Positions 1 through 64,000 of a stretch of 64,000 bases of DNA are shown here, one piece after another. The stretch is taken from NCBI RefSeq assembly GCF_963921235.1, contig NC_086097.1, positions 53,508,001 to 53,572,000 on the forward strand, read 5' to 3'. The stretch's first letter is position 1; each line of letters starts with the position of its first letter. The stretch comes from Mobula hypostoma (taxonomy: Eukaryota). The position numbers were made by a program, and so were the translations under genes. The notes beneath the pieces were generated by a model. That model was not told where the DNA came from and did not search any database. It worked only from the letters and a program-made list of their open reading frames with translations.

Positions 1-236
1 GTCGGTAATCTTATGTACAGACACTCCTGTGCCTAGCAACACTTGATGAACATACAATCAATCTATATATATAAGCTATCTTATGCATTTATAATGTATT
101 TATTATGTTTTTAAAATTATTATTGTGTTCTTTATCTTTGGTGTTTTTTTCTGCTGCATCAGATCTGCAGTAACAACTATTTTGTTCTCCCTTACACTTG
201 TATACAGAAAAAGACATTAAACAATCTTGAATCTTA
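1..236 (+). mobile_element. 3' end of Rex1/L2-type LINE
   Basis: T-rich 3' UTR ending ATTAAA plus a short tandem tail (atcttga)n; similar tails occur in reverse near 44470 and 49985. Confidence 0.5.
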
Positions 237-254
237 AGGAAAGATAATCTGGTC

Positions 255-713
255 CATGAAAGGGTCCAGAAAAGGTTCACAGGCATGATCGCAGGAATGG
301 AAGACTTGATATATGAAGAGAATTTGATGTCTCTGGGCCTGTACTCAATGCAGTTCAGAAGGATGAGTAGAATTGCATTGAAACATACCATATATTGAAA
401 GGCCTGGATAGAGTAGAGAGAGAGAGAATTTTTCCAATAGTAGGACGGTATAGGATCTGAGAGCCCATCATCAGAAATAAAGAATTCCGTCAGCCAGAGG
501 TTGGTAAAACTGTGGAATTTGTTGTCATAGAGGGTTGTGGAGGCCAAGTATTTGGGTGTATTTAAGGCAGAGATCGATTGATTCTTGATTGGTAATGGAT
601 TATGGGGAGAAGGCAGCAATGAGGTTGAAAAAGAAATCCAGCATGAAAGAATGATGGATCAGAGTCAGAGGGCTGAGTGACTGAATTCTGCTCCTATATC
701 TTATGGTCCTATG
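255..713 (+). mobile_element. CR1 LINE 3' fragment
   Basis: Decayed ERVQKRFT..MI.GM / LGLYS / FFSQRVV.LWN.L ORF2 C-terminus and a 3' UTR ending tcttatggtcctatgg. Confidence 0.8.
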
Positions 714-833
714 GCTAGTTTGCTGTCCATGAAAAGGAACATAGTCTTTCACCAAAGCTAAATGTTGAAGAATTCTGGAGAACCAGTTAGAAGTTATCTT
801 GTTTAAACAATGTTATATTACTACATGAAGCCA

Positions 834-925
834 CGGTGGTGCTAGAAAGTTAGTGAACCCTGTAAAATTTTCTCTATTTCTGCATATGATCTAAAATGTA
901 ATCAGGTCTTCATATAAGTCCTAAA
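834..925 (+). mobile_element. Tc1-like transposon terminal fragment
   Basis: cggtggtgctagaaagttagtgaaccc resembles the CAGTGGTGCT.GAAAGTTTGTGAACCC TIR of vertebrate Tc1 families (recalled); no partner TIR found. Confidence 0.5.
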
Positions 926-1327
926 AAAATTGAACCCACATTTCATTTCAGACACATTAGGTCAAATATTAAGTGATGCCAAAGAGGTAGACCACGGCTT
1001 TGAAAAGCCATCAAGGAACTTTGTAGTGTAAAGCCTTCCAAATATCAAGCAAGAAAGTGCTCTTGTGGCCTCCACCACTTTCCAAAAGGATGTACAGCCT
1101 GTGATTTTCTACATTGTCGTTGCACAAACACTTGTGCTTACAACAGGGACATTTGGATAATATGCGGTTTTTAAAAATTGTTCTAAGTATTTCGTAATTT
1201 GCGTTTTCTGGAATCATCAATTCCTTGCACTAGACAAACTCCAACCATCAACACACTGCACAGAGAATTGAAAAAGCCGAAATTTACTCCAACAGCGAGA
1301 GATTTTGGTTTGTGCGTCCACCCTTAC

Positions 1328-1430
1328 CTGACTCTCGCAATTTACTGCCTTCAGCTTTTGTCCTGGTAGTTCTCTCACTCCCTGCCAAATCCATCAGGGA
1401 CAGCTGCCTTACAGTTGTCTGATCCTTTGC
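1328..1430 (-). pseudogene. KIF23: KIF23 (MKLP1, kinesin-6) motor-domain exon, switch II; part of an unprocessed pseudogene fragment
   Basis: 103-nt exon, tttatcttAG acceptor and GTaagg donor. Translates [34 protein letters not shown](G) versus KIF23 [35 protein letters not shown]. Confidence 0.9.
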
Positions 1431-2193
1431 CTAAGATAAAATGAATACTTGAGTGACTAAATCATGTTGGAAGCTTGGATAATATAAACCTATCTTCTTA
1501 AACTAGTTGAGGGAATTAGAGACACGGGAATTGGAGGTGATTTAGTCAATCAAGACTCCACTATTCTCTAGGATTATGGGTGATTTCCAGACTATGTATC
1601 CACCATGTCCCCAATAGCTTTGGTCTAAATCTCAGCTTCAGAAATTTAAAAAATTGACCTAGCACCAACTGCAGTTATAGAAACTTCAATCTTGAAAGTT
1701 GACAAAATAAAAATAGACTAACGTTGTTTCCTTTGCATTTATACTTCCTTAATTTTATCCTCACATAAATTCTGTTGGAGCAAATTGCATTCCAGAGATG
1801 ACTTTTGGATAGTGATCTGCAAACTCCATAAGGGCAAATCTTTATTACCCGAATGGCTATAACTTGAGACACCTATCTCAAAGGCAGCACTGAAGTACTA
1901 CTGAAGCGATTGCTGCACAATAGCCATACCAACACGTTCTTTCCCAGACTGGGCAGGGGAAGGAAGAAGGAAAAAAGACAGTGTTCAAGGCCAAAGAAAT
2001 GACAAGCCTGAAACCAAAGTGAGGAAAGTAATGGTTCAGGTGTGGTCAAGTGACATTCTTTCTCGATTATATACTCAAGGTTGAACAAAACATTACCAAT
2101 GATGGTTATATACAAGGTTATGTTCTATGTAATACCTTACCCACATTCAGTGACTTAACTGGGAATTAAATTATCTTTAATGGCCCAATATAC

Positions 2194-2308
2194 CTGAAGG
2201 ACATTGTCCTCATCAGCATCCAAGAGAGCCTGTGCTAACTTGATAATAAGAAACACTGTGTGAATGGCTCAGTTCTCAATTTAATGTTGTGTTAGCAATA
2301 TATCTGGC
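2194..2308 (-). pseudogene. KIF23: KIF23 motor-domain exon, switch I; disabled
   Basis: 115-nt exon, cctttttacAG acceptor and GTatat donor. Translates GQ/YIANTTLN*ELSHSHSV/LIIKLAQALLDADEDNVLQ versus KIF23 [41 protein letters not shown]; in-frame TGA plus two frameshifts. Confidence 0.9.
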
Positions 2309-2354
2309 CTGTAAAAAGGAAATAAAAGGTAGATAGGTGGTGTAAGTCTCCTGT

Positions 2355-2455
2355 TACATCTGTCAGGTTGCTGTAATGTCATGGGTTTCTGGGCAGTGCA
2401 GCTCATTGGCCCAGAAGGGTCCGTTCCGTGCGGCACCACTAAATAAATAAATAAA
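2355..2455 (+). mobile_element. SINE/CR1-type 3' tail fragment
   Basis: ggcccagaagggtccgttccgtgc followed by (TAAA)n tail. Confidence 0.45.
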
Positions 2456-4372
2456 GGAAAATGGACAAGTGTATCTGGGTCAGGTCATGTGAGAAACACT
2501 GATGTTAAACTGTTGGCTTACCCATTGTACAGTTACATTTAGAGTACAATGTATCCATATCTGCAAAGGGAAGATCCTTTTACCTCTTACAGGAATGAGT
2601 GAAACTACTAAACCCGAAGTATTATATCAATCCAAATTTTAAAGAAATGCCTTTTTTCTATATCAGCCTCCAAGAAGACTTCATATGAACTTAAGGCCAT
2701 AATTTAAAGCTCTGTTCAATTTCACAAATTGCTTGAGTTTTTCTACTGCAGTTTGTGATTGCCTTACTGCTACTCAGACTAAATTCTGATAGTGGAATGC
2801 ACAACAAGCCACCTCTAATTACATATGCACTTCCTAGCACAAAACACCATTCATAAGTTAGCAAATGCTAGTAATTAAAATAACTTTAATCTGGGTCTGT
2901 AAGTATTGCTCAATTCAAAATACCATTTTTTGTTCTGGTTCTGCAAACAAGAACACAGTAACAAACACCCTGAAATATTATCTCTGATGCACAGTAAAAC
3001 ATGAAAGATCTGTAATATTTTAGATGATGTATTATAATAACAAAACTCGGGGAACCAGAACCATTCCTCTGCCTCTTGCTTCTTCCCCAATTTAATGCTA
3101 TTCCTTTTTTACTCAGAAGTCCCTGCCATGTATTCTCTATACATGGATACTAGTAAAATGCCCCGTATCAGTGTGCCTCATCAGTAGTAACGTGAACGAA
3201 CTTCCCACAATTAAAATAGATATAGATAAGTCTGTACACCCTCATTTCTGGAATAAGAACCAACCAGTTTGCTTAGGATTGCTTTGTACATACAACAACA
3301 AATTACAAAAATATTCTGTACAGAATAGCAAAAGCAATGAAGGATTTGTGGCTCTGATGACCTAGGCATTTTCTCAAATTTTTTTTGTACTTATTGCAAT
3401 ATCCATGTGTCTTTTGCAATTACAAACATGGTTAGGGATGATGGGAATAGTAATTGTAGTGTATTTTTCATGGTTAATAACCATAGGAGTAACAGTTTCT
3501 TTAATTATGGCAGAATCACTTTTTACTTTAAGAACAATGTTACATATTTAATCATTGAAACAATGCTGTACCATGTTTGCAGCTTCACTTGAAGACTGAC
3601 TTTCATAATAAGGATTGTTTTTATTTGATGCTCTTTATCTAAATGAATAAAAATGATTCTCAGCTCCTAGACCAATTCTGGACAGTCCACAAAACACTAT
3701 ATTTGTGCCTACATAGATAGATGTTCACCATTAATTCTAAAGATACTTGTGGATCATTTCCCAGAATTTTTGCCGGTTAAAGGTTTAAAAAATATATAAA
3801 CCACAATGAATTAATACAGCATATTTTTTTACTATGTTATTTTGCTTTGAAATTTCACATTATGTTCTATGACTAAAATGTTAACAGTACAAGTATATTA
3901 CTTAGAAATAGGAGAGAGGCAGATGAGTGGGCGTAGTTCATTGCTTCAGTAATGAACAGTTCCTGCAGTAGATTTTTCAATGGACTACCAAATTCATGCT
4001 GGTGAATGGAAAAAAAAATCTGGCAGCAATATGGAACAAATGAATACAATCAGAAAAAAAGTGGGTCAGCAAATTCCACCAAGAGCTCTGTAAAGTTGCT
4101 CTTTCCATAATAAGAAACCGATGGTGTGTACTTTGGCATTGTGGTTTGGTCAATGGTTTGATGAGCAAAGATTTAGTAGAAAGAAAGCTAAGATTTTGTC
4201 ACGGGATATGGCTATGATCGTAAAAGAAAATCTTTTAAATTTCATGACTTTTTAATGAAAACGGAATACTGCTGAGCTAATTGAGGTACAGTATCGATAT
4301 TGGTATCTTACCCAATTAATTATTCTGCAGTGAGTCCAGACAGATATCTATGAAAGAAATTCAGGGAGATGG

Positions 4373-5575
4373 TAACACTCACAACACGCTGGAGGAACTC
4401 AGGGGTAGAGGTCCTATAAAGAAGGTGGAGAGAGGGTGGGAAAGAGAAGGCTGGTAGGTTCCAGGTGAAAAACCAGTAAGGGGAAAGATAAAGGGGTGGG
4501 GGAAGTGGTCCCCCAATCTGCGTCGGGTTTCACCGATGTAGAGGAGGCCACACCGGGTGCCCCGAATGCAATAGATGACCCCAACAGACTCACAAGTGAA
4601 GTGTTGCCTCACCTGGAGGGACTGTTTGGGGCACTGAATGGTGGCAAGACAGGAGGTGTAGGGACAGGTGTAGTACTTACGTTTACAGGGATAAGTGCCG
4701 GGTGGGAGATCCTTGGGGAGGGATGTGTGGACCAGGGAGTCGCAGAGGGAATGATCCCTGTGGTAAGTGGAGAGGGGTGGAGAGGGAAAGACATGCTTAG
4801 TGGTGGGGTCCTGTTGGAGGTGGGGGAAGTTGCGGAGGATAACGTGCTGGATCCGGAGGCTGGTACGTGAGGACAAGGGGAACTCTGTCCCTGTTGTGGT
4901 GGCAGGAGGATGGGGTGAGGTGCTCCCGGTGTGGCCTCCTCTACATCGGTGAAACCCGACACAGATTAGGGGATCGCTTCATCGAGCACCTCCGCTCCGT
5001 CCGCCACAACAGACAGGATCTTCCAGTTGAGAACCACTTCAACTCTGCTTCACATTCCCATTCAGATATGTCCATCCATGGCCTCCTCACTACCATAATG
5101 AGGAGCAACACCTCATATACCATTTAGGTAGTCTCCAGCTCCTTGGTATGAACATTGAATTCTCCAACTTCTGGTAGTTCCCTCTCCCTCCCTTCCCCTA
5201 TCCCAGTTTCACTCTGCCCCCTCCCCCAGCTGCCTACCACCTCCCTCATGGTTCTGCCTCCTTCTACTACCCATTGTGTTTTCCCCTATTCCTTCTTCAC
5301 CTTTCCTGCCTATCACCTCCCTTCTTCCGCTCCCCCACCCCTTTATCTTTCCCCTTACTGGTTTTTCACCTGGAACCTACCAGCCTTCTCCTTCCCACCC
5401 TCCCCCCACCTTCTTTATAGAGTCTCTACCCCTTCCCTCTTCAGTCCTGATGAAGGGTTCTGGCCCAAAACGTTGACTGATCGTTTCCATGGATGCTGCC
5501 CGACCTGCTGAGTTCCTCCAGGTTGTTGTGAGTGTTGCTTTGACCCCAGCATCTGCAGAGTATTTTGTGTTTACG
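4373..5575. mobile_element. Penelope-like element fragment with inverted segments (GIY-YIG endonuclease)
   Basis: GVIYCIRGTRCGLLYIGETRRRLGDHF on the minus strand (4379-4920) and CGLLYIGETRHRLGDRFIEH...HFN on the plus strand (4921-5127). Inverted terminal segments; 14-bp direct repeat attcagggagatgg at 4359-4372 and 5576-5589. Confidence 0.9.
5441..5480 (+). ncRNA. Minimal hammerhead ribozyme motif of Penelope element (core GAAA mutated to AAAA)
   Basis: Stem I tcagtc/gactga, CUGAUGA at 5447-5453, stem II ggg/ccc, then aaaa-cgtt. Confidence 0.75.
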
Positions 5576-6479
5576 ATTCAGGGAGATGGGTAAGGTAGGA
5601 ACAGATATAATGGTCAGGTAAGATAAAAAGCCAGCTGGAGTGAGGATTCCTGTTTTTTTAAAATTTTAAGCCCTCTCTTTCCATGGGAAGGATGGGATTG
5701 GGGTAAAATGCCCCTCCCCTCTCACTGAGTGTCAATGAACTACTAGATTACAAATGGAAGAGCTTGTTCTCTCTACATGCGTTTTCAGTAGGGTTAATTA
5801 AATAATCAGCAGCAGAAATTCTATCTGATTCTTTTTCTACCTTCTCCCTATTTGTTCGCTTTCTTCTTCAATTGTTGCAACAGCAGTTTGAACTTACGAA
5901 CTTGTCTAATATGGCATATTAATGTTATAGCAAATTCCTTCTGTTTGTAAACTTGCACTATATTAGAAAATGTATCCTTCGAATCACTGAACAAAAGCAA
6001 ATGCACACCTACGCCCCCATATGACATTGAAAAAACCTATCTGAACACAACGGTTGTAATTTGGGCAATAATGTGGTTGTAGTATGGGTGAAATAACCTG
6101 TGCATTAATTGTGAAACCTTCCGTATATCTACACTGTGTACACATGCATGGTTCTCCAATTAAGTACGTTAATCAGCACCAAGAAAAACACAGATATAGA
6201 CCTGTTCTTCTATCACATCTAAATCTGGCTGCAATCCATTTTCAATTCATGAAGAATGTTATTAAGTGAAACTTCAGCACTTTTATAGCTAATACTAATT
6301 AATAAATAGATATCAAGGTAAAATAAAGTAATAAGTGCCAGATCAACAAGTAGAAAGAGAATAAAAATTGTACCTGCCCCATTAAAATATATTAATCACC
6401 CCTAAGAACAATTAGTATTTAACTAGAATAAGGCACATACTCGTGTGATTCTCTAGTTCTACTGAACCCAAAGGATTCA

Positions 6480-7995
6480 TGTCAAACCAAAGTTGGACAA
6501 AAACACTTTTACCAATGAAACATCCCTCCCCACTCATCCCTTAGTGACCCCTGCCACTTTACCCTGGCACTGTAGGATGTGCAACAATTGTTCTTACACT
6601 TGCTCTCTCATTACTACCTAAACATCTTTTCCTGGTGAGGCAAAGATTCACCATCTTCTCAGGGGGATTTGGGATGGCGTCAAATCCTGGTTCAGACAAT
6701 GGAACAGATCTCACTAACATGCTGGACTCCTGACCGTATTTGGGTTTCACCTCTTTGGCTGGAGCGATTTAACAATTAATAAAAACCAACTAAAGTGGAA
6801 TGAATATAAATGGAAGTGTAAAGATCCAACAAGGGCAATGAAAAGCGCAGGAAAACCTTTACTTGGAAAAGAAACCAATGTCTCTCAAAACTATTTTCAA
6901 GCAAGATTGGAATTTTATATCAACTGTGTATATTTTGGAAGGATTACATTTATCAGTGAATACAGACAAGAACATAGATTCCAAATCACCAGACAGAAGA
7001 CTGAATCTGCTGTGATTATGCACTATATTTATTTCTGAGTAACACTCTGTAGATTGGGTTTGGGGGCTTCGGCATGGATTCACCAGAAATGTATTGACAC
7101 CAAAAAAGTTCAATCAAGAACTACATGGATGAGTGGAAGACAAACACGAAGAAAGCAATTTGCAAGAGCTACCAGAGATGATTCACCTGTGTAAATGCAT
7201 TCTCATACGTGTTGGATCTTTCAAAGGAGAAGAAATCTAAAGGGAGAAAAAGCTTCTGATAAAGAAAAGTATTGGAGGCATGTCTACAATTCAATGTAAG
7301 TGTAAACTGTCATTTTCAATAATTAGATTTTATAGTTCAATTAAATTCAGCATCCAAGCAGCAGAAACAAATGTAGAGTAAGTCTTCATTGACCACAGTT
7401 GAGCATGAGTAGGTTAAACATTTTTCTTAATGATTGTCTTTTTGTAATGCCAATTAGAGTTTGAAGCCCAATTTGCTGGATGTACTGAGCGCTCATAATG
7501 ATGCATATAGCAAACCAACAGCTACAAGCAAGTGAGAAGATGTCACATAAAATGCAGGGATTTAGTTAATCTTAACTGGATTTCCTTCCTGCTTTAAAAT
7601 TGGTTTCTCATCAGAGATTAAGTAGAGAATGTCCCTTTGATGAAATAAGTAGATAAAAAAGATTGGGAAATGTTGTTGCAAGAAGGTTATTTTACTTGGA
7701 CTGTGAGCACGGAACTACAAGACATGTCTAAAAATTAACAAGCCTCAAGCAAAACTTGAGATTAAAAGGAAATGTTTTTCCCATGCAGTTGTAAAATGTT
7801 ACTGCTGTTAATTAACTCTGGCAAAAAATGAACTGGAAGAACATTATATGGAATAAGAATGTATTTTATGATGGTAAATAAAGATGGACCTAATTGAATG
7901 CCATTTGGAACACAGCAGTTTTTCAGCTGCTGCCACCACAGAAATGTCATTTTGTAAGAAAATAGCAAATCCAGTATGTTGGATGGAGATCAGGT
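6480..7995 (+). mobile_element. Highly decayed foamy-like retroviral gag-pol relic
   Basis: Collinear motifs: Pro-rich linker; TPDRIWVSPLWL (6726-6761); DWVWGL (7052); VGSFKGEEI (7211-7237), resembling spumaviral Gag capsid region. Then RT-like MLLQEGYFT..VST (7670), LINS, NVFYD, and PPQKCHF..QIQYVGW (7933-7986). Many frameshifts. Confidence 0.55.
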
Positions 7996-8002
7996 ACCAA
8001 AA

Positions 8003-8198
8003 GACATACGAGAAGAATTAGGCCAATTGGCCCATCGAGTCTGTTCTGTCATTCCACCATGACTGTTTGTTATCCTTCTCAACCCCATTCTCCTTCCTTC
8101 TTCCCATAACCTTTGACATATTTACTAATCAAGAACCTATCAACCTCCACTTTAAATATATCCAGTGACTTGGCTTCCACAGCCATCTGTGACAATGT
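8003..8198 (-). mobile_element. CR1 3' fragment
   Basis: Reverse complement of the CR1 3' end (gaattaggcc...aagaacctatcaacctcc). Confidence 0.75.
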
Positions 8199-9138
8199 AG
8201 AATTGAACTGAATTGACTTTATTACTTACATCCTTCATATAAATGAGTAAAAATCTTTACGTTACGTCTCCATCTAAATGTTCAATGTGTAATTTATAAT
8301 AAATGGTATGTACAACAGGACAGTCAATATGACATAGAAATACAATTGTATCAGCATGAATTAATCAATCCGATGGCCTGGTGGAAGAAGCTGTCCCAGA
8401 GCCTGTTGGTCCTGGCTTTTATGCTGCAGTACCGTTTCCCGGATGGTAGCAGCTGGAATAGACTGTGGTTGAAGTGACTTAGGTCCCCAATGATCCTTCA
8501 GGCCTTTTTTACACACCTGTCTTTGTAAATGTCCTGAATAGTGGGAGGTTCACATCTACAGATGTGCTGGGCTGTCCGCACCACTCTCTGCAGAGTCCTG
8601 CGATTGAGGGAAGTACAGGTCCCCATACCAGGCAGTGATGCAGCCAGTCAGGATGCTCTCAGTTATGCCCATGTAGAAAGCTCTTAGGATTTGGGGGACT
8701 ATACCATTCTTCTTAAACCATCTGAGCTGAAAGATGCACCGATGTGCCTTTTTTACCACGCAGCCAGTATGTACAGACCACGTGAGATGCCGAGGAACTC
8801 AAAGCTGTTCGCTCTCTCAACTCCAGATCCATTGATATCAATAGGGGTTATCCCGTCTCCATTCCTCCTGTAGTCCACAACCGGCTCCTTTGTTTTTGCA
8901 ACATTGAGGGAGAGGTTGTTTTCTTGACACCACTGTGTCAGGGTGATGACTTCTCTGTAGGCTGCCTCATTATTATTTGAGATTAGGCTAATCAGTGTAA
9001 TGTCATCAGCAAATTTAATTGGCAGATTGGAGCTGAGGGTGGCAACACAGCCAAGGGTATACAGAGAGTAAAGGAGGGGGCTTAGTACATTGCCCTGAGG
9101 GGCACCTGTGTTGAGGGTCAGAGGGGCAGAGGTGAGGG
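8199..9138 (-). mobile_element. Rex1/Babar LINE, 5'-truncated
   Basis: LTLNTGAPQG.VLSPLLYSLYT, KFADD, ESILTGCITAWYG; AATAAA and (tcaat)-type tandem tail at 8199-8222. Confidence 0.85.
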
Positions 9139-9915
9139 AATTGATTTGCAGAAAAAGGCTCACTTAAATTAATTTTTCAATTACAATGATATTTACTAAA
9201 TATTGTCCCAGAACCTATTGAATAGTTGACAGGTCTATGATAGTCCTAAATTTACTCCCTCTCTCTAGACCATGATTTAGACATTTTACCCTCTCCCATT
9301 AGAATGAATATTTTTAGGAAGCACATTGTTGAAAATGAGAGCTGGGAAGGACACCAGGGTAATAAAGCATTGTGTCTCTCCTTGGTTCAATGAGATTTAA
9401 TGATAGAGAAAATCATCAGAAGATAAAATAATGACTGGAGTCAAATAATAAACTGGAAGATAGAAATAAGTTAAACAATGATTTGGACAGTAAGACGGAA
9501 ACAAGAAGCAGAAAGGAAAAGTAAAAAAAATGCAGCCATTACATTCCAAATCTTCCAGAGGCACAAATAGTTTGCTTTCAGGTTGGGGTGTTTGTTTGCA
9601 ATCACTAGTATGTTCTTAAAGGGTATCTTCTACTGTTAAATACCAGTTTTGACTTTCCAAGGTGAGTTAATTGGCAAATAACATGCAAATACAACATTTT
9701 ATTGGAACTCAGTGGAAAGTTAAGGTTAATGATAGAGTGCTTAAATCATTCAGCAACTTGTAACAATTTAGAACTCAATGGGCATTTCCTCCATGTCACA
9801 AATTTCTGGACAATTTTCACATTAATATTTATGAAATTTAATATAATGTAGTAAATTGCTATTTTTATTATCAGTAAATATGAACCCAATATAATAACTT
9901 CCCACTTGATATAAT

Positions 9916-10240
9916 AAACACAAGAGATTCTACAGATGCCGGAAATCTTGAGCAATACACACAAAATGCTAAAGAAACTCAGTAAGTCAGGCTCTGCTAC
10001 GGAGGGGAATAGACGCGTTTTGGGCCAAGACCAGGTGAGCTCACCTACCTACAATCCCCCTTCACTTGGTCTCACCTATCTCCTGCCAGCTTGTACTCAT
10101 TCACCCCTCCCCATCTTCTTATCTGGCTTCTGCCCCCTTCCTTCTCAGTCCTGATGAAAGGTCTCAGCCAGAAATATTGACTCTTTATTCTCCTCCATAG
10201 ATGCTGCTGACTTGCTGAGGTTCCCCAGCATTTTGTGTGT
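9916..10240. mobile_element. Penelope-derived fold-back element with hammerhead motif at 10146-10183
   Basis: Two Penelope terminal segments in inverted orientation (acacaaaatgct.. / ..agcattttgtgtgt); agtc-CTGATGA-..-GAAA-tatt-gact. Confidence 0.75.
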
Positions 10241-10619
10241 CTCACTTGATGCAATACATTTAATTGTCTTTTTTTGGATTTGAATTTATTGTTTTCTAGA
10301 AGTTTGATAAAAAAAAAGATTAAGGTCCTAGATCAAACAGGGTATATTGTTATATCAGAATATATCGTTTGTGTGAGAAAGGGCCCTTCGAGGTGCAATT
10401 TTGTATTAGAACATTGACCAGCCCTTTGGCCTGCAATGTGTATGCCCAACATGATGTCAAGTTAAAACAAATCTCTTCTTCCCTGCACATGATCCATATC
10501 CTTCCATTCCACGCATCAATTCACATGAAAATGGTCCAATGTGATAACTACATAAATCAACCCAGGTGACTAGTTAATACACAAGGAAATTCATCAGTTA
10601 AATATCAATATGAATAAAA

Positions 10620-11130
10620 GAGTTAATGATTGATGGAAGAAAATTAATCCTTGAAAATGGACAGATTAGCCCAAACGGAAGAGTACTCCATATCAGCAGA
10701 TGATACTTCCAAGAAGCAGCAAAGGAAAGGAAGGAACCTTCAGTAGATCTTTGGAAAACTGCAAAAGTAAAGATGATGTGTTTAAAAAGAGAAGCCACCG
10801 CCAGAGTTCTTTTGGCTATGGTTTGATTAATGGGTTAAGGACAGGGCAAGAGGCTGAGGGGATGAGCTGGTATATAAAATTATGAGATGAATAGATAAGG
10901 TAGATAGTAAAAATCTCTTGTCTGTGTCACAGGCAAGAGGGCATAGTTTAGCATGGAATGTAGGAAGTTTGGAGTGAATGAGAGGGATTTATTTTCCATA
11001 CAAGGATTACGGTTGTCTGGAATTCATAGCCTGAAGATATCATGGAGTTAGATATTTTCATGACGTCTAAGCAACCAGACAAGTACAAGACTCCAAAGAA
11101 TAGGCAGATACACACCTAAGGTGAGTAAGT
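10620..11130 (+). mobile_element. Very decayed CR1 fragments
   Basis: Remnants of W KTA.V..FKK and YKIM..IDKVD / GH motifs. Confidence 0.45.
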
Positions 11131-11329
11131 AGGATTATTATATAATATAGACAGAAATAAATATCGTGAACATGTGATGAAGAGCCCTTGAAAGTGAGTT
11201 TGTAGGTTGTGGGAATGGTTGCGCACAGCTGAATAATTTTATTTATTTATTAAGGAGGAAACTGCTGGCACAGGTATCATGATTGTAGTCATGAAAAATA
11301 TTTCTATGATGTATTAAGTTGTTATTATG

Positions 11330-11532
11330 TTGTACTGAGACAATGAATCCATGAACATGAAGGACAGTAATTTTCTTTCCCTCTCTTTGCACTACTTAGT
11401 AAATTTTCTTCTTTTATATGAACTTATTTTGCAATTTATAGTTTTTATTGTTATGTATTGTAATGTACAGCTGCTGCAAAACAACACATTTCAAGACATT
11501 TGCCAGTGATATTAAACCTGATTCTGATTCTA
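11330..11532 (+). mobile_element. Rex1-type 3' UTR
   Basis: gtgatattaaacctgattctgattct tail; the same family occurs in reverse at 59602. Confidence 0.65.
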
Positions 11533-12351
11533 ATTCAATATGACAGATTTAAGTATGGAGCTGCAGAGAAAAGCAGCCTACATGAAGAAGGCAACAGCAG
11601 GGATAGGAAAGTGTAACATGAACATGCTGCAAAACACCAATGCAGTATCAAGCTTTATATTGAAGGAGAATGATTTTCAAGTTTAAGTTTATTGTCTTTG
11701 GCACATATACATAGTGTACAAATGCCTTGAAAGTTAGCTTTTTGCAGCTGCAGTACAGTGCATTACAATCATGACAAACATAAGCTAACATGGCCATGGA
11801 TGTGTAATGTCTAATTACATTATGTTTGTATCTGCCTATGTCTGTTTAAATGAAAAACATGGCAGCAAACCATATTGTATCTGGAAACATACAATTTAGG
11901 TTCACCGCATTAAATGAAAGAAGTTTAATGGTACCAGAATTGCACAAGAGTTTCACAGGCAACAATTTAGCTCTTTAAACGTAGTAAAGAGTTTAAGGGT
12001 GCTTAAAGGGGTTGTATCAGAAAATAAAATTCAAGGTGAGATGGCGTGGCTGATTTTGTAACCTTTTCGAGAGGTAGCCTAGCACAGAAGGCCACGAAGG
12101 CATAGCTGCCAGTGGTGGAGAGAAGGAAGCTGAAATTACACACAAGACCAGAACAGAGAAAGAAATTTGTTGTGAGGTGTATGAGGAAGGAATATGGCTG
12201 CAAGTGCAGGGCCAGATTTGAAAATAGGCCAAGAACTTTATATTCCCATTTATACTAACACATTTCTGTTATCACAATAAATAAATAAATAAATATATAA
12301 ATATAACTACCATCAAGGAGGACGTTGGAAGGCTTTGGATTCAGTGTTAGT

Positions 12352-12610
12352 GTAGTGTGTCCTCACACTATACTTGCGGTGCCTCAGAAAGGTGGCTTCC
12401 ATTATTAAGGGCCCCCATCACCCAGGACATGCCCTCTTCACTTTGTTACTGTCAGAAAGGAGGGACAGAAGCCTAAAGGCACACACCCAGATTCAGGAAC
12501 AGTTTCTTCCCTTCTGCCATCCAATTCCTAAATGGACATTGAACTCATGAACACTACTTCACTTTTTAATAAATTATTTCTGTTTTTGCACTACTGTTTT
12601 TAAGTTTGAC
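12352..12610 (+). mobile_element. Rex1 3' fragment
   Basis: CLRKVASIIK.PHHPGHALFTLL.S.RR..SLK..T.RFRNSFFPSAI. Confidence 0.75.
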
Positions 12611-15077
12611 TATTGGACAAACCTTTCTGTCAAGCCATTTGTAGCTGGGTGGTACGATGCAAATGTAATACGTCTCATTGCATTCATTTTCAGCAATGAC
12701 AAACTACTTTGCAACAAACTGTAGTCCATTATCATTGACTAAGTGTTCTGGAACACTGGCCCTTGAGAAGAGTATGTGAGGCTGTAGTGGAGGCTATTAG
12801 TAACACTTCTGGCCACTTTGTAGCTGCATCCTGAACTATCCTTTACTACCAAGAAATTTGTGCCCATGAACAGTCTGGCAAAATGCACACAAATCCTCTG
12901 CCAGGGCAATGAAGGCTATTCCCAGGGATAGAGAGGTGTTGCTCTTGGCATTTGCTGTACATGCTGGCATCCCGCACAGTGCATGGCATCTGACTGATCT
13001 GCTGATCTATCCTAGGCTACAAGACAGAGATTCGAGCCAGTGTTTTCATTTTGCCCATGACCAGTATGCAGCTCCTCCAACACTTCCATTCTCAGTTTAG
13101 ATGGTACAACAACTCTCAATCCCCACATAAGACAACCTCCGTCAAGGGCAAGATCATCCCAGTACTGGTAAAAATGGGGGAACTTGAATTTCTGCTGCAC
13201 ATTTCCAGTCACTTGGGTATTCAATGTAGACCTGAGAGGGTGTGGGGTCTTTTATGGATTTCCTTTGGATCACCTCTGACATAACAGAGAGACTTTTGTT
13301 TTGCATTAGGGAGAATACATCAAGAGGAAGTGTCCTTTTTGTAAATTTTTCCAGTTTTTCCTTTTCCAAGGGTAAATGGGACAATCCCTCACCATTTCCA
13401 TGATTAGTCATCCTCTTGAATTTGATCTTGCAATTGCGCCCCTCCAAGAAAAAGAGACCATCTCTGCATTTGTGCTGCTACTGTTAAAGGAACACCCTTC
13501 TGTGGACTGAAAAGGGACACCATTGGGACATCAGTAATGAGGGTAGACTCTCTCTCATATAGGGACTGGTTGAAAAGCTTTACATTCCAAACCATACTCA
13601 AGGCCTCCATTAATTTGTGCGTAATTTTTCCCTGCAGTGGGAAGGTAATGTGATTCAAAGTCTATGGAGCATTCACTTTCACCACATGGAAGCTTGACTA
13701 AATGTTGTGGATCATAATGTGTGAGTACAGTGTCTGATGTTACCATTTCCTTTGCCTTTTGGAAAGCCACTACACAAGATTTTGTCCATTGCCATTTCTT
13801 CCTGATCTGTAGTAATGAGTTCTAGGAATGGAACACAGTAATCAGATTTAGCAGGAACCTGTTATAGTAGTTGACAAATCCTAAAAAGGACCACAACTGT
13901 GACCACAATAAGTGATGCTTGGTTTAAATAATTCACCTTTTCACGTTGTGCTCTGAGCCTATAATCTTCTACTCTTTTTAACATTGTTTTGAGTTTTTGG
14001 AGATGTTCCTTGTCATCCTCACCAGTAACAATGAGGTCATCCGGGTAACACTGAGTGCCCAGGCAGCCTTGCAAATCCTGGTCCATAGCTTTCTGTGAGA
14101 GTGCAGGTGAAGATGCTACTCCAAAAATAAGCCTAATACAGTGCTAAAACTCTTTGTGACTGTTCATGGTGAGAAACACTCAACACTTCTTCCATCTCCA
14201 GCTGCAAGTAGGCCTCAGCCAAGTCCACTTTGCTGAAGTTTTTGCTCCAGAATTCTTTGCAGGGGTTATTGATCTACTTTCAGTACTGGGTAGATAGTGA
14301 CCTTAAAATCACCACAGCTCCTGACAGGCCCATCTTTCTTGTCTACTGGCACCACAGGCATTGCCCATGGGCTCCACTCACCCTTGGAAAGAATTTCTTC
14401 AGCCTCCATGTAATCTAGTTCATTGGCTACTTTATCACAGATGCTACAAGGAATTGAATGGGCTTTGCAAAACTTTGGTGTGACATTTTCATTTAATACT
14501 ATTTTGCTCATGATACATTTGATTTTGATTATAGCATCATCCACCATCCTTTCTTAATATGCTTTCAGTTGACTTTCTTGCAGGGAATGTAGGATGCAAA
14601 TTGTGGATGGATCTCCAAACAAGTTGCAGTTGTCTCAGACAGTCACAGTCCCACAATGCTGGCCCTCCTGTATTTACCACATACAAGCCCAGTGTGGCTT
14701 GTTGGTTGATGCATTTCACTGTTACAAATGTCATTCCCACAAGAGTTATCTTTTCTCCAGGATAAGTTCTTAGTGGACATCTGCAGTTCATTATCTTTGA
14801 AATTCCATTCAAACTCATTTTGTGGCATGGCTGAAACAATCGAGCCAGTGTCCGATGCCATTTTAATTAATTGCTGCTCCCTTTTGGTGTAAGCCATATT
14901 GCTTGATGTTACATTGTAAATCTTCAGACTAATCAGTCCTATGTCATTCTCATCATTATCAGATTTATCATTATCAGATTTTTCATTAACACCATGCAGA
15001 TTCAGGCTCTTTTCCAAACTGCAATTTGACTTTTTAATCATTTTCTCTGCCCTGTGCAGTCCATTTATTTTTGTCTG

Positions 15078-15569
15078 TGTCAAGGCTCTGGAGCAGAGAT
15101 CCAAACGCAGACCCAGTACTGTGCATACAGTAATATTAATTGAGTAACAAATCCAGAGGTGCAAACAAAGTCAGCGTCACAGTTCGGGCAGAGATCAAAA
15201 CATCCAGAGAAATCCAAAAACCAGAATCCGGAAACAGGCAGAGTCGATATTCAGACGGACAGAGTTCAGATAGAATGCTGGAAAGGCTCAAGAAAATTCA
15301 CTGACATAATCTGGCAACAAACAGTTGAAAACACAGGACTGAAATACACTGAGCAATAAACAGAGAGGCAGATGATAGGTGGAGCACAATGAGACACAGG
15401 TGGCAGCAATACAGATAATAATGAGAGACAGATGAGAGACGGAGTACTCAGTAATACAGGGGCTGGAGTAGAGCAGGAGTGGGGGCAGGAGCACATGGCA
15501 ATACAAAACCACAAACTGACAGCTAGGGGGAAAATACACAAAAAGACAGCTCAGCTGGAGGTACTGACA
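15078..15569 (-). repeat. 3' LTR of chromovirus
   Basis: TGTCA...TGACA; aligns with 20332-20825. Confidence 0.95.
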
Positions 15570-16460
15570 GTAACCCCCCCACCACGGACACCTCCCGGCA
15601 TCACGGCAGGTAGAGCTGGGTGCTGGGGATGAAAGTCCCTGATGAGAGAGGGGTCCAGGGTGTTACAGGCGGAGACCCAGCACCTCTCCTCAGGACCGTA
15701 GCCCTCCCAGTCCACAAGGTACTGGAGGCCACGGCCCTGGCGACGAAAGTCCAGCATTCGACGCACCGTGAAGGCCTCTGACCCATCGATGAGCTGTGGG
15801 GGGTGGGTTTGGGGACAGGACACAGGGGGTGGCTCAAGAAAGGCTTGATGCGGGACACATGGAAGGTGGGACGAACGCTGTGGAGAGTGGACGGGAGCTT
15901 GAGATGGACGGTAGCAGGACTGATGATTTTAGCAATGGGAAAGGGGCCAATGCAGCAGGGGGCGATCTTGCAGGAATCCATCTTGGGGGGCTGGTTTTGA
16001 GTTGAAAGCCACACATGCTGTCCCTGGCAGTAATGTGGGGCCTTGGAGCAATGGTGATCAGCTTGATGCTTGATCCTAGCAGAGGCACGGAGAAGGGCAG
16101 AGCGAATGCACCTCCACGTCTGCTGACAATGGTGGATGAATGTCTTGGCTGATAGAACGCCATCCTCCTCCTCCTGGGCGGGTAACAGTGGAGGTCGGCA
16201 GCCAAGGCAGCATTTGAAAGGGGACTGACTGGTGGATGAGGACGGATGAGCGTTTATGGCGTACTTGGCCTGGGGTACCTGCTGACTCCACACAGAGGGG
16301 TTCTGGGAGACCAGACACCACAATACTGTCTCTAGCTGTTGGTTGGCCCGCTCAGTCTGGCTATTGGTCTGTTGGTGCAATCCTGAAGACAGACTCACGG
16401 AGGCCCTCCAAAAGTTGGATGCGAATTGAGAGCCCCTGTCTGACATAACATCTACAGGTA

Positions 16461-16921
16461 CGAGGGGTGATTGATAAGTTCGTGGCCTAAGATAGGAGTC
16501 AATTTTAGAAAACCTAGAACATTTTTTTTCGTACAATTACACACTTAGTCCAGTGGTCATGGAGCATACGGATCCCTTCTTTGTAGAAGTCAGTGTCTTG
16601 GACCTCCAGAAGTGGTCCACAGCAGAAGTGATTGATAAGTTCGTGGCCTAAAGTAGAAGGAGATGCATTTTCACGCAAAGAGTTGAACTGCACGTGCCTA
16701 TAATGAGAGCCGTATAACTCATCTCCTTCTACCTTAGGCCACGAACTTATCAAACACCTCTGCTGTGGACCACTTCTACAAAGAGGGGATCCGTATGCTC
16801 CACAACTGCTGGACTAAGTGTGTACATGTAGGAGGGGATATTGTTGAAAAAAATAAATGTGCTAGGTTTTCTAAAATTGACTCCTTCTACCTTAGGCCAT
16901 GAACTTATCAATCACCCCTCG
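16461..16921. mobile_element. Mariner-derived palindromic MITE inserted in chromovirus integrase
   Basis: TA TSD; TIR cgaggggtgattgataagttcgtggcctaag; transposase C-terminal remnant FYKEGIRMLHDHWTKCV; removal restores IN ..KLHGL/PVDVMSDRG. Confidence 0.92.
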
Positions 16922-19900
16922 TAAACCATGTAATTTAAAAACGTGCAGTACTAGTAACTTGGCTGTTTCCTTGGCAGAGGGGAGTTTAGGTAAAGGAATG
17001 AAATGTACAGTCTTGGAGAAACAATCAATTACTGTGGGAATGGTGGTGTTACCATCTGATGGGGTAAGACTGGTGACAAAATCTAGGGCCTTGTGGGAGC
17101 AAGGTCTCTTGGGGATAGACAGGGGTTGTAACAGACCAACAGGTAACCAGTTAGAGTTCTTACCTCGAGCACAGACCGAGCAGGCTGAGACGAAGTTGTG
17201 GATGTCATCTCCCATGGAGGGCCACCTGAACCGTCGACTGATGAAGGCCTGAGTATGCTTGGTTCCAGGGTGACAGGTTAACCGGGAAGGATGACCCCAC
17301 TGCAATACCTGTGAGCGGACAGAGCTGGCAACATAAACACGGTTAGTGGGGCATTGACTAGGGGCTGCCTCGCTCTGTTGAGCAGCTTACACCATGGCTT
17401 CAATATCCCATTGCACTATACCCATGAGATAGTGAGCAGGGAGGATGACATCGGGTACCTCAGGGGTCTCAGAGAGGGCATCAGGTTTTCCTCTTGGAAC
17501 CGGGGTGGAAGGACAGAGTAATATTGAATCTTGAGAAAAAGAGGGACCAATGAGTTTGACGGGAGTTGAGACGCTTGGCCGTACAGTTATTTTCCAGATT
17601 CTTGTGATCAGTCCAGACTAAGAATGTCACCTTGGCTCCCTCCAGCCAATGCCTCCACTCCTCCAGAACTAGCTTCACAGCCAGCAGCTCCCAGTTTCTG
17701 ACACCATAATTCCTCTCCGTGGGGGTGAGGTGGTGAGGTGGTGAGGCGGTGAGAGAAGGCAGCACGGGGTGTACCTTCTCATCCTTGGCCAAGCATTGAG
17801 AGAGAACAGCTCCTACTGCAATGTCAGATGCATCCAACTCCATAATGAACTGCCGGTCGGTGTCGAGTTGAATCAGGATTGGGGCAGAGGTGAAACGTTC
17901 CTTCAGGTCAGAGAATGCTTTATCAGCGGCAGGGGACCAGGAGAATCTGGCAGCAGATGAGGCAAGAGCAGTGAGTGGTACAGTCAGTGTACTGTAATTT
18001 CTGATGAAGCGGTGATAGAAGTTAGCGAAGCCCAAGAAGTGTTGCAACTCCTGATGAGTAGAAGGTTGAGGGCCATTCTACCACCGCCTTGACCTTCTAT
18101 TGATCCATCTGAATGGAACCGCCTGAAATTACATACCCGAGGAAGGAGACTGTATTGTGATGAAACTCACATTTCTCAGCCTTCACAAAGAGCTGGTTCT
18201 CCAGAAGGCACTAGAGAACTCTGCGGACGTGACCTGTGTGTTCAGCAAGGGACTTAGAAAAAAAAATCAAAATGTCGTTGAGATACACAAAAACAAATTG
18301 GTTCAGCATGTCCCTGAGAACGTCATTTACCAGGGCTTGGAAGACGGCAGGGGCATTGGTGAGACCGAATGGCATGACCAGATATTTGTAATGGCCTGAG
18401 GTGGTGTTGAAGGCTGTCTTCCACTCGTCCCCTTTGCGGATGTGGACAAGATGGTAGGTGTTACGGAGATCAAGCTTGATGAAAACTGAGGCTCCTTGTA
18501 GTAGTTCAAATGATGGGGTCATGAGTGGAAGAGGGTAACGGTTCTTAACAGTGACTTCATTCAGTCCCCGGTAATCAATGCAGGGATGTAAGGGGCTGTC
18601 CTTCTTTTCAGCAAAGAAAAAACTAGCACCAGCAGGGAAGGAAGTTGGCCAGATGATGCCTGTAGCTAGAGACTCATTCATGGCTTCTGTTTCAGGTACA
18701 GACAGGGAATACAGGTGGCCCTTTGGGGGAGATGTGCAAGGCAAGAAGTCAATGGTGCAATCATATGGATGATGAGGCAGCAGGGAAGTGGCCCGGGAGT
18801 TGCTGAACGCAGCCTTGAGGTCCATATATTCAGGAGGGATGGCACTACAGTCCAGAAATTCCTCAAGGGGATCTGGGCTTGGAGACAAGGGGATCTGAGC
18901 ATGGCGGAGGCAGTGGGAGTGACAGAATGAGCTCCAGACTACAATCTTGCGACTGAGCCAGTCGATGTGAGGGTTGTGTTTAACAAACTAGGGATGGCCC
19001 AGGACAATGGGAGCTTGAGGAGAGTCAATAACCTAAAGGGTTAACTGTTCATGATGGTTGCTGTATAAACTGAGACTCACCAGGGCTATGCCAAGGATGA
19101 TATTAGCTAGTCTCTGACCATTTGAGGGGTTGGCCGTTAATGGTGACTGGAGAGCAGATGTGGGTAGTCCCCACTGGGCAGCCAAGCTGTAATTAATAAA
19201 ACACCCCTTCGCACCAGAATCGACCAAGACAGAGACTGCTCACCATTGGATGCCCCACTCCAGAGAAGCAGGTATGAGAGTGAGTGGTGTCGAGGAGGGT
19301 TCGACAGGGGTCACGCTCACCAGTACGCCTCATCCTACTGGTGAGCGCTTGGCTTTTACTAGGCAGGTGAAGATGAAATGGCCTGGTTGGCCACAGTACA
19401 GACAGGAGCGGGTGCTGATTGTCCTTTGTCTTTCAGTCAGCGTCAAGTAGGTACGATCCACATGCATAGCTTTGGGCTCTGGAATGAGAATTGTAGATGG
19501 AGTCAAACGGCAGGGCAATATAGACTGACAAGGAGCTTGGAACTCACCCAGTACCTCCAGGGACCCTCTGGAATCCCTCCCTCTGCAGCACTGCTGAAGG
19601 CAAACATCAATACAGATGGCCAAATCTACCAGGTCTTCCAAGGTGGCAGGAAGGCCCTGGGTGACCAGCTCATCTTGGATGTCTTTGGAGAGGCCGTTCA
19701 GGAAGGTGTCGTACTGTGCCTCCAAGTTTCAGCCACTGGAGGTGGCTAGGGTCCGGAACTCTATGGGGATCTGCTCCCCTGGTGCATGTGCAGCATTTCA
19801 CAGGCAGCTTCTCTCCCATGTTTGGAGCGATCAAACACTTTTCTCATCTCCTCAGAAAATAACTGAAAACTACTGCAGAAAGTGGAGCCTGCCTCCCAGA

Positions 19901-20331
19901 CAGCTGTTCCCCATTCTCTCACCTGATCAGGCAGTTGGGTGATGATGTAGGCCACCTTGGCTCGATCAGTCAGAATTGTTGTTGGTTGTAATTCAAAAAT
20001 GAGGGTGTACTGGGAATGAAAAGAGCAGCAGGTACTGGGCTCACCTGAGTACTTTTCTGGAGGAGGCAGACGGGGCCCTTGGATGGGAGGAGCATGCGAG
20101 GACATGGAGGGCCGGGCGGCAGATGCAGTCGCAGAATGTTGATGGGTGCTCTGGGACAGCTGGAGTGACTGAATCTGGGCCACAAGATCCACTATATTGA
20201 CAGAAAGCAACTCCACTGCCCTGAACACAGAGTCCAGCTGGTTCTGGTGTCTCCCCAGCATCACTCCCTGTTGTTCCAGGACAGCTCTCAGACAATTGGG
20301 GTCTGCTAGATCCATTCTGGCCAGACTGTAC

Positions 20332-20825
20332 TGTCAGGACACTGGAACAGGGATCCAATCACAGGCCCAGTACTGTGAACACTGTGATATTAATTGAGTA
20401 ACAAATCCTGAGGTGCAAACAAAGTTAGCATCAAAGTTCTGGCAGAGATCAAAACATCCAGAGAAATCCAAAAAAACTTAATCAGGAAACAGGCAGAGTT
20501 GATATTCAGGCAGACAGAGTACAGATAGAATGCTGGAAAGGCTCAGGAAAATTCACTGACATAATCTAGCAACAAACAGTTGAAAATACAGGACTGAAAT
20601 ACACTGAGCAATAAACAGAGAGGCAGATGATAGGTGGAGCACAATGAGACACAGGTGGCAGCAACACAGGTAATAATGAGAAACAGATGAGAGACGGAGT
20701 ACTCAGTAATACAGGGGCTGGAGTAGAGCAGGAGCTGGGACAGGAGCACATGGCAATACAAAACCACAGACTGACAACTAGGGGGAAACACACAAAAAGA
20801 CAGAGTTCAACTGGAGGTACTAACA
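20332..20825 (-). repeat. 5' LTR of chromovirus
   Basis: TGTCA...TAACA; gag ATG (20315) lies only 16 nt inside the LTR boundary. Confidence 0.95.
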
Positions 20826-21343
20826 GTCTACCCAAAATGCTTTTTGTATGTGTCCCACTTTGTTGAAGTATTGCCTTTAAATCTGCATTGGTCTGGAGTA
20901 TGTGAGCACCTGCCACAATGGTAACACAATTTGTTTGGCCAGGCAGATTCATGTTTAGAGGTTGCAATTTTGTTCACGCTCACTTTCATTTCTGAATGCA
21001 ACTCCATTACGTCTCTGGCTGCTCTTTCTATTGATAATTCAGTTTCAACTTCTCTTTTAAATGTCAGTTGTGCTTCAGTTAGGAGCCATTTTTAAATGCT
21101 TTCTTGTAAGGTTCCACTAACTAAATGATCTCTCAGTGCATCATTAAGCCCATTACTGAACTGACAGTGGTTGGAAAATTTCTTCAATTCAGCCACAGAA
21201 GCTGAAATGGACACCCTTTTCTTTTGATTCCACTTGTGATAAAGCATTAAGCATTCTGTAATCAACGATGGTCAAACATCTCTCCCCCCTTCAGAAGAAA
21301 CATGTGCTGTGCTTTTCATGACTCGAGCATCTCTCTCCCCTTG

Positions 21344-21612
21344 AGAAACATAAAAACCTACAGCACAATACAGGTCCTTTGGCCCACAAAGCTGTGCCAA
21401 ACATGTCCTTACTTGAGAAATTACCTAGGGTTACCCATAGCCCTCTATTTTTCTGAGCTCCATATACCTATCCAGGAGTCTCTTAAAAGACCCTATCGTA
21501 TCCGCCTCCACCACTGTCGCCGGCAGCCCATTCCACGCACTCACCACTCTCTGTGTAAAAACTTACCCCTGACATCTCCTCTGCACCGACTTCCAAGCAC
21601 CTTAAAACTGTG
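21344..21612 (-). mobile_element. CR1 3' fragment
   Basis: FKVLGSR.RGDVRGKF C-terminus and 3' UTR. Confidence 0.85.
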
Positions 21613-21671
21613 CTGCACTTCAGCAAGTAGGTAGTTGTCTTGGGTTTGTTTTAAAACTTCCTTGTCACCAC

Positions 21672-21877
21672 TGTTATGCTTTCTAACTCCAAAAATTAAT
21701 GGAAAGTTGCTTAGTTTCTTTAGTGAGGTCTTCATGTATAACGTGGTGGCATAATGAGGTACAGTATGCTATTCATGTTCTTCTTACATATAATTGGCAA
21801 AGAATTTTGTAAATAAACAAAGAATGCTTAATCAAACAATATATTTATGATATTACTGAGATATTAAATATACTACA
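21672..21877 (-). repeat. 5' LTR of the outer Mag-type element
   Basis: About 206 bp, TG...CA ends, followed on the minus strand by g-tggtgacaagg PBS-like sequence. Confidence 0.6.
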
Positions 21878-22237
21878 AATGGGATCTCCAATTCTACTCC
21901 CACAAGACTAGATGCATGGGTGCAGGTATCACATTACCCTTGGCCTGGAGCTGACTTAAATTTCTTGTCCAGCAGTGCATGTGTGTAAGATTTAATGGCC
22001 AATAGAATTGGGACTTGAATTCCAGTTCACTGAGATTTTTTTCTAATATATCCAAGTATGTGGAACATAATAATGTAGTCGACTGCCATTGATGTTCACA
22101 TACAAGACTAAAATAGCAAAACATGTTACTGATCAAATGGTTAAGCTGAAGATGGCAATAAAGCAAATTCAAGTCCACTTAATCATTGTGATCTCATGCT
22201 GGGATGGTTTAAAAATACTGCTGAAGACCAAATTCTC

Positions 22238-22704
22238 AGCTGGAAATTTTGTGGTAGGCTTGTATTTCCATTGCCATCTCTGATTGTGCAGCTCAATTGC
22301 TTTGTTTACAGTCAGGAATTTCTGTTTCGCAAGACGGAAATTCCTGATGACACTGGGGTTTTAAAGGCCATGTGTCACCAGGAGTTTGTGGCTGGAAGCC
22401 AGCTTCTCTCGTTCATAGAAGATGAACGAGATGTAGATGTTGCTGCACAGATATGCAGCCATTTCACTAAAGTGAAGCGCTAGCAAGCTACAGTCCACCA
22501 AAGGTGTAAATTGAAATAATTTCAATTAATGCTTTTAACACTTCAGAAATAAAGCTATGTCAAATTTTTCACAGATTTTGATTAATATTAAATAGCCAGT
22601 TTAAGGATTAATATGCAAAAATTTCTAATTCCCGGTTTGTAGATAAGAAGATTCAAACCCTGATAAATCATTGCCACTTTATTGATAAAATCAAAATTTT
22701 AGCC
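22238..22704. other. Unassigned element containing a chain of consecutive hairpins, possibly an old MITE
   Basis: About nine stem-loops in 22241-22527; imperfect inverted ends agctggaaattttg (22238) / caaaattttagcc (22692). Confidence 0.5.
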
Positions 22705-22924
22705 ACATAATACTTGCATTGGCTCAATATACACGTTCAATAGTTGCACTTATAATGAATTGTTTAGTAATGCCATAAAACTATTTAATTTGTCACATCA
22801 AATGATGCCATGAATTCCACAAGACTTCCATTCTAGGACGATTAAAATTTATTGAACTAACGGAATAAGTCAGAATAGTTTTCTTCAATATCACATTTCG
22901 GAAGAAGAGAACTTGGATAAGTAG

Positions 22925-24622
22925 TAGATAGAAACACAGAGATATAGAAAATTTACAGCACATTACAGGCCCTTCGGCCCACAATGTGCCAACATAGAGT
23001 AGTGTAACCTACTCCAGAAGCTGCCTAGAATTGCTCTACTGTACAGCCCTCTTTTTCTAAGCTCCATGTACCTATCTAAGAGTCTCTTAAAAGACCGTAT
23101 TTTATCCGCCTCTACCACCGTCACTGGCAGTGCATTCCATGCATCCACCACTCTCTGCATGGAAAAACTTACCCCTGACATCCCCCTTGTACCTACTTCC
23201 AAGCACCTTAAAACTATGTCCCCTCGTGTTAGCCAATTCAGCCCTGGGGAAAAAGCCTCTGACTAGCCACACGATCAATGCCTCTCATCATCTTATACAC
23301 CTCTATCAGGTCACATCTCATCCTCCATCGCTCCAAGGAGAAAAAGCCAAATTCACTCAAACTATTCTAATAAAACATGCTCTCCAATCCAGGCCACATC
23401 CTTGTAAATCTCCTCTGCAGTCTTTCTATAGCATCCACATTCTTCCTGTAATGAGGTGACCAGAACTGAACACAGTACTCTAAGTGGGGTCTGGCCAGGG
23501 TCTTGTATAGCTGTAGCATTACCTACTGGCTCTTGAACTCAATCCCACAGTTGATGAAGGCCAACACACCATATGCCTTCTTAACAACCCTGTCAATCTG
23601 GGCAGCAGCTTTGAGTGTCCTATGGACATGGACCCCAAGGTCTTGCTGATCCTCCACACTGCTAAGAATCTTACCATTAATATTATGTTCTGTCTTCAAA
23701 TTTGACCTACCAAAATGAACCACTTCACATTTATCTGGGTTGAACTCCACCTGTTACTACTCAGCCCAGTTCTGCATCCTATCAATGTCCCGCTGTAACT
23801 TCTGACAACCTTCAAAACTATCTACAACACCCCCAACTTTTGTATCATTAGCAGACTTACTAACCCACCCTTCTACTTCCTCATCCAGGTCATTTATAAA
23901 CATCACAAAGAGGAGGGCTTCCAGAACAGATCCCTGTACAACCACTGGTCACCGACCTCCATTCAGAACACGAACCATCCACAACCACACTTTGCTTTCT
24001 GTGGTCAAGCCAATTCTGGATCCACAAAGCAAGGTCTCCTTGGATCCCATGCCTCATTACTTTCTGAATCGCCTTGCATGGGGAACCTTATCAGATGCCT
24101 TGCTGAATTCCATATACACTATATCCACTGCTCTACCTTCATCAATATCCTTTGTTACATTCTCAAAGAGTTCAATCAGGTTCATAAGGCATGACCTGCC
24201 CTTGACAAAGCCATGCTGACTATCCCTAATCAGATTAAATCTCTCCAAATGCTCATAAATTCTGCCTCTCAGGATCTTCTCCAACAACTTGCCCACCACT
24301 GAAGGAAAACTCACTGGTCAATAATTTCCTGGGTTATCTCTACTCCCTTTCTTGTGCAAGGGAACAACATTTGCAACCTTCCAATCCTCTGGGTCTTCTC
24401 CCATCCCTATTGATGATGCAAAGGTCATTGCCAGAGGCTCAGCAATCTCCTCCCTCGCTCCCCACGGTAGCCTAGGGTATAACTCGTCCAGTCCCGGTGC
24501 CTTATCTAACTTAATGATTTTCAAAAGCTGCAGCACATCCTCTTTCTTAATCTCGATGCACTCAAGCACTTCAGTCGGCTTTAAGTCATCCCCACAATTG
24601 CCAAGGTCCTTTTCACTGGTGA
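22925..24622 (-). mobile_element. CR1 LINE, 5'-truncated (RT domain)
   Basis: [51 protein letters not shown]. Confidence 0.95.
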
Positions 24623-25489
24623 GTTACTTGAAGTGACAGTACTACTAGACAACCCTGAGATAGTTTGTGGCTGTAACCCCCTAGATGTAAAGTATTGGCT
24701 GTGTGGAAAAAAACATCAAAGGAGAAATTACAAGTGGTTAATGGGGCTTATCTGATTTTCCCTTGTAAGTTGAAGGAACTTAAAGGAAATGGGCAAGGCA
24801 TCTGTATAGGTATACACATGAAGTTTCCTATCTAGATACTACTCTTAGAAAGATTCTCTTTATCACCCAGTGACGTGAATGAAAAATTAACCTTCAACAG
24901 ATAAGCAGACTGATTAATGACAGAAAGACAAGTATCAACCATTATCTTGACTTTTCTATTATTATATTTAAAACATCTTGGCCATGAAAGTGAACCACTG
25001 CCCTGGCTGCATGCTATTTTACCTGGAACCTGGTGTGTGTCCCTGCCTTCCACTGGCTCTCCTGCCATACTGCATTGCCCAGGGCTCAGGGCAGAGAAGA
25101 GAGAAGCTCTCTCTGAGGGCTAACTTTGAAATTGATGGCGCTACTCTGCACTAAGATCTGGGGCACATTGGGGCAGGCCCCGCTAGGGACTAGCTAGGGC
25201 TGCTCCATCTATTGAGAGATTATCTAGATTCTGTTTGGAATTGACAGAGGCTGCTGCATCTCCTTCTCTCTTGGACATCTCTCCCTAGCCTAGGGATTTC
25301 TCTGTGGGGACACTGGTCCCTAGCAATGAGGCACACTTATCACACATACCCAGATGCAGCTGCGAGCCCCACACCTCAGTGCTGACTGGCAGCATCACTT
25401 ACCCCAATCTGCCCAATGTCAGCTCTCTAAGACAGTTCCACCACACTGAGCTGTGGCTGATACAATGCCGTAGGAGAGCCAGTGGAGAG

Positions 25490-26765
25490 CAAGACCATAA
25501 GATATAGGAGCAGAATTAGGCCATTTGGCCCATCGAGTCTGCTCCGCCATTTCATCATGGCTGATGTAATTTTCCTCTCAGCCCCAATCTCCTGCCTTCT
25601 GCCCATATCCCTTCATGCCCTGACCAATCAAGAATCTATCAACCTCTGCCTTAAATATAAATGAAGACTTGGCCTCCACAGCTGCCTGTGACAATGAATT
25701 CCAGAGATTCACCACTCTCTGGATAAAGAAATTCCTCCTCATCTCCGTTCTAAAAGGATGCCCTCTATTTTGAGGCGGTGTCCTCTGGTCTTAGAAACTC
25801 CCACCATTGGGTACATCCTCTCCACATCCATTTAAGCCCTGCTACTTCAGCTTTGTGATATACTTCATATTTAGGATATATCTTTCCTGCACTTTCTGAA
25901 TTGCTCCCAGAAACTCCAGGCATTGCTGCTCTGCCATCATCCCTGTGAGTGTGCCCTTCCAATCAGCTTTGGCCAACTCCTCTCTCATGCCTTTGTAATT
26001 CCCTTTGCTCCACTGTAATACTGATACATCCGATGTTAGCTTCTTCCTCTCAAACTGCAGGGTGAATTCTATCATATTTTGATCATTGCTTCCCAAGGGT
26101 TCCTTTACCTTAAACTTCCTAATCAAATCCGGGTCACTCCAAAGTGCCCAGTTCAGAATTGCTGTTCACCTAGTGGGCTAAACCACAAACTGCTGCGAAA
26201 AGCCATCTCGTAAGCATTCTAAAAATCCCATCTCTCTTGGGATCCAGCACCAGCGTGATTTTACCAAAGTACCTGCATATTGAAATCACCCATGACTCTT
26301 CCAACATTGCTCTTTTTACATGCCTTTTCTATCTCCTGTTGTAATTTGTAGCCCACATACTGGCTACTATTCAGAGCACATAACTCTCATCAGGATCCTT
26401 TTACTCTTGCACTTTCTTAACTCTCCCCACAAGAATTCTACATCTTTCGATCCTATCTTACATCTTTGTAAGGATTTGGTTTAATTTTGTACCATCATAT
26501 CCACACCACCCCCTCTGCTTACCTGCCTGCCCTTTTGGTATAATGTGTATCCTTGGATGTTAAGCTCCCAACTATGATCTTCTTTCAGCCGTTACCCAGC
26601 GATTCCCACAATGTCATATCTGCCAATCTCTAACTGTGCTGTAAGATCATTTATCTTATTCCATATACTGTGTGCTTTCATATACAACACCTTCTATCCT
26701 GTATTCACCCTTTTCGATTTTGGCCCCGTTTTACACTTTAACGCATACCAATGTCTGCAATTTTG
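25490..26765 (-). mobile_element. CR1 fragments (endonuclease region joined to 3' end)
   Basis: KEPLGSNDQNMIEFTLQFE, MVISIC/GDFN-like remnant, and 3' UTR with (ccataag)-type tail. Confidence 0.8.
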
Positions 26766-27959
26766 ATATATCACTTGATACTTATCGTATGTAAAATTAT
26801 CATTTGGTTATGTATACTACAGATTATTAAATAATGTCCTTTAATAACTATTTAATAACTGTCTTTTAATTACTACTTGCAATTAGTAGTAATGAATATC
26901 AAGGATGAATTGTAGATGATTTGTCTTGTCTTTTAAGACTTCTCATAATAATGTAGATTTTAAACTGCTTATATCACATTGTAATAATTTGGAAAAATAA
27001 AGTGGGAGAAATTATATTAAACAAGCTTGTGAGGGTTGTACAGGCAATTTTAAAAATTGCCTATATCACTAATGTATTCTCTTAAGGAATTGCTGTCTCA
27101 TAGAATCACTCTAACCTATCTATTCCTGTAGTGAGATTGATCCTCTAACTAGGAATAGATTTGTGATACTGCTAAATACAAATTGTCATCTTAAAAGTTT
27201 AGAGAGGCAAAAAGTTTTAGGTTGGAAACTTCAGAGGCACTGTTGTCAATGATGAAGCAATTAAATTTGTGGTTGATCAAAAAGCCAGAACTTGAGGAGT
27301 TCATGTATTTTAGAGAATTATAGGTTGGAGATAATTACAGAGATGGAGAGATGATTTGAAATCAAGTGTGAGAATTTTAAAGTTGAAGGCTGGCTTAAGA
27401 TGGACCACTGAATTCTATACCATACTGGCATCCTTATCAATTTTACTTTATTTAAGATGATGATTCTGTAACTGATTCTATCACAAATCTACTAAATGTA
27501 TTATAGGTCATTTCTGCAAGCATTTGGGTCATTGGTGAGAGTGTGCTTGTCACCATGGACTGTACCTCATCTTGTTAAAGAACATAAGTAAAGATATTTT
27601 CCCATTTCATTAACTTGCTTTCATTGAAGTCAAAAGCTTTCAGGATCAACTGTGGCATGATCCTTAATTATAAATAGATCCCGTGTATGAGTTTGGTGCT
27701 TATATTTGTGCACTACAGAAAAAAGTATTTTGCCCCATGACATTCAACATCAATGTGTCTATGTTACTGAGCTCTTCTTTAAGGGTACTTTAAAAATCTG
27801 TCAAACTATAAAAAGTTCCAATCTTCATACACATTGATGTCGCTAATTAATTCCATTTATTTACATTTTATAAAAAGAAATAATTAACTGTTTCATTCTC
27901 TGCAATTCTTACAAAAGGGAAAATTAACGTTTATCAATAGAAAAAAGAGTACTTTAGTT

Positions 27960-28078
27960 TCCGCCCAAAACGTTGACTGTATTTTTTTCCATAGATGCTA
28001 CCTGGCCCGCTGAGTTCCTCTAGTATTTTGTGTGTGTTGCTTGGATTTCCAGCATCTGCAGACTTTCTTTTGTTTGTT
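27960..28078 (+). mobile_element. Penelope terminal fragment (3' half of hammerhead motif)
   Basis: gcccaaaacgttgactgt...atagatgct...ctgagttcctc..gcatctgcaga, homologous to 5463-5570. Confidence 0.8.
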
Positions 28079-29264
28079 ACTTCAGTGCGATTCTGGTTAT
28101 ATTTATGTGACCTGTGAACTTCTGTAGTCATTGAGAAGGTCAGTGAAGTGGCTGATAGACTTCAGAATCAATTAAGTTATGTTTTTGTAAGTGTTGCTGT
28201 CTAGGCTAACCAGAACATAACGTATTCAAAAGCTTAAACATATATTTAACATTAGTTAGGATTTTAAAGAACAGTTTTAAAATTGAATCAGTGTTTTGAA
28301 AATAAAAATAGTGAGGTAACCAAACTATGTACACTGTAAATTAACTCATTCATCCATTTTACCATTTTAGTGTCATCAAAGCATTCTCCCTTTAATGATG
28401 TAAATTTATTACTGTTAATTCAATTTCTTTCCCAAAATTAAAATGCCATTATTAAACTTCCTTTGCATTTTTGAAATGTAGAGAATGAGAAGGATGAGTA
28501 AGTAGGTTGTGAACAATGAACCATTAAATTCCATGTCTAAATAAATGTTCCTATATGCATAAACTCTTCAAGTAAGCAGTAAGATTACTGTTTATGATAT
28601 GTCCTTCCTGTTTCCTCCATGTTGGGTCGGTAGTATTGTACACATGGATTTTATTAGAATGCACCATTTTTACATACAAGAACCTTGCCAAAATGTATTT
28701 TCTGCTTTCATCTCAGTTCAGTTCCAGTGCCTGCTAATAGCAACTTCTCATATGATGGTTGTACTAATCACATTAAGGTCATAACAATTATTTTTAAAAG
28801 GGCTGTAGAGCGTTGCTAAAGATGTTCTTTGTCACTTACTGCCAAATACCATCGCTGTCTTGTACTGTGTCAAGTAAGCTGCTCACACTGCAAACCTTTA
28901 CTGCTTCTTCCAAATAGTAAAACAGTTTTGGAGTTTATTTTGTCATGTGAAAAGGCTAGACTTTGGCACCTTTGACAGCTGTAGTTTTAGAGACCACCAG
29001 TGATGATATAAAATACTGGTGAATCCCCCAAATTTAAATGCTGCAGCAACTAATCATAGGCTAGAGCACCACAGGAGGTCAGGAAGTTCATTTCTTTTGG
29101 ATAATGATGTTACATTAGATGGTGCCACAACCACAGCATTCTAAGTACTCAAGGAAAAATAAATGGGTATTTGCTTTAAATTCTAGAGGTTGTTTTCCAA
29201 AGGGACAAAATTGCTGTTTGCTGAACAGATCCATGGTTCATAGACTGAATGTGTTACATTAGCC

Positions 29265-30689
29265 TGTCATAAGGGGACATTGGGAGCGGACCCAAATGTA
29301 AGACACAAACACTGAAATACTAGGAACAGGACAAGGTGTTTCAAGAAAGCAAGGGGAGTCAGGAAGAAATGACGCTGGACACGGACATGGACACAGGCCC
29401 TGGACAAGACAAGGACACCAGGCCTGGGCTAGGACTAAAACTAGGAAAGCGGGACCAAGACGAGGAACTTGAAACTAGGAGCCTGGGCTACCCAGAGACT
29501 GGACAGGGACCCGGAACTTGGGTCTTGACTTGGGCTTGGACCCCGGATCTAGGCGAGGACAAGACATGGCTATAGGACTGAACGTGGAACTCCTGCACAG
29601 GACAAGGCACATGGACAGGATGAGAACACAAAGCCATGACTTGGACAGGACGAGGTTCTTGGACTAGGCTTAGACAAGATGAGGTTCTAGGACTTGGCTT
29701 GGACAGGATGAGAGACTCCTGGACAGGACAAGGGAACTCCAGCAGAGAACAAGGGAACTTCAGCACAGAACGTGGCTCTTGAACTGGATTTGGGTCGGTT
29801 CTTGGACTCGGCTTGGTTAGGCTCTTGGGTATGGAGCCAGGACCCTTCCTAGGGACGCAAGGCCGGGATGACTGCCGAGGATTTGGATGGGGATGATCCA
29901 GCACAGGACGAGGAATCTCCAGCACTGGACTGGGCGAGGTACTCCTGGGCTGGGTGAGGAACCGGAACTAGATGAGGACACGAAGCTTAGATTTGGACAG
30001 GGCTGGAACACGGCACCTGGACTTGGACTTGGAACACAGGAACACAGAGCCTTGGACTTGGGCTTGAGGCTCAGAGCCTGGACATGGACTGGACGAGGTA
30101 CTCCAGGGCAGGACATGGCTCTTGGACTTGAGCACAGGAACAAGGAAAACAGAGCCAGAACCCCTCCTTGGGATCAGGACATAGCGCCAGGACTCGTACA
30201 CAGAACACAGAGCCAGGACCCCCCCTTTGGAACAGGACGTAGGGCCGGGACTCATCTTAAACGTGAACACTAAACACAGGGGCACAAAGAGACAGTTCCA
30301 AACTCAACAATAGATAGTTCCTTATCTTGGCATGGCAAGGCTCTGGTCTCACTCCGGCAGTTGAACTTGACAGCGATACAGGCAAGGACGCAGGCGAGGT
30401 TGCAGGCAAAGGTAGCAGATGAAGATTACAGATGAAGGTTAGTGCCAAAATAACTGTTGAGATAAACTGCCAAAGTAACTACCAGGGATTCAGATGGGGA
30501 GGGGAAGGGAACAGTCCAGCTAACAATCCCTGGTTTGCAGAGGTATTTATGTGCCAGACCGAAATGAGAATCAGGTGCCTCAATTAAAGGCACCCAACAG
30601 AACAAGGGAGAAAACAGGAAAACCCGGAACAAGTCTCGATGGACCGGACTGTCAACCGGAATGTGGAGTTTGCGGACCGGACCAAGACA
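29265..30689 (-). mobile_element. Solo LTR (Gypsy-type) with internal degenerate tandem repeats
   Basis: TGTC...GACA termini; perfect 5-bp TSD TAGCC (29260-29264, 30690-30694); TATA-like ATAAATA on the minus strand near 30545-30551; repeated ggactt/ggacaggacgagg units. Confidence 0.85.
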
Positions 30690-31234
30690 TAGCCATATTT
30701 ATGTTGGCACCTATATTTGATTACTGTATTCCTATCATGGGAATGAAAAAATCTTGCATTTCCAATTAATAGCCTTTGTGATTTCATAAAGTGGTTAAAA
30801 TATAGGAGGACATTTGGCCCATCATATCCTGCTCCATATAACCTAAAAATTCCACTCCACTGGTCCCTTCTTCATAGCCAGGTAAACACTTCCTAGCAAA
30901 ATATTCATCCAATTTCCTCGAGAAGGCTATATTGAAAACTATGTCATCTCCACATCTACAGGCTGTGCAGGCCAGATTCCAATTATATACTGTGTAACAA
31001 AAAAAATCTTCATTTCATAGCTAGTATCTTTTCCCAAGACCGAAAATGTCTAATACCAGAAGGCGTACAATAAGCAGAGAAGTTTCAATGAGACAAGGGG
31101 GCAAGTGGTTTTTTACACATGGAGTGGAGAGTGCCTGGGGTGGTGGTGGAGGCAAATAAAATAAAGTGCTCAACATTCTTAAGTGTACAGAAAATGGAAG
31201 GATATAGATATTGTGTAGGCAGAAGGAATTAGTA

Positions 31235-32355
31235 GCCTGCCTCAATGACTATCATCCAGTAGCACTTATCCACTGTAATGAAATGTTTTGAGAGGTTTGT
31301 CAACTCCTGAGTAAGAAGTGACTTGGATCTATTCCAATTGGCCTAATGGCACAACAGATCTACAGAAGATGCTATTTCATTGGGTCTTCACTCACCCCTG
31401 GAACATCTGGACAGCAAAGATACATATATACATATATATATAGATATAGATAGATAGATATCAGGATGCTCTTTGTCGTCTACAGTTTAGCATTCAATAC
31501 CATCTTCCCCTCAAAACTAATTAATAAGCTTCGGGATCTTGGCTTCAATATCTCCTTGTGCATTTGGACACTCGATTCCGAAACCTGCAGACCCCAGTCA
31601 GTTCAGATTGACAACAATATCTCCTCCAGAATTTACATCAGCACACGTGCACCACAAGGCAGTGTGCTTAGCCCCTTCTCTACTTGCTTTACATTTATGA
31701 CTGTATGACCAAGCACAGCTCCAATGCCATATTCAAGTTTGCTGACAACACGTAGGCAGAATCAAAGGTGGTGACGAATCAGCATATAAGAGGGAGACTG
31801 AAAATCTGCCCGAGTGGTGCCACAGCAACATCCTCTCAGCGTCATCAAGACAAGGAGCTGACTATTGACTCAGGAGGAAGAAAATGGAGGTCCATGAGCC
31901 TTACTGGGGGATCAGAGGTGGAGAGGGTCTGCAACTTTAAATTCCTAGGTGTTATAATTTCAGAGGACCTGTCCCGGGCCCAGCATGTAAGTAAAATTAT
32001 GAACGAAGCACGGCAGCACCTCTACTTCCTTAGAAATTTGTGAAGATTCGGCATGACATCTAAAACTTTGATGAACTTCAATAGGTGTGTGGTGAAGAGT
32101 ATATTCACTGGTTGACTGCTTAATATTTATTGCTTATTTATTTATTATTATTTATTTTTGTCTTTTGTATTTGCACATTTTGTTGTCTTTTGCACTCTTG
32201 TTGTTTGTCTGCCCTGCTGGAGGTGGTCTTTCATTGATTTTATTATCGTTCTTGATTTTACTGAGTATGCCCACAAGAAAATGAATCTCCGGGTTGTATA
32301 TGATGACGCGTTCAGTATGTAAACTGATAGTAGATTTCATTTGAACTTTGAACTT
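31235..32355 (+). mobile_element. Rex1/Babar LINE fragment (contains TA/GATA microsatellite at 31420-31462)
   Basis: LNDY.PVAL, SLAFNTI.PSKLI.KL, APQGSVLSP, KFAD, FKFLGV.ISEDL; (gaacttt) tail. Confidence 0.85.
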
Positions 32356-32356
32356 G

Positions 32357-34210
32357 AACATAACATGGAATATAGAACGGTAGAGCATAGTACAGACACT
32401 TTGGCCCATGATATTTTACCAACCCTCTAACCTACTCCAAGATCAAAATAACCACATAGCCTTCCATTTTTCTTCCATCCGTGTGCATATCTAAGTCTCT
32501 GATCCCCCAATGACAACTGGCTCATGAGCCTCTGTTTTCCTCCTCCTGAAGTCATCTTAAGTCATCTGACATTAAATGTCCCCAATGTATCTGCCTCTAT
32601 CACCACCCCTGGAAGCATGTTCTACACACCTACCACACTCTGTGTAAAATCCTGACATCTTTCCTATGTTTACCTCCAAACTGTTTAAAGCTTTGCCCCC
32701 TCATATTAGCCATATCTGCCCTGCGATAAAGGCGCTAGCTGTCCACTCCAACTATGCCTCCTATCATCTTGTACATCTCTGTCCTATCACTTCCCACCTT
32801 CCTTCTCTTGAAAGAGAAAAGTCCTATCTCACTCACATCCGGGAGGAATGCTGATAAATTACATCTGCATGCTCTCTAAGGCTTCAATAGGTTCATAGGT
32901 GCATTTAATGTCAGAGACACATATTCAGTATACACCCTGAAATCCTTTTTCTTCGCAAACAGCCATGAAAATAGAGGAGTGCCCCAAAGAATGAATGACA
33001 GTTAAACATTAGAACCCCAAACCCCACTCCCCAGCTCCCCCGTCCATGCATAAGCTGTAGCAAGGTTACGACCCCTGTCCCTCACCAGCAAAAAAGCATC
33101 AGCGCTCTCCTCCGAGCACTCAAGCATGCAGCAAAGCATCAATGAAGTCATAGGCTTGCAGTATCCCTAAGACTACTTATTCACCCAGTAATTCAACATA
33201 CTACAGGCTCTCTCTCTCTCTACCCTAATAAACGAAAAAGAGAGGTCCCCATTTCACAGCGAGGGAGGAAACATAACAAACAACTTGTTGATTTATGATG
33301 TTATAAGTCTGTTGCATCGTTTTTTTCCGAGCTCTGTGCCCAGAGAGTTAGCCCCAGGAAGGCTCAGGTCTCTGGACAATCCTTTCTATAGTGAGGTGAC
33401 CAGAACTGAACACAATATTCCAAATGTGGTCTGACCAGAGTTTTATAGAACTGTTAACATTTTGTTGTGGCTCTTGAACTCAGTCCTTGAGTGATGAAGG
33501 TCAACACACCATATGCCTTTTTAACCACTTTTTCAGCTTTGGGTTGATAAGCAACTTAGGGATCTATGGACATGATCCCACTGTTCCTCCAAACTGTTAA
33601 GAATCTTACCATTAACACTGTACACTGCCTTCGATTTGACCTTCCAAAGTGAATCACCTTTCCATATTGAACTCCATCTGCCATTTCTCAGCCCAGCTCT
33701 GTATCCTATCAATGCCTCATTGTACCCTATGACAACTTTCTACACTATCTACAGCACCAGCAAACTTTGTATCATTTGCAAACTTACTAGCCATCTCGGC
33801 CCTTCTAGTCCGTGCCGAACTCTTACTCTCACCTAGTCCCACCAACCTGCACTCAGTCCATAACCCTCCATTCCTTTCTTGTCCATATAGCTATACAATT
33901 TAACCACTTGTGCTGGAAGTTTGTTCCACACAGCTACCATTCTCTGAGTAAAGAAGTTCCCCCTCATGTTACTCCTAAACTTTTGTCCTTTAACTCTCAA
34001 CTCATGTCCTCTTGCTTGAATCTCCCCCACTCTCAATGGAAAAAGCCTATCCATGTCAACTCTACCTATCCCCTAATAATTTTAAACCCCTCTATCAAGT
34101 CCCCCCTCAACCTTCTACGCTCCAAAGAATAAAGACCTAACTTGTTCAACCTTTCTTTGTAACTTAGGAGATGAAACCCAGGCAACATTTTAGTAAATCT
34201 CCTCTGTCTC
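32357..34210 (-). mobile_element. Cluster of CR1 3' fragments, split by a non-coding non-autonomous insert at about 32887-33378
   Basis: RRFTKMLPG, LGLYSLERRRLRGDLIE, NFFTQR; CR1 sequence resumes across the insert. Confidence 0.8.
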
Positions 34211-34444
34211 AATTTTATTGACATCTTTCTTATTGAGTGTTCAGGAATGACAAGCACTGTAAAGGTATTCCAAGCAAGTTAAGCCCTCAAACACACAAAA
34301 GCACGTCACAATTCCCTGCATTTTAAAATGAGGCTGTTAATGGTTATGCAATGCTTGTTCTTTTGGTGTTTGGGTGCAGTCTGAACAGAAACAAGACTGT
34401 TAGTACATTCTAGAATTTGGAATGTGATTTTGTAAATATGACTC

Positions 34445-35435
34445 AGTCAAGTCATTTGTAAAAATTGCAAAGTGCAGCGGTCCCAGAACAGATCTCTGTG
34501 GAACACCACTTGTTACTGATCTCCAGGTTGTATGCAATCCAGCTACTACCACCCACCGCCTACTGTGGCCAAGCCAATTCTGAATCCACACAGCCAAGTT
34601 TCCCTGGATCCCATGCTTCCTGACTTTCTAAGTAAGCCTAGCATGGGGAACCTTGTCAAAGCTTACTAAAATCCATATACACCTCATCCATCACTCTGCT
34701 TTCATCAATATGTTTTGTCACATCCTCAAAGAATTCAATCAGGCTCATTAAACATAGCCTACCCCTCACAAAGCCTAATCATCACAAAGCATATCCCTAA
34801 TCAGACTATACTTCAAAAATGCTCGTAAACCCTGTTTCTGAGAATCCTAATAGCTTGCCCACCAGTGGTATAAGACTCACTGATCTATAATTCCCAGGAT
34901 GACCCTTCCTACCTTCCTTGAACAAAGGAATTACATTTGCTACCTTTCAGTCCTCTGCGCTACTCCTGTGGGAAATGAGGACACAAAGATCATTGCCAAA
35001 GGTGCAAAAATCTCTTCCCTTGCTTCCTATAATACCTGGGGTATATCCCTTCTGGCCCTGTGGACTTACATATCCCAATGTTTTTCAAAAGTTCCTGCAC
35101 ATCCTCGTTCTTAACATCAACATGTTGCAGCACATCAGCCTGTTCTGTGCAGACCTCACATTCGCCATGGTCCCTTTCACTAGTGACTACTGAAGCAAAG
35201 TATTCATTAGGGATCTCCCCTACCTCCTTCGAGTCAAAGCACATGATTCTTCTTTTGTCACTGATCAGTCCTACACTCACTCTAGGCACTCTCCTATTCT
35301 TCACATACGTGTCAAATGCCTTGGGGTTTTCTTTAATCTTACTTATCAAGGCCTTCTCATGCCAATGTCTGGCTCTGCTAAGGCCGATCTTAAGCTCCTT
35401 CTTGGCTACCTAGTAACTCCTCAGAGCTCTGTTTG
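34445..35435 (-). mobile_element. CR1 ORF2 internal fragment
   Basis: KIKENPKAF..YVKNRR, NEYFASV, SVTSGVPQ.SVLGP. Confidence 0.9.
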
Positions 35436-35439
35436 ATCA

Positions 35440-36615
35440 GTTACTGCCTGTTATGACGCTGGTATTTAGGGCAGCAGTGGAAGTCCTCCATCTCTGTCTG
35501 TCCTTGGCCATCTTCACTATTGTGCCCCAGCTGTGGTCCAAAGTCCTAATTTCTGCCTCTACTGTTTGGCGCCAAGTTGTCTTTGGTCTCCTGCATTTCC
35601 TCTGCCCTTCAGGGGCCTAATGGAGTGCTGTCTTGATGATGGAGTTCGCCTCTCTTCTCATTACGTGCCCAATCCGTCTCCAGCGTTTCCTCATGATGAT
35701 TGTGGCCATATCCTCAGAAGTTCAAAGTTCAATGTAAAATTTATTATCAGAATACATACATGTCACCACATATCACCCTGAGATTCTTTTTCTGCATGTA
35801 TACTTAACAAATCAAAATAAGTGTAATTGTAAACAGGAGCAATGAACAACAAACTGTGCAAATGCCAATATAAATAAATAGCAATAAATAACGAACATAA
35901 AGTAATAAGAAAGATAAAGACACCTTAAAGTGAGATATTTCGCTGTGGGAACACCAGAAGTAGAATGAGTGTAGTTATCCCCCTTTGTTCAAGGGCCTGG
36001 TGGTTGAGGGGTAGTGACTTTTCTTGAACCTGGTGGTGTGAGTCCTGAGGCACCTGGACCTTCTACCTGATGGTAGCAGCTGGTGACACTGAAGCAGTAG
36101 GGCATGGTTTAAGATCTATATTGGCCAGAAAATGCGGAGGATCCTCCAGAAGCTCATGGTGTGGAATGACGACAGCTTGGCAAGGTCATTCTGACCCATA
36201 CAAGAGTGTGGACAGAACACAGCTCTGGTACGGCATCTTCACCTCGGTGTGGGCGCTGTACTCGGTTGATCCCCATATGTTGCTCACTGATCTAAAGATG
36301 TTTCTAGCTTTGCTGAGTCTGCGCTGAATGTCATCCTTGGTCCCACCATCCTGCTGAATGATGCTGCCCAGGAAGGTGAATCTGCCGGTGCTGGGTAAGT
36401 CGATGACGGGAGGAGGAGACTCTACCTTGAGGGTTATGGTCTCAGTCTTTCTCTGGATGACTTTGAGTACAAACTCTCCACCAGTGCTGAGTTTTCTCTG
36501 GCATGTGCTGGTAGTTATGTAAAATTAATGTGAGGTCATCTGCAAGGTCAAGGTCTTCTAGAGTGGAGAATAAAGTCCATCTAATGTCTCTCTGCTTATA
36601 ACCCAGTCAATCACC
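35440..36615 (-). mobile_element. RTE-clade LINE 3' fragment, interrupted by a Rex1 3' fragment at about 35716-36082
   Basis: DLDLADDL, FTFLGSII, G.RKCRRPK.TWRQTVEAE, AKDRQRWR remnants on the minus strand. Confidence 0.7.
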
Positions 36616-36619
36616 AGGT

Positions 36620-36852
36620 TATTCCTTAGAATGTGAAAGATTGAGAGGAGATTTGATAGAGGTTCTTAAAAATTATGAGAGGTATAGACAGGGTAAACGC
36701 AAGCAGGCTTTTTCCACTGAGGTTGGGTGGGACTACAATCAGCGGTCATGGGTTAAGGGTGAAAGGTGAAAAGTTTAAGGGGAACATGAGGGGAAACTTC
36801 TTCATTCAGAGGTTCGTTAGAGTGTGGAATGAGCTGCCAGCACAAGTGGTGC
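36620..36852 (+). mobile_element. CR1 3' ORF2 fragment
   Basis: RGDLIEV.KIMRGIDRV..LFP..GH.LRVKG..RGNFF.QR..RVWNELP. Confidence 0.85.
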
Positions 36853-36915
36853 GTTCAAAAAGCAGTTGATTCATTTTCAACCAATCTGTTTTAGGCCATG
36901 GCAGTCATCACAGGT

Positions 36916-37308
36916 ACTTGCACAGTTTCAAGTTTGAGCATGCAAGTCTAGAAATTTGATCCATTGGCATCCTTTGATTCTGCAAAGAAAATTGCAGAAA
37001 AATTTAATGAACTGGCATTAGATTGCAGTAGCGATCACTTGATCACTTCTGGATGAAGGCATCCCAATAGGGATATTGGCACAGACACGTCAGTCATGCA
37101 TTTAAATACAGCACAGTTTGTGAGTAACCCATTTCCTCCTTCGTTGGAGATTTTGGTGCAAACTATGATCTATGTTGATTACTCACAGAACAATGATCTA
37201 CTCTGTTGTGTCTATATCTATTTAAAAGGACATTTTGTTGACATCAGAACACCTATCTAATAGCTCTAAACTTGCAGCACATTGCTCAAGCACCTTCCAA
37301 ATTTCATA
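36916..37308. other. Second unassigned hairpin-chain element
   Basis: At least eight short stem-loops in 36916-37150; imperfect inverted ends tctagaaatttg (36947) / caaatttcatac (37297). Confidence 0.4.
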
Positions 37309-37649
37309 CAGAATGCCTGAGCTAATGGAAAATACTTTCGTGTTATTGCATCACTTAGCTGCTGTAGTGCTCATTCATCAGATGTCCCACTGGTGTAGCA
37401 CTTTAGCAACAATCCACTCGGCTGAGGCGCAGCAGGATTTCCAGCAAACCTGCCACACCAGTTCAATTAGCAGAGTGACGGATAATGTTTTCCCGAATCA
37501 GGATGTATTTCAACAGTGCAACTATGTTTGGACTCATTTCTAACATTCAGTATAAACCAAGTGGTGCAAAGATCAACAATCATAACATTTTTCTAATAAT
37601 TTACAAACCTTAATGCTCTTTTCCATTTCACTGCATTTAAGGAGAATGA

Positions 37650-37800
37650 AAATCAATTGCAGATACTGAAAATCTGAAGTAAAAGTAGAAAATTCTGCAA
37701 ACACTTCTTAAGATGGATACTTAACTTGAAATATTAACCGCTTCTTTATCCACAGATGCTGCCTGACCTGCTGAGTAATCCCAGCATGTTATGTTTTTCT
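37650..37800. mobile_element. Old Penelope-derived fold-back remnant
   Basis: tgcagatactgaaaatctg ... cacagatgctgcctgacctgctgagt..ccagcat. Confidence 0.55.
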
Positions 37801-37811
37801 TTCACTTGCAT

Positions 37812-38094
37812 TACACGGTAAAACTCTAGTCATGCAGCCCACTCAAGAATTTGGTAGTGCCAGACTGGGAGATCTTCTAGTCAATTGGATGTTATTGCGA
37901 GGAAAACCCCACTTTTGTTACACAGCATTATAAAAAATCCTGTGAGCTTCAAGGCAACACAGGAACGAGGCAGTGTTGGAACCGGGGCTCTGTTGTGTTT
38001 CGATGGAATTCAGCAAACATCATCTTGTGTGCCAGATTCCTTGCAAATGGGATTTCTGTGTAGTCAGGTAGCAGATCATCAGAGTTTTACTATA
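37812..38094. mobile_element. Tigger/pogo-like MITE
   Basis: Inverted ends gtaaaactct (37818) / agagttttac (38081) in a TA context; internal hairpins. Confidence 0.6.
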
Positions 38095-38097
38095 TAT

Positions 38098-38563
38098 CAA
38101 AGATCAAAGTCCAAAAGTTCAAAGTAAATTTATTGTCAAAGCACATTTATACTACCCTGAGATTCGCTTTCTTGCAGGCATTCACAGTAGAACAAAGGTA
38201 CGTATAGAATAGAATCAATAGTAAACTAGACACAAAGACTGACGAACAACCAACGTGCAAGAGAAGACAAACTGCAAGTTGAAAAAAAGCAAATAACAAG
38301 TAAATTAATTAATTAAATAGTACTGAGAAGATGAGTTGTAGAGTCCTTGAGAGTGAGTCCATAGATTGTGGAATTAGTTCAATGTTGAGGTTGGTACAGT
38401 TATCCGTGCCAGTTCAGGCAGCTAATGTTTGAAGGGTAATAACTGTTACTGAACCTGGTGGTGTGGGACCTGCACCTCCTTCACAATGGCAGCAGGGAGA
38501 AGGGAGCATGCAGGGGGGTGTCCTTGATGATGGATGCTGAATTCCTGTGGCAACATTCCATGT
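38098..38563 (-). mobile_element. Rex1-type 3' fragment
   Basis: (ttcaaag) tail, tttatt, and aactgttactgaacctggtggtgtggg (RFSNS..P) remnant. Confidence 0.75.
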
Positions 38564-38599
38564 ATAATAATTTCAAAGTTGTAGTTTTCCATCAGTGCA

Positions 38600-40080
38600 G
38601 CTGTACGGCTGCATTAGAGCTGTTTGAAAGCTTCTCGCATTTAGAGTCCATGCAGATGGGTTGACCTCAGACAACTGCTTGGGGACAATTGAAGGGGCAG
38701 TTTGGTGAGAGTATGCTGCTTGGATGGTTCTGCTGGGAGGTTACCTGGTGCTGTGTAAATGATCTGAAACTGCATACCAGGCACTCTCTTGTTAGATTGG
38801 GTAGACTATGGTGCAGTGCATGCAGGCTGACTCTCAGAATGTTCCACAATTGTTTCAATTTCCAGAATGGAAATTTAACTGCTGATAGACCTTGAATCAG
38901 AGGTGTATGGTGTCTATTGTTTATACTCTTCTTCATGTCTATACTCTGTATAAATCTGAACAACAATCTGATCATAATGAAGAAAAGTCTGAGTAAGGGG
39001 TGCATGCATCTGCATTTGTATTAGGGAAATAAGTTTCATGTTATATTTTTCTGTTCACATAGAACGGCAGTCTTCTCCCGGGCAATATCTCTTTACATGT
39101 GCAAAACAGCTATCTGCTGACACATATCATCTCTTCTTGGGTAGAATCCCTGTGCCTAATATTAAACATCAGGTGCTCTTGAATGACATTTCTCCACTCA
39201 ATGAAGAGCAGCTGCTCAGCTGGATCAAGGTGAGACTGCATAAAAGCAGAGATATCTTGTGTGGCCTCCAGAGCCGCCGTGAGGGTCTGTCACTATTACC
39301 CAGCAAAGAACCAATCCATGGTTTAGATTATGATTATGATCTTCTAGCTACACAGCTTAATCTTGGAAGTAGATTCCTCGAGGCCTCTTTCTCCTCCATT
39401 CAATGGTGCAAGTTAGGTAGCTCAGTAACTTTCATAACAGCCTTGTTATAGTGACCAAGTTGTGGTCCTCCTGCTAAGCTCATGGAGCAATAGGTATTTT
39501 ATGGGCACCCACTCCAGTGAATGTCTGCACCAAGTTCTTGATGAATAATGCCAGACTGCACTCTACTCAGGCTTGATGTAACCCTGTGAAACAAACTCCC
39601 CTCTAATTTAATTAACTCATTCTCCATGGTGACAGTTTCTGGTGTGATGCTTTGTGGTATCAGCAGCCATGAGGCCCTGTGGTCTTCCCCAGCTCTTTCT
39701 TCTTCCAGCGGCCCCTCATACACCTTCCCACTTCCTGGTGCTCTGCAAAGATACAACATAAGATTGCAGGCCTTCTGGCTGGTAACCAAAGCACTTTTAT
39801 GCCAATGCAGAACCATAAATGGTTTAAAGAAGGAGGCCCAGTGTCCTTGGGCAGTGAGAAAAAAGCAACAAATATGTCCTTGCCAATATCACATATATTT
39901 TGAGAAGATGATCATAAAGTACCCAGTGGGTAAAGACAAAAGCTTAGATCAGCGGAACTTCTTGTTAGATGGTCTCTGGGTACCATATGGCCATATATGC
40001 ATTTTTGGAGGGGTTGAACTGAATATTAGCAAAGTGAAAAGTGGCAAACACTGGAAAACCCCACATAAAATATGACTGGG
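38600..40080 (+). mobile_element. Ancient L1/Tx1-like LINE ORF2 remnant
   Basis: Collinear weak motifs DGLT, NL..I, RQ.SP..YLF, LNDI (YADD position), IKVRL...LSL, FWLV..AL...GL...AQCP, FLLDGL. Confidence 0.4.
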
Positions 40081-40727
40081 TAGAACCTTGTGTCATTCAG
40101 CTTGTAGTAGTGACTTTTCAACAACAGTGCCACTTAGATGATTCAGCTAATGCTCCCTCCTAACTGTGGCTGAAAAAGCACACAGCGGTAGAAAGGGTAG
40201 ACAGTCCACTTTAAATGTTAAAGTCGGTTACCTACTACTTCCAGGTTAGTTGCTGGCTGATTTCTTCTGGTCTCAGTTCTAATTATGATAATTGTGCTTT
40301 CAATGGAATTTGCAAAATTCACAGGGGGAGTTGAGTAACAGATGATGAAAGATTCCTTGCTGAATTCTGGCTTCTGCACAAAGCATTTGCTTCCAAACAT
40401 CAATGCATGAATAAGCAAGCTCTTTCCTCTACAGCACAGCTGAGAGAATGAACGGAGAGCAGATGGAACAAGAAAGACTGTTAGAACAGAGAAGGTAAGG
40501 AATGGGAGAAAGACTCTCACTCATTTCACAATGCCTATGGAGGAAGTTTTGAAACCTTAAAGTCATTGAGGGACAAGTATTAAGACTCTTAACCTTTCAT
40601 GAGGGTGTCCTCACAAATCTAACATCCATAGCTGCCATTAACACAAAGGAGGGCAAGAACCACAATATTTAGGGATGGACCACAAAACCATTGCACTGAA
40701 CATTAAGAGCCTACCTGTTTCCATCTG

Positions 40728-43700
40728 GAACATAGAACATAGAACATAGAATAGTACAGCACAGTACAGGCCCTTCGGCCCACAATGTTGTGCCGACCTT
40801 CAAACCCTGCCTCCCATATAACCCCCCACCTTAAATTCCTCCATATACCTGTCTAGTAGTCTCTTAAATTTCACTAGTGTATCTGCCTCCACCACTGACT
40901 CAGGCAGTGCATTCCACGCACCAACCACTCTCTGAGTAAAAATCCTTCCTCTAATATCCCCCTTGAACTTCCCACCCCTTACCTTAAAGCCATGTCCTCT
41001 TGTACTGAGTAGTGGTGCCCTGGGGAAGAGGCGCTGGCTGTCCACTCTATCTATTCATCTTAATATCTTGTATACCTCTATCATGTCTCCTCTCATCCTC
41101 CTTCTCTCCAAAGAGTAAAGTCTTTGCTCGCTTAATCTCTGATCATAATTCATACTCTCTAAACCAGGCAGCATCCTGGTAAATCTCCTCTGTACCCTTT
41201 CCAATGCTTCCAACATCCTTCCTATAGTGTGGCGACCAGAATGGGACACAGTACTCCAAGTGTGGCCTAACCAGAATTTTATAGAGCTGCATCATTACAT
41301 CGCGACTCTTAAACACTATCCCTCGACTCATGAAAGCTAACATCCCATAAGCTTTCTTAACTACCCTATCTACCTGTAAGGCAACTTTCAGGGATCTGTG
41401 GACATGTACCCCCAGATCCCTCTGCTCCTCCATACTACCAACTATCCTGCCATTTACTTTGTACTCTGCCTTGGAGTTTGTCCTTCCAAAGTGTACCACC
41501 TCACACTTCTCCAGGGTGAACTCCATCTGCCACTTCTCAGCCCACTTCTGCATCCTACCAATGTCTCTCTGCAATCTTCAACAATCCTCACACTATCTAC
41601 AACACCACCAACCTTTGTGTCATCTGCAAACTTGCCAACCCACCCTTCTACCCCCACATCCAGGTCGTTAATAAAAATCACGAAAAGTAGAGGTCCCAGA
41701 ACCGATCCTTGTGGGACACCACTAGTCACAACCCTCCAATCCGAATGTATTCCCTCCACCACGACCCTCTGCCTTCTGCAGGCAAGCTAATTCTGAATCC
41801 ACCTGGCCAAACTTCCCAGGATCCCATGCCTTCTGACTTTCTGAATAAGCCTACCATGTGGAACCTTGTCAAAAGCCTTACTAAAATCCATATAGATCAC
41901 ATCCACTGCACTCCCCTCATCTATATGCTTGGTCACCTCCTCAAAGAACTCTATCAGGCTTGCTAGACACGATCTGCCCTTCACAAAGCCATACTGATTG
42001 TCCCTGATCAGACCATGATACTCTAAATGGCCATAGATCCCATCTCTAAGAATCTTTTCCAACAGCTTTCCCACCACAGGTGTAAGGCTCACTGGTCTAT
42101 AATTACCCGGACTATCCCCACTACCTTTTTTGAACAAGGGGACAACGTTCGCCTCCCTCCCATCCTCCGGTACCATTCCCATAGACAACAAGGACATAAA
42201 GATCCTAGCCAGAGGCTCAGCAATCTCTTCCCTCGCCTCGTGGAGCAGCCTGGGGAATATTCTGCCGGGGACTTATCCATCCTAATGTATTTTAACAACT
42301 CCAACACCTCCTCTCCCTTAGTATCAACATGCTCCAGAACATCAACCTCTTTCATATTGTCCTCACTGTCATCAAGTTCCCTCTCATTGGTGAATACCGA
42401 AGAGAAGTATCATTGAGGACCTCGCTCACCTCCACAGCCTCCAGGCACATCTTCCCACCTTTATCTCTAATCAGGTCTACCTTCACTTCTGTCATCCTTT
42501 TGTTCTTCACATAACTGAAGAATGCCTTGAGGTTTTCCTTTACCCTACTCGCCAAGGCCTTCTCATGCCCCCTTCTTGCTCTTCTCAGCCCCTTCTTTAG
42601 CTCCTTTCTTGCTACCCTATATTCCTCAATAGACCCATCTGATCCTTGCTTCCTAAACCTCATGTATGCTACCTTCTTCCACCTGGCTAGATTTTCCACC
42701 TCACTTGTCACCCATGGTTCCTTCACCCTACCATTCTTTATCTTCCTCACCGGGACAAATTTATCCTTAACATCCTGCAAGAGATCTCTAAACATTGACC
42801 ACATGTCCATAGTACATTTCCCTGCAAAATCATCATCCCAATTCACACCCGCAAGTTCTAGCCTTATAGCCTCATAATTTGCCCTTCCCCAATTAAAAAT
42901 TTTCCTGTCCTCTCCGATTCTATCCTTTTTCATGATAATGCTGAAGGCCAGGGAGTGGTGGTCACTGTCCCCCAGATGCTCACCCACTGAGAGATCTGTG
43001 ACCTGACCCCGTTCGTTACCTAATACTAGATCCAGTATGGCATTCCCCCTAGTCGGCCTGTCAACATACTGTGACAGTAATCCGTCCTGGACACACTTAA
43101 CAAACTCTGCCCTGTCCAAATCCTTGGAACTAATCAGGTGCCAATCAATATTGGGGAAGTTAAAGTCACCCATGATAACAACCCTGTTATTTTAACACCT
43201 TTCCAAAATCTGCCTCCCAATCTGCTCCTCTGTATCTCTGCTGCTACCAGGGGGCCTATAGAATACCCCCAATAGAGTAACTGCTCCCTTCCTGTTCCTG
43301 ACTTCCACCCATACTGATTCAAAAGTATGCTACATTATCCACCCTTTCTGTAGCTGTAATTGTATCCCTGACCAGTAATGCCACCCATCCTCCCCTTTTC
43401 CCCCCTCTATATCCCTTTTAAAGCACTGAAATCCAGGAATATTGAGAATCCATTCCTGCCCTGGTGCCAGCCAAGTCTCTGTAACAGCCACTACATCATA
43501 ATTCCATGTACGTATCCAAACTCTCAGTTCATTACCTTTGTTCCTGATGCTTCTTGCATTGAAGTACATGCACTTTAGCCCTTCTACCTTCCTACTTTTA
43601 CACCCTGTATTCTGCTTCTCTTTCCTCAAAGCCTCTCTATATGTTAGATCTGGCTTTACTCCATGCACTTCTTTCACTGCTCTATCGCTCCGGGTCCCAT

Positions 43701-43961
43701 CCCCCTTGCAAATTAGTTTAAACCCTTCCAAACCATGCTAGCAAACCTACCTGCAAGGATATTTCTCCTCCTCGAGTTCAGGTGCAACCCATCCAATCTG
43801 TACAGGTCCCACCTTCCCCAGAAGAGGTGCCAATGATCCAAAAATCTAAAACCCTGCTCCCTGCACCAACTCCTCAGCCACGCATTCAACTGCCATCTCC
43901 TCCAATTCTTACCATCACTATCACGTAGCAGTGGCAGCAATCCTGAGAATGGCACCCTTGA
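40728..43961 (-). mobile_element. Relatively young CR1 LINE: ORF1 esterase C-terminus plus near-complete ORF2 (APE endonuclease and RT)
   Basis: LNAWLRSWC..QGFRFLDHW...DGLHLN (SGNH esterase); [35 protein letters not shown]; (atgttct)n tail; few frameshifts. Confidence 0.97.
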
Positions 43962-43964
43962 GAT

Positions 43965-44462
43965 TGCAAATGTGAAAAGAACCTGATAGAAGTTGTATAC
44001 AGTCCTCTGAACAGCAGGCAGGATGTTGGGTACAAATTACAATGGGAGATAAGAAAGACATGTAGAAAGGGCAATGATATAATAGTCATGGGAGATTTCA
44101 ATATGCAGGTAGGTTGGGTAATTAGATTGGTGCTGGATACCAAAAGGAATGCTTAAGAGATGATTTTGTAGAGCAGCTTGCTGTTGAACCTATTAGGGAA
44201 AGGCAATTATGGATTGAGTGTTGTGTAATGAACCGGATTTGTTTAGGGAGCTTAAGTTAAAGGAGCCCTTAGGAAACAGTGATCATAATATGATAGAATT
44301 CACCCTGCAGTTTGGGAGGGAGAAGCTAAAATCAGATATATCAGTATTACCTTGGAGTGAAAGGAATTACAGAGACATGAGAGAGAAGCTGACCAAAGTT
44401 GATTGGAAGGCGGCACTTGCAGAACAGCAATGGCTGGAGTTTCTGGGAGCAATCTGGAAAAA
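43965..44462 (+). mobile_element. CR1 endonuclease fragment
   Basis: VMGDFNM, KEPLGNSDHNMIEFTLQF. Confidence 0.85.
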
Positions 44463-44469
44463 ATAGAAT

Positions 44470-45560
44470 GGATCAAGATTGCTTAATATCATTTCCTGTA
44501 AAAAACAAGTGTAAGGAGATCAAAATAATTGTTATTCTGGATCCAATACAACACAAAAAACCCACAAAAGATAAATACCACAATAACACTACTAATAATA
44601 AAAAACACAGTAAGTATAAATACATAAGATAGCTTATATACACAGACTGATTGTATGTCCATAAAGTGGAGTTAGGCTGTACATAAAGGTGAATGACAGG
44701 AAGTAACAGAGTGGAGGTAAAGTACTGGAAGGGTTGGTACCAGACCTGGTACTATTCGATTAGCTCTCTGTAGGCTGTCTCGTCATTGTTGGTTATGAGC
44801 CCCACTACTGCCGTGTCATTGGCAAAATTGATGATGTGACCACTTGGGTGATTGGTCATGCAGTCATGTGTGAGCAGAGTACAGCGATGGGCTCAGCACA
44901 CTGCCCTGGGGGGCACAGTTGATGAGGATGATGTGCATCCCGAGTATCTGAGGTCTGTTGGTTGGTAACTGTTCATCAAAGTCTGTGGGACAATAGTGTT
45001 GAATGCCAAACTGAAAGCCAGAAACAGCATTCTGACATACAACAAGAGTCCTTGTTTTCTCAGTGTGTCTGGACCAGGTTCTATGGCATCTATCGTAGAG
45101 CAGTTCTGTCGGTAAGCATATTTTTTGATATGTGCCATTATCAGCCAGTCAAAGCACTCCTTGATGATTGACGTCAGTGCCACTGGAATTGGTCACTTAT
45201 TTCTGAAAGAGTAGAGTTCTTTGCATGGAGACGATGGTAGCTGATTTGAAGCACGAGGGGACAGGAACCTGGATGAGTGAAGTGTTGAAGACGTCTGTGA
45301 AGATATTAGTAAGCTGGTGTGCACACTCTGTGAGTACTTAACCTCGAATGTTGTCTGGCCCAGCCGCCTTACAGGAGTTGACTGTCTGCAGAGTTCTTCT
45401 CACTTCTCTGCTGCCTGCACACATGGGAGGAGTTAGCTTTGTGGCTGGTGTTGCATGCCTCGAAGCATGCAAATAATTTGTTTAGACCATCAGAGAGGTA
45501 GGAAGGTGTCAGTGGTACAGTTAATGCTGTTTTTCCTTGTATAGACAGTAATGCCCAGCC
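44470..45560 (-). mobile_element. Decayed Rex1/Babar LINE
   Basis: ALTSIIKECF, AYRQN.ST.DAI, YVRMLF..FS.AFNTIVP; 3' tail at 44470. Confidence 0.75.
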
Positions 45561-45629
45561 ACAGAAATCTCAAAGAAATATTCTAAAGGGAGGATGAGGA
45601 ACCCTTGGCTAACAAGAGAGTTCCTAAGA

Positions 45630-47140
45630 CCTTAAGCCATAGGAGCAGAATTAAGCCATTCGGCCCATCAAGACCTCCCTGGCATTCCATTATGGCTGAT
45701 TTATCTCAACCCCATTCCCTTGCCTTCTCTCTGTAATATTTGACATGCTGACTGAACTAATCAAAAACATATCAACTTCCACTTTAAACATACTCAAAGA
45801 CTCGGCATCGACAGCCATTCGTGGCAATGAATTCCACAGATTCACTATCCTCTGGCTACAGAAATTCCTCCTCATCTCTGTTCTAATGGACACCTCTCCA
45901 TTCTGAGGCTGCGCCCTCTGGTCTTTCACTCACCCACTATAGGAAACATCCTCGTAATATTCACTCTATTTAGGCCTTCAGTATTTGATAGATTTCAGTG
46001 AGATCAACCCCCATTCTTCTAAAGACCAACAAATACAGGCCCAGAGCCATCAAACTCTCCTCATACATTAACCCTTTCATTCTTGGAATCATTCTCATCA
46101 ACTTCCTCTGGAACCCCTCCAATGCCAGCACATATTTTCTTAGATAGGGTCCCAAAACAGCTCATAATACTCTAAGTTTGGTCTGACCAATGCCTTCTAA
46201 AGCCCCAGCATTGCTTCATTGCTCTTATATTCTAGACCTCTCAAAATGAATGCTAAAATTGCATTTACCTTCTTTACTCCCCTGCAAATTAATCCGAAGG
46301 GAATCCTGATCAAGGACTCCCAAGTCACTATACACATTTGATGTTTGAATTTTCTCCCTGTACAGAAATATCCTATGCTTTTATTCCTTCCACCAAAGTG
46401 CATGACCACGCACTTCCCTACACTATATTCTATCTGTCACTCCTTTGCCCATTCTCCCAATCCATTTGAGTCCTTCTGTAGATGCCCTGCTTCTTCAGCA
46501 ATACCTACCCTCCAGCCTATCTTTGTTACATCACAAACTTGGCCACAAAGGTAACAATTCCATCATCCAAGTCATTGACATATCACACGAAAAATTGGTC
46601 CCAGTACCAACCAGTGCGGACCATCACTGGTCACCAGCAGCCAACCAGAAAAGGCCCTCTTTATTCCCATTCTTTGCCTCCTGCCATTCAGCCAATCTTC
46701 TGTCGATGCTAGTATCTTTCCTGTAATACCGTGGACTCTTATCTTTTCTGGTCCTAGACTCCTCCCCTATAGGAAACATCCTGTCCACATCCATTCTATC
46801 CCAATCTTTAATAATCACTAGGATTCAAAGAGATCCTCTCTCATTCTTCTAAACTCCAGTGTGTAGAGGCCCAGTGCCATCAAACCCTCCTCATATATTA
46901 ACCCTTCCTTTCCTGGAATAATTCTCATGAACCTCCTCTGGACCCTCTCTAATGCCAGTACATCATTTCTTAGATAAGGAGCCCAAAACTGCTCACAATA
47001 CTCCAATATGATCAATGCCTTTTAAAGCTTCAGCAATGTATCCTTGCCTTTGTATTCTAGTCCTCTTGAAATGAATGCTGACATTGCATTTGCCTTTCTT
47101 ATCTCTGACTCAACCTACATGTTAACCTTTAGGGAATCCT
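45630..47140 (-). mobile_element. Tandem CR1 3' fragments
   Basis: Two copies of W.PYLR.DVLALERVQR...MALGLY; 3' UTR at 45630. Confidence 0.85.
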
Positions 47141-49980
47141 GCAAGAGGGGGGCAACCAGAGGTTGTGTTCCATATTGGTATGAATGACAGACAGGAAGCG
47201 TGAGTTCAAGAACTTAGGTAATAAACTAAAAGTCGGGACCTCCAGGATGGTGATCTTGGAATTACCACCTATTGCATGTGCTATTAGGACAAGAAATAGG
47301 AAGATAATACAGTTTAACACATAACTAATGAAATGGTGCAGGAGGGAAAGCTTCAGATTTTTGGATCATTGGCTCTCTTCCAGGGAAGGGGAAACCTGTA
47401 AAATTGGAACACTTTGCATCTGAACTGGAGGGAAATCCAATATTTTTGTGGGAAAGTTTGATAATGCTGCTTTGAGGGTTTTAAACTAGGCTTGCAGGAG
47501 AATGGGATCTAGAGTGCCAGGGAAGATAGCGGAGTGGTGGTGAGGAAAGAATTGGTTAAAGCTGCATACAAAGACAGGAATCAAAAGGTTGACCTTGGTG
47601 GGAATAATGTTCTGAGTTGCATTCATTTCAATGCAAGGAGTATTGTAGGAAAGATGGATGAACTGAGAGCATGGTTCAGCATGACATTGCAGCCATTAGT
47701 GTGACTTGCTCGCAGGAGGGAAGGACATCATTGAGGGAGAGGCGTGGCTTTACTCATCATGGAGAAGGTCACAGCAGTGCTCTGACAGGGTAGACAGGAG
47801 CATTTGTCTACTGAGGCTCTGTGGGTATGACAGAGGAACAAGAAAAGGATTACCTTGTTAAAGGGATTAAATTATAGATCCTCGTATAGATAGCAGGATT
47901 TGCTGATGATACAACCATTGTTGGTAGAATCTCAGGTGGTGACGAGAGGGCGTACAAGAGTGAGATATGCCAACTAGTGGAGTGGTGCCACAGTAACAAC
48001 CTGGCACTCAACATCAGTAAGACAAAAGACCTGATTGTGAACTTCAGGAAGGGTAAGACGAAGGAACACATACCAATCCTCATAGAGGGATCAGAAGTGG
48101 AGAGAGTGAGCATCTTCAAGTTCCTCGGTGTCAAGATCTCTGAGGATCTAACCTGGTGCCAACATATTGATGTAGTTATAAAGAAGGCAAGACAGCGGCT
48201 ATACTTTTTTTTAGGAGTTTGAAGAGATTTGGCATGTAAACAAATACACTCAAAAACTTCTATAGTTGTACCATGGACAGCATTCTGACAGGCTGCATCA
48301 CTGTCTGGTATGGAGGGGCTACTGCACAGGACAAAAGAAGCTGCAGAAGGTTGTAAGTCTAGTCAGCTCCATCTTGGGTACTAGCCTACAAAGTACCCAG
48401 GACATCTTCAGGGAGCGGTGTCTCAGAAAGGCAGCATCCATTATTAAGGACCCCCAGCACCCAGGGCATGCCCTTTTCTCACTGTCAGGTAGGAGGTACA
48501 GAAGCCTGAAGGCATACATTCAGTGATTCAGGAACAGCTTCTTCCCCTCTGCCATCCGATCCCTAAATGGACATTGAATCTTTGGGCACTACCTCACTTT
48601 TTAAAAAATATACATACAGTATTTCTGTTTTTGCATGGTTTTTTATAAATTTACTCCATATACGTAATTGATTTATTTGTTTATTTATTATTATTACTTT
48701 TTCTATGCTAGATATAGATGTCCCAACTAGAGAAAGAGTGATACTGGATCTCCTATGAGGAAACAAGTCAGGGCAGGTGACAGAAATATGAGAAGGGGAG
48801 TACTTTAGATCTAGTGATTATCATTCAAATAGTTATAGAGATATAGGGGTCTTCAGGTTGAAATTCTAAATTGAAGGAAGGCCAATTTCGATGACATCAG
48901 AAAAGATATGGCAGGTGTGGATTGGGAAAGACTGTCTTCCTGCAAATGGTAAGTGGGAGTCTTCAGAGGGGCAGTACCGAGAGTGCAGAGTTTGTATGTT
49001 CCTGTTAAAATAAAAGGCATGGTTAACGGATTTAGGAAACCTTGCTTTTCAAGGGATTTTGAGACCTGGTTACATAAAAGAGGTGCAGAACAGATATAGG
49101 CAACAAGAAACAATTGAGATACTTGAGAAGTACAAGAAATGCAAGAAAATACTTAAGAGGGAAATCATAAAAGAAGCTATGACATTGGTCTAGCAGACAA
49201 GGTGAAGGAGAATCCCAAGGGGTTCTATAGAGATGTGGGAGATCTTGGATTGATGTTTCTGCATCTGTAGTTACTCAAGGTACGTACAGAGAGTTTATAA
49301 AAGTCAGGCAAAACAGTACTGAAGTCATACACCACATCCTGATTACCGAACAGGAGGTGTTTTCTGTCTTGAGGCAAATTAGGGTGGATAAGTTCAGGGC
49401 CTGATGAGGTGTCCCCTTGACCTTGTGGGAGGGTAGTGCAGAAATTGCAGGGGCTCTGGTAGAGGTATGGAAAATGTCCTTAGCCACGAGTGAGATACCA
49501 AAGGATTAGAGGATAGCTCATGTTGTTCAGTTGTTCAAGAAAGGCTCCAAGTGTGAGTTGTGAAATTAAAGGCCGGTAAGTCTGATACCAGTATTGAGTA
49601 AGTTATTGGAAATTATTCTAGGGGCAGGATATATAAGTATTTGGATAGACGGGATATTATGAGGGTAGTCACATTGCTTTGTGCATGATAGATCGTGTTT
49701 AACCAATCTTCCAGCATTTTTCCAACGAGGTAGTGAGGAAGGTTGATGAAAGAAAGGCAATGGATTGTGTCCATGTGAACTTTAGTGAAGTACCTCATGG
49801 GTGGTTAGTCCAGAAGGTTCAGTTGTTTGTCATTCAGAATGAAGTAGTAAATTTGATTCAACATTGGCTTAACAGGAGCAGCCAGAGAGTGGTAGTTGCC
49901 TCTCTGACCGGAGGCCTACGACTAGTGGTGTTCCTCAGGGATTGGTGCTGGGTCCATTGTTGTTTGTCATCTATATTACA
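47140..49980 (+). mobile_element. Decayed CR1 (ORF1 esterase, endonuclease, RT) interrupted by Rex1 at 47893-48710
   Basis: GF.FLDHW..LHLNW, HFNARSI, VKENPKGFY, PKD.RIAHVV.LFKKG, GVPQG.VLGP remnants. Confidence 0.8.
47893..48710 (+). mobile_element. Rex1/Babar LINE, 5'-truncated
   Basis: FADDTTIVG, WCHSNNLALNISKTK, KKARQRLYF, ASIIKDP.HPGH. Confidence 0.9.
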
Positions 49981-50437
49981 AGATTGTTTAATGTGATTTC
50001 CAGTACTCAAGTGTAAAGGAGAATGAAATAATTGTTGATCAATGCAGCACAAAAAATACCCAATTAGATGAAGGAAACAATAATAAACACAATAAGTATA
50101 AATACATAAGATAGCCTACGTACATAGATTGATTGTATGTACATAAAGTGATGCTTGGTACAGGAGTAACTGTATATAAGGTGACTGATAGGAAATGATA
50201 AAGTCCTAGTGATGGGATGCATCAGTGGGTGGGGATGTTGATCTGCCTTACTGCTTGAGGAAAGGAACTGCTTTTGAGGCTGCTATCTCTGGCATTGATG
50301 CTATGTAGCCTTCTCCCTCATGGGAGTGGGGACAAACAGTCCTTGAATAAGGTGTGTGGGATCTTTCATGATGTTCATGGCCTTTTTCCAGCATCTTTCT
50401 GTATACATGCCTTTGATGGTGGTTAAGCTGCATTGGG

Positions 50438-53400
50438 GGTGTACGGGGTGGTTGGGTCCTGACTAAATATCAGGAAAAGCCAATAGCAATTATATAGCTT
50501 CTACCACCCAAGACGGCTCCGCCTTCACGTAGGACGGGTCCGGATGCACCCTGTCTCGCTGAAGGAGCTGTGTCTATGGTGTGTATTTGGCGCCAGAAAA
50601 ATAACCAGACCAATGGTGGTGGAGGTACCTAAAATCACTGAAGTCTCCGGCAGCAGGGAGATGGATTCCAAGTTTTGGTGGAGGATTGTCTTTGTACAAC
50701 AACAGCAAAGGTTGGGCGACGTGTAGTGTACGATTCCCAATCAGGAACACCAGTAGAGGTCAAATGCTCTAGTTACATAAGCACTGCGGCAACAGGAGGC
50801 AACGGCGAACCACTGTTGAAATTTCTGCCTAGTGAATCATGGAAAGAAACAAAAGAAGGAAACCAGACAATAGTCATAGTCATAGTCATACTTTATTGAT
50901 CCCGGGGGAAATTGGTTTTCATTACGGTTGCACCATAAATAATAAATAGTAATAAAACCATAAATAGTTAAATAGTAATATGTAAATTATGCCAGAAAAT
51001 AAGTCCAGGACCAGCCTATTGGCTCAGGGTGTCTGACCCTCCAAGGGAGGAGTTGTAAAGTTTGATGGCCACAGGCAGGAATGACTTCCTATGACGCTCA
51101 GTGCTGCATCTTGGTGGAATGAGTCTCTGGCTGAATGTACTCCTGTGCCCAACCAGTACATTATGTAGTGGGTGGGAGACATTGTCCCAGATGGCATGCA
51201 ACTTGGACAGTATCCTCTTTTCAGACACCACAGTCAGAGAGTCCAGTTCCATCCCCACAACATCACTGGCCTTACGAATGAGTTTGTTGATTCTGTTGGT
51301 GTCTGCTACTCTCAGCCTGAATGTGAATGGGGTTGATCCTAATCAACAGAACAACACCTCGCTTAGTAGGGTAGGTAACACCAGACTGTCATCCAGAGAC
51401 TGTAAGCAATAGGGAAAGGCTAAGGGTAGCAACATGGAATATCCATACACTTTACCAGAAAGGAAAGTTGGACAACACATTAAATGAAATGAAAAGGTTG
51501 GAAATTGATATCTTAGGCCTGTCAGAAATTAGATGGACCAACAGTGGCAAATTCACTCAGAATAGTTCTCTGATAATGTATTCTGGACGTCAACAGCATA
51601 TATATGGAGTTGGAATTATTTTAAACAAACAAGTATCAAAGTGTCTTCTGAGATATTGGGCGATATCCAACCGGCTGCTTTTAGTTAAATTAAGGGGTAA
51701 CCCTTTTAACATTAGCATAATCCAAGCCTATGCACCAACAAATGTTGCAGATGGAGAGGATAGCAACAAGTTTTATGAAGATCTCGACAGTGCTTATAAG
51801 CAATGTAATCTCAGGATATAAAACTTGCCATGGGAGATTTTAACTCCAAAATTGGACAGGAAAGGGTTGATAACATCATAGGACCTTTTGGATTAGGGGA
51901 GAAAAATGAAAATGGAGAAAGGTTTACTGATTGGTGTGTTAGAAGCAACCAAGTGATCACCAATACTTGGTATAAAAACCATCCACGTAGAATGTGTACT
52001 TGGATTAGCCCTGGAGATAGAACAAGGAATCAAATAGATTTCATTACCATCAATGAACGCTTTAGAAATAATATCACAGATTCTAAAACCTACCCAGGAG
52101 CAGACTGTGGTTCAGATCACCATCCAGTAATAGCTACCATTAAAAGAAAATTAAAGAAACTGAGACGTGGAAAAAAGAGAAGGAAGTATATGTTGGGAGA
52201 GCTTTAAAAAATAGCATACTTAAGCAACAATTAAAAACAGCTGTAGAAGAACACCTCAACGAAAATTTAACAACAACTATTTGGGACCGATTTAAATATA
52301 CTATACTGTACAGAAATCAGCAGAGGAGATAACCCCAGTACAAGAATTCCAACACACCAGGAAGGGGTGGATAACCCAAGAAATTCTAGATCTGATGAAA
52401 CAAAGAAGGTTAGTGAAGAATAATGAAGTGCAATACAGAGAGCTAGACAGACAGATCAGACAATTGTGCAATATTGCAAAGGAAGAATGGCTGACTCAAA
52501 AATGCAATGAAGTAAAAGGCCATATTAACAACAGCAAAGAAATGCACAAGAAAATTAAGGAAATTACTGGAATTAAGAAAACCTTCTCTACAGGATACAT
52601 AAGATTAGCAGACGGATCCATACTAACAGATGCAGATAAAGTATCAGAGAGGTGGATTCAGTATTTAGAGCAGCTTTTTGAAGATAATAGAGGGGAACTC
52701 CCAGATATTAAACACCCTAATTCTGGCCCACCTATTACCAAAGAAGAAATAACTAAAGCAATGAAAAGTATGAAACATGGTAAAGCCACTGGACCTGATG
52801 AAATTTCAGTGGAAATGATACAAGCCCTAGAAGATCTGGGCATAGATATTCTTTTTGAACTGTTTAATGGCATATATGAGTCTGGTGTATTGCCTGATGA
52901 TCTCCTGAAATCAGTATTTATTACTCTGCCAAAAATTCCTGGGACTATTGACTGCAAAAATTATAGAACAATCAGTCTTATGAGTCACAATATAAAGATT
53001 TTGTTGAAAATTGTTCTGAGTCAAACTAAAAACAAGTTAAAGCCAGAAACTTCTAAACTGCAATTTGGGTTTACTGAGGATAGAGGTACTAGGAACACAA
53101 TTTTCACACTATGAATGCTTTCAGAAAAGGGCAATTGAATATCAAAATGATGTATTTTTATGTTTTATTTATTTCACTAAAGCATTCGACAAAGTGCAAC
53201 ATGACAAATTATTTCAAATTCTTGCTAAACTAAACATTGACGGAAGGGACCAACAACTGCTTCAAAATTTATATTGGAACCAAACGGCGGCGGTAAAAAT
53301 TGATGATAATATAAGCAGTTGGACTAAAATTCAAAGAGGAGTTAGACAGGGATGTGTTGCCTCACCGGAATTATTTAATATCTATAGTGAAATGATTCTC

Positions 53401-54249
53401 AGAGAAACAGAAGACCTAGATGGAATAAAAATTGGAGGTGTTAATATCAACAATATAAGATATGCAGATGATACCACCCTAATAACAAGTGCTGCAGAAG
53501 ACCTACAAATCCTCCTAGACAAAGTAGTACAGTCAAGTGCAGATTTTGGTCTAACCATCAACTGTTATAAAAAACAAATGTATGGTAATATCAAAACAGC
53601 AGGGTACTCCCAACTGCCAATTGTGCATCGGCAACCAAGAGATTGAACAAAAGACCAGCTTTAATTACCTTGGTAGCTTTATATCACAAGATGCTAGAAG
53701 TAAAGTAGAAATAAAAAGAAGATTTCCATTGCCAAAACCAACTTCCAAAAAATGAAACCCATTTTTACCAACAGACACATTTCTATGACAACAAGGCTGA
53801 GGCTACTAAAATGTTACATCTGGTCAATCTTGCTGTATGCTTCCGAAACATGGACTGTAACACCAGAACTCCAAAGAAACTTAGAAGCAACAGAAATGTG
53901 GTTTCTTAAAACAATGCTGAAAATATCATATAGAGATGGGGTAATTAATGAGAGAGTACTCCAACGTGCCCATACAAAAAGATCTTTAATGAGAAGATTA
54001 AATGAGATGAAACTTAAATTCCTGGGCCATGTCATAAGAAAGGGAGAAATAGAATGCCTTACATTACAAGGCCGTATGTCTGGGAAACGCAGAAGAGTAA
54101 GGCAAAGAAGAAAATATATGGGCACTGTGAAAGAACTAACAGATCTCGCAAATGATATGTACGAGATATCATTGACACTGCGTGGGATCGTTCGATGTGG
54201 AAAGCCATGATTGCCAAGCGTGTAACGCGTAAGGCACATGAAGAGAGAG
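50438..54249 (+). mobile_element. Full-length RTE-clade LINE (5' UTR, single APE+RT ORF, disabled)
   Basis: TSD aagctgca(t/c)tggg at 50425-50437 and 54250-54262; VATWNI, ILGLSEIRW, QAYAPT, GDFNSKIG, RNQIDFI, SDH, NYRTISLMSH, GVRQGC, YADD, LLYASETW; gaagagagag tail. Confidence 0.95.
50870..51318 (-). mobile_element. Rex1-type 3' fragment inserted in the RTE 5' region
   Basis: SHPLH...RLIPPRC.TERHRKSFLPVAIKLYN; AATAAA and (atgact)n tail. Confidence 0.9.
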
Positions 54250-54374
54250 AAGCTGCACTGGGCAGTTTTGAGTACCCATTGTAGAGCCCTCCTGTCTGCC
54301 ACAGTGTATTCTTTGTACCATCCAGTGATGCAGCATGTTAGGATGCTCTCTATTGTGTGTCTGTAGAAGGTCAT

Positions 54375-55203
54375 GAGAATTAATGATTTGGATGATAATG
54401 TGGTAAACTGCATCAGCTATTTTGATTTTGGCATCAAGACTGGGGGTGTAATGGACAGTGAGAAAGACTATCATCATCTCATTGCTATTGAATGCTGTGT
54501 TTCTGTCAGCTTTGCAATACAACATGCATTTCATTGTGCCAACCCATCAGCTATTTTCAATAGCCTGTTCACATCCAAGACCATTATAGCAAGGATGTGA
54601 TGCTGAGGCTTTATAAGGCTCTGGTGAGGCCTCACTTTGAGTATTGTGAACAGTTTTGGGCTCCTCATCTTAGAAAAGATGTGCTGGCATTGGAAAGGGT
54701 CCAGAGGCAGTTCACAAGGATGATTACAGGAATGAAAGGGTTATTATATAAGGAATGTTTGATGGCTCTGGGTCTTAGAAGGACTGAATTTAGAAGGATG
54801 AGAGGGGATTTCATTGAAACCTTTCGAATGTTGAAAGGCCTAGACAGAGTAGATGTGGAAAGAATGTTTCCCATGGTGGGGGAATTTAGGGCAAGAGGGC
54901 ACAACCTCTGGATAGGGGAACGTCCATCGAAAACAGAGATGTGGAGAAGTTTCTTTAGCCAGAGGGTGGTGAATTTGTGGAATTTGTTACCACAGGCAGT
55001 TGTGGAGGTCAGGTCATTGAATGTATTTAAGGCAGAGATTGATAGGTTCTTGATTGGACATGGCATCAAAGGTTACGGGGAGAAGGCTGGGAACTGGGTT
55101 TGAGGAAGAGAAGAAAAAAAGGATCAGCCTTGACTGAACGGCAGAGCAGACTTGATGGGCCAAATTGCCTAATTCTGCTCCTAGGCCTTTTCGTCTTATG
55201 GAC
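54375..55203 (+). mobile_element. CR1 3' fragment
   Basis: ORF 54597-55103 LYKALVRPHFEYC.QFWAP...FFSQRVVNLWN. Confidence 0.9.
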
Positions 55204-55424
55204 TTAAATTCATGTGATTTTGTCCTCCAACGAGTCCTACTTGCATTATTAGATTTGGAACAATCACCAATTAGGTGGCGGTAAGCAGTTAAAGCCAGGA
55301 TCTCTTGGTGGCAACCCATTTCAATTTGACCTCCCATTCCCATACCGATATGTCTAACCATAGTCTCATTTACTGCCACAGTGAGCCTAAACTCGGGTTG
55401 GAGGATTAACACCCCAACCCCTAA

Positions 55425-56120
55425 TGGCAGCGCCTCTACTTCCTTACGAGTTGGCGAAGATTCAGCATGACATCTAATACTTTGACAAACTCCTGTAGAT
55501 TTGTGGTGGAGAGTATATTGACTGGCTGCTTTACAACCTGGTTTGGAAACACCAATGCCCATGAACATAAAATCCTACAAAAAGTAGCGGTCCACCCCAG
55601 TCCATCACAGGTAAAGCCCTCCCCTCCATTGAGTACATCTATACCGAACGCCATCGCAGGAGAGCAACATCCAATATCAAGGATCCCCACCACACAGGTC
55701 ATGCTCTCTTCTCACAGCTGCCATTAGGAAGAAGGTACAGGAGCCTCAGGACTCACACTATCAGGTTCAGCAACAATTACTGCCCCTCAGCCATCGGGCG
55801 CTTGAACAAAAGGGGATAACTTCACTCAATTTCACGTGCCTCATCATTGAAATGTTCCCACAACCTATGGACACACTTTCAAGGACACGTCATCTCATAT
55901 TTTTGATATTTATTGCTTATTTATTTATTATTACTTCTTTTTGTATTTGCGCAGTTTGTTGTCTCTTGCACACTGGTTGAGCACCGTAGTTGGCTGTTCT
56001 TTCTGTTATGGTTTTTGTTCTATAGATTTATTGAGTATCCCCACAAGAAAATGCATCTCAGGGTTTTATATGGTGACATATATGTACTTTGATAATAAAT
56101 TTACTTTGTACTTTGAACAT
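55425..56120 (+). mobile_element. Rex1 3' fragment
   Basis: VVESILTGC.T.WFGN; AATAAA and (actttg) tail. Confidence 0.85.
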
Positions 56121-56696
56121 TAAGCAGAATGAGGTTAGCGCTGGCTTGTGACCCTAAGATAAAAGATCAGCCATGATCTTATTGAATGAACAGGCGTGAG
56201 GGTCCTAAGGCCTAGATCTTCTATTACTTATACAGAAAGAGCCTGATGCGCTCATGGTGTGGTATAAGTGAACTTTAACCCTTCAATCTATCTTTAACTG
56301 CAGCAACCTCTCATGATATTGTTCATGGGTAGTAGTGGGTGAAACCATTAAAATGGGAGGCAATATGATGTTGATGCTTTACTGATTGGACACAAATGAA
56401 AAACACATGGCATTTGGGGTTAAGAAACTCAATTTGTTATGTGCTCCCATCAGAGAATATCTGCTTTGATCTTGGAATTTTGGAAAGTAAGTTTGACCAC
56501 AACTAATGCAGTATTATTGTCCTCAGAGTTCTTTCTGTGTTATGGAAGAAAAAAAAATCAATTGTTTTTTCCACTTCTAATGACTGTTTTGGGAAGATGC
56601 CCATGTGGTAAATTGCCTGGTGTGGATAATGTTGGGCTTGACTGATATTTGCAGTGAGTAGGGTTTCCAAACCAAACCGTAGAACACCATTTAGGA

Positions 56697-56768
56697 CAGG
56701 TGTTCCCAACCTTTTTTATGCCCTGGACCCCTATTGTTAACCGAGGGGTTCGTGGACCCCAGGTTGGG
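56697..56768. mobile_element. Tiny hAT (Charlie-like) MITE with clipped right TIR
   Basis: caggtgttcccaacc ... ggttggg flanked by an 8-bp direct repeat ATTTAGGA (56689-56696, 56769-56776). Confidence 0.8.
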
Positions 56769-57637
56769 ATTTAGGAGAATGGCACAGAGAACACTGCTTT
56801 AAAATTTGTATTATTCTGTGCTACAGCACATTTTCTAATCTGCTGGAGAAATTCTTAAGTTATGCACTGGAGAAAATAAAACAAATTTCATTGAAAAACT
56901 GTATTCCTGAAAACCTGCCTATGCTAATGTAAATATTATTCTCTAGATAAATAAAGGAACAAGTATGAAGTGCGTTCTTGGCGGAAGGAATAATTATGTC
57001 ATTATTCCAGACATTCTGACTAGTCCTTAGAGTACTGAAAAAAGAGGAACATGATACCAACTACCTAACCATGTGGGATTATAGAAATCTGTGTAACACT
57101 ACCAACATACCATATATACCATTTGTTTACATGAAAGAACTATTACATTTCTTTTCCAATGAAGAAAATAATGGCTTTTCATAGACCTTTGCTTTATGTC
57201 AACTAAGATTAAAGAGCTAAAGTTTCAACAATAAAAATGTGAACACAGCATGACCAAAGTTGAACCCAGCTTACATATTGGACAAATGTCTTCCACATCA
57301 TAATTCTTAAACGTTATTGAATTACAAATGAATGCAAAACATGGGAAATGGAGGAAGTTATCAATGGTGCAGTCCAAATCAAATAAAAAAAATGATATGA
57401 AACATATGAAGCATGGAGGAGGAAAGGAACGTTAATAATTATATCGAGATAAGTCATATAGTGATAAATCTTTCTGTTGCAACCATTGGCATTGAGACAT
57501 TGAAAGTGCAGAAGGCTCCAGACTTAGGCACAAGTATCATCAAGTGTAGAATGGGTATGTGTTATGGTGTCACATGATGACCAACTGCAGGCCTTGTTGA
57601 GCATGATCTAGATTGCCATCTCATCACATGCTCATAC

Positions 57638-57774
57638 CCAGTTTTGAAGAAGAGTCTCGACCCAAAACCTTGACTGTTTACTCTTTTCCATAGATGCTGC
57701 CTGACCTGCTGAGTTCCTCCAGCATTTTGTATGTGTTCCTTTGGATTTCCAACATCTGCAGACTTTCTCCTGCT
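57638..57774 (+). mobile_element. Penelope terminal fragment with degenerate hammerhead
   Basis: cagtt-ttgaaga-agagtctcgaccc-aaaa-cctt-gactg...gatgctgcctgacctgctgagttcctccagc. Confidence 0.8.
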
Positions 57775-59601
57775 TGAAAGATAGATGGTTTTAAAAATAA
57801 AAGGTGTAAACCATGATGGTATAATACCATCACTGGTAATGAACAACGCATTTACAAAAGTACATTATATAAAATCTTTAAAGCAGTACATATAAGGAGT
57901 TACCCATATTAGAAAGTAAGTGTGTAACATCCAAATAGGTAATCGAAAAATCACATTTGATGACTCATCTTTCTGTTGGATTGTTAGCAAACCAATTATT
58001 TGTGACAGATACATCCCACCCTCCCTCAAGATGAAACGAGAAACCTGCATACCAATATGCAATGTTAGTGATCAGGACCAGGAAAAGCAGAAGGACAAGA
58101 ATAAAATTATCAGGGCAGTCCCTGCTCTTCACTCTTTCAGGGTTAGGGACAAACCAGAAGAATAGGCAAAAAGGTGAGTATGAGGCAAGTGATAGCATGA
58201 GAGACAGCCCACAGAAGTGCAGGTTTAGTATGGGAGTTAACCAAGTCTTAGGAGTGAAGCCTTTGTACAAAGAACAGAAGTCACCAAACTTCCATCTTCG
58301 CAGGCTTCAACACCTCAACAAGTACAGTAAGGGATTGCCCATTGGAAAACTGCAAAAAAAAAATTCAACCCAATTTAAAGCGGTGCTAATCCACCTGGAA
58401 ACTGTATTGGTTGCTATGGAAGCTAAATGTGTAACAGCTGGAAATATCTTTGTTATAGCTTCAGCTAGAATATGAAGTCAATCAGAGGTTTGATTATGAG
58501 TTGGCAAAGGAATCTTGTAAAAGGAGGTACCTCACTCATCTGATTATGTCAGTTCAATTACTCTCATAATACTGTATATAGAGAAATATTCTTTTAATTT
58601 GACTGAGTTCCTTCTAGCAATTGCTGACAAATATCTAGAGCACTCTTAGTTGCATGTAGCACAAATTGCTCCTTAAAATTAGACTTGCATTTCTGTCTAG
58701 AGATACACAACATAGGTTAAATCATCAAATTACTCTGAGTCATTTCCTTTATTAACCCTAAATAGCGAGTGATCCTTGAGAGCAATATTTCTGAACAACT
58801 TTTGTCGTCAGAAATTTCTACCTTCCAAGTGAACTGAAGGATCCCATCCGCGCGTTATGACAGTGGCACTGTCAAGGCATGGCTGCACAGAAAGTTTTAC
58901 TCCCAACATTTTTATTAAAGCATGAAAAGCCAAATTGTTTTTTCCTCTCTCTTCCTGTTTATGATAACATCATGTGATTGAATACACAGCAATAATTGAA
59001 GGCTTATCTGTGTATATAATATCATCTATTTGGGAAGCAATGTTATTGGTGTAACCCCAAAATTTGTCACTGACAATAAAATTTGTCATAGAATTGTTTT
59101 CCTGTTTAGTCAAAGTCTATCTGAAATATAAGTGAATTTGTGAGGATACTAATAAGTCTGAACTAATTTTCATGGTAAGGTATTATTCACACCACAGCAT
59201 GAACTATTCATGACTGCTTGATTAAAGGCAAATAGGAAATCTGGATAGATACTGTATAATAGTCTATGAGACTAAAATCTCTAAAAAGCTTCTTGGACTT
59301 TTCAGTTTCAGTTGACCAGGAAGGAAACATTTCTGTTATACCTCACATTCTGCTTCAGTGCATCTTTCCAAATTATATTCCCATGCAACAGCCTGGGTCT
59401 AGGGCTTTGCTGGACCATTCAGAAATGCAGAAAATTGTCATGTTACCTTGACATTTAATAATGGAGTGGAATAATGACCATAATGGAAGAAGGGAAACAT
59501 GTAAAACTTTTGTAGTAAATATGCTCATTTACTTGTTGACCGTAAGGGGAAAGTGCGATAAAATATCTGTCCACTGAATAAGTTCTTCATTAAAAAAATT
59601 C

Positions 59602-60195
59602 TCAGAATCAGAATCAGGTTAAATATCATCAGCATATGTTGTGAAATTTGTTGTCTTTGTGGCAGCAGTACATTGCAATGCATGATAATAGAGAAAAAAC
59701 TGTGAATTACAGTAAGTGTATATGTATATTAATAGTTAAATTATATAAGTAATGCAAAAAGAATAAACAAGTAGTGAGGTAGTGTTCATGGGTTCAATGT
59801 CCATTCAGAAACAATATGGCAGAGGGGAAGAAGCTGTTCCTGAATTGTTGAGTGTGTGCCCTCAGGCCCCTGTACCTCCTCCCTGATGGTAGCAGTGAAA
59901 AGAGGACATGTCCTCGATGACTGAGGTTGGGGGGGGGCGTCCCTAATGATGGATGCCACCTTTCTGAGGCATCATTCCTTGAAGATGTCCTGGGTACTAC
60001 AGAAGTTAGTGCCCGTGATGGATCAGACGGAGTTTACAAGTCTCTGCAGCTTATTTTGATCCTGTGTAATAGCACCCCCCACCACTCCTCATACCAGATG
60101 GTGATGAAGCCAGTTAGAATGCTCACCATGGTACATCTATAGAAACCTGCGAGTGTCTTTGGTGACATACCAAATCTCCTCAAATTCCTAATGAA
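59602..60195 (-). mobile_element. Rex1 3' fragment inserted in ERV env
   Basis: (gattct)n tail; RRFGMSPKTL..FYRCT..S.LTG.IT.WY. Confidence 0.85.
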
Positions 60196-60310
60196 AAAAA
60201 AAATATATCATATGTTTTACAATGCTCTAGTCTAACAACTTCAATGTCATGTTCCCATGTGTGGGATAATTCAATGACACAACAGTGGCTATACTTTTCT
60301 TCAAGTGTAG

Positions 60311-61830
60311 AGGGATTCTGTACTCCCTCTTCTGTACTCCCTTTTCACCTATGACTGCTTTCCTGTACATTAAATTAGATTAGATTAGATTATGAGGACA
60401 TGCAGTCCTCTTTTATTGTCATTTAATAATGCATGCATTAAGAAATGATACAATGTTTCTCCAGAATAATATCACAGAAACACATGACAAACCGACTGAA
60501 AAACTGACAAAAACCACATAATTATAACATATAGTTACAACAGTGCAAAGCAATACTGTAATTTGATAAAGAACAGACCATGGGCACGGTAAAAAGTCTC
60601 ATAAAAGTCTCTCGAACGTCCCATCATCTCACGTATACGGTGAACCTCCAGCGCCGCAAACTTGCCGATGCAGCATCCTGGAAGCATCTGACCACAGTCC
60701 GACTCCGAATCCGTCCGAAAACTCCGAGCCTCCGACCAGCTCTCCGACACTGAGCACCCAGCACCATCTCTGCCGAGCGCTTCGACCCCGGCCCCAGCAA
60801 CAGGCAAAGCCGAGGATTTGGGGCCTTCCCCTCCGGAGATTCTCGATCGCACAGTAGCAGCGGCAGTGAAGTGGGCATTTCAGAAGTTTCTCCAGGTGCT
60901 CCTCCATGCTTCTCACGGCTGTCTCCATCAAATCAGGGTTGTGTACGGCAACCTAGTTAACACATACGATATCATTCAGTACGGCTGCGCGCGCTGCGTT
61001 GTGCCGCCATCTTCTCCTCCCTCCTCCTACATGGTTCTAACTCCATAATCAAGTTAGCAGGTGACACCACGGTGGTTGGCCTGATCAGAGGGGATGACGA
61101 GACGGTCTACAGGGACAAGATTCAGCACCTGGCTGTGTGGTGTGCCGACAACAATCTGGCCCTTAACACCCAGAAGACCAAGGAGATCATTGTGGACTTC
61201 AGGCATGCTAGGAGCCACACTCACGTCCCCATCTACATCAACGGAGCTGTAGTGGAGCATGTATCAAGCTTCAAATTCCTTGGTGTCCACATTTCCGACG
61301 AACTCACCTGGTCCCTGAACTCCTCCATCCTGATTATAAAAGCGCAACAGCACCTTTATTTCCTGCGGAGCATCAAGAAAACTCACCTCTGTCCCAGGAT
61401 ACTGACGGACTTTTACCGCTGTACCACTGAGAGCATACTCACCAACTGCATCTACCATAAACGCTGCCTGGGCAGGGCAAAAAGCATTATCAGGGAGGCA
61501 TCTCACCCTAACCATGGACTTTTTACTCTCCTCCCATCCGTTAGGTGCTACAGGAGCCTCTGCTCCCACACCAGCAGGCACAGGAAGAGCTTCTTCCCTG
61601 AGGCTGTGACCCTGCTGAACCTCACATCACAGCGCTAAGCAGTATTGCACCCATATTGTACTGTCTCAGTACTTTTATATTTGTGTGCTGTAGCACTTGC
61701 TTTTTATTTGCAGTTATTTTGTAAATAACACTATTCTTTGCATTTCTGGTTAGATACTAACTGCATTTCATTGGCTTTGTATCTGTACTCGGCACAATGA
61801 CAATAAAGTTGAATCTAATCTAATCTAATC
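60311..61830 (+). mobile_element. Rex1/Babar LINE, 5'-truncated, inserted in ERV env; itself interrupted at 60371-61027
   Basis: QG..YS.LLYSLFTYDC | SNSIIK.AGDTTVVGLI, WCADNNLALNTQKTKE; AATAAA and (aatct)n tail. Confidence 0.9.
60371..61027 (-). mobile_element. Non-autonomous non-coding retroelement with CpG-rich 5' part and (TCTAA)n tail
   Basis: TSD tacat (60366-60370, 61028-61032); begins ggaggagggaggagAAGATGGCGGC; tail matches the host Rex1 tail. Confidence 0.8.
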
Positions 61831-62289
61831 CATGTCAAGGGATGTCTCTATTCGTTTACCTTCAAAATCTGAGCTGGAATCTCAGTTTTGTTGGGGTGTT
61901 ATTAATCATTTCTGCAAGTGATTCTTTGCCCTCCTGCATACCTGTGTTCATTTCATCTGCATTGCCATCGACTTTGTTTGCAACAAAACAAATTGTAAGA
62001 AAGGCAGCACTGAACAATATTATTATAAGCACAAAATTAAAAGTAAAATTTCTTACTCTGAAAACAACAACGCATTTTGGATGTATTATCCCTGGACCAT
62101 GCATCTATGAGATCAAGTAAACAGGAATTTATACATTTATTTTTAGATGTAAACCAGTGTTTTATCTTTTGAGTACATCTCATCCCCCCTGCCGACTGGG
62201 GTGTAGGGATTCCATGGTGGACCCACGTACTGGTCTAATATAAAAGTTCCATTCATTCTGGGGGAAATAAATCCTGCTGGGGCAGGTCT

Positions 62290-64000
62290 GATGCTGAGGT
62301 CTTATTTCTCCTCCTGGTCACGATTACCACAGTCCTATTGTTAATGACCTGGGCAATGAGACTAGACATTTCCATCTACCATGGAAACTAGGGTCAGAAT
62401 TATTTTTCTGGAATTTCCTTTCTTGGATCCAGTCTCCTTTTTGAGGTTTCCAAGTTGTCTTGTCAGATCCTTTTGCTTTTTCTTGAATTCCCATAAATTC
62501 TCTCAATTTTTGAGGAGAGTTGTATCAGGTGTAGGTGATGGTTGGCCTGAGTTTGTGATCAGGGTGTATTTAGGTGGACATTTTACATTAAGCAATAAGG
62601 TACAACATTCTTGTATGCTCCTATTTTTGCAATGGGCTCTTTTGATTACAGACAGTTGAACTTTAGGGACAAGTGTTGCCTACTTTGCCTCCAGAGTAGA
62701 GCAGTTTTGCCAGGCCTCCTGACTCTCTCAATTCCTTCACTGCGTTATGCCACTCGATTGCGGCTGGAATGGAGTGCTGTACTTGAGTTGCATTCCTGTT
62801 TGTTCACACATGGCTTCGAAGCTCTTAACCCTGAAGGAAGTCTCTTGGTCTACATGTATGCAGGTGGGGTTGCCAGCACATGGGAGTACGTAGTTATGGA
62901 GTGCTGTCTCTCTACAAGAAGCCGTGGAGACTAATCAAGTATATCTTTTGCAAAGACCAGTTATCACAAGAAATATACTATTAGGTTTTCGATAAGGTGG
63001 GTTGTCTTTGGCTGACAGAAATAGGCCTATATAATTAACTTCCACACCCGCGTTGGTGCAGTTGGCTTTGTTTGTCCTATAGGAGGTGGTCTTGTGACTG
63101 CTCCTTTACGATAGACCAGACATTCTTTACCATTTGCAAGAAATCGCTTACATAGTCATACTTTATTGATCCCAGGGGAAACTGGTTTTTGTTACAGTTG
63201 CACCATAGATCCTCAGCACATAAAGCCACCAATATAACATGGCTAATTCTACATGAATGTTGAGTCTAATGCCATGACTGTGTACAAATCCTTGGTGGCT
63301 TTCTCAAATCAGTGCTTCCCACTTGTGGGCATGAGGTACTTGCCTCTTATTTCTTTTAGGGCAGCAAACCCAAACATTATCTTCACCATCAGCTTCATGC
63401 TTGTACTGTGTTGGAAATCCTTTGAGATGGGTTTAATAACATCTAGGAGAATGCTTAAACATCATCGTGATTACTCTTTATTTGTTACTTAGTTACAACC
63501 AAAACCCTGGCCTCCTTTAGCGTAGTAAGGTCCATCTGGCAGCTTGTTTTGCTTCTTTATTACCATAGCTGTGTAAGAGGCTTGCAGTTTGTCCCAGGAT
63601 GTATATCACTTGTACTAATGGTCTAACCAAAATACAAACTGTAAATTCATAAATTTTCTTCCATGTGGACAAATGAAGACGGAGTTTACTACTGTGTGTC
63701 CTCCAACCAGTAGCTGACTGGATGAGAAGATCTCTTTCTACCACGTTCCTGACATAATTAAAAGTAGGACTGGTTCTGTTGCGTTCACTTGTTTTGGACA
63801 TAACTCTAGGCATTGGAACCTGATTTTGAACGACTTGAGTTGCAAGTGCATCTTTTTCTAAAACTCTTGCAACTCATGTGGTTCAGAATCCGTTTCCATT
63901 AAAAAAAAAATCCTTTTATAATCAGGAACAGGGATTATGATTGAGTGAATCCTTATTTCTGGATTTTCATTGCTGGTCCATCACAATACCATATTTGGGA
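62290..64000 (-). pseudogene. pol: pol (RNase H and integrase) of foamy-like endogenous retrovirus; continues beyond the window
   Basis: IWYCDGPAMK; NYVRNVVERDL..SATGW..HLSTWKKI; H SYGNKEA; IN NED LKGFPTQY (63426); H..H..LYWW; NYIG (63036); IHVDQETSF (62859); STPFQPQSSG (62778); LVPKVQL; WKPQKGDWIQER (62452); VINNRTVVIV (62342). Confidence 0.92.
63151..63208 (-). mobile_element. 58-bp LINE 3' tail inserted in the integrase zinc finger
   Basis: Near-identical to 50881-50937; catag at both junctions. Confidence 0.85.

Follow-up and report, generated by a model that had tools for sequence, protein, structure and literature searches.

What kind of element lies on the minus strand at the end of the window – the whole 64,000-nucleotide stretch of DNA analysed here – and is any part of it still a gene? 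A preliminary description had read the region as an old germline spumaretrovirus, with RNase H, integrase and env following one another on the minus strand, and that collinear order (RNase H, integrase, env-like region) is borne out. Our analysis indicates that the region is very probably a single decayed provirus, truncated at its 3′ end, from a family of foamy-like (Spumaretrovirinae-related) endogenous retroviruses (ERVs) that is old and present in many copies. Read along the minus strand, the copy comprises, in collinear order, a 5′ LTR, a primer-binding site (PBS), a possible trace of gag, the latter half of the reverse transcriptase (RT), RNase H, integrase and finally an env-like region. 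It contains many in-frame stops and frame changes, a LINE insertion is nested within env, and everything past 57778 has been lost. The copy is without present coding function: it is a viral fossil and holds no working gene.

The element had been bounded at 57965..64000. A minus-strand element is indeed present there; its limits are wider, with homology continuing down to 57778 and, beyond 64000, to window-equivalent 68887, where the 5′ LTR starts, ~4.9 kb past the window end. No second (3′) LTR of this copy was found in window positions 1-64000 or in the 30 kb beyond, nor in a self-comparison of 55000-72000. The features are as follows.

57778..64000, minus strand: in-window provirus (RT connection end, RNase H, integrase, env-like region), from blastn against five sister copies
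63956..64000, minus strand: RT connection end and start of RNase H, with the ...YCDG... motif (from sequence); the fragment continues past the window
63520..63873, minus strand: C-terminal part of RNase H (foamy Pol profile 675-747, 8.9 bits, E 0.0027)
63307..63432, minus strand: integrase N-terminal extension domain, KGFPTQY (foamy Pol profile 776-812, 6.0 bits, E 0.021)
63163..63303, minus strand: remnant of the integrase zinc-binding N-terminal domain, LYWW (homology to the L008 ORF)
62647..63105, minus strand: integrase catalytic core, with in-frame stops (Pfam rve, E 4.7e-4; foamy profile 928-974, 28.5 bits)
62256..62524, minus strand: integrase C-terminal SH3-like domain, in two frames (foamy profile 1052-1093, 6.6 bits, and 1097-1118, 4.2 bits)
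61828..62255, minus strand: start of the env-like region (ORFs; homology to sister copy c58, 13691-13812)
61865-62104, minus strand: ORF with a hydrophobic segment at the start of the env-like region (ORF list)
61846-61965, minus strand: homologue of 'Env region A' (c58 13691-13812, which matches foamy Env profile 173-211 with 11.9 bits)
59597..61827, no single strand: two LINE fragments in opposite orientations inside env (sister-copy comparison, Pfam, inverted repeats)
57968..59596, minus strand: rest of the env-like region (70-73% nucleotide identity to five copies)
59211-59342, minus strand: homologue of 'Env region B' (sister region B matches foamy Env profile 360-396)
58310-58477, minus strand: homologue of 'Env region C' (sister region C matches foamy Env profile 912-949)
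57968-58306, minus strand: hydrophobic 113-aa ORF in the same frame as the 'Env region C' homologue
57778..57967, minus strand: final family-homologous stretch before the break
57645..57777, no strand assigned: unrelated repeat adjoining the break, a piece of an inverted-repeat element (c58 8039-8171; c18 8100-8228 and 8924-9052)

Sister copies extend ~1.5-1.9 kb past the equivalent of the final stretch, to a polypurine tract and 3′ LTR. The LINE inserts that had been noticed in the region are confirmed by ALKBH8_N (6.3e-13) and RVT_1 on 60961-61638 of the plus strand; the limits of the insertion were set by comparison with sister copies (2.2 kb here versus ~0.1 kb in c18), and its fragments carry inverted LINE-tail repeats. 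Within 57000-64000 no Rfam family reached its gathering score. An 85-nt hairpin at 63814-63898 (fold z -4.7) was considered as a functional element and rejected, since it lies in sequence homologous to the RNase H coding part of the other copies and its long stem is specific to the window copy.

Evidence for the identity of the element came above all from pol. The eight motifs quoted in the preliminary description are all present on the minus strand where it had placed them: IWYCDGPAMK at ~63966-63995, at the window edge; KGFPTQY in 63304-63432; LYWW in 63163-63303; NYIG in 62935-63105; IHVDQETSF and STPFQPQSSG in 62737-62934; WKPQKGDWIQER in 62324-62524; and VINNRTVVIV in 62253-62375. An HMM built from 12 foamy-type Pol proteins was searched against the stop-to-stop fragments of window-equivalent 65100-62200 and matched 10 of 62 forward fragments at E<=1, strictly collinearly (profile positions 359 to 1118) and with a summed score of ~105 bits over the ten; none of 69 reverse-frame fragments matched. 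The Pol pattern of the window copy exceeds chance. Individual pieces are nonetheless uneven. Two of the eight motif-bearing fragments, those with LYWW and NYIG, have no foamy profile score of their own and draw what support they have from the homologous ORF of a sister copy, and the fragment at 63956..64000 scores only 1.1 bits; its ...YCDG... peptide is retained in copy c55 and nearly so in c58, and at this place c55 and c36 match the RNase H region of bovine foamy virus. The C-terminal part of RNase H is matched in tblastn by residues 664-1001 of the Pol protein P0005 and 1218-1534 of the foamy-like polyprotein P0001.

The integrase has the layout of that of prototype foamy virus (PFV), with window fragments at foamy profile positions 776-812, 928-974 and 1052-1118. 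The position of the first catalytic Asp of the core reads N (NYIG), and HVDQ is retained. On the window copy Pfam recognized rve and, at E=2.8e-3, MLVIN_C, both under their gathering cut-offs. Among solved structures the window core fragment matched PFV integrase best (E 6.6e-6, versus 4.7e-4 for HIV-1); the 156-aa core ORF of a sister copy matched PFV integrase only (8 of 8 matches at E<=1), as did the 136-aa ORF of L008, which spans the N-terminal extension and N-terminal domains and aligned to PFV integrase residues 11-93, through ...LYWWP... (E 2.3e-4). The integrase C-terminal ORF of L003 found nothing related in the PDB. An exhaustive HMMER search of 1.84 billion representatives with the integrase core gave four matches, the best being P0001 (E 3.6e-9, 53 bits, 35% identity); the solved structures most closely related to P0001 itself are those of foamy PR-RT (1e-101) and PFV integrase (1e-60). 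In a word-indexed protein search with an integrase-core ORF of a sister copy, confined to longer targets, none of 203 candidates passed.

Of the parts expected past 64000, the 5′ LTR, PBS, a possible gag trace and the second half of RT were recovered; the protease and N-terminal RT were not found there, nor in four sister copies, by Pfam and tblastn, a search that also covered gag and yielded only RVT_1 in copy c36 and weak matches to the Gag central domain. The foamy-specific A9 protease family (PF03539) was not found in 57 + 46 + 29 fragments of the window copy and three sisters, and tblastn found none in five copies: in the copies examined the protease region is deleted, interrupted or too decayed. 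A genome search with the whole of P0005 Pol was dominated by other RT-bearing elements and was uninformative for the present family.

The structure of the complete element is visible in the sister copies. Their LTRs are ~1.1 kb long, occur twice per element and end in TGTGAT...ATCACA, and a polypurine tract stands ahead of the 3′ LTR. Paired TG...CA LTRs, PBS and polypurine tract thus belong to the sisters; the window copy has a 5′ LTR only, and this lies outside the window. In c55 the PBS begins 2 nt past the LTR and agrees with the PBS of bovine and equine foamy viruses, as read from their fetched genomes, at 15 of 18 bases, among them an unbroken run of the first 11; a degraded PBS occupies the same place in c58, c18 and the window copy (window-equivalent 67175-67158, outside the window). 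We take the PBS kind used by foamy viruses to be that of tRNA-Lys1,2; for nine other tRNAs, a search with 18-mer PBS motifs found no match placed beside an LTR. Copy number is high: 150 scored of 528 candidates gave 152 integrase matches, which places the family at no fewer than 150 integrase-bearing loci, all of them broken.

Downstream of integrase the sequence is conserved across the family: of 370 candidates 150 were scored, and these gave 136 matches at E<=1e-10. To this extent the claim of an env stands; as a claim about the window copy it is not confirmed, for all of the copy's own fragments score below 0 bits against foamy Env (its region B and C fragments give -1.1 and -2.0 bits where the profile positions correspond). 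With a profile of 27 foamy Envs, 6 of 412 forward fragments from six copies scored 5.2-11.9 bits, at three collinear places; among controls, none of 429 reverse-frame fragments exceeded 1.3 bits and none of 20,600 shuffles reached 5.2 bits. Residues 338-391 of equine foamy virus Env matched one of the three places in tblastn (E 0.009). The preliminary description would have counted the lack of any foamy Env profile match downstream against its reading: such a lack is seen in the window copy taken alone, and at the level of the family three weak collinear matches are found. The Pfam foamy Env model reached E 0.21 on one of 46 env fragments, far under its cut-off, and neither the env fragments against the PDB nor a 138-aa env ORF against the ESM-Atlas found anything related. 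The window copy's env is too decayed to score, and a foamy-type envelope (PF03408) downstream of pol is weakly supported, by sequence similarity and at family level only. For gag, the Pfam family Gag_FV_central has a cut-off of 30 bits; the window copy reached 15.4 bits (E 0.014) and c55 reached 18.7 bits (E 0.0014), signals that become marginal when corrected for how many fragments were scanned. Residues 295-352 of equine foamy virus Gag match the same place (E 0.006). Lying at homologous places, the Gag matches are not independent.

A critical issue is whether other retroviral or retroviral-like lineages could account for these data. That the element is an env-bearing Ty3/Gypsy element is the least probable of the readings that we weighed, and highly improbable in itself: Gypsy-type proteins made up three of the four matches that the exhaustive search gave (E 1e-5 to 4e-4) and the integrase core fragment scores 25.4 bits with a Gypsy profile, yet only four window fragments match that profile, for ~33 bits summed, and the RNase H and N-terminal extension parts match foamy Pol only. 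In a 28-row tree the Gypsy rows form an outgroup, a separate clade at 100/100 (UFBoot/SH-aLRT). The preference for a spumaretrovirus over Gypsy expressed in the preliminary description is upheld by the PDB matches limited to PFV integrase, the summed profile scores and the trees, which all agree. A gamma- or epsilon-type endogenous retrovirus is scarcely more credible. Integrases of gamma-/epsilon-type retroviruses also carry an N-terminal extension, the MLVIN_C match assigns the C-terminal integrase fragment to an MLV-type family, unlike that of P0001, P0005 and the bovine virus, and the same fragment scores slightly higher with the gamma/epsilon-type profile than with the foamy one (9.8 versus 6.6 bits); but summed over the five window fragments that it matches, the former profile reaches ~40 bits, branches of 100/100 separate the family from the MLV-type and 12.7-kb-genome rows, and Pfam found no gamma-type TM or other gamma-type envelope family among the 46 env fragments.

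An origin in a spuma-related lineage that is not itself foamy (class III/ERV-L-like, snakehead-retrovirus-like or lokiretrovirus-like), grouped with foamy viruses because its true relatives are absent, is unlikely, although it is the strongest of the rivals. The family – the window copy and four sister copies, which together form one clade – falls with seven foamy viruses, P0001 and P0005 in a clade supported at 100/100 in the 28-row tree, and with 11 foamy viruses in the same clade in a 40-row tree (SH-aLRT 100), apart from MLV-type, HTLV-type and other retroviruses and Gypsy. The trees are without ERV-L, snakehead-retrovirus-like, lokiretrovirus, alpha-, beta- and lentivirus rows and without the published fish foamy-like ERVs, and their read-through rows, picked with foamy-type queries, may slightly favour a foamy placement. 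The family branches deep within the clade, its link to P0001 being unsupported (51/14), and two regions that usually serve best as markers, the protease and the N-terminal half of RT, are missing. Set against this, the integrase N-terminal extension and core match PFV integrase only, among solved integrases, the PBS matches that of two foamy virus genomes, and weak foamy-specific signals come from Env and Gag. ERV-L elements lack env, carry a dUTPase after integrase and have a tRNA-Leu PBS; the env-like region that follows integrase here and the foamy-kind PBS argue against them, in a comparison made apart from the trees. Judged from sequence, all the tests run appear to favour foamy viruses over Gypsy, gamma-, epsilon-type and delta-retroviruses, and the foamy placement is supported.

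If the element is a foamy-like provirus, its history may be sketched. An exogenous foamy-like virus would have infected the germ line of the host; reverse transcription would have been primed at a PBS of the kind common to foamy viruses, and a DNA copy whose LTRs end in TG...CA would have been inserted by the integrase. The lineage may then have spread to hundreds of loci by reinfection (most copies retain env) or by intracellular retrotransposition, and all copies of the family would afterwards have decayed neutrally. LTR-LTR K2P distances of 0.17-0.28 in sister copies are consistent with the old germline infection that had been proposed.

On the prevailing view, foamy viruses are the most ancient lineage of retroviruses, one that co-diverged with vertebrates; of the branches that enter into this view, cartilaginous fishes are, to our knowledge, the most thinly sampled. 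The host being a ray, there is a slightly less than even chance that this is the first batoid family of foamy-like ERVs and the first from a cartilaginous fish in which foamy-type gag, env and PBS are all recognisable. Were this true, the whole foamy genome plan, gp130-type envelope included, would already have been present in viruses of cartilaginous fishes, and would probably have arisen before cartilaginous and bony vertebrates diverged, instead of being assembled later. With its hundreds of copies, LTRs, PBS and possible traces of gag and env, the family offers a data point for calibrating the age of the foamy lineage and is relevant to the question of an ancestral foamy-type envelope. For annotation, it accounts for ~11 kb of otherwise ORF-less sequence and for several hundred similar loci in the assembly.

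Compared with the exogenous mammalian foamy viruses (prototype/simian, bovine, equine), the family shares a collinear RT-RNase H-integrase with an N-terminal extension domain, the same Pol clade, the PBS match to the bovine and equine viruses described above and weak collinear Env similarity at three places; its similarity to the Gag central domain is weak and marginal. In position only, the 1-2 kb (about 1.5-1.9 kb) that sister copies hold between the env-like region and the 3′ LTR recalls the accessory-gene zone of foamy viruses. Unlike those viruses, the family is endogenous, dead and multi-copy, its Pol identity is only ~25-50% in matched pieces, and no protease was found in the copies examined; its Env regions B and C lie ~270 residues closer together than in the foamy Env profile, and the Env frame seems to continue for ~170 codons beyond the part that, in foamy Env, lies just ahead of the membrane anchor. 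P0001, a polyprotein of 1687 aa encoded on a public assembly contig of 10,956 bases, belongs to the same clade (100/100); unlike the family, it has an unbroken ORF, which includes protease, a full RT, RNase H and integrase.

The closest parallels by host are the foamy-like ERVs already in print for cartilaginous fishes, which in the available text of the two reports amount to a single chimaera, represented by pol fragments alone, and a single consensus from a catshark (PMC5512871, PMC10699275). The chimaera elements, the CmiFLERVs of Callorhinchus milii, are described as foamy-like with only pol detectable (PMC5512871). For the small-spotted catshark, 293 elements are reported under ERV-Spuma.0-Sca, for whose consensus the available text gives no Gag conserved domain as found and lists no Env domain; the screen included three batoids (Amblyraja, Leucoraja, Pristis), and that text lists elements for the catshark only (PMC10699275). 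Since such ERVs are already published for chimaera and catshark, the present family joins a known kind: like them it appears to be a basal foamy-like Pol lineage in Chondrichthyes, multi-copy and old, and, compared by description, it differs from them in its weak foamy-type Env and Gag signals and its foamy-type PBS (PMC5512871, PMC10699275).

The minus-strand provirus that crosses the window's end is a decayed, 3′-truncated copy of an old, high-copy family of foamy-like endogenous retroviruses (ERVs), a reading that is well supported. Its extent was determined from the 30 kb past the window end and five sister copies in the same assembly. Homology to the sisters runs in a single orientation from window-equivalent position 68887 (the window's numbering continued past 64000) down to 57778, with only 57778–64000 inside the window: the minus-strand element of the preliminary description is present, but it is larger than the interval originally flagged. 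The window copy is regarded as 3′-truncated because its sisters run on for ~1.5–1.9 kb past its break point; no 3′ LTR was found anywhere in the window or within 30 kb past its end.

Features of the window copy and its break point (window-equivalent coordinates)
68887 to about 67800, minus strand: 5′ LTR, a repeat shared with the sister copies
64396–64004, minus strand: reverse transcriptase (RT) thumb and connection, by homology to foamy-type Pol
63756–62647, minus strand: RNase H and integrase, by homology and profile match to foamy-type Pol
62524–62256, minus strand: integrase C-terminal domain, by homology and profile match to foamy-type Pol
57645–57777: unrelated repeat at the break, from the sister-copy comparison

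The repeat at 57645–57777, located exactly at the provirus break, is a piece of an inverted-repeat element also present in loci L012/L003 (8041–9262 of sister copy c58) and, at window-equivalent 81492–83766, in L010. Its arms, ~350 bp each, show 99% identity in one copy, and loci are 93–96% identical to each other, as would suit a foldback element or DNA transposon of young age.

Three sister copies carry the LTR twice, at a spacing of about 15–16 kb in c18 and c55 (insertions included) and of about 11 kb in c36; it starts with TGTGATGG and finishes with ATCACA. Two bases past it lies the primer-binding site, which we take to be that for tRNA-Lys1,2. In c55 this site agrees with the 18-nt site of bovine and equine foamy viruses at 15 positions, including an unbroken run of the first 11, and one of the mismatches is a CpG-type change; degraded versions are present in c58, c18 and the window copy. 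A polypurine tract precedes the 3′ LTR of c18, and an insertion of ~620 bp lies near the end of the window copy's 5′ LTR. Extension past 64000 thus recovered the 5′ LTR, the primer-binding site and the second half of RT, but not protease, while the gag signal is suggestive only. Neither protease nor the N-terminal half of RT was found in the window copy or four sisters; one sister copy has an RVT_1 match above the Pfam cut-off. Tc1/mariner-type insertions were seen within gag-pol of two sister copies (L020:1909-2406 and L016:3775-4143; Sleeping Beauty HTH, E 1.5e-7; DDE_3, E 1.6e-11).

Evidence for a foamy-like pol came firstly from the sequence itself. All eight peptide strings listed in the preliminary description lie on the minus strand at the positions claimed, and from 63873 to 62737 the motif frame is a single reading frame interrupted by stop codons only; one frame change precedes 63873 and two fall within the C-terminal part of integrase. 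Copy c55 retains the YCDG-containing motif of the window edge, and c58 nearly does. The earliest part of RT that can be recognised lies around the YVDD region (window-equivalent 64599–64432), where identity to foamy-type Pol is 43–58% across 48–56 residues. Decay is extensive: the matched Pol pieces carry 14 in-frame stops in 517 codons, with at least six frame changes along the length of Pol. Pfam picks out only the integrase core (rve, E 4.7e-4) and an MLV-type integrase C-terminal domain (E 2.8e-3), both short of the curated cut-offs. Inside the RNase H region (63814–63898, minus strand) is an 85-nt imperfect palindrome (−34.1 kcal/mol, z −4.7; none of 200 shuffles equally stable) whose flanks have homologues in other copies and whose long stem is specific to the window copy.

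The possibility of chance similarity was addressed by comparing profiles across every stop-to-stop fragment of window-equivalent 65100–62200. A profile built from 12 foamy-type Pol proteins matched 10 of 62 forward fragments, strictly collinearly (profile positions 359 to 1118, ~105 bits summed), and none of 69 reverse-frame fragments; on the same fragments a gamma/epsilon-type Pol profile gave five matches (~40 bits) and a Gypsy profile four (~33 bits). Solved structures point the same way. Among them, prototype foamy virus (PFV) integrase is the best match to the integrase-core fragment of the window (E 6.6e-6, versus HIV-1 integrase from 4.7e-4). One sister copy has an uninterrupted core ORF of 156 aa, for which all eight PDB matches at E≤1 are PFV integrase. 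A 136-aa ORF of a different copy, which covers the N-terminal extension domain and the zinc-binding domain, matches PFV integrase residues 11–93 (E 2.3e-4), its other PDB matches being unrelated (E≥0.36); the integrase C-terminal ORF of a sister copy has no PDB match.

For phylogenetic placement the five proviral copies were represented by their tblastn-matched Pol pieces, with X at each stop and piece junction. References comprised two foamy-like database proteins, bovine foamy virus Pol, one other retroviral Pol, 9 of 21 Gypsy-type proteins, the complete bovine and equine foamy virus genomes, and 23 of 35 retroviral pol loci from IMG/VR (the 12 left out being five near-duplicate foamy viruses, six near-duplicate MLV-type genomes and one truncated ORF); the identity of two outgroup rows was verified (L025, MLV/XMRV-like; L055, HTLV-like). 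In a quick tree (40 rows, 1134 columns) the five copies formed one clade, nested with all 11 foamy viruses and the foamy-like Pol database proteins P0001 and P0005 (SH-aLRT 100 for both clades). A careful tree (28 rows, 1070 columns) recovered both clades at UFBoot/SH-aLRT 100/100, so that the Pol phylogeny proposed at the outset places the family among foamy viruses with respect to the lineages sampled, the rows being without ERV-L, snakehead-type retroviruses, lokiretroviruses, alpha-, beta- and lentiviruses and published fish foamy-like ERVs. Gypsy, MLV-type, HTLV-type and the other sampled retroviruses are excluded by the trees as the class of this family. The family is a deep branch of the foamy clade, a pairing with P0001 lacks support (51/14), and the trees do not fix its exact position. 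Pol profile, PFV integrase matches and trees together uphold the initial foamy-like interpretation.

An exhaustive HMMER search with the core ORF against 1.84 billion representatives returned four matches, P0001 best (E 3.6e-9) and the other three Gypsy-type proteins (two named plant proteins, one unnamed). P0001 is a 1687-aa polyprotein, an uninterrupted ORF on a 10,956-base public contig, whose best matches among solved structures are foamy PR-RT (E 1e-101) and PFV integrase (E 1e-60), well ahead of Ty3, MLV and HIV. Its frame extends for about 520 residues upstream of the protease. Foamy viruses produce Pol separately from Gag, so a fused Gag-Pol frame would be unusual, if the N-terminal part is Gag at all.

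That the region after integrase belongs to the family is indicated by a 138-aa ORF with at least 136 matches at E≤1e-10 (150 of 370 candidates scored), many of them situated ~2 kb downstream of a same-strand integrase match. In the window copy this env-like region is interrupted by 2.2 kb of LINE fragments at 59597–61827, where Pfam matches a LINE reverse-transcriptase tail at 60961–61638 (plus strand). The 3′ ends of one LINE family lie at 54564–55103 (plus), 59786–60207 (minus) and 60961–61638 (plus), two of them nested head-to-head inside the env-like region; the ORF2 tail matches Pfam ALKBH8_N.

The Pfam foamy Env model picked up just one of 46 env fragments, at E 0.21, so we made a profile of 27 mammalian foamy Envs and searched 412 forward fragments of six copies with every filter disabled. 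There were six matches of 5.2–11.9 bits, at profile positions 170–211 (two), 360–396 (three) and 912–949 (one), collinearly in every copy with more than one; the first two places are about 210 codons apart, versus 188 in the profile. No reverse-frame fragment (of 429) exceeded 1.3 bits, and none of 20,600 shuffled fragments reached 5.2 (maximum 4.9). An additional c36 fragment (912–948, 3.3 bits) exceeds every reverse-frame fragment and lies below the shuffle maximum. In tblastn, Env of equine (E 0.009) and of bovine foamy virus (E 0.14) also matched the second place. In the layout of foamy Env the first two places fall in the surface subunit, and the third immediately ahead of the transmembrane subunit's membrane anchor. 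Since the copies are mutually related, the six matches amount to three independent weak ones. The env claim of the preliminary description therefore holds for the family, through three collinear weak matches with lower controls, but is weak for the window copy, whose fragments lie at the correct profile positions with scores below 0 bits; for that copy it rests on homology to the sisters.

A foamy-type gag trace is suggestive only: the Pfam foamy Gag central domain gave E 0.014 in the window copy and E 0.0014 in c55 at homologous places, and equine foamy virus Gag 295–352 matched there by tblastn (E 0.006), signals that are below the Pfam cut-off, marginal after multiple testing and mutually non-independent.

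The 3.48-Gb assembly holds many diverged copies. An integrase search gave at least 152 matches (150 of 528 candidates scored), nearly all with stops; a 1.8-kb DNA probe at least 76 matching pieces (40 of 1487 scored), nearly all at 67–78% identity; and the final 600 bases of the in-window part at least 43 matches (40 of 225 scored). LTR–LTR distances (K2P) are 0.204 (890 sites) and 0.244 (607 sites) in two sister copies, and 0.279 and 0.168 (237 and 140 sites) in a third. Ages depend on the neutral rate assumed: 84–140 million years at 1e-9 per site per year, 38–63 million at the mammalian 2.2e-9 quoted in PMC4422223, and an implausible 381–634 million at the 2.2e-10 assumed there for elephant shark.

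Past the window, on the plus strand, are two other RT/integrase-bearing elements (window-equivalent 84597–86795, L010/L011; 72345–73627, L009), 21–27% identical to foamy-type Pol and probably Gypsy-type or of another ERV lineage. Two further loci (G000:C91:61206839-61209457 and G000:C36:64329144-64332227) match P0005 across most of its length at 28% identity and may represent a second retroviral lineage in this genome.

Full-text literature searching, of incomplete coverage, turned up no rays or skates for which foamy-like ERVs are described. As far as the accessible text of PMC5512871 goes, foamy-like ERVs came from a single chondrichthyan, Callorhinchus milii, with pol the only gene detectable; the C. 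milii ERVs described in the accessible part of PMC4422223 are snakehead-type and epsilon-type, not foamy. PMC10699275, in its accessible part, screened 12 chondrichthyans, three batoids among them, and lists elements for the small-spotted catshark only (293), with a consensus of LTRs and three ORFs, without a Gag conserved domain and with no Env domain listed. Against this background the element is best called a molecular fossil, ordinary in kind, whose lineage joins the foamy-like ERVs already known.
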